Shown: positions 1 to 61,127, counted from the whole stretch's first letter. The stretch is DNA of 61,127 nucleotides, filler included, from 12 parts of 12 records of this genome joined end to end with filler, not necessarily neighbours in it; one strand, 5' to 3'. Notes: a model not told the origin generated them from the sequence alone. Numbers and translations are program-made.

Positions 1-2420
1 TTCGGGCTGCCTTGTCATGTTCGGTGTCAGATGACCGAGATGTCAGCACGACTCACCCAAATTGAACAGGAGCTTGCGGCATCTGAGCAGATGGTACGCA
101 TCACAGCCGAGCCAGACTGATGCTGGCGGCAGCAACATGATGCCTCAGAGGCCGTGTCCAACTGCCTGGCACATCACAAGGATGTGGAAGCACTGCTGCG
201 CTCGCTGAATAGCGAGACAGTCACTCGCGAGATCGGGACGTTGCCCCTGGTCCAGCATGTTACCGCGGAGCTAAACCGGGTGGAACGACTGCTTCTGCGG
301 CTCTGAATGGCCAGTGGTCTGTTGTGCAGGATGAGGCTCCGCCAGTACAACTTTGTTCGCACTGCCCACACTGCTCGACCAGGGCTGCTGAACGGGCAGT
401 AAATCAGCTCGGGACAAGGCTGTCAGAGCTTCAGCCGACAGTGCGTGACCTACTGTCTGATTGGCTGGATGGCACAAATCAGGTAAGAGGATGAAATTCG
501 CTCCCTGAGAATACTTTACAGGTGCCTTCATGGTTGGCAGTGGGCTGGTGCGACGCAATGGCAGAGCAAATGCGCATGGGTGTCGCCACCTCAGAGGGTC
601 AAATCTCTGGCTATGAATTTGACTCCCGCCTATGACTGTTGCAGGTGAAGGATGTGGGGACCTGCAAGCATTAAAGCGTGTATTGTTGGGGACTTCAAAT
701 GATGTAGCTGCAGCTCTCGGGGAACTGACCGAAAAGCCGTTCCAAGTGGGAAGGCCCAGGTGGGGAACTCAGTTGAAGGCTATGCAGGCGCTCAAGCAGC
801 GCATAGTAGAGCAGGTTGCAGGTGTGCTCTCGACTCATGAGCGAGTCTGGGAGGTGGTTCACAGGAAACTTAAGGCTGAACTGGACGCTCGGGCTGACCT
901 TCAAGAATTGGGGTTCATGGAGCTGAAGAAATGCCTTAAGATAAAGGGTATTCCGGCAACCGAGGTAAATATATGCCGTGATAACACGGCACTACTCTCA
1001 CTGGAGCAAAAGTGGCATTCTAAACAATTGAACAAGCGGCCTGAGCTGCGGCGTTGCAGCTTGCTTGAAGGATTGCTCAGAAGATGGCATGTCAAAGTAA
1101 TCGTGACAGCTGAGGGCATGGCACAGCGCCTGGGAGAGAGTTCAGACGAAGTGCTCCTAGTTCATCGAATGCTGGTACGAGACTCATTGAAGGTAATGGC
1201 GGTCAGCCTCATTTATGCGATGGGCCTACGAAGACGGAAGTCCACAATTTTGGAACTCATTTGGTGGTGGCGGCATAGTATGATAGCTGAACTGTGTGAC
1301 ATGAATCATCACACGTCATGGAAACTCGGTTTTAGTGATGGCCAGCAATCGATGCAAGACCAGATGGATCGCAATGAGGAGCGGGTAAACATGTTGTCAG
1401 AGGCCTTGAACCAATCAATTAATCAGCTGGAACAAGAGCGCGCAGAAGTAGAACAGGAAAGAATAGAAGTTGCGCTGGACAGAAGACGAAAGCTCGGCAG
1501 TGACCTACGAGAGTCTACCGCTCGAAGGAATTGCAAGCGATATTCAAGAAAGTGAGAGGAGGCCGCTCCAATGCTGTAAAACGCCAGACGCAGAAGGGCA
1601 CGGCGGCCCAGTCTGCTGAAGTGCGCAGTGCCTTGGTTCACAAAGACATTGTCTCGGAACTACGTTCACAATCTACTTTCTACAAGAAGATCGAGGCACA
1701 GGTTGCCGAGTTTCAGCCGCGGCTTGTTGAGATTGCACAAGTTGTGGCAGCTTTCTATTCGACAGATGCACAGGATCTGCTGTCATTCGTAGCCGAAGTC
1801 GAGAAAAGCCTTGCCCATTTAGAGGATGAGAGTCTGGTTTGTCGCAGCATCCCGGATTGGCCAGCCGAGAAGTTGCAGCTGCTCCGCGAAGCATCGGCGC
1901 TGTGCACAGGATTAGGACACCTGGAACATAATATTGATTCGACAATGGACCTCTCTCAGCGTCTAGACACGTTAGCGGCGATGAGCATGTTGCAGTCGTG
2001 CTTTCAGACCACTCAAGATGGGATTGACCGTGTCCACCGGCTCAAAACAGAAAGGGGAGAATCGTTTACTCGAGAACTTGGATTCGACTGGGATATTATC
2101 AAACGCAGCAAAGATCTCGCTGTCAAACTGGCCACTGAGCACTGCACAAGGGCCCTTCGAGTGTACGAGACGTTCAAAGCACATGTTGAGAAAGATTCAG
2201 AGATAACTAACAAATCTGCTGTATTTCACCGAGCATTCAAAGCCTTGAAGAAATCGCTCTCTTTTGGCTTCACTGTATACCAATTCGCAGGTATTTTAAC
2301 CTGTGTGGCAAGTACTGGGGATAACCCGTTGCTGCAGGTGGTTTCGATCAGGTCACAACTTCGTTGTATTCGACGGTGCACGAATGCCTGGAGGCAATGG
2401 GGTCTTTTGCTGAAAGGTGA
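1..2420 (+). CDS. Multi-exon coiled-coil protein with a C-terminal CHUP1-C/At4g04980-like domain; 5' truncated
   Basis: ORF 1531-2430 reads ELRSQSTFYKKIEAQV...DLLSFVAEVEKSLAHLEDESLVCRSIPDWPAEKLQLLREA...SFGFTVYQFAG. Removing intron 2291-2337 gives YQFAGGFD, matching the CHUP1-family C-terminal signature (WPE.K...LREA; F.vhQFAGGFD). The junction with ORF 632-1555 is unresolved. Confidence 0.7.
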
Positions 2421-3055
2421 TGTCCATTAGGCGCCATGTCCTGAAATATAGAGTCTCATTAGAGCTTCACCGCTGTGCTTTTGAAGGTGCGACCAGTCTA
2501 CACCGAGGAACTGCGAGCCCGAATCGCCGAGGTCACCAGGTGGCCGACGAATCTCTGTCTAGGAATCAAGACTTAGCATCAAACTATTGAAAGTCGATAC
2601 AATCATGTAATGTGGATTAAAGACTTCTTGTTCAAATGAACCAATGTAATCAAAGAAACAAGAAGAGATGAATTTCTGTCGAGAGACTCTGATGCACGTA
2701 CACGTAATAATATCATGCACTTGAAAGTCTAATAGTCGATTCGCTCTTACGCATCTAGATACATGTACTCGTACTATAATAAGAGTCGTTTTTCTCAGTA
2801 TTTACTGTATGAGTAGATCTCTAAGCTATTGGTTGTGTTGTCACCCACATGCAGTACTCTAGCAGTGCTCTCGGTGGCATTGATGCGGCAACACACTCAT
2901 CACTCTCCCACTCTCTCCGTCATCTGATCTTGTTCCATAAGGGAATCAAAGTCGATACGATAGCCATCAAGTACATGGCAATCACTTGAAGTCAGACCAT
3001 GGGGCATCCATTGAGGCCTACATCGAGCCCATGGTCCTTGAGCTTCACGCCGCAT

Positions 3056-4765
3056 TCACGCCTGGCTTGCAGCAAACGCCTGAAGCCGCTGTTCAAGTTG
3101 TGCAGCAACACGCGGATCTGTCGCTCGAGCAATCTGCTTCATTAGCTCTGCCACAGTAACGTGCCTTTCATCGTGGCTGCCTTCCCAGGTAGTCTCTCCG
3201 AACTCAGCCATAAAGTCTTGCATCAGTACCTCGTCCACAAGATTCCTGTTCTCCTTCCAAGTAGTTCCGGCCGGCATTCGGATACCAGCTCTAGGGTGCG
3301 CCAGGCCTTCCCAGTGGTCAATTGAAACTCCAGCAAGACCCTGCCCGTCATACGATTTCGGGGCCTTGGCGGGATCGAATGGACCATGATTCGATTGCAC
3401 GATCACCACGTCGTCAATGACTTTGCCGTACATGTCTGGTCCAAAGAAGGTTGGGTCAGTCATGACTTGCTGCCACCGGATATGTGTGGCATTGTAAATT
3501 GTCATCTTTGAGTAGCCGAAAGTGTTCGAACGGAAGGCTGAGCGCGGCGGCTGCGGCAGGTTGAATGGCTCGTGCAGCTCCTTGCAGCCAGCAGCGCCGG
3601 TGACAATGTAAATTGGCGCCTTGGGCTCCAGATTGGATTGCCACGTCTTGTTGAGGTACGTCGGCCAGCTCCGCTCGTAGTTGTGTTCATGTCCGTTCAC
3701 AAACAGATCGACGCCCTGCTCGAAAATCAACTTCTCAAACCCGAAAGTGCCATTGGACCACGGACCGAGCCGCTGCTGCGAGGCTTCTCCGTCACAGTCT
3801 CCATCACAGGAGCAGTACATGGAGCGGTGTCCATTCACGATGATCCAGGGCACGTTGTGCCGGTTCTTGTTGGCTTTGATCAGGTCCTGTTCGAGCCAGT
3901 TGAACTGGTCGGCAATCAGCTTGTAGCCGCCCCTAGAGAGCATCGCCCCACCCTGGATCTCGGTGCTGATGCTCACATAGTGCACCAGCCCGGAGTCCCA
4001 AGAGAAATACCAGTTGTTGGGCGCCGGCCCGTTGACTGAGCTCACGTTGCCCGTGCTGCTCGGCATGTGCCTCCAGCTCTCGGTGTAGTGGGCCAGGCTC
4101 AGGTCGCCATCCTCGTGATTCCCGTGCGAGACCATGTACGGAAACCTGGCAGCCACCGGCTCAATGTTCCGGAAGAAATTGTCGGCGGTGGTCCCGCCGT
4201 TGGAGTCCATATCGTACGCGAAGTCGCCGGTGTGCAGTATCATGTCCGGTGCCTCCGAGATGATCCCGGCCGACCGGTTGGTGCACACGCAACGCTCGGC
4301 GCTGGTGCACGAGGGGCACAGACTGTACGCGAAGGCCGAGCCCATGTCGCCCATCAGGACGTGTACCTGGGGCAGCTGGGCCGCCAGGGTGCTCGCGTCC
4401 GCCTGAGACTTGAAATCGAACACCTCGGACCAGCCCGAGCTCTCCCCGCCCACCTTGTAGAAGTAGCTACTACTCGGGGCCAGCCCGCTCATCTCGGCCA
4501 CGTGCATCGTCCAGTTCCGGCCAGGATCGACCGTGAACAGCGTGCTAGACCCTTCCGCCGTCCGGTCCAGCTTGTCCGCGGCCGTGCCCCACCTGACGGT
4601 GCTCTCGGAGCCCAGCGAATCGTACGTCTGCCAGGCCACCCGCATCCGGCTCGGGTCAAGCCCGAGACCTAGCCGCACGCCGTCTGGACTGGTCAGGTTG
4701 CTCCCAGAGCAAGCCGCCACCATCATCATAAGCCCGATCCGGGTCATAAGCATCGAGTACGTCAT
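3056..4765 (-). CDS. Secreted purple acid phosphatase (ACP7-like metallophosphoesterase); intronless
   Basis: Signal peptide, FN3-like N-terminal domain (LAPSSSYFYKVG), and all five metal-ligand motifs: DMG, GDFAY, GNHE, NGHR, GHEH. Confidence 0.93.
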   Translation of the reverse strand: MTYSMLMTRIGLMMMVAACSGSNLTSPDGVRLGLGLDPSRMRVAWQTYDSLGSESTVRWGTAADKLDRTAEGSSTLFTVDPGRNWTMHVAEMSGLAPSSSYFYKVGGESSGWSEVFDFKSQADASTLAAQLPQVHVLMGDMGSAFAYSLCPSCTSAERCVCTNRSAGIISEAPDMILHTGDFAYDMDSNGGTTADNFFRNIEPVAARFPYMVSHGNHEDGDLSLAHYTESWRHMPSSTGNVSSVNGPAPNNWYFSWDSGLVHYVSISTEIQGGAMLSRGGYKLIADQFNWLEQDLIKANKNRHNVPWIIVNGHRSMYCSCDGDCDGEASQQRLGPWSNGTFGFEKLIFEQGVDLFVNGHEHNYERSWPTYLNKTWQSNLEPKAPIYIVTGAAGCKELHEPFNLPQPPRSAFRSNTFGYSKMTIYNATHIRWQQVMTDPTFFGPDMYGKVIDDVVIVQSNHGPFDPAKAPKSYDGQGLAGVSIDHWEGLAHPRAGIRMPAGTTWKENRNLVDEVLMQDFMAEFGETTWEGSHDERHVTVAELMKQIARATDPRVAAQLEQRLQAFAASQA

Positions 4766-4973
4766 GTCTGCCCCAAACGCACCTGCTGGTGCCACGAAGA
4801 GATTACGAGTCCTGCAAGGAATGAAAATAAATATAATAAAATGCGGTCACGTTGAGGATTGGATGTTCCACCTTCGTCCGTGGATTGCCAAATGTCAACT
4901 GTCGTGTCTTCAGGCTTGGCGTAGGGGTAGGGTCGAGGTGCTCAGGCCTGGGAGGGTTGCTTGAGTCCGCGTG

Positions 4974-7900
4974 ATGAGCAAGGCTCCGGATGTGGTCGGG
5001 TCGCCCGGCTGGCTGTGCTATGGGGACACGGTGCTGCTGTACTCGGACGAGGTGCAGGGCTACGTGGAGGGCCAGCTCGAGGGCGAGAGCTCAAAGCTCA
5101 CGCTATCCAGCCTGTGGGCGACCGACAAACCTAGCTCCCCGAGGGGAGGCGAGCAGTCAGCCACTAGCACGCGGCTCCCTCCGGTCGAGATCCGCGACTG
5201 CTTGTTCGTATTCGAGCCGAAACAGGTCACCTCCCCCCCTCCCGCGGAAATCCCACGGCGGGCGCAGGTATACACGTCACAGAATGGGAACAAAGAGGAT
5301 GCCCTGATGGCGAAGGCCGAGGCGCTGAGCAACAACCAGAAGATCGCCAAGTTCGCCGGGAACGAGATCACGATGGGCTCGCTGGTGCAGCTCAGGCACG
5401 TGCACACCGGACTGTACGTCGCGTTCATGCAAGGCCGGGCCGACGCCGACGCAAGGCTGTTGAAGGTGGACCAGCACGAGGGTGCAGCCTGCCGACTGAC
5501 GGCGGGGACAGGTGCACTTGCAGGCAGGAGCGCCCGAGTGCGCCTTCAGAATGAGCCCTGGGTGGGTGCTGGCTGCTGGGGGCGTGAGGCGTGGGGCAGG
5601 TTCAAGTCGTACAAGGTGGGAGACTCGTTGCGCTACCACGAGGTCTTGGCGCTCAAGACCGAGCAGAACTCGCTGCTGCTGCACACCACCCAGTTCAGGG
5701 TAGGCGCGCGGCTCTGGCTCGGCTGACTGCGCGCGCAGGAGCTGCCGGCCAACCGGCACGATTACGTCAAGGGGCTGTGGGAGCTGAACGCCTGCCCGGA
5801 CAGCGTGCAGCGCAACTACAAGTTTCGGGTGCTCCCTTTCAAGAGGGCCCAGGGCGCGGTCTGGCCCGTGCCGCTGGCTGGCGGGAGCGTGTGCCACATC
5901 TATCACACGGAGTTGGAGATGCTTCTGTCATCGTCGCAGGGCCAGTCGCTGGCGGCAAGCCAGTCTATCATCCCGGAGGATAAGAGCAACTCACGGCTGC
6001 GCCGCAGCAAGTCGTCACATGCTGAAGGGATTAAACTTGAAAATGATGTGATTCAGCAGAAGGTCTTCTTCGAGGGATTTGATCAGAGCACCTCAACCGA
6101 TGGCGTGTTCGAGTCCCAGGCGCTCTGGAGGCTGGAACCGCTGGCCGAGCCGTGGGGCGAAGGGCTGCAGACCAATCAACCAGTGAGGATAAAACACGTG
6201 ACCACTGGACAGTATCTGATCATGATCTCGATCCCATCAGCAACCACCCGAAGCGCGTCAGCTGAAGGCGCCGATCCAGGAGCTAGAGGCGTGGTGCAGC
6301 TGGTCAACACATACATGGATCCGAGGACGCTGTGGATGCTCGGTTCGAAGCTGGCCAATCAGACGCACGCTCTCTTTCAAGGGGAGAAAGTGTATTTACA
6401 GCACATCGAGACTGGCTTATGGATGATCAATCAAGAAGATGGTGTCGAGAATCTGTCTATGGAGGTTGAGCAATTGAAGAAGTCCCACCAAGTTGCGATC
6501 CGAGGCCAGGAAGGGCGGAGCGACGGCGACTTGTACGAGTTGCAGTTGCTCGACGAAGACTTGATCAGGCATCTGAGCCGCGTCGAGCAGAACCTTGTCA
6601 TAGTGCGAAGTGGGTTGCGAGCGTTGCACAGCATGTCCGACCCCTCTGTCAGTGCAGTGAATGCCGTGGCAGTAGAGCTGGAGGTTGCTTACAGCCGAAT
6701 GACGAAAGACTGCAAGGAACTTCGTGGCCTGGGCAGCACGTACCAGAAATTGTATGGTGACCAGGACGCTATCACGGATACTATTCAGCTGACGTTCTTT
6801 TTGTTCAGCCCGAAAAATTACTCTGAAAATAGCCATGGATGGCAGGGTGGGGGTTGGGGATTTGGCTTTCCTGGGTCTAAACACAGGGACGTCTCCACTG
6901 AAATCAAGAATATGGGGCGGCTGATGACTGGATTCCTGACTGCGGTGTGCAAGGGTCACAAAGATAACCAGTGTCGACTGGCTGTGTTCAAAGACCTCAT
7001 CGCGACACTGCTGCCATCGCCGTATGGGCATGCTGATTGCTATGCGGAATGCATACGGGACAATCGCGAGCTGATTCAAGACATGACGGGTGAGGACACT
7101 GACAAGATTCTCTCAGTGTTGGTTGAGCAGCAGACCGGGCAAAGTTTTAAACAGGACGCCTGGTTCAGCAAACCACCAGAACATTCTTTGCACGTTGGTG
7201 GGAGGTACGTGATGCTCTTGAGCATGCTCTGCAAGTGCGAAGGTGAGCCTGTTGTGGCCAACCAAAATCTTATCCTGGAGAACTTCTTCATGAAGTTCCC
7301 TGACATGAGACTGCGAGCATCTCCCGACTCGAGAACCACCTTAGTCGTGCCCTATTCATCACAAGCACTCACGGTTAGTTTGCCTGGGTTCAAGACAAAG
7401 CTCGAGCAGCGCCCTGAGATGTTGACTGTAAACTTGAGGGAACTCCAGATCGACGAGAGGCTGTTCCGCTACCACATTCAGGTGTTGAGGCTGCTCTCTG
7501 TGATGATGGATGGCCGGAATCGGCTGGTGACGGACTGGGTGCTGGCGGGCGAGCTGGACCCTGCGACTAGGGTCGGGCTGCGATATCACGAGCTGCTCGA
7601 GTCGATCCAAGATGAGACCCTGCCTCAGCTTTACCGTGCTGTCAGTTGTCAACTCCTCTACGTGCTGTATATCGACCGTGAACCCTACGAGGTTCTGCCG
7701 CACGTCTCACTGGTGCGCTGTGCCTCACTTGCCACCAAAAATCCGCTGGTGCAATCGGTGCCTGCAGTTCGGGTCAAGGTGGACCCTTTCGCGGGCAAGC
7801 TGGATGAGCTGCGGCCCACTGCTGGATTTAGTGATCTTCGAGCTTGGTTGGCACACTACTTTACTCGAGCTCCAAAGCTGTCTCCGGATCGGCCCTTCGA

Positions 7901-10900
7901 CGCAATGCTCATGAAGGAGGCGGTCAAGCTCGCACAAGCAATGTTAGACTTTGGACATCTGCATGGCGACGATGACCCATCCACACTGCAAAAACCCAGG
8001 AATGGGACTCTCGCGAGGATTGCTGAGCTGCTAGATCCAATGCTGGATCATTTTGATGCCCGCGCTGTAGGGCCACGGAACTTCGAATTCACACCCAACA
8101 CCGAAGACGCGCTCCAAGCAAGGCTGCTCATGGCCCAATTCCTACAATCTGCGTTTGACTGTCGCCAAGAGGTCCGTTTAGCCCTTGCATTCGAACAATT
8201 CGAATACTTGTTCGATCGCAAGTTCGTGCAGAACACGGCTGCAAATGGCAAGGCGAATCATATGAACCCTCTGTTCAAGCCCGGGGTCGAGCCCAATACG
8301 AGCAGCGCTTCTAAGTATCCAAGGGGCTCGGGCACAGCAATCGAGATGACTGGTTCAAGCCAGATGCATTTGGTGCTTCAGCAACTGGACGATTCACCGA
8401 CGTTTTGGCAGTCGAATGCTCCATGGGATGTAGCTGCGCTCGAGGAACTGAATAAATCTCTCTTCAACAGTCCCTTGATTGCTCCGAGAGTTTCAGCCGC
8501 TCAGACTCTAGACCCCCTGCCAGAATTCCCCAAGATGCTCCTCGACTTGGTCCAATACGAATATATGCCCCTGGTCACATCAGCACTCTCTCTGCTTGTG
8601 CGCCACTTTGGTCAACGAGCAGTGATGGTGACCAACATGGTCAACACACAGTGTGTGATGTACCCCGAGGTCGCTGGTCTGATGGCTCGAGTGAAAAGTG
8701 CCAAGTCTGAGATCCGCCGCCAACAAAAGTGGTTGACGTCGCCCGATGAGGCCAAGAGGATTCAAGGATTCCAGACGACGATGGCAAAGATTGACTCACT
8801 TGTCGAGATCTTGACGCTAGGGAGCGAAGTTGACATCAGTCCAGATTGGCGGATCACAATCACTAAGGTGGAAGTAGAAAAGTTCCAAAGTATGATGCGG
8901 CATCTCAAGGTTCACGAGCAGATTCTAAAGCTGCTCAAAATATCATTGCCGATCTACACCCGGTTCACCAAGAGCTGCTTCAAGGAGGTCTGGGACAGGC
9001 TTGTAGCAGAGGGCGAAATCACAGCAGGCGGCATTCAATCGGAGACTGAGCTGAACGTTGTCTGCAAAGCAGTTGGCAAATCAATGGGTTTGAGCGAGAG
9101 CATGTTGATCCTGCCCCCAGGAACTGCTCTACAGAACTTCGAGTCTCTAGGAGACTTTGACCTATTCTTCGAATGGTGGGAGCTCAACCTGCCCTTACCG
9201 TTGCCAAAGTTGTTTGATTGCATCTATACGTTCTTGGGTAGCTTCTGTAGCAATGCGGAGCCCAATCAGCAGATCTTGCACAATGAACATACGCTTTTCG
9301 AATCTCACATCAGCCGGATGAGGACCGGATTCTTCTTTAAATCTCTCTATGAGGGCAACAAGGGCACAAGCAACAGTGTCAAGGACACTTTATTACGGGA
9401 TTCTGTTGCGGTAGTGCTAGACCCCCAACGAGGGCCAGAACGTACGGCACATGCTTCATTCTTAGCTGCTGTCTGCTGCACACGCGGTCGCAGGAACTTG
9501 CGGGCTTCTAAACTGGTCATGCATCATCTCGAGGCCTTCGGTGCGATCAAGGCACCTGAGCTCAGTGACTATGCTGATGGCCCTGACAACCCCGACATCA
9601 CCCTGTTCTGCGAGATTCTGAGGATTCAAGTCTTGGCATGTCATGGTAAGGCTGCCGAGAACGAAATCAAGGCACAGTCGTTGTTCAAATATGACATGCT
9701 GCTTAGTGCCATTATTGATGGCAGTGCCATGATAGCCGCAGAGATGAAAGCTCACCAGGCTAAGGAGAAGCCCCCTTCGCCAGCGCAGAAGGAGCTTGAA
9801 GCGCTCCTGAATGATCCAAGTGCCAGTCCTGAAAAAGAGGAACGCATCAAGCTGGCTGTCGCTGCCCTTGGTGATGGTGAACTGGTAGACATAGAGGAGA
9901 AGCTTGGCGTAGACTTGGATGGTGATGGGGTGGTGGGAGACCCGAAAATTGTTGCATTCAGGAAGGCTGCAGGAGTAATGCTGCAATTCTTTAACGAGGT
10001 TTTTGTGTTTACAGGATCTCCTGCTGCTCGAATGGCTTGTGACTCAGGAGAGCGCTTACTGGCGACCGAGCCCGAAGGTCTAAACGACTGTCTATTTGGA
10101 TACTGCATCAGTGAAATGGAGCTGGCAATTGCCATGTATACTGATTGTGCTCAAGGTAATTTGAATATCCGAGGCGACAGAGCGCGCGAGGAGCAGGTGG
10201 AGTTACTCTGGGAAGGCATAATGCCAACGATTACAAACTATTACCAAGAGTACATAGTCCAATCCAAGTTTGAAGTCACAAGAGATGCTCTCTGCGCTCA
10301 GCTCGAGAAACTGAGGGATGTTGTCAGCAGGGAGCCTCGCCTCTTCGAGGATAGCCATTATCGGAAGCTGGAGCAAGCTTTAACATTTGTTGCCCCCAGC
10401 TTGGAAGGTCTCGTACAAGAGCCTGGCGACTTTGCAGAGGAGGATGACACTGTCTCAAAGCTCAGGCAGGCGTTCAAGGACGGCTGGTACGAATTTGCGG
10501 TGGCATTTGGAAGGTGGGCAGTCTAGAGCTAGCTATGTCCTCGCTGTAGTGCTGTGATTATGCGCTCACTTGTGTGTGATTGTGTAGCTCTATTGGCGTG
10601 AAAGACATCAAGCGTTCACTCGGCCCTGGCATTCGCAATTTGGGCATATTGTGTAACTCGGTGAAGATACCAGACACAGAGCGGTCATTCCAAGAAGTCT
10701 TGCTTCGGATATTTGAAGTGTTGCAAGAGCCTGGCGCTCCAGAAAAGCTCCTGTCGGATCTGCTCAGAATCACCCGGACGGCGCTGTACCTTGATGACCC
10801 CAATGACGTGCACCGAGAACTCCAGGCGGCAAATTGGGATGCCATGTGCAATGATGAGCCGCAGATGAAGCAGGAGCCGCACAAGGAATGTCTCGCGTGG

Positions 10901-11863
10901 TCTCAAAACAAGTTCATTGACCTTGGATCAATGCGCGTGGTCGTCAGGCTATTGCCACATCCGTCTGAGGGAGTCCGCAATGCTGTATTGCGGCTAGGGA
11001 TCGCAATGATCGAAGAGGGAAACAAAGCGGGCATATCCTGGTTGCTGCAAGACCTCAAAATGAATCGCGGTGGCGAAAAATTCTTCGCCGCCATGCAAGA
11101 CATACTGCGCCAAACAGCGGAAACTATAGAATCACATATGGAGCTGATGGAGCAACAAGCTGAAGCAGAGCTTTTGTCTAGTAGAAGTACTATGACTCGT
11201 CGGTCTGCACGTGCAACAGCCGAGGCCGAGGAGCAGCTGAAGAATGCGTTGAATCTGACCACTGCCGTTCTTGTATTGAGGTTTGTGAAGCTTTGCTGCG
11301 AGGGCAACCATACTGACATGCAAGACTTTTTGCGAGACCAACAGGGGGGGCAGCCGGGTGCGGCCAAGTTCAACATCGTGTTGGAGACTGTGTCGATGCT
11401 CGAATTTGCGAGCCAACACCTGGAGACATATCTCGCAAAGGACCCAAAGCCAATCTTCAAACTGATTACTCACGCCCTAGAATTTTTAACTGAAGCTATG
11501 CTTGGTACGCCTGATAACCAGAATCAAGCCTTCCTGATGGACTCAGACTTGCCTGCAAGTCTGCGCAGCATGTTTTGTCTCCTCTTGCCGGACACATCAG
11601 TTGAGGCTGTGGTAGCATGCACAGGTTTGCTCGTCACTTGACTTTTCTGCTTGCAGGTGATTGAAGATCTCATGGATGACAGCGAGATCAGGGTATGGAT
11701 ACTCGAGTGCCTATTGGCAATGCTGGAGGGCTCCTCCAATCCAGCCAGAATTGAGAGCTTATGCACGAACTTTCCAATCGAGGTGCTAGTGGAGAACATC
11801 GTTGCAATCCTTCACCCAGTGACTGGGGTCTTGGCACTCGAGCTCCGTCCTGACTCCTCGCGT
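4974..11863 (+). CDS. ITPR: Inositol 1,4,5-trisphosphate receptor-like Ca2+ release channel; multi-exon, 3' truncated before the pore domain
   Basis: Suppressor-domain motifs LCYGDTVLLY, RDCLF and GSLVQLRHVHTGLY; MIR/beta-trefoil region (LWRLE, VRIKHVTTGQYL); RIH segments; RIH-associated motif LRFVKLCCEGNHTDMQDFLRDQ...NIVLETVSML. Short introns join ORFs 4971, 5512, 5805, 10580 and 11651. Confidence 0.9.
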
Positions 11864-11963
11864 NNNNNNNNNNNNNNNNNNNNNNNNNNNNNNNNNNNNN
11901 NNNNNNNTTAATTAATTAANNNNNNNNNNNNNNNNNNNNNNNNNNNNNNNNNNNNNNNNNNNN
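11864..11963. other. Artificial contig spacer N44-TTAATTAATTAA-N44. The same spacer occurs at 18233-18332, 22528-22627, 26011-26110, 32898-32997, 38581-38680, 43181-43280, 46575-46674, 49728-49827, 53217-53316 and 57830-57929.
   Basis: Eleven identical 100-bp blocks, each containing a six-frame stop linker; genes are cut off at these blocks. Confidence 0.98.
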
Positions 11964-12380
11964 AGCCGCAAGGCTGAAGGCAGCAGAGGAGGAAGCAAAA
12001 AGGGGAGAGGCAGCAAAGGTGAAGGCGGCTGAAGAAGAGGCCGAGGAGGAGGCAAAATCAGCTAGGATGAAGGCGGCCGAAGAGAAGGCAGCTAAGGTTA
12101 AGGCAGAGGAGCAGGCTGCAAGTGCGGCGCTTGCAGAGGAGCAGGCAGCAAGGATCAAGGCTGCTGAAGAGCAGGCAGCAAGAGCCAGGGCCGCTGCCGA
12201 AGAGGTGACAGCGCAGACAAAGGCTGCGGCAGAGGCCTCAAGAGCAAAAGCTGCTGAGGAGGCTGCGGCAGGGGTGAAGGCTGCTGAGGAGGAGGCAGTC
12301 AGGGCACGAGTTGTCGCTGCAGAGGCAGCAAAGCTGACAGCTGCTCACGAGGCAGCTGCTGCGAGGACGAACGCCGCCCA
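11964..12380 (+). repeat. Degenerate coding repeat of ~11 aa (xxKAAEEExAx)
   Basis: Repeated aaggctgc(t/a)gaggag-like units. Confidence 0.8.
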
Positions 12381-14383
12381 GCAGGAGAGTCAAGATGAAG
12401 ACAGGTGGCTTAATCGGACTGTGCTCGAGCACGTTGCTGTCGCCACGGCTGAACCGTCTACGTTTCACACTTCAGACCAGAAGCTCGGGACTCCTGGAGT
12501 GATACCCGAGAGGAAGCAGTCGCCGCACCAACGGACACAATCGAGAGTGGCTCAAGTCAGTCCAGTCGGGTCGGCAGCAAGTGCCGAGCAAGAAGCAAGG
12601 GAGGAGGCCATCAAGGCCAAGGCTGCCGCACAAGCTGCTGCGAGGGTAAAAGTGGCAATAGCGCAGGCCAAGGTCGGCTCTGGGGCCGAGGAGGTTCCGG
12701 ATGGACTGGGTGAATTGTCTCCTCGTTCGATGGCCCGAGTGTCGCAGACCCAGGACAAGCACCTGGACAGGATCCAGCAGCTGGCAGACCACCGGCGCAA
12801 AGGTGCCACACGCCTAGTTGCACGCTGCTCACTGTTGTTTGCAGCATGGGACAGGAAGCGTCGGGAGAAAGACGACCAGATGGCAGCCTTGTAAGCTGGG
12901 CTGGGTCGAGCTCGAGCTGAGCACCTGGGGCAGGGCCGCCGCCAGAGCCGAGGAGCTGAAGGAGATCCAGGAGGAGAACGAACGAATTGCTGCTGCCAGA
13001 GCAGCTAGCGAGTTGAAGGCGGCTGAAAGAAAGCGTCATCTAGAGGATGAGCGGAAGCAGCGGGCTAAGGAGGACGCTGAGGCGGATGCGGCGATGAAGC
13101 GCTCGCCTGAGCCTAGCAGCGTGTTGCAAGACAGCCCAGAGCAGCTTGACGAGATCAGGCGGCAAGCAGGCGAGCGGGTCAGCAGGAGGGTTGCAGAGAT
13201 CGGAGTGGAGAGCGCAGCGTGGCGGCGGCAGCACTACCAGGAGCCCGCAGAACCAGCGTTAGAGGAGGAGACCAGTCCAGACGGCTCATGCGAGGCGAGG
13301 CGGGTGGAGCGCGAAGCGGCTCACCGAGAGCGGATGGAGCAGATGCGACAGCGGCTAGATCAGAGCCGGGCGAACTGGTCTCAGACTGCAGCCAGCGTGG
13401 AGAAGCGCAGCCCTAGCAAGGGCTCACCCAGCCCCACACGCCGCCGTAGTGATCCAGCTCCGTCGCCTAGTCCGACTCGGGGACGACCGGAGCGGGCGGG
13501 GTCGCCGAGCTCGCCTAAGCCAGCCTGGGCGAGCTTCGGGGATCTGGAAGGCGATTCGTCGCCAAAGGTGAATGAGTTGTTGGGCCAAATCCGCAAGGTG
13601 TGTGCGAGCAGGGCACAGAGGGTCTCATGCGGGGCAGGAGCGGAAGCAGGCGGAGCGCGAGTACCAGCGGCTGGAAAGGGAGGAGAGGCAGCATCGGGCA
13701 ACAGCGGAGGCGGCGGCGTCTGAGGGTGTGTCAGCCGGGCCACTTGTTTTTTGAGGGCTGGGTAGGATGGGATACAAACTGGCGGGAAGAGTGTCAAACA
13801 TGGCGGCGGCAGGCGGAGTCGCGACATGCCCAGGCGCGGCAGCGGCATCAGGAGGTGATCGAAGAGAGGACGCGCCAGCAAGCCGAGCAGGCGGCGGCTC
13901 GGCACCGGAGGGATGCGGAGCACAAGGCCGAGGCGGAGCTGCACAAGGAGCGGTTGAGGCAAGAGGCAGAGCGGAAGCAGCGGGATAGCCTGGGCGCTCA
14001 TGAAGCTGAACGACGGCGGATGGGCGCTAGGCGCTCGCCTAACGGGCGCCCAACTAAGCCAGTTGGATCACGCCCCAGTGGTCCAACAAAGCCCCCGGTG
14101 TGCAGCGACGACCAGAGATGGCAGCGGCTGACAGGCAATGCGGTTGTAGTCTGTTGTTGTTGACTTGTGGGTGGCAGAGTTGCGAGAAATCAAGCAGAGT
14201 GATCTGCCCTTCCCTCGGATCTCATTCCGAGGGCTGAGCCGGGGCGAGTTCAATAAATTGGCCAAGCGATGGCATCCGGACAAGTTTGCCCAGGCGTTCG
14301 GGTCGAAGCTATGTGAGGCGCAGCGCAGTGCGATCATGCAGAAAGTGCAAGCGATTTTCATTGCGCTCAATGCCTCCCGATAG
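11964..14383 (+). CDS. Ala/Glu/Lys-rich coiled-coil protein with a C-terminal NFKBIL1-like (RWHPDKF) domain; multi-exon, 5' truncated
   Basis: KAAEE-type repeats, charged coiled coil, and final exon DLPFP...KRWHPDKFAQAFGSKL...IMQKVQAIFIALN. Confidence 0.6.
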
Positions 14384-14571
14384 CATACCTAGAGTAACGA
14401 ATAAATTGAGTGCAAACGTGTTAGACGGCACGATCAATATTTGCGCGGACCTAGCGCGGACACGGATGTAAATCGTGGATTGATGAGTGATGATTGACAT
14501 GTACATCGTTCATTCTCGCCGCCACACATCATCGGTTGGGATTTGCAGTGCGGCTGCCTTTTCCTTGGAGC

Positions 14572-15441
14572 ATGGCTCAGCAGGAGCTGCAGGCCCGGAT
14601 TGGGCAGAAGCGCCGGCTCTTCGCGCAGCAGGTGCTGCTCATCGACGAGCTCCAGCGCATCAAGCGCCGCCACTGCCGCGGGAGCGGCCTGGACCGCACC
14701 GGAATCACCGAGCCTCAGCTGAATCAAATCAATGCAGAGCGGGAGCTGCTTGCCGCCAAGGCCGGCTTCCCCAAGGAGGACCCGCCCCGGCCGTTCTCGG
14801 TGGAGGAGCATCGGCGGTTCCTGTCCGCGGCCAAGCTGTTCCAGTTCCAGGGGAAGCTCACCGACGCTGGGTATGATCAGGTGCGCCGGGGGGGGAGCGG
14901 GCTGAGGCCGCGGGTGCAGGTTGCCCGGATGGTGGGCGGCCGGTCGTCCCAGCAGGTCCGGCTGCACGACAAGGCCACCGCGCTGGTCGGGCCGGGCGGG
15001 TGGCAGAGGGAGCATACAGCCGAGCTCCGGACTTGGCTAAAGAGCCTGAGCGCGGCCCCGACCCTTGCCGACCTGCTGGCCATCAAGAAACTGCCGTGCG
15101 GGGCCGGCCGGACGGTGAGTGAGATCGCCGACCATATCCGGTCTATCTGTGGGGAGCCGGCAAAGCCGATGATTGCGCCAGCGGAGAGTGAGGGCAGTCA
15201 GCTGATCGAGCGGCTAGCGGATGACAACAGGGCGCTAGCCGAGGAGATCGGCAAGTGTGGGCGAGCGGATCCGGAATGGCAGTTGCTCATGAGCCGGTTC
15301 GAGAAGAATCTGGTGGCGATAGACGTGCTGGCGCCTCGGCTGAAATCGAGGGATCTTGGGCGGTTGGTCAACACATTGCCTGTCGAGCTGTCACCACCTG
15401 GCGACGGACCGGTCGATGACCAGGCACCGTGCGTGAGTTAG
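14572..15441 (+). CDS. Myb/SANT-domain protein (SHAQKY-like repeat, a second degenerate Myb repeat, and a DUF3755-like C-terminus)
   Basis: FSVEEHRRFL...ARMVGGRSSQQVRLH; W...GRTVSEIADHIR; C-terminal LADDNRALAEEI...LPVEL. Probable in-frame intron 14881-14919. Confidence 0.55.
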   Translation: MAQQELQARIGQKRRLFAQQVLLIDELQRIKRRHCRGSGLDRTGITEPQLNQINAERELLAAKAGFPKEDPPRPFSVEEHRRFLSAAKLFQFQGKLTDAGYDQVRRGGSGLRPRVQVARMVGGRSSQQVRLHDKATALVGPGGWQREHTAELRTWLKSLSAAPTLADLLAIKKLPCGAGRTVSEIADHIRSICGEPAKPMIAPAESEGSQLIERLADDNRALAEEIGKCGRADPEWQLLMSRFEKNLVAIDVLAPRLKSRDLGRLVNTLPVELSPPGDGPVDDQAPCVS

Positions 15442-15681
15442 GGCTTCAATGGTCGAATGCATATATGAAATTAAGTTAAAAGATGAGCGTGGAATATAAG
15501 ATGGTTATTGCTAATAAGCGCAAAAACGACTGATACGGTTTAGTCGTTGCAAGTCTACACGAACCATGCACGAACAAGTAGTTCGAATTGACATCATGGC
15601 CAGCGCAGCACACGCGTGTACATAACAACTAACACTTGAAAGGCTTGATACGCATTGCACACTTGGGAGCCCTGATACGGC

Positions 15682-16977
<1,296 letters not shown>

Positions 16978-17294
16978 CTCTGTGGCTCTCCGTGTCGGAG
17001 GGAGGCTGGTCTGGACACCCGGTCTTGCAAGGTGTTGGCTGATGATGATCGTGAGGTTGCAGGCTTGCAATGCAAGCGTTTCAAGCGTTCTTGAAAGTTT
17101 GCATTTTAGTATTAATCGTGCTGTCTTTTAGACGCTTGGCTCGTTTGTTGGCTTTAAACTAGTATAGGTGCCTAGATGCTCGAGTTCGATGCCAGTCAAG
17201 ATTTGACACTGAACGAGATCTCATACAATACGTGCGTCTTGAACCTTCTCGCCTTGACCAGCCTTGACAGCTTTATACGACGCCTTAGATGGGG

Positions 17295-18179
17295 CTAGAA
17301 CGTGCCGATCAGCCGGAGCCCCAAGCTCGCCAGCACAGTCCACGCATACACCAGCCCGAGCCCCGTCCCGATCAACGCGAGCAGCATCCAGCCGCAGCTG
17401 GCCGCCATCCCACCAAGGAATATCAATCGCTCCGACCCAGTAAGCCGCTGCTGCTTCATCCGGGCGAATCTGGACACCTCGTATGCTGGATAGGTCCACG
17501 GGTGCCCGGGCCACGGCCATGTTTCGCCGTACAAGAACCGCAAAAAGTCTAGTTGCTGCAGGAAGAAGAACCCAGCGCACACTGACAGTGCGAGGTGGTA
17601 AATTAAAATCACGTAGAGCAGCCCGGTCCACGCCAGCGCAACGGACGGCTCCGGCGCCATCCGGTGCCGCGCCAGATGCTCAGCCCACGCGCTCGGGGGC
17701 CAGAATATCTGGGCCCTTGCCGCCAACACGGCAAGGTTTGTCGGGGCCGCCACCATCGCGAGCGCTTGACCCAGCAGCCCAAAGCTACTCAGCCCACAGA
17801 GCAGCAGGTACGGTCGGCGGTTGGCCTGGTGTATCCACACCCCGAGCACTGCGCACTCGTGGTCGGCCAGTCGCAGCCCCGGTGGGACCCCCGGGTGTTC
17901 GACCTCTTCGTCTGACTCTTCATCACGGACCAGACTGTACTGAGTCTCGCCCGAACGGAGCAGCCGGCCCATGCACCCCACGCACACCAGTGCGCACCCG
18001 AGCCCCGGCAGCTCGGCCAGCCGCCACCAGCCGGTGAGCGTGCCTAGATGCCAGCCTAGCGTGCCCAGGGCCGGGGCAAAGGCGACCACCCAGGCCGCGA
18101 TCCGAAGCCGGGTCGACCGGTGCCGCCCGGCCAGGCACGGCCAGTCCTGACGGTGCACCGCGGCCAGAGCCGACGCCAT
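17295..18179 (-). CDS. DHHC palmitoyltransferase-like membrane protein with a DHEC motif; intronless
   Basis: Two TM helices, then LRLADHECAVLGVWIHQANRRPYLLL (DHHC-x-W...G..N.R.F pattern), then further TM helices. Confidence 0.6.
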   Translation of the reverse strand: MASALAAVHRQDWPCLAGRHRSTRLRIAAWVVAFAPALGTLGWHLGTLTGWWRLAELPGLGCALVCVGCMGRLLRSGETQYSLVRDEESDEEVEHPGVPPGLRLADHECAVLGVWIHQANRRPYLLLCGLSSFGLLGQALAMVAAPTNLAVLAARAQIFWPPSAWAEHLARHRMAPEPSVALAWTGLLYVILIYHLALSVCAGFFFLQQLDFLRFLYGETWPWPGHPWTYPAYEVSRFARMKQQRLTGSERLIFLGGMAASCGWMLLALIGTGLGLVYAWTVLASLGLRLIGTF

Positions 18180-18515
18180 TGTCCTGACGGTGCACCGCGT
18201 CGGATGCGTCGGATGCAGCCTCGGTTCATTCTNNNNNNNNNNNNNNNNNNNNNNNNNNNNNNNNNNNNNNNNNNNNTTAATTAATTAANNNNNNNNNNNN
18301 NNNNNNNNNNNNNNNNNNNNNNNNNNNNNNNNTCGTCCGTTGCAGCCCAAGCACCGACAGAAGCCTTACTTCCCGCGTGTCCAGAGAATAAAAAATCAAA
18401 TCACCTGGGACCGCGGGCGGGTTTGAAGCGGGCGGGTTCGACGTGAGGTGCTGGACCCCGGTGCTTGAGCGCTGAGCGTGCGGCGGAAGACCGGAAACAC
18501 CCCACGATTCCGGGA

Positions 18516-19879
18516 ATGGCTCGTCCGCGCGACGAGATGGACATCCTGTTCACGGACGCGGCTGAGCACAAAGTGGACATCGCGTCGGCCCACCTGCTCG
18601 AGACGGACGCCCCGGAGGTCTGGCTGTGCTGGCTTGATTTGCAGGTGCGCCGGGCTCCGACTGCGGCCGGCTGAGTGGTGCTGCTGGCAGGCGCTGCTGC
18701 GGAAATCCGGCTCCCCAGCGCACGGCAGCCTGTTCGAGGCCGCGGATCAGCTCGTGCTGACCATGAGCGCGGCCCTGGCCAAGGTGCCTCGGGAGATGGA
18801 TCGGGTCGGGCTGGAGCCGGTCCGGCAGGTGTATCAAGAGATGGACGAGCGGGTTTTCGATTTAGAGGAGCAGATCACAGATCTCAAGGACAGCAAGTGA
18901 GAGCGCCGGCCCGGCCTGCGCCGAGCGGGGAGTTACAGGCTGACGGCGGACGAGGCGCTGGAGGACCTGCAGTATGATATGTCTGTCAATCAGCGGCAAT
19001 TCAAGTCGTCGCTGCAGGAGGTGCTGCCAGCCCGGGGCTTGAGAGCGCTGATCGTGCGGCGGAAGGCCGAGGCTGAGATCGCTAGGCTGAAGGCGCTGAT
19101 GGACACTGAGGAGTACAAGCTCAAGCACTCGGTAGGCCGCGCCAAGGGGGCCTGGCTCAAGCACGCGGTGCTCCGGCATGACACTACCAAGGCCTGGATG
19201 GTGCGGCTGCCGCTAGGCCGCTGTGTGAGTGTGTGTGTCCCAGGCTTTGGCCAGCTGGAAGCTCCAGATGGCCTACGCAGAGACGGTAGAGCACTCTCGC
19301 GAATCAGGGGCTGCCCGACAGTCGCTGCATGCTGCCCAGGCCGCCTTGGAGGCGAAGAGCCAGGAGCTAGACCAGAGTGAGCAGCGCTCCGGGGCTTCAT
19401 CTGCATTGTGTGTCACGCTACGGACGCAAAATGAGAGCCTAGCGAGCAAGCTGGCCTCGTCCGAAGCTGCGCTAGCCCGGGTGAAGAGCACGAGCAGCGG
19501 CGGGGCTGATCAGCGGCTGCGGTATGAGTTCAAGTGGCACTCAACATTGGTCAAGGCTGCTGCGATGGCCGCAATGAGGCAGGTCGCTGAGCAGCTCCGG
19601 GAGATCCAGCACGATGCAACGCTCCAGCGGTATCGCCACCTGTCGCCAAAGAAGGCCGCTGAGGCTGCGGAATTTGATGCGTTGAAAGAGCGGGAGCAAG
19701 CGGCACAGCGACGGCTCCAGGAATGTGAGGTGCGGGTCGCAGCTGAATTGGAGTTGCAGCTGTTGGTGCAGCCGGAAGCTGGTCGGGGCTTGACATTGCT
19801 TGCGTTGGTCGGCATGTTGTTGTATGCGGTTTGGTTGAGCCGACCTTTTGTACGGGCGCTCCTTGACATCTTGAGTTGA
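18516..19879 (+). CDS. Coiled-coil tail-anchored hypothetical protein; multi-exon
   Basis: Overlapping ORFs joinable through ~40-nt introns; heptad-rich; C-terminal hydrophobic TM (LTLLALVGMLLYAVWL). Confidence 0.55.
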
Positions 19880-20038
19880 CCAGGGTTGCTAAATACTCGT
19901 AGCTGCTATCGTGCCAAAGACTTAGTGTAGGGCTTGTTCACTATATAGTTGAGATCAAGTGTTTCTTTCGAATGAATTGATAACAAACATCACTAAGTAT
20001 AACAAAAAGCAGTTAATTAATTGGATGCACCGCCACAA

Positions 20039-20938
20039 TCAGTGGATGCGCTTGTTCGACTTTTTCATCTTCGTGCCGCCCCTCGGCTTCAGGTACGGGT
20101 CAGCGGCTCCCGGCCCCTCCGGTATCGCCCAGCCGGCCGGCATCCCGCTCGCCTCATAGAACCATTCAAGCCCGCCCGGCTGACTAAAGTAGGGCGGAAT
20201 AAACCGGTGTGCCAGGTGCATCAAGCTCTCAGTCTCGAGCTCCTCGAACTGACCGAACCCCCGGCCGTTTCCCGCGTGCCGCAGCACGCTGATGCTCTGG
20301 AAGTGGTGGTTGGCTGGGCCCCAGCAGCCCATGCCCCGTGTGCAGTGCGAGAGCTGGGCCCGCACCAACCGCTCAAACTCGGCCACAGGCTCCGGCCCGC
20401 CCTCGACGAACACCATCCCAGGTTTGCCCGGCCGGAGCAGCCCGGAGAGCCCCAACTGCGAGGCCAGCTGTCGGATCAGCTTGCGGGCCGATTTTGCTTT
20501 AATGTGATCAAACACCACCGTCGCACGCACTGGCTCGGGGGGCGGCATGGGCGGCGGCTCCTCCTCACGGGGTGGGTCCGGCTCCGGGGCCGGCTCAGCG
20601 GCCGGCTCGGGTGCGAGCTGGTTTAGGCAGGTGACCAGCTGCAGCACGCATTCTGCGCCGGCCTCGCAGGCAAGGCACTCGTCCAGCGCCGCCTGCCAGC
20701 TGGCGGGCACCCGGGGCTCAACCAGCAGTGCGCACTCGGGCGGAGCCTCAGGGTAGTCTGCTGGCAGTCTGACAGCCAGCAGCGGGGTGCGGCCGGCTTG
20801 GGCAAGTCCGGTGAGCGCGACCGTGAAACTGAGCGGGCCAGCGGCCGGATCGACCGAGAGCTCGGCGGCGAAGATGGCCGAGAGCACCGCCAGCTCCTCC
20901 CGCTGCCGCTCCTCCAGCGCACCGGCGCGCTCGGCCAT
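20039..20938 (-). CDS. RWD-domain protein, RWDD2-like (RWD + DUF1115)
   Basis: REELAVLSAIF...LPADYPEAPP (RWD); HIKAK...LASQLGLSGLLRPGKPGMVFVEG (DUF1115). Confidence 0.8.
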   Translation of the reverse strand: MAERAGALEERQREELAVLSAIFAAELSVDPAAGPLSFTVALTGLAQAGRTPLLAVRLPADYPEAPPECALLVEPRVPASWQAALDECLACEAGAECVLQLVTCLNQLAPEPAAEPAPEPDPPREEEPPPMPPPEPVRATVVFDHIKAKSARKLIRQLASQLGLSGLLRPGKPGMVFVEGGPEPVAEFERLVRAQLSHCTRGMGCWGPANHHFQSISVLRHAGNGRGFGQFEELETESLMHLAHRFIPPYFSQPGGLEWFYEASGMPAGWAIPEGPGAADPYLKPRGGTKMKKSNKRIH

Positions 20939-21240
20939 CACCAGGTCACATGGCAGCACGTGCCGGGGCTGCGCAGCGATCCGCCAGGCAGCGTGCTGGG
21001 TCCCTGTCCGCCAGTCACGCTGTGACGCTGAGTGCGGTGCCGTTGTCTGATTCAGTTATTTTGAGATCCGCGACACCGGTGGGCTGGATGGAAGGGCACT
21101 GGGGTCGGGGCGGAGTGGAGTTCTCCATGGCGGAGCGGTTCCCGCGGATCGGTGCAGCCGGCAGGGTGCTGTGCTCACTGTGCTGCAGGCGGGGTGCTCG
21201 ATTGGAACTCCACCGAATCGTCCCGTCACCCGGGCTGGGA

Positions 21241-22524
21241 GATGCTCAAGCACAGAGAGCTGTCCAAAGGGTTTGGCGCGATGGTCTCGCCATACAACTT
21301 CGGCCAAATCAAAGAATATAACCGGTTCACCGAGTTCCCCGGCCAAAAGTCCGAGATAGCCATGAACCCCAACCTGGACATCGCCAAAACCACCCACATT
21401 GAGTGGGAGAAGATGGGCAACCAGGGCCGGGGTGCCTGCCCGTTCTCGAGGCTGCGACGGTTTCATCCAACGATCGAAGAGGCCCGGATGATGGAGGCCA
21501 AAGCCAACATGCCGTGAGCCTACAGCCGGTGTTGGGCTGACGGGGCACAGGCTGAATAACTCGTTCAAGCACCTGGACAAAATGTTCTGGACTCGCAACG
21601 GCGGGATCAGCTTCTCCAAAGGAGAGCGGTGCCGACAGCTCCAGCAGGTTTAGTTCAGACCGGGATGGCAGGTTCCCAGACAGGGACGACATGCTTGTGC
21701 CCGCACCAAGTGACTATCTGCGCAAAGACAGTGGATGGGCACTCTCTGAAAACAGGCGCCAAGGCGACCCACGGTGCTGCCCGCCGATTCAGATCAGGGG
21801 ACTCAGTGTGGTATCGGCAGGAACCACCATGAGGTCTCAATGCTGCCGATGCAGAAACTCCGTGGCATTGCAGTTCCCCTTGCACCTGAAGTGCCTGCGG
21901 ACCGGCCATATCTAGGGTACACAGAGACAACAGAATATAGGATGTCTGTTGACCGCAGGAACGTGGCGAAGTGTGGGATAGCCAGCCAGGTCGCTTCGGC
22001 ATTTCCGCGTGGTTGTGAGTGTGGCGATGCAGGTGCAGCGGTCACCTAGAACAGTGGTTGGTGGTGGGATTGTTACTGAAGTGGCTCGCATCCCAGAGAT
22101 TGGTCCGGGCCGAGGTTATGACGCAATTGATCAGATCACGTGCATGTCCATGTGGGGACCGCACGCCTCGTGGAAACGCTGGCAGGAAACCCACAAAAAT
22201 GAGCGGGGCATTAAAAAGCGCCGAAAACCCCGTAAAAAGGACGAGGAGAGTGAGACAGTGCAGGGAAGAAGTCACCACCTGTTCCAAGCTGCCCTCAAGA
22301 ACAGCGAGCCTTGGGCTGTCGAGCCGAAGCTCCGAAGGGCGGCTGACGAATATGAAGCCCAACATCAAGCTCGGGTCAGGAAACAAAAGAGGAGAGCTCA
22401 ACAGCGCCTAGACGGCCCAGAAGGGCCTTCCTTCCTAGCAAAGAAAGATGAGGAGAAAAGCTCGTCTCGTGTCACAACACCCAACGTATCGTCTGAGGCT
22501 TTAGTAGTCAATGTAGATTTATAG
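21241..22524 (+). CDS. Hypothetical multi-exon protein (possibly ciliary); may be 3' truncated
   Basis: Protein-like ORFs 21152-21517 and 22009-22524 separated by GT-AG intron candidates; no family recognised. Confidence 0.35.
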
Positions 22525-22627
22525 CATNNNNNNNNNNNNNNNNNNNNNNNNNNNNNNNNNNNNNNNNNNNNTTAATTAATTAANNNNNNNNNNNNNNNNN
22601 NNNNNNNNNNNNNNNNNNNNNNNNNNN

Positions 22628-23096
22628 CCAGGACGGGGTGCTCCAGCCGGCCGAGCTCACCAAGCTGCTCTCGCTCTCGGGGTTTGAGATCCCGCCGAGC
22701 ATTATTGCCAAGATGGTCGAGATGGCCGACACCAACAAGGACGGCGTGATTGATTACGATGAGTTCGTCCCCGCTATGATCCACGCCTGGCTGCAGCAGC
22801 CGCCCAGCGCGCCCCCCGCGGCCGGCCCGATGATCTCGTCGGCCAGTACGCTCCGGTCGTGCCACGGGGGGGAGGAGACGCAGATAACGGTGACCAACAG
22901 CCGGGCAGTGCCGGTGGTGCTCCGGTGGGTGATGCACGATGGGAAGGACTCGCCTAACCCACACTCAGTCCGGCTGGATCCCGGGGCCTCGCACAAGCAA
23001 CGGACTCGGACTGGGCACGTGTTCAGAGTGTGCGGCGGGCCCCCGCTGTACGATACCGAGCTGAGCAGGTTCATGGTGGGGAGCTATATGGTCTAG
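22628..23096 (+). CDS. EF-hand pair fused to a VHL beta-domain; 5' truncated
   Basis: Canonical EF loop DTNKDGVIDYDE; then LRS...TQITVTNSRAVPVVLRWVMHDG...LDPGASHKQRTRTGHVFRV (VHL beta fold pattern). Confidence 0.75.
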
Positions 23097-23327
23097 CCCA
23101 CGGTGTGCCCGGTGAGCAACCGGATCCGTAGCTGCCGGGCGGGCGCTCCGTATAGAGGCTTATTAGAGGCGCTGTCCCGTGTAGATTAAAGGCACAATAT
23201 AGGAGTTTTAGTTTGTTTATAAATACATACGATAATGATACTCGAGTACGAGTACCTTGGTTCAATCATTAGCTTACTTACTGGCATACTCGAGTCGCCG
23301 GAGAGCCGGCGGGTCTGTCAGCCGGCC

Positions 23328-23702
23328 TCAGCTCGAGCGTCGGCAGCGCCGGCTGGTCGGCGAGCTGGGCACAAAGTACCGCACCAGCCGGTCTAGCTCG
23401 TCGCTCCGCCGCAGCATCCGCCAAAACCGCTCCTCCTTACCATGATCCCAGGCCCCGTCGCTCCGGCGCAGCCTCTCGTCCAGCGGCACCGGACAGGCCG
23501 CCGACCGCTCCCGCTCGAACAGCTCGGCCAGTCGGGCGTGGTACCGCTCCCAGTCGGCGCCCGGCCCGCCCGGCCCGAAGGTCTCCTGGTTCATCGCATC
23601 CAGCTCCCCGAGCTCGGTCTCCAGGTCGAGCGTCAGCCCGAGCGCCAGGCACCGGCTGGCGGTGGCTCTCGGCTGCAGCTCCGTCGGGGGTGCGGCCGCC
23701 AT
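23328..23702 (-). CDS. Small hypothetical protein
   Basis: ORF from MAAAPP with protein-like composition; divergent from the neighbouring gene. Confidence 0.35.
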   Translation of the reverse strand: MAAAPPTELQPRATASRCLALGLTLDLETELGELDAMNQETFGPGGPGADWERYHARLAELFERERSAACPVPLDERLRRSDGAWDHGKEERFWRMLRRSDELDRLVRYFVPSSPTSRRCRRSS

Positions 23703-23820
23703 GTTTTCGCACATCTGTTGGCCGGACAGCCCCGCGGCTTCCGGCGCGGCGTTCAACTGTTCTAATGTGCAGCCGTTTTTGGCGTTTTATTTGGGCGGCC
23801 CTTGCAGGCGGTGGCAAGCG

Positions 23821-25499
23821 ATGGACCGGAGTCGCCCGGAGAGCGGGCTGAGCGAGCCGGCAGGGGGTAGCATGGCGGCCACCGAGCTGCTCTGGTCGGC
23901 CTCGCTCGAGCGCGACCTCCAAAGTCTCACCGCCGAGCGCGACAGCCTCCGGCGGCGCGTGGCCCACCTGGTGCGCCGCCGTCTGCCGCTGCTGATTTGG
24001 CGGCAGGAGCTGGCAGTGGGCGGGCTGGCGGCGGGGCAGCGGGCGGCGGAGGAGCTGGTCGGGATAGCGGCCGGTGCGTCGGACGAAGTCACACTCCTCC
24101 GGGACGTCGCACGGAGCACGGTGCCACCCACGGGGCCCCCTGCAGCGGCAGCAGGTGGCGGCGGCGAGTAGTCGGGCGGCGACGGTGCAGGAGACGTTGG
24201 CGGCGGTGCAGCGGCAGATGCTCGATCTGGAGAGGGAGCGGGGGGCCGAGCGGGAGCGAGCCAAGGCAGCGGCGGAGCTAGCGGCCGATACGCTAAAGAG
24301 CACCGTCTCACGGGTGCCACACGGGGGGGCGGGGGGTGTGAGAGGGCCGGGGCAGCTGTCGGGGAAGCTGAAGGAGGCCGGGCAGCAGCGGAGCGAAACT
24401 CAGGCCAAGCTGAAGACGAGCCAGGCCCACGTGGTGCCTGGGTGGTGCTGCTGGCTCTGACCGGAGGAGGGCAGCACGAGCTCACAGGAGCGCTTGAGGC
24501 GCTTACCGCCAAGTCTGCGCAGAGCGAGGAGAGGCTGTCGCGCGAGCTGGCCCAACGGGCGGCCCAGAGCGAGGGGTGCCGGATAGAGCTGGAACGGTGC
24601 AGAGTGGAGCTAGAGTCGCTCAAGGCTGAATGCGAGGCCAAAACTGGAGAGGCTGACCAGTCCAGAGCCGAGGCTACGCTGTTCAAGGCCGAGGCTGAGC
24701 AGGCCAGGCTCGATGCTGAGCGGTCTAGAGCCGAGTGCGAGGTTGCGAGAGCAGAGATGCGAGACAGCAGGGCTGAATCGGACCAGGCAAGAGCTGAGTG
24801 CGACCAGGAGGTGGAGAGGCTGCTCGGCCGGCTGGAGGAGCAGGCTCTCGCGCACAGCGAGCAGCTGGCCGCGGCCGCGGGCGAGCACCAGGCGGCGCTC
24901 GAGGAGGCTCAGGCCAAGCAGGCCAAGCTGCAGGCCAAGCTGACCAAGCACAAGGTGCCCGATCTGGCTACATTCAGCTGACTAACAACGGACTGGCGCA
25001 GGCCCGGGCGGCCAGGCAGGACGAGGCGCTCCAGGCGGCCGAGCAGGCCCGGGAGCGGCTGTCCGGCGAGCTGGAGGCGGCCAATGCGGTTAGTGCAGCT
25101 GTCTGCAGTGCGAGCAGGCTAGAGTACAGCGAGCCGCCCGCCAAGGAACCGACCCGCTCGGGATGGCTCGAGCGGCTCAAGTCGGCGGCGCAGCGGGCGC
25201 CGGAGGCCGAGGAGCAGGCGCCGCCGGAAGAGTCTCCAGCGAGCTGGTTTGTGAGGGGGGAGGTGCCTCCGTGGTCGGGGCGCTGTCACTGACGATTGTG
25301 TTAGGAGGAGGAGAAGGAGGAGGAGGCTACGGAATCTCGGGGAGCCGGCATGCTGTGGCGACTGGCCAGGTCGCGGGCGCGGAATGAGAGCGGGAATGCG
25401 GTCAAATTTAGAAACCTAGCTGAGGAGGCTATGGAGAAGGAGAGGCAACGCAAGGAGCTAGAGGCCGCCGCTGCAATACACGACGAGGTGCCAGGCTAG
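23821..25499 (+). CDS. Long coiled-coil protein; multi-exon
   Basis: Heptad-rich exons (7-aa repeat AE(C/A)EQAR) in alternating frames joined by short introns; boundaries approximate. Confidence 0.55.
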
Positions 25500-25664
25500 C
25501 CCAGCGGCCGGCTGACTGCTGTGCCAGATCATACATCTGAACAAAGAGTGGTGTGTCACTGCCACCTGAATCGATCGATCGGCCCGGCCGCGCTAATTAA
25601 TAATTAAATCAGCTACTCGTGTGAGTCAGTCGATCGTTGATTCGATTTAAGCGGATCAGGGTGG

Positions 25665-26010
25665 CTAGAGCAGAAACACGTCCTCCCGCGGCACCTCGAG
25701 CACCCGGTACTTGGCAGGCCCCTCCAGCAGCGTGTCCAGCTGCTTCTGAGTCTCCCTGCCCGCCGTCGCCCCTAAACACCGCTCACCGGCACACCGGTAT
25801 CCGGGATCCCGCAGCCACTCCTGATACTCGTTCTTGGTCCGCCAGCGGGTGAGGATGATGTACTTATTCGGCTCCTTCTCGTCCTGCAGCGTCTGCCCGG
25901 CCTGGGCGCCGCGCTCCCGGGCGGTCACCTCCAGCTCCATCAGCCCGGGCACCCGCTGGACGCTGCTCTCGATCTGCGGCCGGGTCAGCCCAGCACTGGG
26001 GGGGGGGGGG
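25665..26010 (-). CDS. Antibiotic biosynthesis monooxygenase (ABM)-domain protein; 5' truncated, with introns
   Basis: VPGLMELEV...DEKEPNKYIILTRWRTKNEYQEWL, a dimeric alpha-beta barrel ABM pattern. Confidence 0.65.
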
Positions 26011-26345
26011 NNNNNNNNNNNNNNNNNNNNNNNNNNNNNNNNNNNNNNNNNNNNTTAATTAATTAANNNNNNNNNNNNNNNNNNNNNNNNNNNNNNNNNN
26101 NNNNNNNNNNACGTCGACCGAGGAAGTCAGTTCGATCAATCCGGCGGACTTGCCTCGTTCGCGCTCAGTCTTGATCTACGCACTGGGTAAACTGCTGCTC
26201 CAAGTTTGGTGGTTAATCAATCTTTCATCCTGGCGACTGTCAGCTGACTGTGGCGAGGTCCCCGAGAGTGCATTCGGCCAGCTTTGACTTCTCGGGCTCA
26301 ACACCACTCGGAGCGCCAGCCGAGCCGAGGACGCGTGCGGCGGTG

Positions 26346-27193
26346 ATGCTGGTCGAGTACCGGATTCAGCTGCCGTTCAGCCTAGAGCAGTACCAGCGGG
26401 GGCAGCGGTACGTCCAGATCGAGAGCATCAAGGCCGAGCGCGCCGAGCGGCCCGGAGCGGTGGAGCTGCTCAAATGCTGCCCGTACAACGACCGGCAGCA
26501 GCGCAAGCCGGGGCACTACACAAAGGTCAGCTACCTGGCCGGCTCCAAGCTGCCCAGCTGGGTTAAGCGGTTTGTCTCCCAAAGCCTGGTGCGGTCGGCC
26601 GCCGGGGTGCGCCCAGGCCGGCGGCAGGTGCGGGTGCAGGAGGAGTCCTGGAACTGCTACCCCGAGTACCAACGGACAGAGTACCGGCTGGACGGGCTCA
26701 GTCATGTGAGGATTGTGGTGACTAGCCATCACGCAGCGGTCGAGCCGTCCAGCGCGGAGGGCGGGACGGTGGATGAGGTGAGAGGGCGGCCGGACCGTCC
26801 AGATCGTAAGGGCAGATTGATATAGCAGTGGACGGACTGGGCAGTTACTATGCTCCGTCAATAGATCCCAAGCTGTGCAGCTGTGGCGACGGGCCGTACA
26901 GGCCAGGCTGGCAGGTAGCTGGATCCCGGGCCTGGAGGCTGTAACCGGGTTATCAGGCGAGGTGCAGGAGTCTCATGTTTGCAATCAAAGCGGTGGAAGT
27001 CACGGTGAGCGTGCCTGGCATCTCGGGCATGGTGGAGCGGATGTTGCAACGGTACATTCGGACTCTGCTGTTGCGTCAAAGCTGCCAGGCAGTGTGCACG
27101 CAGGACGAATGGGAGGATCTGACGATGAAAGATATCGAGGAGTTGGAGGCCGAGGAGTGCGCTGCTCAGCGGGTGTCCATGAGCAAGCTTTGA
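26346..27193 (+). CDS. Phosphatidylinositol transfer protein (class I PITP/START-like); multi-exon
   Basis: MLVEYRIQLPFSLEQYQRGQRY, GHYTKV...SKLPSWVK, EESWNCYP, QAVCTQDEWEDLTMKDIEELE. Confidence 0.88.
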
Positions 27194-27633
27194 CAGTTGA
27201 GTACTACCGAAAAAAGAGTGAGGTTAGCTATGCGTAGCAAAGCTTGCTGAATACATCTGTTGAGCTGATCCGTCAAATAAATGCGAGGCTCCAACCCGCA
27301 TTAGACCCCTATAATAATTATTGTTGATGCAAGTCATGCTTAAGTCATGCTCAAATGACGCGGATTATAATGCCACCCCAGGAGCGCCTGCTGCATCCAC
27401 ATGCACGCAAGTGCGCTGCGACCGGTCAGAGTCTAATCTGAATCCAGTCAGCTGCTGCCAGTCAAAACTCGACAAGCCTCGGATTCTGTTCGGTCTTGGT
27501 CGTTAGCCCATTCGGCGAATTCTGACCGTCAGTTTGAGCGCTTCCGGTCGCGGCATCCCAATTGCGGCCGCCTTGGTTGTTTCGTCGCCCGGTCTCTCTA
27601 CCCCGCGGTGTTGGGAGGCCCAAGCAAGGTCCG

Positions 27634-29526
27634 ATGGACGCTCGCTCTGTGATCTCCTCGAGTACAAGAAGCCGTGACCCCATGGGCGATGCCAGCGACG
27701 ACGATTGGTCGGACCTGTCCCTCCCCGAGGTCATGAGTTGCAGCGACGACGAAGTTGAGTCATTCGACGAGGACGCCGAGCTGCCCGAGATGCTGGCAAA
27801 GAGGCTCGCGGCCCGGGTCTGCGAGCTGGAGCAGAGACTCGCTGAACGCGCCTCGGAACCTCCGGCCGGGCGGTCGCAGGAGCTCGCGTCCCGGATGCGA
27901 AGCGTGGAGGCTGCCGCCTGCGAGATGGGAAGCCAGCTGAGCGAGTTGTGTAATCGGGCGGCTGCTGCCGAAGACCGGTTGACTCGTGCGAACTGGGTTT
28001 GCGAGAAAGCGGTCGAGGAAGCCGAGGAGTGGCGTACGCAAGCCGAGCAGGCGGACGAGCAAGTGTGTACTCTCCAAGACATGCTCGTCGCACAGAGGCA
28101 GTCCCTGCGCAAGGCCACTAGCCGGTCGGCCGCACAGCTGGCAAGCTCGGACGAGGCCAACCGGCAACTTCGGAAGGCCAAGCACGAGCATGAGGCCTTG
28201 CTCAGCTTAGTTCGGGCAGAGCTCCAAGAGTGGTCCGATGGCCGCCGATCCGCCAGCGAGACTCTGCGTGAGCTGCAGGACCGGATGATCTTCGAGACGC
28301 CCAAGGTCAAGCAGCGGACAGCCGAAGCCACACCCGCCGCGCAGACTCCGGCCAGTAAGCAACCGACGCTCCACAACTGGCTGAGGGAGCAGTCCTCAGC
28401 TTGGTGGCAAGGGCACCAGCCAACCGCTCCGGAGCTGGCTACGGGACATTTCTTGGTTTATCAGCTGTGCACGGAAGGCCCCGATGGCGAGGCCCAGTGC
28501 TTCCGGCTGTATGTTGAGCAGATGAGAGAACTAGTGTGTAGTGAGCTGGCTGAGCAGCGGATTGGGCCCATCATTTCGGCACTTCAGAGGGTGTTCAGAT
28601 ACCTGGACCAGCATTACACGGCTGGGCGGGCTCGGGCTGGGGCACGCTGCTCCGAGGTCTGGTCTGACAAGCTGTGCACAGGGCAGTCACTCAAGCAAGT
28701 TGAGGGTCTTGTCTCGGCCAACCCAAACTGGCGGCCGCTTTACTATCATCGGGCGGATCGAGTATTCACACCGAGAGAACAGCTGCTCGCATCTACCCCA
28801 CCACTGCGCACTGCGCACCATATCGCTCCACTAAGGCCTGGGCCAATCCCAAAGGAACTGCGCTTGGACCTCCCTGGGCTCGAGTATGGCTATCCTGGGC
28901 TCGAGTGGGATCAGGCCAAGCGCAAGTGGGTTCCGACAGACGAGTATGACTATGAGCTCCCACCTGTTGAGGCCAAGCAGCCCGAGGGCAGGGTCGATGC
29001 AGCACAGCCGGACTTGTCGTTTAGTCAACTCGCGTGCTGGCTGGCCGCCCGGGCTCCCGCATGGGGCAACAAGGCGAGCATTGACGAGCTTGCTGAAGGC
29101 CACAACTTTGTCTACCAGATCTGTAGTCGCAAGAAGTCTGAAGCCGGACAAAGCGCTGAAGATCGGTGCTACACGCTTTACTTAGACTACTGCCGGGGCA
29201 TCTGTGGCGAGTTCTCTGGAGAACAGAGGGCAACAGCACTGCACAACCTGCAGACTGTGTTCCGGTACCTAGACCAACATTACACCGCTGGCTGCAAGAA
29301 GCTCGGGCTCGCCAGAACCAAGAAGCCCACGAACCGGCTCGCGCCCGGGCAGGGCCTATGTTCATCTGCGTTGGCAATTTGTGCGAATCCACTCTGGATC
29401 CCTGAGTACTATCTGAAGCCGGCACCAGCTCAGCATTTGGTTGGCAAATCCGATGTGGCAGATGCACCCGGCCTCACGGAGACCTTGGATGGGCCCGATG
29501 AATGGACTCTTGTCCAGCCCAATTAA
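27634..29526 (+). CDS. Coiled-coil protein with two tandem cullin-N-terminal-like modules; intronless
   Basis: Duplicated ~130-aa unit: EL..GH..VYQ.C...C..LY...LQ.VFRYLDQHYTAG...ANP.W.P.YY. Confidence 0.55.
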   Translation: MDARSVISSSTRSRDPMGDASDDDWSDLSLPEVMSCSDDEVESFDEDAELPEMLAKRLAARVCELEQRLAERASEPPAGRSQELASRMRSVEAAACEMGSQLSELCNRAAAAEDRLTRANWVCEKAVEEAEEWRTQAEQADEQVCTLQDMLVAQRQSLRKATSRSAAQLASSDEANRQLRKAKHEHEALLSLVRAELQEWSDGRRSASETLRELQDRMIFETPKVKQRTAEATPAAQTPASKQPTLHNWLREQSSAWWQGHQPTAPELATGHFLVYQLCTEGPDGEAQCFRLYVEQMRELVCSELAEQRIGPIISALQRVFRYLDQHYTAGRARAGARCSEVWSDKLCTGQSLKQVEGLVSANPNWRPLYYHRADRVFTPREQLLASTPPLRTAHHIAPLRPGPIPKELRLDLPGLEYGYPGLEWDQAKRKWVPTDEYDYELPPVEAKQPEGRVDAAQPDLSFSQLACWLAARAPAWGNKASIDELAEGHNFVYQICSRKKSEAGQSAEDRCYTLYLDYCRGICGEFSGEQRATALHNLQTVFRYLDQHYTAGCKKLGLARTKKPTNRLAPGQGLCSSALAICANPLWIPEYYLKPAPAQHLVGKSDVADAPGLTETLDGPDEWTLVQPN

Positions 29527-29883
29527 CTTCAACTTCAGCATGAACGTTCCTTAGCACGACCTCCAGTGCACAGGAGGCTTCATGTTCCAAGATGTGTTTA
29601 CAACGGTGGCTACTCCGTTGCCGAACTTGTACTTTTAATTCCATCGGATCTCCTCGCAATTAATCGCGAGAGCTTGTACTGTACATGCACAATAGTAGCT
29701 CTAGATTACCCCGCGGTACTCCGCGCGTTATTATATTAGTGACGTACTCTTATAAATTTCAGCTCAGCTTCGTATAATTATATCAACCAACATATAACTT
29801 ATTACAGTGGTCTAGTGGTGGTCCATCTCAATGCATCAATTGATGTTCAAATTGAAATTGACGCAATTTATTCCTTTTATTAA

Positions 29884-32810
29884 TTACTGCATCGCATTGG
29901 AAGCGGCCTCCGAGATCCGTTGTTCGAGTACTTGAGCATCGTGATTCTCCGGTACAGCCTCGCCCTCGCTCAAGAGGAACCGCGTAAAACCGCCATTGTT
30001 GCAAAGCAGAAGCCTATGTTTCAGAACAATTCGGTGATTCTGGCCAGCTAGCTTGACCTGCAAACCCAACCTTCAGTTCTTGAATAGTCTAGCTTTGCGC
30101 ACATGTGCCCTCAATACTGTGTTATCTCCTCGAACCACCGCTGTGCAGCAGTGGATGCTATCCTCCTGGATAGCTACACAGCTCCACTCGCCTAGTCTAA
30201 ACTCGACGCTTTCAACCAAGTGCTGGCCAATGCGCTCCTTGACAAAGCAGCGGACCTGGTGTTTGAGTTCAAACCTTGGATCACACCGCTTGGTGCAACT
30301 CGGGAGCGCTTGGTCGGCAATTGCATGGTAATTGCCCAGGTCAAGACATAGCAAGCTATTATCTGCAGGCTCGTCGCCCTGCTTGCCATGCTCACCCCAG
30401 CGCGCCACCATCGCAGCGGCCCAGCTGAACCGGTCAGGTCAGTCCACACAGCTTGAGCAATTGAGCTCGCACCTGCACAGTGCGGCCGCCGCCGGGCTCT
30501 TTGATGAAAGCATCTCCGGAGTCACACCAGTGAGTAGCTCCTTGCACGTCTTGACCTGCATGCTGGCTCTAGCAGTCGGGCACGGGATCATCCTACCTGC
30601 CGCGCACTGATCGAGCTGATCCGAGCCTCGGTGTCTCGGAGCAGCTCAAACAGCTGCTCTGGCTTCAATTGACGGAAATCGGACCATTTAGAACTTATTC
30701 CAATCAACACCAATGCTGCCTCAACCTGCGACCGGCTCCATGGCGGCTAGATAAAGCTCGGCACCGCAAAGTCGACTCCAGCCGGAGCTTTCTCCATTGC
30801 GATCAGCACCGCCAGTTCTGCTGGCACCACCTGGCAGCAGGCTGAATCAGCTCGGGCTGCAATTTGTATCAACCTGTCGGTACGCGTTCACAGCGGTCTT
30901 TCCGCCGGGCCATCTGACCGCGTGGTCCTGGACCGGAGCGCCATCGGTGCACTGATGCACGCCGACAGGCACAACAGCCAGCTGCGGACATCGTGCATCG
31001 GGCTGCATGCTATCATCAATGGACTCGCCGCAGCGCCATCTGGCTTCAACTGACATTGCATGCTGCGGACCCTGCCACCCAGACTCGGCCTCTACCCCGG
31101 CGTGTGCGGCACCAGGCATAATATGAGCGCAGCCTTGGCTGCCCTGAAAGTGTCGGTAGCGGCCAGGACGCTCGCAGATGCTGCTGAGCTGCTCGACTGG
31201 CTCGCCTTCATCACCATCGCGGTCGCGGTCGCCATCTGCACCTCCGCAGCCCCACTCTAGCATCTGCGTGGCCAGCAGCGATTCAGCCTTCTGCAGAGCG
31301 CCCACCCCTTCATCCACTGCCCCCGCCCCGAGCCAGACCAGCGACAGCTCGAGCAGCGCCAGCACTAGCTCAATCCCTTCGTCCACACCCCCAAGCAGCT
31401 CCACCGCCTGTTGGGCCGCCTCCGCCTCCACGCTCCCCCCTCGCCGGGCCGCTAAGCTGACCAGCCGCAGCGCCACTCCTAACGCCGGCCCACTCTGGCC
31501 GGATCGCCTCAGGCACTCAGCCTCGGCCTTGGCTAGCCGAAATTGATCCCCTGGCCGGTGCAACCGACCAGCACACTCTGCCAGCTGCCGCCAGACAGCG
31601 AGCTGCTGACACGGTCCCTCCCGCTGCTCCGGGTACAGAGCCAAGATCGCAGCCCTTGCCACCGGGTGCAGAGGCAGCAGCGGTCCCAACCAGGGGTGCT
31701 CGGCCTTGCCCGCCAGCAGCCCAACTATGGCCTCTCTTGCCTGGCCGGGTCCGACTTGTTCCTCGAGCGCGCAGAACGCCTGTCCGCCCAATGCCACCAG
31801 GAGGAGACAATGAGCCGACCTGAGCCACCAGCTGCTCGTACTCGAGCGGCTCAGCACCCCCGAGCCCGTCAAGAAGCAGCTTCCCATCTGGCATCGCCGC
31901 CCACCTGCGCACCGATCAGCCCCGGTTGGCCAGCCGGCAGACTGTGTGATGGTATCAGCAAACAGCTTGGTGGGCTGTCCGCGCGCCAGCAGCTGCCCGA
32001 TTAACACTCCGTGCTCGAGCTCCGCAGCGCGCCAGCTCTCCGACAGGAGCGGGTCAACTAGAGCCGACTCTGGGGCTGGTTCTGGCATCGAGACACAGGT
32101 GCATGGGCAGCCCTCGGCCTGCCAGATGGCCGTGAGCTCGCTGAGCTGGGCCTGGCTGTCGCACGCAAACACCAAATGCACACCTGCAGGCTCGCTCAGC
32201 GGGGAGCCGGCAGGAGCGCACCGCGCGGGAGCGGGCAAGGCAACCAGTGCTGAGCCCACTGCACGGCGGCCTCCTCCACCAGCACGAAGCTGCTCCCGGC
32301 AGGGGCCCACAGCTCAGGGCTCCGGTGGCCGGCGCGGAACACAGGCTGGCCTCTCCGGCTGAGCACCGCCCGAAGCACTGCGGGGGTGAGCTGCTGTCCG
32401 GCCAGCTGGCATCGGGTGCTGCCCAGCAGCTGCTCCACGGCCGCGGCTACCCCGCCCCGGGCCAGGCACACCGCGCCCACGATCGGCAGCTGGGCCCGCA
32501 ACCAGTCGGCCAGTCCCGCCAGCGCTGCCCGCTTTCCAGACCCGGGTGGTCCGCTCAGCAGTACCACTGAGTTGGCCGGCGGCTCGCCCGCGGTCGGTGA
32601 GAGGACCCCGAGCGCCCCGATCAGCGCCCGAAGGGTTGGGTCGTCCGGAGGGTCGTCCTGCGCGGGCGAGGCGAGTGGCCGGTCCAGTGGCGGGCTGCAC
32701 CGATCCGGGGAGGACTCCTCCTCGGACTCGGCGTCGAAAATGTCGGGCGGCTCGCGTGCGGCAAGCTGGTGCAACACCCGCAGCCGCCACCACTGCAGTG
32801 GCTTCTCCAT
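29884..32810 (-). CDS. P-loop NTPase (NACHT/STAND-like) protein with downstream TPR-like helices; multi-exon, model approximate
   Basis: Walker A VLLSGPPGSGKR, Walker B-like FVLVEE, and helical repeats (EGVGALQKAESL). Confidence 0.4.
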
Positions 32811-33339
32811 GCATGCAACGGTGTACAACGTACTTTTATAACTCAGGCGCTTCCCATACGCAACGGATGTACAGTAAGATCGCACATACTAGATTCGNNN
32901 NNNNNNNNNNNNNNNNNNNNNNNNNNNNNNNNNNNNNNNNNTTAATTAATTAANNNNNNNNNNNNNNNNNNNNNNNNNNNNNNNNNNNNNNNNNNNNGGG
33001 GGGGGGGGACAATGCATCATCATTATTTGTACGTATTAATCTTAAATTAAACTGATATCTACGTACTGATTGGCACGATCAACATCACCCACTTGGACTG
33101 CTATCAAGCTACGATCAGAGTTGAATTAATTATTACAGCCGCCCCGGATGAAAATCTCCAGCTTTGAGTCCGAGCAACTTCACGTGTGTTTTGTTTTATT
33201 TTAAATGCTTACAGAGCTTCAGCGCTTTGCGATTGCGTGCGTTGATCGGGCTTCATCTAGCAAGTGCACTGATCGCCACGATATCACCAGTGCGGTTTTC
33301 ATACGGTTTTCACATTAGTCTACAATGTAGCTTTTGGGT

Positions 33340-36445
<3,106 letters not shown>

Positions 36446-36585
36446 TAGCAAATTATTAGTTAGCGCATAATTTTAATCATCAATTCACATACGATATATG
36501 ATCAAGAAAAGAACCCGGGCACTGGTACGTACGAGCACCAGGGGGCTTACAAAGTGTGCGGCAGTTTCCTCGAATTGCAGCCAGA

Positions 36586-37468
36586 TCAACCATGGCCACT
36601 TGCCTTAATGTTGACGTGCAGCCTGATTGCGGTCCTAACGTATTCGGTGATTTCACTTTTCTTTCTATGGTTTGCCCAATCTGCCAAGTCGGGGTCTCGT
36701 AGCTTGCCCCCAAACTGATCCTTGTGTTGATTAGTTGTTAGAGCACTCTCGATGTTCGGAGCCGCAAACTGCACACACGCACTCATTAACCCGAGGCATA
36801 CCATGCATATGGCAGGCTATGAGGCAGAGATAGAGTGCCACCTTAATCTTGTATCGCAGGGAAAGATCGTTCAGCGACTCGCCCGTCTGCTTATCAGCAG
36901 GCTTTAAGAGCAGATATTCCCTGCACTTTTGGCCAGGAAAAAATCCAGTGTATCCTGGTATATGTTCGTGCATATTGTACCCGTCCAGTTCTCCCTGTCA
37001 GTCGACGCTGATTAGGCCACTCTCTCTCACCGGCAGCTCACCTGACGTGGCCTGACCAGAGGTGGCATTTTGCTTTTGATCATCTTAAGGTCCTGTGACG
37101 GTGTCATCGGCGGATCCTGGTCCTTGTCGGCGTAAGATCCTATCTTGCGACTGAGACCACCCTTCTTCTGCTGCAGTGTCCGAAGCGACACGCGGTTGTT
37201 GCGTGGCTGCCACAAGAGGCTGAGCTACAGGCGACTGTCGACAGTGTCTCACCATCCTTTTGAGCACCTCCTCGTAGCCAGTCCTGTCATCCTCTTCGTC
37301 CGAGTCGAGTTCGTTCCCCTGCCGCAGCAATCGTCAGTCGCTGTCAGCAGCACTCCAGGCTGACTGGGCCTCTCTCACCCCGGAGCCGTGGCGCTTGACC
37401 CAGCTGGCGTGCGCACTCTTCTCTTTGTGCAGTGTCTCGCCCCAGGTGGCGGCCGCGTTGGTGTCCAT
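36586..37468 (-). CDS. Hypothetical multi-exon protein with a PGYTG motif (ciliary microtubule-inner-protein-like)
   Basis: HIPGYTGFFPG motif; exons joined by short introns. Confidence 0.4.
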
Positions 37469-38839
37469 CCTGAGCCCCCGCGGCCCGGCCTCTCCCAGCC
37501 GCTTGTCTCGGCGGCACGGTTCTATAAATAAAAAGAAATCCGTTTCATCACTCGGTGACACGCTTGAAGAGCAGCGGCTGTGGCGGGCTGCGAGGCCGGC
37601 TGGTAAGGCCATGTCGCATCGCGTCGTGCGCAGTGGCAGTAGCCGGGCCGTGCTGCGTGCCCGGAGCAGAGGCAGCCCTCAGACCGGTCAGATGCAAGTG
37701 CTGGAGCCGGAGCCGGCGCACAGTGAGCTGCCCCGAGGTGGCTGCAGCCTGAGGTGGTGGCAGCAAACCCAAGTTACGTGCAGAGCTCGCAAGCGCTCGA
37801 GGAGGTGGCCGAGTCCAATTCTGTCAGCCCAGAGAGCGCGAATGGGGGGCCTGGGCCGCAGGCGGGCGATGAGCTGGGAGGGTGAGGCTAGACCCCATAG
37901 AGGGCTTGACGGGTGGGGGCAGGGATGAGCTTGAAGCATTAGAACGGGAGGATTGGCGGCGGGAGCAGGTCCCCCGTGGCTTCGTGCTTGTCAGCTCACA
38001 GCGCTGTGCAGTCAGAAGAGGGTGCAGCACACAAGGCCGCGTTGCTACAGACGCTGGTCTCGCTCTTCGGAGTGGATGAGGTGTGCTTGTCGTGTATAGA
38101 CAGAGGAATGCTTTGTGGTGCTGCAGAATACAGGACGGACTAGCTTATCTGGCGTGCAACAAGTCTTCAATAGCTGTGATGGCATGGGAGAAGGTGCGCA
38201 GCTAACTGTGCTGGGCTGATGTAAATATGATATTGCCAGGGAACCCGCAATACCAAGAGCTGTTGAGAAACGTCGCAAATGTGCCGCCAAAGAAGGCAAT
38301 GGCCTTCATGAGCTCTGTTTGGCACACAACCGCATTGGAATATCTTATTTCATTGGTTGAAGAATCCTCAAATTCGAAGTAAGTGCATCATGCACGTGCC
38401 CCAAACTGGAAACAACGAACGATCATTTCATGAATCTTGAATCTAAAGTCCATAAAATCTGTCATTTAACAGCCACAGGCACTATAATACTCGTACATGC
38501 TATAATATTGCACGCTCAGTTGGTCCCTCTCGTTCAAAAATGGGGTGTCTCGTACAAACCCGCATGGTGGGCCCAGCGGGNNNNNNNNNNNNNNNNNNNN
38601 NNNNNNNNNNNNNNNNNNNNNNNNTTAATTAATTAANNNNNNNNNNNNNNNNNNNNNNNNNNNNNNNNNNNNNNNNNNNNCCCCGCCGCACTCCTTGCAC
38701 CGGCTGCGCCTTCGGCCGTGGACACAGGGCAGCGAAGGCATCACCGCACTGCCTGGGGACGTAGACGTCTCTTCGCGTTGCTCTACCGTCAGCTGACCGT
38801 TGCTCTGTCCGCACTCCTTGCGCCCAGCTGTGCGGGAGA

Positions 38840-41220
38840 ATGTCTGGTCGGATGCTTTCAGCCGCGCTTGCGGCGCTGGTGCTGTCGACCGCGTCCTGTT
38901 CGTCCGCTGCGCAGACCACAGTCACATCAGCCGATGGATCCATCGCGGTGCTGGTAGGCAGCGCGGGCATCGGCCAGATCCAACACCGCGGAGGCCGATT
39001 CGGGATCCGGCAGTCGGGCGCAGGCCTCACCAACCTGAGCAGGCCGGGCAGCCTGGGCTCGCCGGACCGATGCGCCGCGGGTGCCCCTGGGGTGGTGCAG
39101 GCCTCGGCTGGAGGCGCGGTGGTGCAGACCCTGTGGCACTGCCAGACGTCGGGCGGGCCGGTGTCGGTGGTTGTGCGGGATTCGTTCCTGTCGGGCCGAG
39201 CTTCGATCGTGATCAACACCACCATCGGCACTGCCGGCCGGACATCTCCATTCAGCGTCAACCTGCACACGGGGCTCCCTTCATTGGTCCCGCCGGACAG
39301 CCCGCGGCCAGTGATATGGCTGCCCTGGGGGAAGGGATGTGTCCAGAACGACGGTAAGGCCAGCACCCCATGGTGCCTAGCTGGCAACGCCGCCTGGCGG
39401 GAGCCGCTCTCTCCCGAGCCGTGGCCGGCCAGCTCGGACACTTACCGTTACGGCACCGAGCTATCGGGATTCAAGGACACTTTCTCTGTGCCGATCGTCT
39501 CTCAGATTCACGCTGATGCCGCCATCTCGCTGGCTCTGGCCCCGTCGGACCCTCTGCTTGAAGTCGGGCTGCAGGTGAACGGCGACGGCGGGCTCGGGTT
39601 TGACCGGCAGCTTCTGCGGCTGGGCAGTCGGTCGGTGGTCAGCTTCTCGGCCCACTTGGTTGCCCATGGGCCGTGCTGGAGGCCTGGGCTGCAGTTCATG
39701 ATCGAAGAGTTCGGAGAATATTTCAAGCCGTGGGCAGCCGATGCGGCTGAGTTTGAGGGGCTCGGCTCGTACTCGTGGAACCAGCAGGCTTACAACGCAA
39801 GCTACGCCCGGTCGGTTGGGTTCAAGACCAATTGGGATTTATCAGGCACGTTCATGCCATACGACGGGCTCTTCCTGCCGTACACTGACCGATGGCTGAA
39901 TTTGGGCCCGATCAATGCTGGACTGAACCAGTACAATGTCACGTTCGAGATGATAAATGCCTATTACAAACAGATCCAGCAAGCCGGCTTCCACTCGCTC
40001 TCCTATTTTGATATCGGCAACTGGGGTACTCGTACAGACACAAACTACACCGGCCCCGCCCGATACTGCGGCCAGCGGCCTAGCGGTGACCCGGCTCCGT
40101 GCCCGGATCCGAACGGCGCCAATTCATACCTTCGGGATAAGCTTTCGCCGGCGCTGCTCCGACACGGCTGGAGTGTGTCAGGAGGCAAATTTATGCAGCA
40201 TAAGATGGACTGGGTGGGCACTACTGACATGGACACGATCGAGCCGGTGTTTGAGGACTTGATTGTAGAGCAGCTCGAACGGCACCAGCTCAAGTTGCCG
40301 GACACGTTTGAAGGAATCGCGATAGACCGTCTCGACTACAGTGAGTTCTTCAACTATGATCGCGACGACGGGATAAGCTGGGTCCCAATCAACGCCTCCA
40401 ACGCCTCCCGCCCCGCCGAGCTGGACGTGTGGGGCCCGGCGCGGGCTCTGCGGCTGTCGTATCGGCACACGTTCGACAGGCTTCACCAGGTGCTGCACCC
40501 AGCGGGAGGCAAAGGCAAGATGATGCTCAATAACTGCAATACTGTTTGTCGGCTGGATGAAATGCGCGCGTTCGACGGGACTTTTAGTGAAGGGGCGACG
40601 CTGAACGCGGTGGCCTGGACTGGGCTGGCCTGCCCGACCATTCTGTGGACCTATGGGCTGGCCCCTGAGCTAGACTCTGTGCTCGATCCTTACTTTCAGC
40701 AGCACTTGCTGATGAACGTAAGCAACCGCTCGATGTGCTCGCGGGCTGAGCCGTGCGGCAGGTGTATCCGATGGCCCCGATGCCCAAGAACGATCATAGC
40801 ATCCAACCGGGCGATCCCGTGGTCGATGGCGCCTACATGGATTACGGCCGTCTGTTTGACGCAATGCACGGTGCACGGTGGCTGCTCACTGAGCGTCCGG
40901 TGGCTCTGAACGGCTCCGGAGTGGTCAACGTCTTTTTTACGCAGCTTTCTGGCGGCGGGGCTCTCCCGCAGCTGCTTGTCCCAATTATGATGAGCAACAG
41001 CTCGGCTGTGCGGCTCGAGCTCAACTTGCTGCCCACAGAAGAGGCGCTCGGGTGGCCGCGAGTGCTGCGCGCTGTCGCTGAGGGACTTTACCCGGGACGG
41101 GACGACTGGCAGGCGCTCGGGTCGCTGGCAAAGGGCCCGGCCGGGCTGACGTGGGGCTTGCAAGTGCCGGTGGTGCGAGGGTGCGCCTTGGTGCGAGTGC
41201 AGCTCGATGGCAAGCGTTGA
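38840..41220 (+). CDS. Secreted protein, putative glycoside hydrolase-like TIM barrel; 1 intron
   Basis: Signal peptide; GFHSLSYFD, FEGIAIDRLDY and MMLN motifs. An intron near 40718-40761 joins the ORF ending at 41220. Confidence 0.5.
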
Positions 41221-41444
41221 TCCGCTGCTTGCATGAGTAAGTGGTCAGGAACCTGCCAGGCTATAAAACCGTGCTGGTGATCAACAAGTCATTAATGAAG
41301 CTCACATCAATCACTGAGAGTACTACATAAGTCTTGTAAGACTTAGTAAACCATTAATTTGATGATTTAGTGGGCAGCCCCGAATAACTTGCACGTAATG
41401 AACACGTCTCAGAGTGCGATATAAGTACACATGGAAAACAAATA

Positions 41445-43024
41445 TCATGCAAAGACGACATCGTGCAATTGTTGGACATCTGCGACGCCAACCAGCTCCA
41501 TCCGCTCCACTCCAGCGCCGGACAGCTCACGACTCACCTAACGGCCCCTCAACGCCGCCCCTCGTTGCAGCACACCGCAGCTAGGTTCGAACTCGGCAGC
41601 ACCAGCTTCCGACAGCCTACCCTGGCGGCCTCGCTCGCTCGCTGGACCGCACCATGCACTCCCCGGACCTGCACCAGCTGTCACACAAGCATACGACTGG
41701 CTGGACCTGCCCAGTGAGCCCTATCTCACCAAAGCAGACGGTGCCAGGGCGCATCGGGTGCTTTGCGTGGCTGGAGATCATCGCCGCCACCACACTGGCG
41801 TCGGTACCTACCTCCTCCAGCCGCCCGCCACCAGCTACTGTGGTGATGATATCATGGGAGGCCAGCGAGAGCTTGGTGTGGGCTCGCAGCACGGCCGCGA
41901 GTGTCATCACGCGTTGCATCGCCATGCCTGTCACATAGTGCCGGCGGGGCGCGTCGGGCCTCCCGCCGACCAGCAGAGCCTGCACCTCGGCCACGATTGC
42001 TCTCGATCCCATCATCGTACTGACTAGTGCCGACCCAGCGCGCGGCGTCGACGCGGCTTGCAGTATCAAGCTCGAAGGGTCGTCAACGGAACGCATCCCG
42101 GTGTCGGTGATCTCGAATATGCCAACCTCCTGGGTAGCTCCGAATCGGTTCTTTAGGCAGCGCAGCAGCCGATGCTGCGAGTTGCCCTGGTCATGATCAA
42201 AGTACAGAACTACATCGCACGCGTGCTCGAGCAGTCTGGGGCCGGCAATAGCCCCGTCCTTTGTCAGGTGCGCCATCGCAATCACCGAAGTCTGGCTCGT
42301 CTTGGCCAGTTCAAGCAGCGCCTGGCTCACTTCACGGACCCCGGACACGGAGCCAGCTGCACCGTTACTGCCAGTGATTGTCTGTGCCGAGTCGAGTACC
42401 ACCAAAGCTGGCCGGCGCTGCTCGATCATCGCCAGCAGCCCGTCCAGGCTGCTCGCAGGGGCCGCCAGCAGGTTTTGGGGAGGGCTCTGGCTCACCCTCT
42501 GTGCCCTGGCCGCCACTTGCTGCATGCTCTCCTCACCCGACGCGTAAAGCACCGCGCTCTCAGGCTGACTCGCGGCCACACCGAGCGCCGCCTGCAGTCC
42601 GAGCGTGCTCTTGCCAACCCCGGGCTCGCCCCCGATCAGCACGAAGCTTCCGGCAGCCAGCCCCCCCCCCGAGGACCCTATCGAGATCGGGCAGCCCAGT
42701 GGGCACCCTGGCGAGCCCCGCGGCAGAAGCGAACTGCATGATAGGGGCCGCCTGGTCCGGGGAGCCAGCGGGGGCTGCGGCCGACGGCTTGAGCGCCTTG
42801 AAGATGGTGTCCCAGCCGCCGCACTGCGGGCACTGGCCCTGCCAGGCCAGCAGCGTGTGCCCGCACTGTACGCAGCTGAATCCCAGCGGCTTGCGCTTAC
42901 CGCCCGCCGCCCAGCGCGCACCATGCACCCCTGGTGCGCGCTGGAGGGCCCGCCCCGGCGCCAGCCGCCATGCGTTCAGCCCAGCTGATAGGCATCCGGC
43001 CGGCATCCGACGCTGCTCTCCCAT
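41445..43024 (-). CDS. radA: DNA repair protein RadA/Sms, probably organelle-targeted; +1 frameshift in a G10 run; 2 introns
   Basis: C4 zinc finger CVQCG...WQGQCPQCGGW, TGLPDLDRVLGGG, Walker A GEPGVGKST, KNRFG signature, and Lon-like C-terminus GEIGLTGQVR. Confidence 0.93.
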
Positions 43025-43121
43025 AACGGAATTCGGTTGGCACCTCGACGGGGACACCGCGCGCAGCTGGGCGTTGAGCAGCTACGAGTGCGCTGCTGGT
43101 CGTGCTCAACCGGGTTTCTCG

Positions 43122-43180
43122 ATGGGAGGTTGCGGCTCCAGCTCGGACCACAAGGCCATGGAGGCCGACCTGGAGCGGAT
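43122..43180 (+). CDS. 5' end of a gene with an N-myristoylation/palmitoylation motif (MGGCGSS); truncated by the contig end
   Basis: MG-x-C-x-S start, head-to-head with radA. Confidence 0.4.
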
Positions 43181-43388
43181 NNNNNNNNNNNNNNNNNNNN
43201 NNNNNNNNNNNNNNNNNNNNNNNNTTAATTAATTAANNNNNNNNNNNNNNNNNNNNNNNNNNNNNNNNNNNNNNNNNNNNCTTTGACTCAGATATTGGTT
43301 GCCATTGCACCTGTTATTCAGTTTCGTGATTAGGCGTCATCTAGTATATTGAACTTGTACTTGTATATTGAACACCCATACAATACCA

Positions 43389-46300
43389 TCACTGTACGAA
43401 GCTCTCCTTATGCAATCGTAGAGGCATAACTATGCTTGACTCTTCCATCGTTGCCAACGCCTTGTCGACAGACTTGTTGAATGCAGGAGGTCCACACACA
43501 AACACGTCGATCGTGGTTTCCAGCTTCTCCTGATATGTTGTCTGTGACTCACCTACAGCTTTAGACCGGGTGCCATTACAGTCCGTGTTCTCTCCCTGCT
43601 GGATGGTACCGAACATGTCTTGGAGACTGTATATTGTCACCTCCTGCCAGTCAGGCCGACCGGCATACAGACGGATTCGTGGGTCAAACAGTATAGCTTT
43701 CAAGATGCCACGCCGGTGCAACATCCGGCACACATCCAGAAATATTGTAGAGGCGAAGTCGGACGGAAGACCCCGAGTCTGGTAAAGGTGACATGTGAAG
43801 TGCAGCCTACCCTGATCTGCGTGGACAAACAATCTTGACATCACCTCTGAGTCCAAGAGTTGAAACATGTACAGGTCATTACACAACCAATGGAATGCCA
43901 GCGTCTGGACATTGCAGCGCTTCCCTGCGGGCAGTGATCGGTCCTGGTGGTCAAGAGCATCCGCAATGTCCGCCAGTATGCTCAAGTAAGGGGTCACACC
44001 AACCCCTGCCGTGAAAATTAGCACATGCTGCTGGTATGGCAGCCGCTGCACATGCGAAAAAAATGGGCCTCTCAACCTTCCTTTGAGCAGCCCATCGCCA
44101 ACCCCCTTCTGTGCATCGGCTGCGATGTCGACCAGCGTGCTGGACCAGTCACCCTGTGCGAAAATAACAAAGCTTTGCTTTTGCTGGTGGCCAGAACTAC
44201 TCAGGGATATCGGGTGAAACTCATCCCGTAGAGACTCTACAGAATCAACTGATAGTTGAGCCCACTGCCCAGTTTGCCATCGCCTGTCGTCAGCAGCCTT
44301 CCCGCGCAGATCACACTCGCCAGTGAGCCGAGCAATTCTTGTCCCTGGTATTTTCTCAATCCGGCAGAGAAAATTCTGGCTATTTTTTTGTCCGTCACGC
44401 ACTAAGTAAAAGTCCAATGCCAGCATCAACACAGGAGCCGCCAGCCAGTAGGTAGACACAAGTGGGACGTGCACAAACACCAGTACAATCAGCAAGAGAT
44501 ATAGGTTGTGTATTCCAGCAAAGGTTTGCCACGATATGAGGGCTCTGATATGCTTGGATGAAAATATAGCAATAGTCATCAGAGCAATCAGAGCAAGCAG
44601 TCCAGATAGCCCGACCACACTTTCATACAAGTATGATGCCCCAGGTTGTATCTCCTGTGATGAATATGTTCCAAGTAAGCAATGCAAGCATCCGGGCTGC
44701 TCAATATTAGGTATAGTTGCACTGAAGTGAACTATGGAATGTGTGAGGCCACTAAGAGCTGCCATCCAGCCTGCGAATGCATGAAGCACCTTGGGAGCTT
44801 TGTGCAGCGGAATCCAAACCTGTACAGCGGTATCCTGGGCCCATGTCAGAGAGGCCAGCATCCGAGTAGTCAGGCTTCCAACCATATTGAGCATAAACAA
44901 GTTTGCGCTACCTGGCCAGTTTGAGCAATCATTGGGGTACAGAGGCTAGGCACGCACCTTTAGCCAAGCCACTAGCGAGGTATCCGGTACACTTCTTTCT
45001 CAGCGTACTTGTGGTTCCAGCCCAAAACGTTAGCCCAAACACCAGTGCATTCATTGCGAAGATCACAACATACAAACTGTAGTGCCAGTTCCGTCTCAAA
45101 TTCCGCTCCCAGCAGTAGCTGTGCTCATATCGCTCCGAGCCAGTCCCTGGAAGCCTCCAGTGGCTCGGAGCCTCCAGTGGCTGAAACTTGTCCACTGCAG
45201 GCTTCAGATGCTGGAGCTGCAACACAGCGCTTAGCCCAATCAACGTACTGGGCTAGCCAGCTACCTGCATCTGAAAACGGTTGAGGAACAGTGCCCTGCC
45301 GTCGTGGGTACAGAGCAGTGCTGCACTGTCAGTGACAGCCTGGGAGAGCTGCTTCTCACAGCAGCCCTCCAGATATAGTGCGCACTGTGCCCGTAGCGGA
45401 CAGTTGAGAATCACTCTAGACAGCTGGTGCATGATCAAAAGTGAGTCATTCATCCCAAACGCAAGATCCATCAGTCCCATGGTCGAAGCCCGCGTCGGAG
45501 TGAGTATCTGTGTGCCCTCCCGACTACACGGGGAGTCGCAGATCACATCCACCAGTAATTCTTTCGCATCCGGTGTGCCGGGTGAGATGTCCAGCGATGT
45601 GTCGGCTGAAATGTCATGCCGAGTCTCCATTGGTTGCAACGCCGCATTTGTATCATCAGGACTGACCTCCCCAATGTCCTGGAAGGCTATATTGAATACC
45701 ACGTGCCCCGTGCTGTCTCGCACTGGGAAAACATACAGTGCGTTGTCCACCGGCTTGCCTGCTTTCGTATAATTGATCAGCCGGACAAACACAGGCCGCT
45801 TCTCACGGATCGCATCTGAGAGCTCCAGCACTTTACATCGGTTTGTCATGGCGCCTTGCAGAAATCTGCAGTTCCTGCCCAGCACTTCGCCCTCTGTAAA
45901 GCCCAGCCGGTCCAGGAACGTCTGACTAACGAACACCAACTCGCTATCCGGCAACATTGGATCCGAAATCGAAAAGCAGAGCTGCCGCTCGCCGATGCCG
46001 GGCGATGCAGAGTCACGCTGCTCCTGCACCCGAGCCAGCAGCCCGTGCGCCAGCTCAATCAGCTCGCTGAGCGCCTGTTGCCGGTCGGACTGGGCCACAA
46101 AACCAGAGTGCACCATGTCTTGCCAGAAGAGGCCCGCGGTACTCAGCAGCGAGACGTCGGGTCGCCCCAGCTCCTCAGATGGAGTGGACGCATGGCCGGC
46201 GGTCGAGGTCAGCACCGAGTCCAGCCGCCGCAGCACCGAGTCCAGCCGCACCTCGTGCTGCGATGCCCGCCGAGGTCGCTTCGGCGATCCCCCGCGCACC

Positions 46301-46574
46301 GGTCCATGCGGCTGTGGACTGTGTGGCGGAGAAGACTCGGTGGCCGCAGTCCAGCCGCCGCAGTCCGAGTCCGCCGCCGGCAATGCGTCCACTCCCTCTG
46401 CTGGCATAGCGGGTGATCGACCAGGGGCTTCATGCATGGCCACTGGTTGCGATGTAGAGCCATGCGCGAGCGGGTTGAGCTCACTGGCGATGACTGGGAT
46501 CCCAACAGACTGGACAGACGCCAGTCCAAGCCCCGTCCTGCCCTCCCCAACAAATGAAGGGCCATTCACCGGGC
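43389..46574 (-). CDS. LOV-domain / NADPH oxidase (RBOH/NOX-type) fusion protein; introns 45217-45264 and 44912-44957; 5' truncated
   Basis: LOV domain ~45680-45980 (SDP.LPD..LVFVS..F..., GRNCRFLQG, LINYTKAG, N..., Q). Ferric reductase TM domain with four heme His. FAD motifs HPISLSS, GDWS, GPF. NADPH motifs AGVGVTP, FHW, GRPDW, VFVCGP, HKESF. Confidence 0.88.
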
Positions 46575-46674
46575 NNNNNNNNNNNNNNNNNNNNNNNNNN
46601 NNNNNNNNNNNNNNNNNNTTAATTAATTAANNNNNNNNNNNNNNNNNNNNNNNNNNNNNNNNNNNNNNNNNNNN

Positions 46675-47951
46675 GTACGCGGGGACTTAATCGAGCTGCG
46701 CCACACGGATAAGCGCTGCCCTGCTGATATCCGGCTGGTGTCCATCATTGCGGAGCCGTTCACGGTGAGCCACTCGGATATAACCGACGAGTACTACCAC
46801 GACTGCTCAGAGGCGGCCACCTACAAAGACCCGATCGACGCTAAAAACATCGTGCTCGCCTCGGCGATCGTGCTCAATGGCGTGGCGCGCGGGCTGGTGT
46901 TCAACACAGGCGAACAGACGGTGCCGGATGCATAGCGACGGGCGATAGTCTGGGCAGATGATCTCGCGGATCATGGCCGTAGGCAAGAGCTTCCGGATGA
47001 AGAGGACCGACCGGTTCCGCGAACTGACGCCGTACGGTACAATGTCTACAATGAAGAAAGACAGAGAGACCCGGCAGAGCTGCTGCAACAACGGATTGTA
47101 TCGCGCGTGCCAGGTAGCTTGGCCGCAGCCGCCGCAGTGAGATTGGCTGAGCTGAGTTCAGATCGGCGATATGAAGATGGCGAGTGTGTGGCTGACCAGA
47201 GGCGGCTGCCCGAACTCAAATAAGACCGACGCCCAGATGAGAACTCCACTGCACGCAGCAGTGATTGGCTCGACGGCGCAGCATACTGCATGTGTCCGCC
47301 TGTTGCTGGCCAAGCACGCCGATCCACTCAGTCAGGACGAGAGCGGTGCCCCTGCCCAGTTGTGTGGGTGCTAGCTTGGATTGGGCAGGCAAGTGTGTGC
47401 TTGACTGGACTGTGCGGTCAAGCTTGACCTCACAGCTACTCGAGCCACTCCGTACCAAGTACCTTGCCCACAAGTCCGAGCCCTCCTCCCCGAGCAATAC
47501 AGTATCTTCGCCGCGAGGGCGCTCCCACAGCAGCAGCAGTCCGGACTCTGTCGAGTCAGTTGAAAACGGAGAGGCGGTCAGAATGAGGTGAGAGCAGCCG
47601 ATGAAGGCTGCTGACTCGGGCCAGGGCACGGATGGCGCTCATTGCGAACTCGTACAAGAAGAACGGTGGGGTGGTGTCGAATGCTTCCGCAATCACTCGG
47701 GCGAAGCTCAACAGAGAGCTCGATGAGTTGCAAGCAGAGGGGTGAGTGGGCTGGTAGGGGCCGGACAGAGGTGTGGCAGGGAGACACTGGCCCAGCTCAA
47801 GGGGAAGAGGTCGCAGCAAGCGCCACGTGAGGTGACCGTCCCAAAGGGCAGAAGCTCCACTAGGACTGCTTCTGCCATGGGTAGGGGCGGGAGGGCAACA
47901 TCGGTGTTTTCTATTAGTCAAGCTGAGCCAAAGTATGTCCGAGAGGACTAG
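46675..47951 (+). CDS. P-type ATPase actuator-like domain followed by ankyrin repeats and a low-complexity tail; multi-exon, 5' truncated
   Basis: VRGDLIEL...PADIRLV...NIVLASAIVLNGVARGLVFNTGEQT; then LYRAC...GGCPN...TPLHAAV...CVRLLLAKHADP. Confidence 0.6.
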
Positions 47952-47971
47952 TTAGTACTTAAATAGTGCGC

Positions 47972-48037
47972 ATTACAAACTTGTGACTAACTTACTTATA
48001 GTGCGCGGCGCAATAATTACAAACTTGTGACTAACTT
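47972..48037. repeat. 22-bp direct repeat ATTACAAACTTGTGACTAACTT (47972-47993 and 48016-48037) in an AT-rich convergent intergenic region
   Basis: Exact duplication visible in the sequence. Confidence 0.85.
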
Positions 48038-48189
48038 GTGACATTTTAACTTACCATCAAATGGATCACAATTGAACCAACAGTTCACTAAAGCAGTTAG
48101 CTACATGTAACACTGATTATATTGTAGCATGAGTGTACAGCTGCAGCTTGAAATCATGGTTCGATCCAAGATGCGATCGTCAGCAATCT

Positions 48190-49540
48190 AGGCCAGGTAA
48201 ACTCATCGCTTCTTCTTGTTTTTCTTCCCGCCTCGGCTCCGCTTCTTCTTGCCGCCCCCTTCCCCTGTTGCACTGGCTTCCGCAGTCCCATTGTGAAACC
48301 CATTTGCAACTGGCTCCGCGCTTATGCCACCGTCAGCAGTCCTGCAGACCAGTCAACCCCGTGCACAGCCATGGCGTACTGCGCTGAGCTATCTAGCGGG
48401 TCCTCGCCCATCTCCTCGCTGGCCACAGGGTCAGCAGCAAGCAAGTGGCTCAATTAGACCGCTTCATCGCTTCAAGCATCTCTTCAAACGTCATGTCGCC
48501 GAACTCGTCTTCGAGCACCTGCGCCCAGTCAGTCCCGTCGGGTGGCCACCGGCCCGCCTGGTCGAAAGTCTCTTGATCATCAGCAGCCGCTTTCTGCTCA
48601 GCCTTTGCCACCTGCCCGCAACTCGGCATCGCTCGTGACAGCAGCCCACCGCGTCCTTGGCAGCCTGGGTGGCGTCGGCTTGTCGCTGTTTTAATATCTG
48701 CCCCACGTGATCGAGCAACCTCCCTGCAACGGCTCCTGACCTGGAGAGCCCGGGTGCGCGACTGTGCATCGCGGTTGCTCGCATTAGCCACGCTCTGGAT
48801 AACACTCTGACTAGCCGCCACAGCCGCCGGCGAAGGGCTCTGTGCGCATTCACTCAGCCAAGATTCTCTTGCTGGCCGTGCCTGGACTTTGGGCGGCGGA
48901 TGGAAATTGGCTGTGGACCACTCTGGGTCATTCCAGAGCAGTTTGGCCGCCTCTTTGAGAGGGGGCAATCCGCCCTTGTCTACATGCAGCTGCGCAACGG
49001 CACAGTAGACTTAACCACCCAGCTCGGCACGGCCCACCGCACCTGATCTACGTATTTGAAGATAGAATTGGAGAGCGGAGTGGCCACACGCTTATATCGC
49101 TGATAGATGGTTTCCTGGACCGCCAGCTGGTCGGGCACCAGTGCGGCAGCCAGGCCGGGCGCACCGTGCGTTTCCCCTTGGTCACTTTGTTGAGTGTCTC
49201 GATGAACAGATCGTACAGGTCCCTGGTGCCTGCAGATGGCATGTGAGCGCCGTCCAGCCGGGGCGCTGGACCTTTCTTGCCATTCTCCGTGGCGATGGTA
49301 TACACCAGGCTGCCAGACCTGTCAGGGCACTGGGACGGCCGGCCCGCACCTATGCCCTGTGGACATCTCTGAGATCTCCGGCCGCTGGCCGCCGGCCCAC
49401 TGCGCCGGGCCAGCTCAATCCAGCCTGGCCAGAGCGGCAGCTGGCACCTTCTCCACGTTGGCGTCCAGGAACGCAATCAGCTTGATCCAGGACTCGCTCT
49501 CTTCTGGCGCACTCTCGTTGTCCATCTCGGTGCTGGCCAT
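48190..49540 (-). CDS. Protein with a single cullin-N-terminal-like module (CACUL1-like) and a coiled-coil tail; multi-exon, 3' end approximate
   Basis: Spliced: WIKLIAFLDANVEK|WAGGQRPEISEMSTGHS|LVYTIAT...|TRDLYDLF...|...SIFKYVDQ|LHVDKGGLPPLKEAAKLLW. Confidence 0.6.
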
Positions 49541-49827
49541 TGGCGGACACGTGTGGCTAGCTGTGGGCACGCATGGGGCGCACGAGAACGTTATCCGTCA
49601 GTTCCGTTGATGCGGCAGCTTTTGCAGATGGTAGATAGAGTGGCGCGATCTTCTATCTTCTCTAGAGACTCCATAGTATGCATAAATGTATCAAAATGCG
49701 TACAGGCTATGGGTATATTTATTTCAANNNNNNNNNNNNNNNNNNNNNNNNNNNNNNNNNNNNNNNNNNNNTTAATTAATTAANNNNNNNNNNNNNNNNN
49801 NNNNNNNNNNNNNNNNNNNNNNNNNNN

Positions 49828-51525
49828 CGGGGAGACGTTTGGCGGCGATCCTGCGCCTGGGCACCTGAAGCACTGTCTATGTGTTGAGCTGCAGCAAGGT
49901 GTGACACCCAAGCCCGGCAGCTGAGCCAGATGGCAGGTGTCAAGGAGAAGGTTAAGGCTGCTGAGCGGGCGGTGGCGCGTGAGGACCTGCTACAGGCCAT
50001 CTATGGCTACACCGCCGCGGTGCTCAATGGAGAGGTAGCGCGGCTTGTTGACACCTAGTGACGGGTGGGGGAAGGAATTGTACACGGATCAGCTGCAGAC
50101 GCAGCTGCATTTGTTCGCGACCACACTGGACGCGCTAGAGAAGATGGGGGAGCGCCAATGGGAAGAGGCCATCAACAAGTTGCACGCCATGCCAAGTAGA
50201 GAGTGGCATACACAGATGCGGTTTGCAGAGGTGCTGCAAATTAAATGCTCATCATGACAGATGTGCTGCGCAGCTACGTTGTAATGTTGGATTGCAGACG
50301 CACTCAAAGGTATACTCTGGGGCCGCACAGGTTGCTAAAATCTTTGATGTGGTGCTTAGCTGTCTGTTGGCAGCTACTGCAGCACCATGTGTCTGCCTCT
50401 GGATCATGGGGCAAGGACGAGCCCCGCACATTGGTGGCGCTTGCAGGTGGCTGCAGTCTAGAATCGGTTTGTGCAACTAGGGCAGGTGGGTTTGCTGCTC
50501 TCCAGCTAGGGAATGTAGATAAGGCCCTCAAGCTATACCAACACGTCCTGCGACATGATGCAGATCAGCCCCAAGCAACCCAGCCCTCCCAGCGACTGCT
50601 CACCTGCATTGCAGGTGAAGTTCGCTTACAAAGCCGTCAAGAGCTACAAAAAGCTGATGACACAGGTGCTCACAAGATGATCGATTGGTTCGCTCAGTAC
50701 ACGGCAGGTGGATGAGAGCCTGCACCTCTCTTTCAACCACAGAGCGATCACACAACTGGACGAAGTAGGAGCCCACCTGCGAGGCTTGGGGCTCGGTGCT
50801 CGGAGCACTGCTTTAATTAGCATTGACGTCTTGTGGCCTGAAGGTGATACCGCTGGGGTGCATTCCGAAATCAAGGTCAAGCAGTGCAATGCTCTGGTGA
50901 GGCGCATTGCTGCTACATCTGGATAATTGGTTGCTTACTGCAGTCTCTCATCACTCAACATGATGATGCCATTGATGCCTGCACCGAGGTAGCTGCCTGG
51001 CACGACAGGTTGAGATTGACTCTGTGGCCAGGCGCTTGAGATGATTGCAAGTTCTGGTAAGACCGGAGCTTTAGTGGATCCTGCGCGGCTCTCACGCGCG
51101 TATCGAACCCGAGCTCGTGCACACGTGAAGGACAATGACTTCCAGGAGGCAATTGACGATTTCAGGCTAGCTGCAGGTAGCTGGCAACGCATTGCGTCCT
51201 TGGGGTGATCGCTGCTTGTGTAGAGAATGCTGGTGAATCAGTGCGTGGGGAGATTGAAGGGGAGCTCAACCAGGCAACACATCAAAAGAGCCAATGGGAC
51301 AAGAACCGAGATCACAAGATTGTGCTAGAGTTGCCTTCCAACATCAATGAGCTGGACCATCCCGCACGATGCATGTGGCTGAAGAAGATGTACAAAAAGA
51401 TGGCAATGAAGTGGCATCCTGACAAAGCTCGTGGCTCCAAGAAGCGGGCGGAACGTAAGATGCGAGAATGCAGTGAGGCCAAAGAGGTGCTTGTTGAGCG
51501 GTGGAGATGTAAAGGGATTAGATAG
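49828..51525 (+). CDS. TPR + C-terminal J-domain co-chaperone (DNAJC3/P58IPK-like); multi-exon, 5' truncated
   Basis: TPR helices; J-domain LKKMYKKMAMKWHPDK...MRECSEAKEVL. Confidence 0.8.
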
Positions 51526-51779
51526 ATCACCAAAAGACATCTGCTTTTTGGCTACTTTTGACTTTATTTTGACTTTTGAATAGACTTATCTAGAATAGAC
51601 TAAGTTAGTAAGTTAGACATCAAGGTACTGTACAACCGGCAACCGGGATGCAACAATAGATATAGAAGCGCCCGAAGCTTCAGCAAGCCATTGCTGGAGA
51701 TCGGTCCGTTCATGAATATTCGTACTTGACAGACAGTATGAAATTTGCATAACGGCCTATTGCCGACGTACTGACATCA

Positions 51780-53096
51780 ATGGCCCGCGCACTCTGTGCA
51801 GCCGCGCTGGTGGCGCTGCTGGCTGTGGTGCTCCAGAGCCATCTTCTCTCTGACAGCGCCATATCTAGCCAGAGCTCGAGAGAGTGGGGCTACCGGGAGG
51901 CGTCTACGGCGGTGGTGCCGTTCGTGGTGGCCGACCGAGGAGAAATGACAGTCGTCCGGGCGAAGCTGGCGGGGCTCCGGAGCGGCCACTTCTTGAACGG
52001 CACAGGGTGGCGGTCTGGCGCAGAGATGGGTGTGGTTGGACGAGTATTACGCTATTGGGCGGACGAATACGACTGGACAGCCGAGGTTCGAAGGCTGAAT
52101 AGCCTGCCACAGTACAGCACAGTGATCCAGGGGCTGCGACTACGGTTCTATCACTCTGTGAACCAGACTGACAAGCCAGCGATCCTGCTGCTGCATGGCT
52201 GGCCCGGCTCTACGGTGGAATTCATCGACTTGATGCATCGGCTGGCTGGCAAGTTCTCGATGGTCGCTCCCTCGCTGCCTGGGTTTGGTTGGTCCGATGC
52301 CTCCGAGGTGGAGGGCCTCGGGCCGGTCGAGATTGCAGGTGTGATGGCCAATCTGATGGAAAGGCTCGCATACAAACGCTACTTCTGCCAAGGTGGTGAT
52401 TGGGGCGCTCTGATATGCCAAGCTTTGGCACGACTGGTGCCCGGCCGAATCCAAGGCCTCCATTTGAATATGTTCCCAGTCGCTGGAGTGCGAGCAGTGC
52501 TGGGCACTTTGCCGCTGCTGCTACAGGGTCCTGCTGAAGAAAGATCGAAGATGTTTCCAATTAGCAAGTTCTTAAGCAGGCTCGTAGATGGCTCAGGCTA
52601 CTTCCACGTCCAAGCCACTACCCCTGCTCTTGTGGGGATCGCCGGTGATGATTCTCCGGCTGCACTCGCAGCGTGGATTATTGAAAAGTTTGCACGCTGG
52701 TGCCATTGCAACCAAGTGGGCTCTGATCCTGCTGAGCACTGCGACCCCACGACAGTGATCTCCATGCCAGTCCTGGTGACCAACCTCATGATCTATTGGG
52801 TGCCGAGGGCCTCAGGCTCGGCAGCGCACTTGTACCAGGAAGCAGCGAATAGTGCTGATTTCCTAGCAATCATGCTAGATGCGGTCAGGGTGCCGGTGGG
52901 ACTGGCCGAATTCCCTGGCGAGATACTACCTCCTCCCAAGCAATGGGTCCACTGGAAATACCTTGACATTGTGTCGCATACCAAGTTTGAAAGAGGTGGA
53001 CATTTCGCGGCTTTGGAACGGCCTGAGGAGCTAGCTGCTGATCTGACTGCCTTCATCGGGCGTGTTTTGAAGCGCGACGACAAGCTACTCGATTAA
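51780..53096 (+). CDS. EPHX1: Microsomal-type epoxide hydrolase (alpha/beta hydrolase); intronless
   Basis: N-terminal anchor, YWADEYDW, LLHGWPGS, PSLPGFGWS, nucleophile QGGDWG, catalytic GGHFAALE. Confidence 0.92.
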   Translation: MARALCAAALVALLAVVLQSHLLSDSAISSQSSREWGYREASTAVVPFVVADRGEMTVVRAKLAGLRSGHFLNGTGWRSGAEMGVVGRVLRYWADEYDWTAEVRRLNSLPQYSTVIQGLRLRFYHSVNQTDKPAILLLHGWPGSTVEFIDLMHRLAGKFSMVAPSLPGFGWSDASEVEGLGPVEIAGVMANLMERLAYKRYFCQGGDWGALICQALARLVPGRIQGLHLNMFPVAGVRAVLGTLPLLLQGPAEERSKMFPISKFLSRLVDGSGYFHVQATTPALVGIAGDDSPAALAAWIIEKFARWCHCNQVGSDPAEHCDPTTVISMPVLVTNLMIYWVPRASGSAAHLYQEAANSADFLAIMLDAVRVPVGLAEFPGEILPPPKQWVHWKYLDIVSHTKFERGGHFAALERPEELAADLTAFIGRVLKRDDKLLD

Positions 53097-53356
53097 ATAC
53101 ATGTACACGTCTATACTTTTCAGAGAGTTGCAATTGAGACTCTAACTCGTTTATTATAAAGCTTGAGTTCAGCGTGAGGCCATTACGCGATTAAAGTGTC
53201 CTCTCGATTAAAAAAANNNNNNNNNNNNNNNNNNNNNNNNNNNNNNNNNNNNNNNNNNNNTTAATTAATTAANNNNNNNNNNNNNNNNNNNNNNNNNNNN
53301 NNNNNNNNNNNNNNNNCCAGGTCTGCCAGCTGGAATGCAGCCCGGGGCTGGTGTTG

Positions 53357-55225
53357 ATGGACGACACTGAGCGCCCCGTGAAGCGCGCCAGAATGGACAG
53401 CCAGCCGGAGCAGAACGGAGCCCCTCCGGAGCCGCCGGCCGCCGGCCAATTCGACCGGTCCGAGTTGGTCCGCTTGCTGACGCAGTGCATCTCCGGGCTC
53501 GGGTACCAGCAGGCAGCCGACCAGCTCCAGGAAGAGTCCGGAGTGGTCTTCCAGGCCGCCGGCGTCAACCAGTTCCGGCAGCAGGTGCTGCCCCGTCCGT
53601 CCCCGCCGGTGCTGACCCGGACGGCAGGTGCTCGACGGTGAATGGCAGAAGGCCGCCGACAAGATCCCGGAGCTGGAGCTCCGGTGCCCTGCCCGTCCGG
53701 CGGGCGGCCAGCCGGGACAGGAGCCCGGATGACGGGACGGCGATTCGGTTCGTGCTGGCCGAGCAGAAATATCTGGAGCTGCTCGAGCTGGCTGAGGTCG
53801 AATCGGCGCTGCAAGTGCTCCGGACCGAGCTCACCACTCTCAAGTGACCGGCCGGCCGGGCACGGCGAGGCTTGGGCAGCTACGACACCGAGCGGCTGCA
53901 CCAGCTGACGGCGCTGATCATGTGCAAGACGCCGGCCCAGCTGCGGGAGATGCACCAGTGGAGAGGCCGGGACGGAGGATCGAGACAGGAGCTGCTGCTG
54001 GTGTGCTGGCCGGTAGGGCCCAGACTGAGAGTGGCCGCAGCGGCTGGAGGAGTTTATCCCGGCGTCGGTGATGGTGCCGGACCGGCGGCTGGAGGTGCTG
54101 CTCGGACAGGCCCAGCAGTACCAGTGCGACGCGCTGCTGGTGCCGCAACTGGGATACACCAAGTTCTCCCTCCTTCAGGCGGCCACAGCAGGGTCTGCGG
54201 CTGACGGCGAGGGCAGGACCACAAGAGCGACCCGGCGCAGCTGCCGTCTGTAGCTAGCCAGGTGCTCTCGAGTCACAAGGACGAGGTGTGGTTTGTCAAG
54301 TTCAGCAAGTGCGGCCAGCTGCTGGCTTCATCATCAAAGGATGCGCGCGCGATCATCTGGACGGTGCAAGAGGATCGTCTGGAGCAACGGCACGTGCTGG
54401 ACGCGCACGAAAAGGCGATCTCGGACCTGTCGTGGGCCCCAAACCGGACGTGGCTGCTCACTGCTGCTGCTGATAACATGCTAAAGCTGTGGGACGGGCT
54501 GACTGGTGAATGCCTGCGGACGATTGACTGCCACTCCAAGCCAGTCCAGGCCTGCACCTGGCTGGCCGATGGGAGCCGGTTCGTGTCATCCGGACTGGAC
54601 AAGCTCCTGGCTGTGCTCGACCCGGAGACGGGCGAGCTGGTCCATAGCTTTGAAAACAATTTCGTGGTACACAATGTGCAGCCTGGGGCCGCCCCGGGGA
54701 CTGTAGTGGCCTCGTGCTCAGACCACAAGCTCCGGCGGTTCGATACAGCCGACCACGGCGTGCGGGTGCTCGTGTCGGAGCCGGCTGCAGTGACCTCGCT
54801 CTCTACCTCGCGCGATGGCAGGCTGGCCGTGGTGAGTCTGTGCTCTGATGAGCCTCGGAGCAATCCATTGAGGGTTTGGGACCTGGAGGAGCAGCAGCTG
54901 CTGGGCGAGTATCGGGGGCACGTGCAAGGCAAATACGTCATCCGGTGGCTGGCTGATTGGGTGATTGCTTCACTGGGGCCACAGGTCGGTGATTGGAGGC
55001 CCGGCTGATGCGTTCGTGGCAAGTGGGAGTGAGGACCACAAGGTTTATGTGTGGCATCGGGCCAGGGGTGCGCTGCTCGAGGTGCTTGCAGGGCACACCG
55101 GGATGGTCAACTGCGTGGCGTGGAGCCCGACCAACCCGCACCTGCTGGTCTCGGCCAGCGATGACAACACGATGCGAGTGTGGCTACCCCACGGATCTGT
55201 GAACTGCGCCGATGTGACTCAGTGA
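53357..55225 (+). CDS. WDR26: WD-repeat protein 26 (CTLH/GID7 subunit); 6 introns
   Basis: LisH ELVRLLTQCISGLGY, CTLH EQKYLELLE, VPDRRLEVLL, HKDEVWFVKFS, FVASGSED, HTGMVNCVAWSP. Confidence 0.93.
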
Positions 55226-55442
55226 GCAATAAGTGAGCAAATCCTTTATGAAATGCAGCATATGCCGTGCTCTTTCGACCTAAATCCCCCCAAAGGTGTC
55301 AGATCTTGTTAAAACTCATTGCGGGTCCCGACGGCTACTAGAAAAACACTGGTTTACTTACGGCGGGCCGCGGTCTGCAGTCTCGGTGCGATGACCGTTA
55401 TGCACAACGGCCACGAGCCTCCGCCAACTGCCGCCTCGCGAG

Positions 55443-56528
55443 ATGGAGACCTTGTGCCCGCGAAGCGACGGCAGCTCGCTGATGCAGATCGAAGAGCGGA
55501 ACTTGCTGGCCACCGCGGCCGGTCGGAGCGCCGCGGCTACCTCGGGCTCCTGGCCGTTGCTCTGCTGGGGTGCAGCCGTCCAGAGCGGCACCGATCGGCG
55601 CGCGTCGCGCCCCGGGCGGCCGGAGAGCTGGATCGACAACGGCACCGCGCACCTGGGCGCCGACGGCCTGACCAAATGGGGATCGTCGCCTCGGCAGCCG
55701 AGCCAGCATGGTCTTTCCGGTCCTCGGCCCAAGACGATCCGGCCGCCGGGCTACCACTGGGCGGGTCCAAGTGGGATCCAACTGTGTCATCCAGACCTGG
55801 AGCACCCGGACAGGAACGCCTCGGCGCACGAGCTGTACCAGGGATTCCTGCACGCTCCAGTCCACTGCCACCGCGGGCCAATGGCCCAAGCGGCCCACCA
55901 GCTGCTGCCCCGCCGGCCGGTGACCCACCCGTTTGACCCGTCGGCCACCAAGGCCTGGGATCGGGACTCGGGCGCCCTGGTTCGGACGGTCCGATCGGAC
56001 GATCCGTCCTGGTGGGACCCGACCTGGGCTTGCACGTCCACCAAGCAGTACGCCGACCCGCGCTCGCTGCACTACATCACTCAAGCACAGGCAAAGCCAG
56101 ACCCAACAGTGCCCCGGGTCTCGCTCGACCCCAAGGCCAACCCGGCGGTCAGCTGGACTGGCGACACTTCACACCGGCCGGTCACCAGCCTCAGCTGGAG
56201 TGAAGCCAAGCCGGCCTGCCCGCACCAGGCGTACGTCGATCAGATTGCCCGGGCCAACGCCAAGGACCACAGGCTCACAGTCGAGGCGGTGGACACCACC
56301 GAGCTCCGGCCGTACCGGCCGTCCTGCCCGTGGTCCCGCGGGGCCCGCGATCAGGGCCGCCGGTCGATCGAGTTCCGCGAGCTTGACAGGGCGCCGCTCG
56401 CGTCTGACCGCGCCGTGTGTGCTGCGGCCGGGATCGCACCTACCTCGGCCCGGCTGATGCGCCAGCTGCAGACCGAGCACGGCGGGGCGTTCGATGCTGA
56501 GATGGCCGCGCTGTTCAACTGCCACTGA
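55443..56528 (+). CDS. Hypothetical protein; intronless
   Basis: 361-aa ATG-initiated ORF, Trp/Pro-rich; no family recognised. Confidence 0.5.
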   Translation: METLCPRSDGSSLMQIEERNLLATAAGRSAAATSGSWPLLCWGAAVQSGTDRRASRPGRPESWIDNGTAHLGADGLTKWGSSPRQPSQHGLSGPRPKTIRPPGYHWAGPSGIQLCHPDLEHPDRNASAHELYQGFLHAPVHCHRGPMAQAAHQLLPRRPVTHPFDPSATKAWDRDSGALVRTVRSDDPSWWDPTWACTSTKQYADPRSLHYITQAQAKPDPTVPRVSLDPKANPAVSWTGDTSHRPVTSLSWSEAKPACPHQAYVDQIARANAKDHRLTVEAVDTTELRPYRPSCPWSRGARDQGRRSIEFRELDRAPLASDRAVCAAAGIAPTSARLMRQLQTEHGGAFDAEMAALFNCH

Positions 56529-56790
56529 TAGTGCAGCTGAACGGCTTGGCCAGCTCGGTAAGTCGAATAGCTGCGCAATGCAGGATGTGCTTTGCACCAT
56601 GCTTGCTCGAGTCGAGACTCTTCCCTTTGATTAAGTTTCATATTTTGATAAACAAGGTTATTTACTGAACAAGCATGCCATGCTTACAATCATGTTTGCT
56701 AGAGATTAGCTAGAGATAGCACGATCACTACGATACGAGCATGCAATGTAGTTTTGACACACATGATCCATCCCGACACAGCCGCCGAAC

Positions 56791-57829
56791 TCAGATGATC
56801 CGATCGAGCTCAGTGGCATAGTGCAGCGTCTCTTCGATCAGCTCCATCGCCGGTATCTATCCCGGCCTGACCAGCCACCCGCCTGCTGCCCACCTCATGC
56901 TTGTCGATTGTTTCCGCTACAAAGTCAATCCGGTCTCCCCGCACCACCCAACCCCTCTGTCCCACCCGGCTCGACCAGATCCGGCCCGGCTGGCCACCTC
57001 CTCGCAGAACCCGCCCAGTGTGCTCGGCTCTAGCATCAGGAGCTCAGCAGCCTTGGTACACGGGAGGCTCTTGTACGCCTTCTCACAGCAGCTGGCGATC
57101 TCCTCCCTGCCCGGCCGCCTCACGCCAGCCCGCGGTCTCGAAACCTGAGTGTGTCTGACAGAGTGTCCATGAACACAGAATACTCGGGCGACGGGAGTTG
57201 CTGCCTGAAGTGCACCACCTTGTGGTAGCTACCCTCCATTGACAGCTGCTCGAGCTGCACAGGAAACTGGACCGCCGCGCTGCTCAGCGGACCGGGCGCA
57301 ATCGTCTCCTGCCGGGCCGGGTCGTGCGGCTGGCCGGGGCGGGGCCGGACCAACTCGGTGTGGAACTCGTCGAGGCTCCCCTGGGCGAGCAGCCGGAGCA
57401 GGTTGAGCCCGAGCAGGGTCTCCTGCAGCGGCGAGGCCGGCAGCAAGCTCCTGCTGCCCGCTCGGCCGCCCAGCCAGCCGGAGGGGGGAGGCACCCGTAG
57501 TCCACGTAGTAGGGCTTGAGCATGGACATGTGCCTTTCAAACTCGCCGATCTCCTTCTCCCGCAGATTCAGCATCGCCGCCGCCTCAAACACATCGCCTG
57601 AGCCCGCTCTAAGCCACGCGCCCGCCCGCCCCGACCCACGCTCCAGCCCGAGAGCGTCGGCGCTCTTCTCCCCAGCGGCCATAGCCATCTTGAGCTGCCC
57701 CGGCCGCTGGCTCGCCCACCGGGCTGTGGGGCGCCTTGAGATCGCTGAGGGCCTTCTTGGCCTGGCCGGCATTGGACGTGGCGAGGCCCTTGAACCCGTC
57801 CACCTGCCGGCCCGCGGCTCGCCCCCCCC
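56791..57829 (-). CDS. PSMD8: 26S proteasome regulatory subunit Rpn12; at least 7 introns, 5' truncated
   Basis: FERHMSMLKPYYVDY, LLGLNLLRLL...EFHTELE, FPVQLEQLSMEGSYHKV, DTLREEIASCCEKAY, YATELDRII. Confidence 0.95.
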
Positions 57830-58512
57830 NNNNNNNNNNNNNNNNNNNNNNNNNNNNNNNNNNNNNNNNNNNNTTAATTAATTAANNNNNNNNNNNNNNN
57901 NNNNNNNNNNNNNNNNNNNNNNNNNNNNNTACGAATTTTGATACGTTCACAAGTCCAGCTTAGCCAGTTACTTTGTAGACTAGTACTTATCCAACCGATC
58001 AATCAGATTTCGAGCAGATGGCCCGAGGTCTAGTACTGCTATAGTACTGCACGCCGGAAGTAAGTTCAATACTCGTAGGCTGCAACCGGTTGTACAATTA
58101 TCAATAATAAAAGAAAAGGATCCATAGATCTTATTTTGCAATTAACACCACTTGTTCTCAAGCGACTCGATGTTATTTCATCGATCCCCGGCTTTATTGG
58201 CACACTGCTTCGGTGGACCTCCGTGGACCCCGCCGGTGCGCGCGTCGAAGCCAAGGACCCTAGTTGGACGCGCGGACGCGAAACTGCGAAAGGGTTGTAC
58301 AACCATTTCACCTCAGCCCAATCCACGAAGGACCTCCAGACCTTCAACTGCTTGATCGACCGAAGATGGATTTTGATTTTGGCTTCGTGCGGCAAAAATC
58401 GCGACTACGGCAGGGACCTAACCAACTGAGAAGACATGAGAGCCCACAATCTCTGATGCTTGAGACGCCCGAAGCGCGCGCTGAGGTTCTTCGAGCGGGA
58501 TCCTATTGTGCC

Positions 58513-60282
58513 ATGTCCTCCGCCGGCGCCGCGCCCGAAAGCTCGAGCACGCTCCAAGGCAGATTGCCGGCTGTGCCGGGGTCATACGCATGTCCGATCA
58601 CCACGGAGGTGATGGAGGACCCCGTGATGGCGGCCGACGGGTTCACCTACGAGCGGGAGGCCATCTCGTCGTGGATTCGTTGCAAGGGCACCTCGCCCAA
58701 GACCGGCCAGACGATGCCGCACGGCAACTTATACCCCAACCACGAGAAGCGGGCAGCGATCGCCGAATGGAAGAGCAAGTACGAAGGACCGCACACAGCG
58801 CAGCAGACCCAGTTGGCCAACTCGTCCACCAAGATTGCTTGGGCTTCCTCGTCCTCCGAGGCGGTCCAGGAACTCGAGCGGCTCGGGACGATGGTGATCC
58901 AGACGTGTACGGTGGTCCCGCCGCAACAACTTGCCCGGATGCGCGTCTGCCTCAAGGCGGACGAAAGCATCTGGTGCACGGAGGTTGAGCGGGCGGTCGA
59001 GAACGTTGAGAGCCATTGCCGGTCGGTGAGCGGGATGCTCAACCAGCGGATGCAGAAGGCCCAGATGACCGCGGAACGGGCGGCTAAGACCGGCAAGGAG
59101 ATGGCGGCCGGGGTGATTGATCTCCAGACTGAATTGAATAGTGCTCAGCAGCAAGTAAACATGCTCAAGCAACGGCTGGCTCAGGCGGGAGAGGGCCCTC
59201 GGAAGATGTGGTGCATGGAGCAGATGTATTCACGCGAGGCCGAGAAGATGCGGGACAGTTTGGTCAGCGCTGGCTGGCCGATGGAGGATCTGATGGCAGC
59301 AAGCAACGATAACAAGCGGCCCGTCGAGGCCGAGCAAGCTGACCAAGAGCACGAGACAGCAAAGCGCGCCAAGACATCTCAGACAGACTTGTCCTCGGAC
59401 CACGTGATGGAGCAGGCGCTGATGCTCGACCACGACTGCGGGCACGAGCGCGTGCTGACGGAGCTCGCCGCCGAGCTCGGAAACCAAGTCGCCAAGGCCA
59501 GATGCCAGCTCTCCGGCTGGGCAGGATTCAAGTCGGATTCAGCCGAGGCCTTCAGACTGCTCGAGCCGATCGCCAAGGACACCCCGGTCGGCCAGTGCTG
59601 CCTGGCCGAGTGCTACGAGTATGGGCTCGGAACTCAGCAAGATCCGAGCCAAGCTGTACTTTGGTACACGACCGCCGCAGACCAAGGTCTCCCGAGAGCC
59701 CAGTGCTCGCTCGGGGCGTGTTACCGGGACGGGATTGGCGTGGATGTTGACTTTCCCCGAGCGGCCGAGTTGTTCTGCAAGGCGGCTCAGCAGGGGCACG
59801 CGCGGGCCCAGTGCTGCATGGCAAAATGCTTTGAGCTCGGACGTGGTATGGAGCAGAGCCACATCAAGGCGCTCCAGTGGTATCACCTGGCGGCCCAGCA
59901 AGGGCACCCGTGGGGTCAATGCTGGCTGGGCACCGCCTGCCACCGAGGGCTCGGGATGCCTGTGAGCAGGCCGGCGGCTGAACAATGGTTCAAGAAGTCC
60001 GCCGAGCAAGGCGACCCGCAGGCGCTCTGCTGCCTGGGTGAGTACTGCGAGCATGGGCTCGTGGGGCAAGTCGACAAGCAGAAGGCCTTGATGTACTACA
60101 TGAAGTCTGCCAAGAAGGGCCATCCGAGGGCACAGCACCACCTGAGGCAACACATGAAGCGGATGCAAGCCGCCAAGGCGCAACAGGGCAACCCCCAGGG
60201 CAACCCCCAGGGCAATCCCCAGGGCCAGCGCTCTACACCCCCCCGAGCACCTGCCCCCGCACAATGGCCCAAGTGCCAGTAA
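58513..60282 (+). CDS. U-box E3 ligase with coiled coil and Sel1-like repeats; intronless; start may be further upstream
   Basis: CPITTEVMEDPVMAADGFTYEREAISSW...TSPKT; about 5-6 SLR units (AQCSLGACYRDGIGV...KAAQQGH); GNPQ x3 tail. Confidence 0.92.
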   Translation: MSSAGAAPESSSTLQGRLPAVPGSYACPITTEVMEDPVMAADGFTYEREAISSWIRCKGTSPKTGQTMPHGNLYPNHEKRAAIAEWKSKYEGPHTAQQTQLANSSTKIAWASSSSEAVQELERLGTMVIQTCTVVPPQQLARMRVCLKADESIWCTEVERAVENVESHCRSVSGMLNQRMQKAQMTAERAAKTGKEMAAGVIDLQTELNSAQQQVNMLKQRLAQAGEGPRKMWCMEQMYSREAEKMRDSLVSAGWPMEDLMAASNDNKRPVEAEQADQEHETAKRAKTSQTDLSSDHVMEQALMLDHDCGHERVLTELAAELGNQVAKARCQLSGWAGFKSDSAEAFRLLEPIAKDTPVGQCCLAECYEYGLGTQQDPSQAVLWYTTAADQGLPRAQCSLGACYRDGIGVDVDFPRAAELFCKAAQQGHARAQCCMAKCFELGRGMEQSHIKALQWYHLAAQQGHPWGQCWLGTACHRGLGMPVSRPAAEQWFKKSAEQGDPQALCCLGEYCEHGLVGQVDKQKALMYYMKSAKKGHPRAQHHLRQHMKRMQAAKAQQGNPQGNPQGNPQGQRSTPPRAPAPAQWPKCQ

Positions 60283-60612
60283 CTTTTCCCGAGAATCTAT
60301 AGGCCGTGTAAAAAGGATGTGTACCAATAGACCAAGCGCGCTGGACGGCTGCAGCGTGTGTCTCGAGAGTTGGAGTATTATAATATCATTAACGTCAGAA
60401 ATATATTAAAATGGCTAGTCCACGTAACGGGGTTTTATTCACTGCTGTGGCATCATTAGATGCCATGTGCATGGACGTCAAGAATAAGATACGTAGTGCT
60501 AAGAAGAAGACCGTGTCTTAGCTTGTCGAACCAAAGATCTAAGTATACTTGGTGTAAAGGTGCACGCACCCAAAAGTGAATGCTCCAAACGGTGCTCGCT
60601 ACTAGTGCGGCC

Positions 60613-61127
60613 TCAGTAGAACGTTTTCACCCTTTTCCCGCGTCCCCCGGTCTGATTAGACCACACGACCTGAGCTCTGGAGAAGCTCATCTGTCGCTTA
60701 TGTGCAATCCGTGGCGCGGGCACCAGCACTACTTGCCTGCGGACAGAGCTCAGCGGCCGCAGCCAGGCCATCCAGCACCCGTGCGAGTCTGACGCCAGCA
60801 TCGTCGAGTCTGTCCGACGCAGCGCCAGACTTGCGTTCCCCTGTGCCCTCGAGCACGCCCGCAGGCCGTTCCCGCCCCCATTGAGCGAGAAGACCACTTG
60901 CACCGTGCTCCCGCCCACGATTGAGCAGGCGCTCAATGTGGCGCTTGCGTCCCCCAGCCGACGCCCCCCGTATGCGAGCCGATGCCCGTGCACCCCCTGC
61001 CCGGCCGGCTGACGCTTGGGCCCGCAGGCGGCAGCGGGACCTGGCTGTCCGCCACGATCTGCTCTAGCCCGCCGACTGTGTCGGACGAGTCGCATTCTAG
61101 TAGGGAGGTGTTGCCACACGGCATCCG
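60613..61127 (-). CDS. Ubiquitin-like domain protein ending LNGG plus an extension; 5' truncated, with introns
   Basis: Spliced GNTSLLECDSSDTVGGLEQIVADSQ|GVHGHRLAYGGRRLGD...TLSACSIVGGSTVQVVFSLNGG. Confidence 0.6.
   Translation of the reverse strand, partial: DAVWQHLPTRMRLVRHSRRARADRGGQPGPAAACGPKRQPAGQGVHGHRLAYGGRRLGDASATLSACSIVGGSTVQVVFSLNGGGNGLRACSRAQGNASLALRRTDSTMLASDSHGCWMAWLRPLSSVRRQVVLVPAPRIAHKRQMSFSRAQVVWSNQTGGRGKRVKTFY

Follow-up and report, generated by a model that had tools for sequence, protein, structure and literature searches.

Can a blue-light sensor be built directly into a membrane oxidase, on one polypeptide chain? The question is raised by a gene in the 61,127-nucleotide stretch of DNA that we analysed (hereafter, the window), which is made up of some 12 individual contigs with N44-TTAATTAATTAA-N44 linkers between them, and in which a sequence-only reading had proposed a LOV photosensor fused to an NADPH oxidase (NOX). 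Our analysis indicates that this is probably a real and undescribed LOV–NOX architecture, with LOV replacing the EF-hand module of NOX5/DUOX-type oxidases. We lean, with modest confidence, towards a single membrane protein, 1,029 or more residues long, that combines a cytosolic LOV part with a complete NADPH oxidase core and is likely switched by light. That it is the first natural photoreceptor with transmembrane electron transfer as its output, a single-chain blue-light-gated NADPH oxidase with LOV in the EF-hand slot, is a proposal that we advance more tentatively, as a real possibility.

The gene occupies one 3,294-bp contig (43281–46574, minus strand) and runs open to the 5′ edge of this short contig, a point that the sequence-only reading had not noted; the true N-terminus may lie beyond it. 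Three minus-strand ORFs and two short GT-AG introns had been read as one frame of about 1,030 residues; spliced exons 1–3 (minus strand) comprise 3,090 nt, that is, 1,029 codons and a stop, with no internal stops, and every coordinate and motif named in that reading was located in the sequence. The gene is laid out as follows, from its 5′ end.

45265..46572, minus strand: exon 1, 436 codons, open to the contig 5′ end; N-terminal region, LOV and a linker of about 136 residues
45217..45264, minus strand: putative intron 1, 48 nt, phase 0, GT..AG, borders CAG/GTAGCT...TGTTGCAG/CT
44958..45216, minus strand: exon 2, end of the linker and NOX TM1 (residues about 479–503, 45016–45090)
44912..44957, minus strand: intron 2, 46 nt, phase 1, GT..AG, borders AAG/GTGCGT...GGCCAG/GT
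43389..44911, minus strand: exon 3, 506 codons and TGA; TM2–TM6, four heme His, FAD lobe and NADPH lobe
43281..43388, minus strand: 3′ untranslated stretch, reaching the contig end, 37% GC

Homology supports intron 2. The splice junction lies within the conserved motif [KR]G.A, where TM2 begins, and P0008, P0004 and P0019, as well as a 50-homologue NOX profile, align across it without a gap; retaining the intron shifts the frame, and removing it restores the frame. Intron 1, the splicing of which we infer from the sequence, holds an in-frame TAG at 45253–45255 and is one of 21 in-frame GT-AG options (up to 150 nt) that remove this TAG, under all of which LOV and NOX stay in one frame. Because exon 2 has no ATG from the TAG to the middle of TM1, a stand-alone NOX would be without a start. 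The N-terminal region of exon 1 is GC-rich and of low complexity. An ORF-joining search for further short introns across the window gave 716 candidates in GC-rich DNA and was uninformative.

The functional elements of the encoded protein map to the following positions.

46009..46092, minus strand: predicted long helix, residues about 161–188, just upstream of the LOV core
45673..45987, minus strand: LOV core, residues about 196–300 (phmmer against the PDB, AF2)
45868..45870, minus strand: codon of the adduct-forming Cys235, aligned to the Cys of phototropin-2 LOV2
44469..44783, minus strand: heme-region residues H566/H580 (TM3), H657/H670 (TM5), H584 and S625-G626
44196..44216, minus strand: FAD-binding motif HPISLSS, aligned to HPFTLTS of DUOX1; family consensus HPFT.TS
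43458..44030, minus strand: NADPH-binding domain with AGVGVTP, GRPDW and CGPP, followed by HKESF at 43398–43412

Exon 1 contains a single PAS_9 stretch in Pfam (residues 208–300; E 1.2e-13, 51.7 bits against a cut-off of 27) and no other Pfam family at E ≤ 0.01. The best PDB match of this LOV domain is phototropin-2 LOV2 (6qqh_A, phmmer E 7.5e-26); 95 distinct PDB sequences match it at E ≤ 1e-10 (phmmer), and those listed are LOV domains. The domain is 50% identical to Chlorella variabilis phototropin, and a LOV profile from which the row of this gene was left out matches the exon-1 ORF at E 1.7e-33. The PAS_9 and LOV2 matches, like those to NAD_binding_6 and DUOX1 given below, lie far outside what chance would produce. 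The photoactive Cys pointed out from the sequence is in place as Cys235, within GRNCRFLQG at residues 232–240, as are the flavin-binding Asn pair, N267 (in LINYTK, 265–270) and N277, and the terminal Gln, Q298. In the 34-sequence alignment A1, the GRNCRFLQ block and the columns N128, N138 and Q159 are invariant, and all are kept here. The AF2 model of the LOV core is a five-strand sheet with helices (pLDDT 94–96), and the domain would be expected to carry out flavin photochemistry.

The surroundings of the LOV core are less regular. The long helix (AF2 helix 22–49 of a 297-residue piece, pLDDT about 78–84) is a prediction without homologue support, and in the model it sits at the position of an A′α or N-cap helix. 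After the core, AF2 places a 7-residue helix followed by disorder, and no J-alpha-type lever is obvious in the model. The linker from LOV to TM1 is about 180 residues long, most of which AF2 models as disorder or at low confidence; searched alone against Pfam, it gave a chance-level match only.

The part that follows the linker resembles a NOX. The 50-homologue profile matches it as one domain (residues 478–1027, 277.6 bits) across the exon 2/3 junction, with homologues aligning from residue 478 onward, including residues preceding TM1. Exon 3 matches DUOX1 in the PDB by sequence (E 6.3e-19), and also NOX5, the csNOX5 dehydrogenase domain and NOX2; its AF2 model (pLDDT 83.8, pTM 0.83) has DUOX1, NOX2 (TMq 0.73 to 8wej_B), NOX5 and SpNOX as top Foldseek matches. 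The NOX hallmarks that had been listed all occur in the spliced protein: NWHY at 479, AKGSANLF at 521–528 (spanning the exon 2/3 junction), HPISLSS at 755 and GDWS at 776 and, on the NADPH side, AGVGVTP at 824, GRPDW at 940, CGPP at 995 and HKESF at 1023. The heme His columns are invariant or nearly so in alignment A2. The paired His are separated by 13 and 12 residues, the spacing of the heme His of NOX2 (H101/H115 and H209/H222, as given in the text of PMC3591440), and the sequence points to a six-helix core with two NOX2-spaced His pairs in TM3 and TM5.

This NOX part is nevertheless divergent, its best identity among 1.84 billion representatives being 27%. Of the four Pfam families that had been predicted, PAS_9 and NAD_binding_6 (exon-3 residues 294–484; E 5.7e-13, 49.7 bits against a cut-off of 22.2) were recovered on the separate exons; FAD_binding_8 stayed below its cut-off of 22 (E 0.014, 15.9 bits) and for exon 3 by itself Pfam reported no Ferric_reduct. 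Recognition of the transmembrane region and of the FAD lobe came only from pairwise, custom-profile and fold comparison; the FAD lobe has both HPISLSS and GDWS and is a predicted beta-barrel (AF2/Foldseek). Departures from consensus include HPFT to HPIS and GPFG to GPFF, and basic residues are fewer in the TM2–TM3 loop than in the consensus of the homologues. The signature that distinguishes NOX from FRE, as set out in the text of Zhang et al. 2013 (PMC3591440), consists of NOX2 His101, His119, Thr178 and Gly179. Three of these four are kept (H566, H584 and G626, respectively, for His101, His119 and Gly179), with a conservative change to S625 at Thr178, the equivalences resting on the DUOX1 and profile alignments rather than on aligning the transmembrane part to NOX2. 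Molecular oxygen is the presumed electron acceptor.

A single LOV lies N-terminal to a complete six-helix, four-His, FAD/NADPH core, in agreement with the earlier suggestion that LOV occupies the position of the Ca2+ sensor, and by NOX topology it would lie on the cytosolic side of the core. In a Pfam scan of 51 sequences (exon 3 of the window and 50 homologues drawn from the 72 best matches), EF-hand_7 was found in 26 of the 50 homologues, An_peroxidase in 18 and a PAS family in none. Conversely, neither exon 1 nor exon 2 has an EF-hand family at E ≤ 0.01, and Pfam detected no NADPH_Ox or peroxidase domain in the separate exons. The 150 best NOX relatives contain no LOV-like part, and the N-terminal 470 residues have no phmmer match among them at E ≤ 10.

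Searches for a second fusion gave none in the collections covered. None of 8,000 candidate longer proteins matched exon 3 at E ≤ 0.001, and among longer LOV proteins found with the LOV region and linker as query, none of the 120 listed of 124 carries PF08030, PF08022 or PF01794. Scanning JGI metagenomes with exon 3 returned 76 pattern matches and no relatives. With alignment A2 the scan returned 163 relatives, of which 80 were kept, and a LOV-like ORF (E ≤ 1, either strand) was found beside none of these 80, about 45 of which have at least 1.5 kb upstream of the match; the same search recovered the window contig as a control at E 1.7e-33. The missing second fusion is weak evidence, because the searched collections hold few spliced eukaryotic gene models. 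The LOV census of Glantz et al. 2016 is not known to list a LOV–NOX architecture. The earlier remark that no example has been characterised agrees with the literature and databases that we searched, in which no such fusion came up. The gene is known from one uncultured lineage, represented by the window contig and by near-identical to approximately 97% identical contigs from two other runs.

These contigs bear on whether the two halves belong together. That LOV and NOX genes of separate loci or species were joined in a chimeric assembly might be suspected from a short contig of a metagenome-type assembly in which GC3 drops along the gene, being 0.71 in the N-terminal region and 0.54 in exon 3, but it is very improbable: separate assemblies of two further DNA runs gave contigs that tile the gene in its present order, with the caveat on contiguity that X1 or X2 may itself be the source sample of the window. 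The X1 contig (44992–45651) covers TM1, comes within 24 nt of the LOV core and bridges the break between the X2 contigs 43897–45429 and 45433–46228, the second of which runs from the linker into LOV and beyond; no contig departs into unlike sequence inside the gene, the sole loose end being at 46407. A wrong gene model, with LOV ending at the TAG and NOX a separate product, or a decaying pseudogene, is improbable, if less so than a chimera. The in-frame TAG makes a LOV-only protein formally possible, and the collections searched hold no orthologue of the same architecture. Metatranscriptome contigs from two runs cover exon 3 and the 3′ UTR only (43323–43831 and 44288–44685), and a contig of metatranscriptome run X7 covers 43323–43473, across the stop codon; both introns lie outside every RNA contig. 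The metatranscriptome contigs are a hint that the LOV–NOX gene is transcribed and fall short of proof, because RNA libraries can contain DNA. X1 and X2 differ from the window at 77 positions, of which the 40 listed comprise 28 non-synonymous, 11 synonymous and 1 intronic; most of these 39 coding differences thus change a residue, and they give no clear sign of purifying selection. Yet the indels of the approximately 97% identical X2 variant (24 nt, 12 nt, and 141 nt replaced by 15 nt) are all multiples of 3 and leave the frame of the N-terminal region, linker and exon 2 intact, and the 1,029 codons are free of stops and frameshifts. The segment around the TAG has good GT...AG borders and a size comparable to that of the homology-supported intron 2, the exon-1 frame stays open for 136 codons beyond LOV up to the donor, and TM1 with its preceding residues aligns to NOX homologues despite the want of an ATG ahead of it.

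Two further alternatives, each rather unlikely, accept the fusion as real and concern what it does. The enzyme may be a light-regulated reductase of ferric or other metal ions, reducing extracellular Fe(III) for uptake: NOX and FRE share a core that fold comparison does not separate, the matched Pfam domain is named 'Ferric reductase NAD binding domain', Ser stands at the Thr178 position, and the source is marine, seawater being poor in iron. The best sequence and fold matches are, however, DUOX, NOX5 and NOX2 and not FRE, and alongside the His101 and Gly179 equivalents the protein has H584, an extra His of the His119 type that the text of Zhang et al. 2013 (PMC3591440) uses to separate ROS-making NOX from metal reductases. 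The other alternative, to which we assign a similar likelihood, is that LOV does not gate catalysis by light and serves in dimerisation or localisation or as a flavin redox sensor, or that light controls something other than turnover. Nothing like a J-alpha helix leads, in the model, through the largely disordered or low-confidence linker of about 180 residues to TM1, and the long helix ahead of LOV recalls dimerising LOV proteins, which have a long helix in that position. A purely structural role would have no need of the photocycle residues, however, all of which are kept, and N-terminal regulatory sensor domains are the rule among the nearest NOX relatives.

Our preferred reading remains the light-gated oxidase, which we judge most likely because LOV stands where NOX5, DUOX and RBOH bear their Ca2+-sensing EF-hands. 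The N-terminal cytosolic part would comprise a disordered region, the long helix, one canonical FMN-type LOV and the linker of about 180 residues, followed by an oxidase core of six helices holding two b-type hemes and then by cytosolic FAD and NADPH lobes. As in all NOX enzymes, electrons from NADPH would pass to FAD, through the two hemes and across the membrane to O2, forming superoxide. Blue light would form the Cys235–flavin adduct and rearrange the helices flanking LOV; this rearrangement may alter the coupling of the dehydrogenase lobe to the membrane domain, so that light would switch electron flow either on or off. Both the coupling of LOV to catalysis and the light gating are deduced from the architecture. 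A complex of LOV (with flanking helices) and exon 3, predicted without supplied alignments, scored 0.02 against a mark of 0.34 and is evidence neither way.

The closest sequence relatives are the EF-hand NOX (NOX5, DUOX and RBOH; 'NOX-EF' in the text of Zhang et al. 2013), with which the catalytic core agrees in its parts and their sequence along the chain: six helices, four His, the His119-type His, a predicted FAD lobe, an NADPH lobe and a C-terminal aromatic motif. Their sensor is likewise cytosolic and N-terminal to TM1; here it is LOV with no EF-hand, blue light instead of Ca2+ would be the input, no member is more than 27% identical, and HPIS replaces HPFT and Ser replaces Thr178. SpNOX and csNOX5 share the fold (Foldseek E 1e-15 to 1e-13), with a sequence match to the csNOX5 dehydrogenase domain at E 1e-9, and SpNOX, like the protein described here, has two residues after its C-terminal Phe (F397 of 399 residues). 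Both are prokaryotic; SpNOX is without a sensor domain and csNOX5 uses EF-hands.

On the sensor side, the canonical Cys/Asn/Asn/Gln core is that of LOV photoreceptors such as phototropin LOV2, aureochromes, LOV histidine kinases, EL222 and marine LOV-HSF, LOV-EF-hand and RGS-LOV proteins, whose one-chain sensor–effector design is shared as well. Unlike in these photoreceptors, the effector is a transmembrane redox enzyme and not a kinase, DNA-binding domain or cyclic-nucleotide enzyme. Phototropin has two LOV domains and a Ser/Thr kinase, whereas this protein has one LOV and no kinase family in Pfam, and in place of a J-alpha helix it has a long, partly disordered linker. The engineered, LOV2-derived miniSOG also uses LOV for blue-light ROS, and its variants 7qf4 and 7qf2 are among the top PDB matches. 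It is without the Cys, however (G at that position in the 7qf4 alignment), and its ROS arise photochemically from its own flavin; here they would be enzymatic, made from NADPH via hemes, with LOV only the switch. Partners of LOV named in the parts of the marine LOV literature covered here are bZIP (aureochromes), kinase, EF-hand, HSF, RGS and homeobox, and the words 'oxidase', 'NADPH', 'ferric' and 'reductase' are absent from the main text of the marine LOV surveys PMC8017926 and PMC13737086.

Known LOV outputs are kinases, transcription factors and second-messenger enzymes, and NOX are known to be regulated by Ca2+, phosphorylation and cytosolic subunits. If the light-gated reading is true, a membrane redox enzyme would be a new class of LOV effector and light a further means of NOX regulation. 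A one-gene, NADPH-fuelled, light-switched ROS source would also complement photosensitisers such as miniSOG, being catalytic and acting on a defined side of the membrane. The source of the gene appears to be an uncultured marine protist, a phototropin-like LOV alone not indicating a green alga, and with a light-gated oxidase such an organism could use light itself to turn extracellular superoxide on or off, whatever the supply of photosynthetic NADPH. Phytoplankton are described in PMC12684733 as widely producing extracellular superoxide in a light-dependent way that is inhibited by DPI, a flavoenzyme inhibitor, and the light dependence is attributed there to reductive stress and NADPH use; the words 'LOV' and 'photoreceptor' are absent from the main text of that paper. 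A photoreceptor–oxidase would be a second, direct and testable route to light-dependent superoxide.

The window as a whole has no tRNA or Rfam matches. On another part of it, an ORF for a purple acid phosphatase (3059–4846) is 64–79% identical to marine sequences, and its nearest named matches are scattered among a choanoflagellate (56%), Incisomonas (53%) and diplonemids (about 46–52%).

The LOV-NOX gene lies on a single contig of 3,294 bp (43281-46574), and on its minus strand three exons join into one reading frame:

45265-46572, minus strand: exon 1
45217-45264, minus strand: intron 1, 48 nt
44958-45216, minus strand: exon 2
44912-44957, minus strand: intron 2, 46 nt
43389-44911, minus strand: exon 3

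Spliced, the exons form a frame of 1,029 codons that runs uninterrupted to its stop, confirming the observation of a sequence-only reading that a LOV photosensor and an NADPH oxidase (NOX) share one frame; all the features that it listed were located in the sequence. Its interpretation, a candidate blue-light-gated generator of reactive oxygen species, is supported as far as the architecture goes, and the function is a proposal. We consider it very probable that LOV and NOX form one real fused gene, and lean only slightly towards the full reading, a light-gated oxidase.

Intron 1 has the borders CAG/GTAGCT and TGTTGCAG/ and holds an in-frame TAG. There are 21 in-frame GT-AG options of up to 150 nt that remove this TAG; the fusion is kept in every one, and the intron 1 proposed earlier has the best borders among them and a size like that of intron 2. 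The exon 1 frame continues for 136 codons without a stop beyond LOV, reaching the donor site, and exon 2 has no ATG upstream of the middle of the first transmembrane helix (TM1), yet homology begins ahead of TM1. Intron 2 (borders AAG/GTGCGT and GGCCAG/) shifts the frame if retained. In pairwise alignments, three individual NOX homologues (P0008, P0004 and P0019) run gap-free over the exon 2/3 junction, inside the conserved [KR]G.A...N motif of TM2, which lends independent support to intron 2 and to exon 2 as part of the oxidase. GC3 declines steadily along the gene, from 0.71 in the N-terminal region through 0.67 in LOV and 0.62 in the linker and exon 2 to 0.54 in exon 3, and the 3′ UTR has 37% GC. 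The frame is open at the 5′ end of the contig, so the 1,029 codons are a minimum. Contigs from two metatranscriptome runs are confined to exon 3 and the 3′ UTR, with none crossing either intron, and the meaning of these RNA contigs is limited by the DNA that such libraries can contain. Both putative introns share the hexamer CTAGCC at +9 to +14 after GT; it could be an intron signal peculiar to this lineage or a coincidence.

The order of the gene is supported by contigs of two other public DNA runs, here X1 and X2, as well as by the window assembly. The X1 contig covers 44992-45651, and those of X2, a variant of about 97% identity, cover 43897-45429 and 45433-46228, the latter going on to 46407; jointly the contigs form a tiling from exon 3 up to the N-terminal region, one whose independence would be weakened if X1 or X2 came from the same source sample as the window. 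Each X2 indel has a length divisible by three:

45148-45178, minus-strand gene: 24 nt, exon 2
45576-45589, minus-strand gene: 12 nt, linker
46228-46370, minus-strand gene: 141 nt to 15 nt, N-terminal region

The LOV core and the NOX core are free of these indels, which are limited to the N-terminal region, the linker and the stretch ahead of TM1. Among the 40 of 77 differences listed, no X2 substitution affects Cys235, Asn267, Asn277 or Gln298.

These residues are the photoactive Cys, two Asn and Gln of LOV, which together with the GRNCRFLQ block are invariant columns of a 34-sequence LOV alignment; the window protein keeps them all, as had been claimed. PAS_9 is the sole Pfam family in exon 1 (residues 208-300, E 1.2e-13). 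A sequence search of the PDB with the LOV part gave 95 matches at E<=1e-10, led by Arabidopsis phototropin-2 LOV2 (6qqh_A, E 7.5e-26) and including other phototropin LOV2 domains, miniSOG variants, bacterial LOV kinases, EL222 and aureochrome. In the AF2 model the LOV core has a pLDDT of 94-96. A helix of 28 residues precedes it (pLDDT about 80); the helix behind it has just 7 residues and gives way to about 50 disordered residues, after which helices of low confidence extend as far as exon 2.

In comparisons more sensitive than Pfam, the C-terminal part clearly matches NOX and DUOX. In phmmer, DUOX1 aligned with exon 3 over the region from TM2 through the C-terminus (E 6.3e-19); NOX5, NOX2 and the dehydrogenase domain of csNOX5 aligned as well. 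A profile of 50 homologues, drawn from the 72 best matches with the window row kept out, found a single domain in the spliced protein, from residue 478 in exon 2, just ahead of TM1, to residue 1027 (277.6 bits). The 22 omitted homologues, mainly very long or fragmentary, were left out by a size limit and no strict rule (P0003, 20, 29, 33, 38, 42, 44, 46, 48, 51, 52, 53, 55, 56, 57, 61, 63, 64, 66, 67, 69 and 71). With the AF2 model of exon 3 (pLDDT 83.8, pTM 0.83) as query, the leading Foldseek matches were DUOX1, NOX2 (8wej_B, the activated state, at TMq 0.73), NOX5 and SpNOX. Half of the Pfam families predicted for the protein were recovered, namely PAS_9 and NAD_binding_6 (E 5.7e-13); on exon 3 alone FAD_binding_8 (E 0.014) did not reach its cut-off and Ferric_reduct went unreported.

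The four heme histidines of the NOX part, H566/H580 and H657/H670, have a spacing equal to that of NOX2 His101/115 and 209/222. According to Zhang et al. 2013 (PMC3591440), ROS-making NOX and metal reductases are told apart by His101, His119, Thr178 and Gly179; the window protein keeps H566, H584 and G626, and has S625 at the Thr position. The signature residues thus favour an oxidase, not decisively.

No relative with both parts was found in the collections searched. HMMER against 1.84 billion representatives gave 754 relatives of the NOX part at E<=0.001; a stricter threshold of E<=1e-10 left 93, one of E<=1e-30 left none, and the best match reached 27% identity; there was no self-match, so the LOV-NOX protein is absent from that library. 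A LOV-like part was found in none of the 150 best NOX relatives by phmmer or by a LOV profile at E<=1. Across 51 sequences (window exon 3 and 50 homologues), Pfam gave NAD_binding_6 in 50, Ferric_reduct and FAD_binding_8 in 49 each, EF-hand_7 in 26, An_peroxidase in 18 and a PAS family in none. Word-index searches for longer proteins gave none with LOV and NOX parts together among the matches listed. A first JGI metagenome scan gave no close relative of the NOX part, and a second gave 80 NOX-like loci, none with a LOV ORF nearby (positive control E 1.7e-33). These collections hold few spliced protist genes, and the fusion may therefore be rare or simply unsampled.

The sequence-only reading knew of no characterised example. 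Our full-text literature searches turned up no account of a LOV-NOX fusion or of a light-gated NADPH oxidase, and 'LOV-NOX' and phrasings of 'light-activated NADPH oxidase' returned no paper, although a LOV census (2016) and supplementary tables could list one. Two NOX evolution studies (PMC3591440, PMC9421330) contain neither PAS nor LOV. From the main text of two marine LOV surveys (PMC8017926, PMC13737086) the words 'oxidase', 'NADPH', 'ferric' and 'reductase' are absent, and the LOV partners named in passages include bZIP, kinase, EF-hand, HSF, RGS and homeobox. Matches in further papers have no bearing on a fusion: LOV and NOX genes appear as separate entries in a Chattonella transcriptome (PMC6685483), an algal-light review has NADPH oxidase solely among its cited references (PMC13436692), and neither LOV nor photoreceptor occurs as a term in a superoxide photoacclimation study (PMC12684733).

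The protein would combine two known kinds, a one-chain LOV photoreceptor and a sensor-regulated NOX. In the NOX family, electrons from NADPH travel by way of FAD, the inner heme and then the outer heme and cross the membrane to reach O2; the dehydrogenase lobe lies in the cytosol, as do both termini, and N-terminal EF-hands control the activity of NOX5 and DUOX (PMC9421330, PMC3591440). Here LOV would stand in for the EF-hand module: blue light would form a Cys235-flavin adduct, the helices flanking LOV would rearrange, and the linker or LOV surface could alter docking of the dehydrogenase lobe. The long, partly disordered linker and a TM2-TM3 loop less basic than in homologues suggest that coupling may differ from the textbook J-alpha lever. 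Light regulation could run in either direction, on or off.

The window is not one chromosome piece; it consists of about 12 contigs of 3-12 kb each, linked by N44-TTAATTAATTAA-N44 spacers with stop codons in all six frames. 'Genes' flanking a spacer are thus not neighbours in the genome. Other contigs carry eukaryotic genes, among them an epoxide hydrolase and those listed here after the spacers:

11864-11963, 18233-18332, 43181-43280, 46575-46674 and seven more sites: N44-TTAATTAATTAA-N44 spacers
3059-4846, minus strand: purple acid phosphatase ORF without introns
5727-10523, plus strand: apparent IP3/ryanodine-receptor-like Ca2+ channel ORF, 1,599 codons, MIR and RIH domains, same bin
41620-43081, minus strand: RadA/Sms-like ATPase gene with AAA_25, KaiC and DnaB_C matches, apparently split over two overlapping frames
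58264-60279, plus strand: U-box and Sel1-repeat ORF, 672 codons

Public runs sharing 31-mers with the LOV-NOX contig consist of metagenomes and metatranscriptomes from marine or seawater sources; part of it is present in 20 of the 24 runs listed, among which the best shares are 0.43, 0.36 and 0.29. The phosphatase shares 64-79% identity with unnamed proteins of marine metagenomes and metatranscriptomes, and its nearest named relatives are scattered (choanoflagellate 56%, Incisomonas 53%, diplonemids about 46-52%), pointing to an uncultured marine protist of unplaced lineage as host. Both parts of the RadA/Sms-like gene, the ATPase and the zinc-ribbon-like N-terminus, read through a GGG-rich stretch, and the split could be an assembly-error frameshift or a very short intron.
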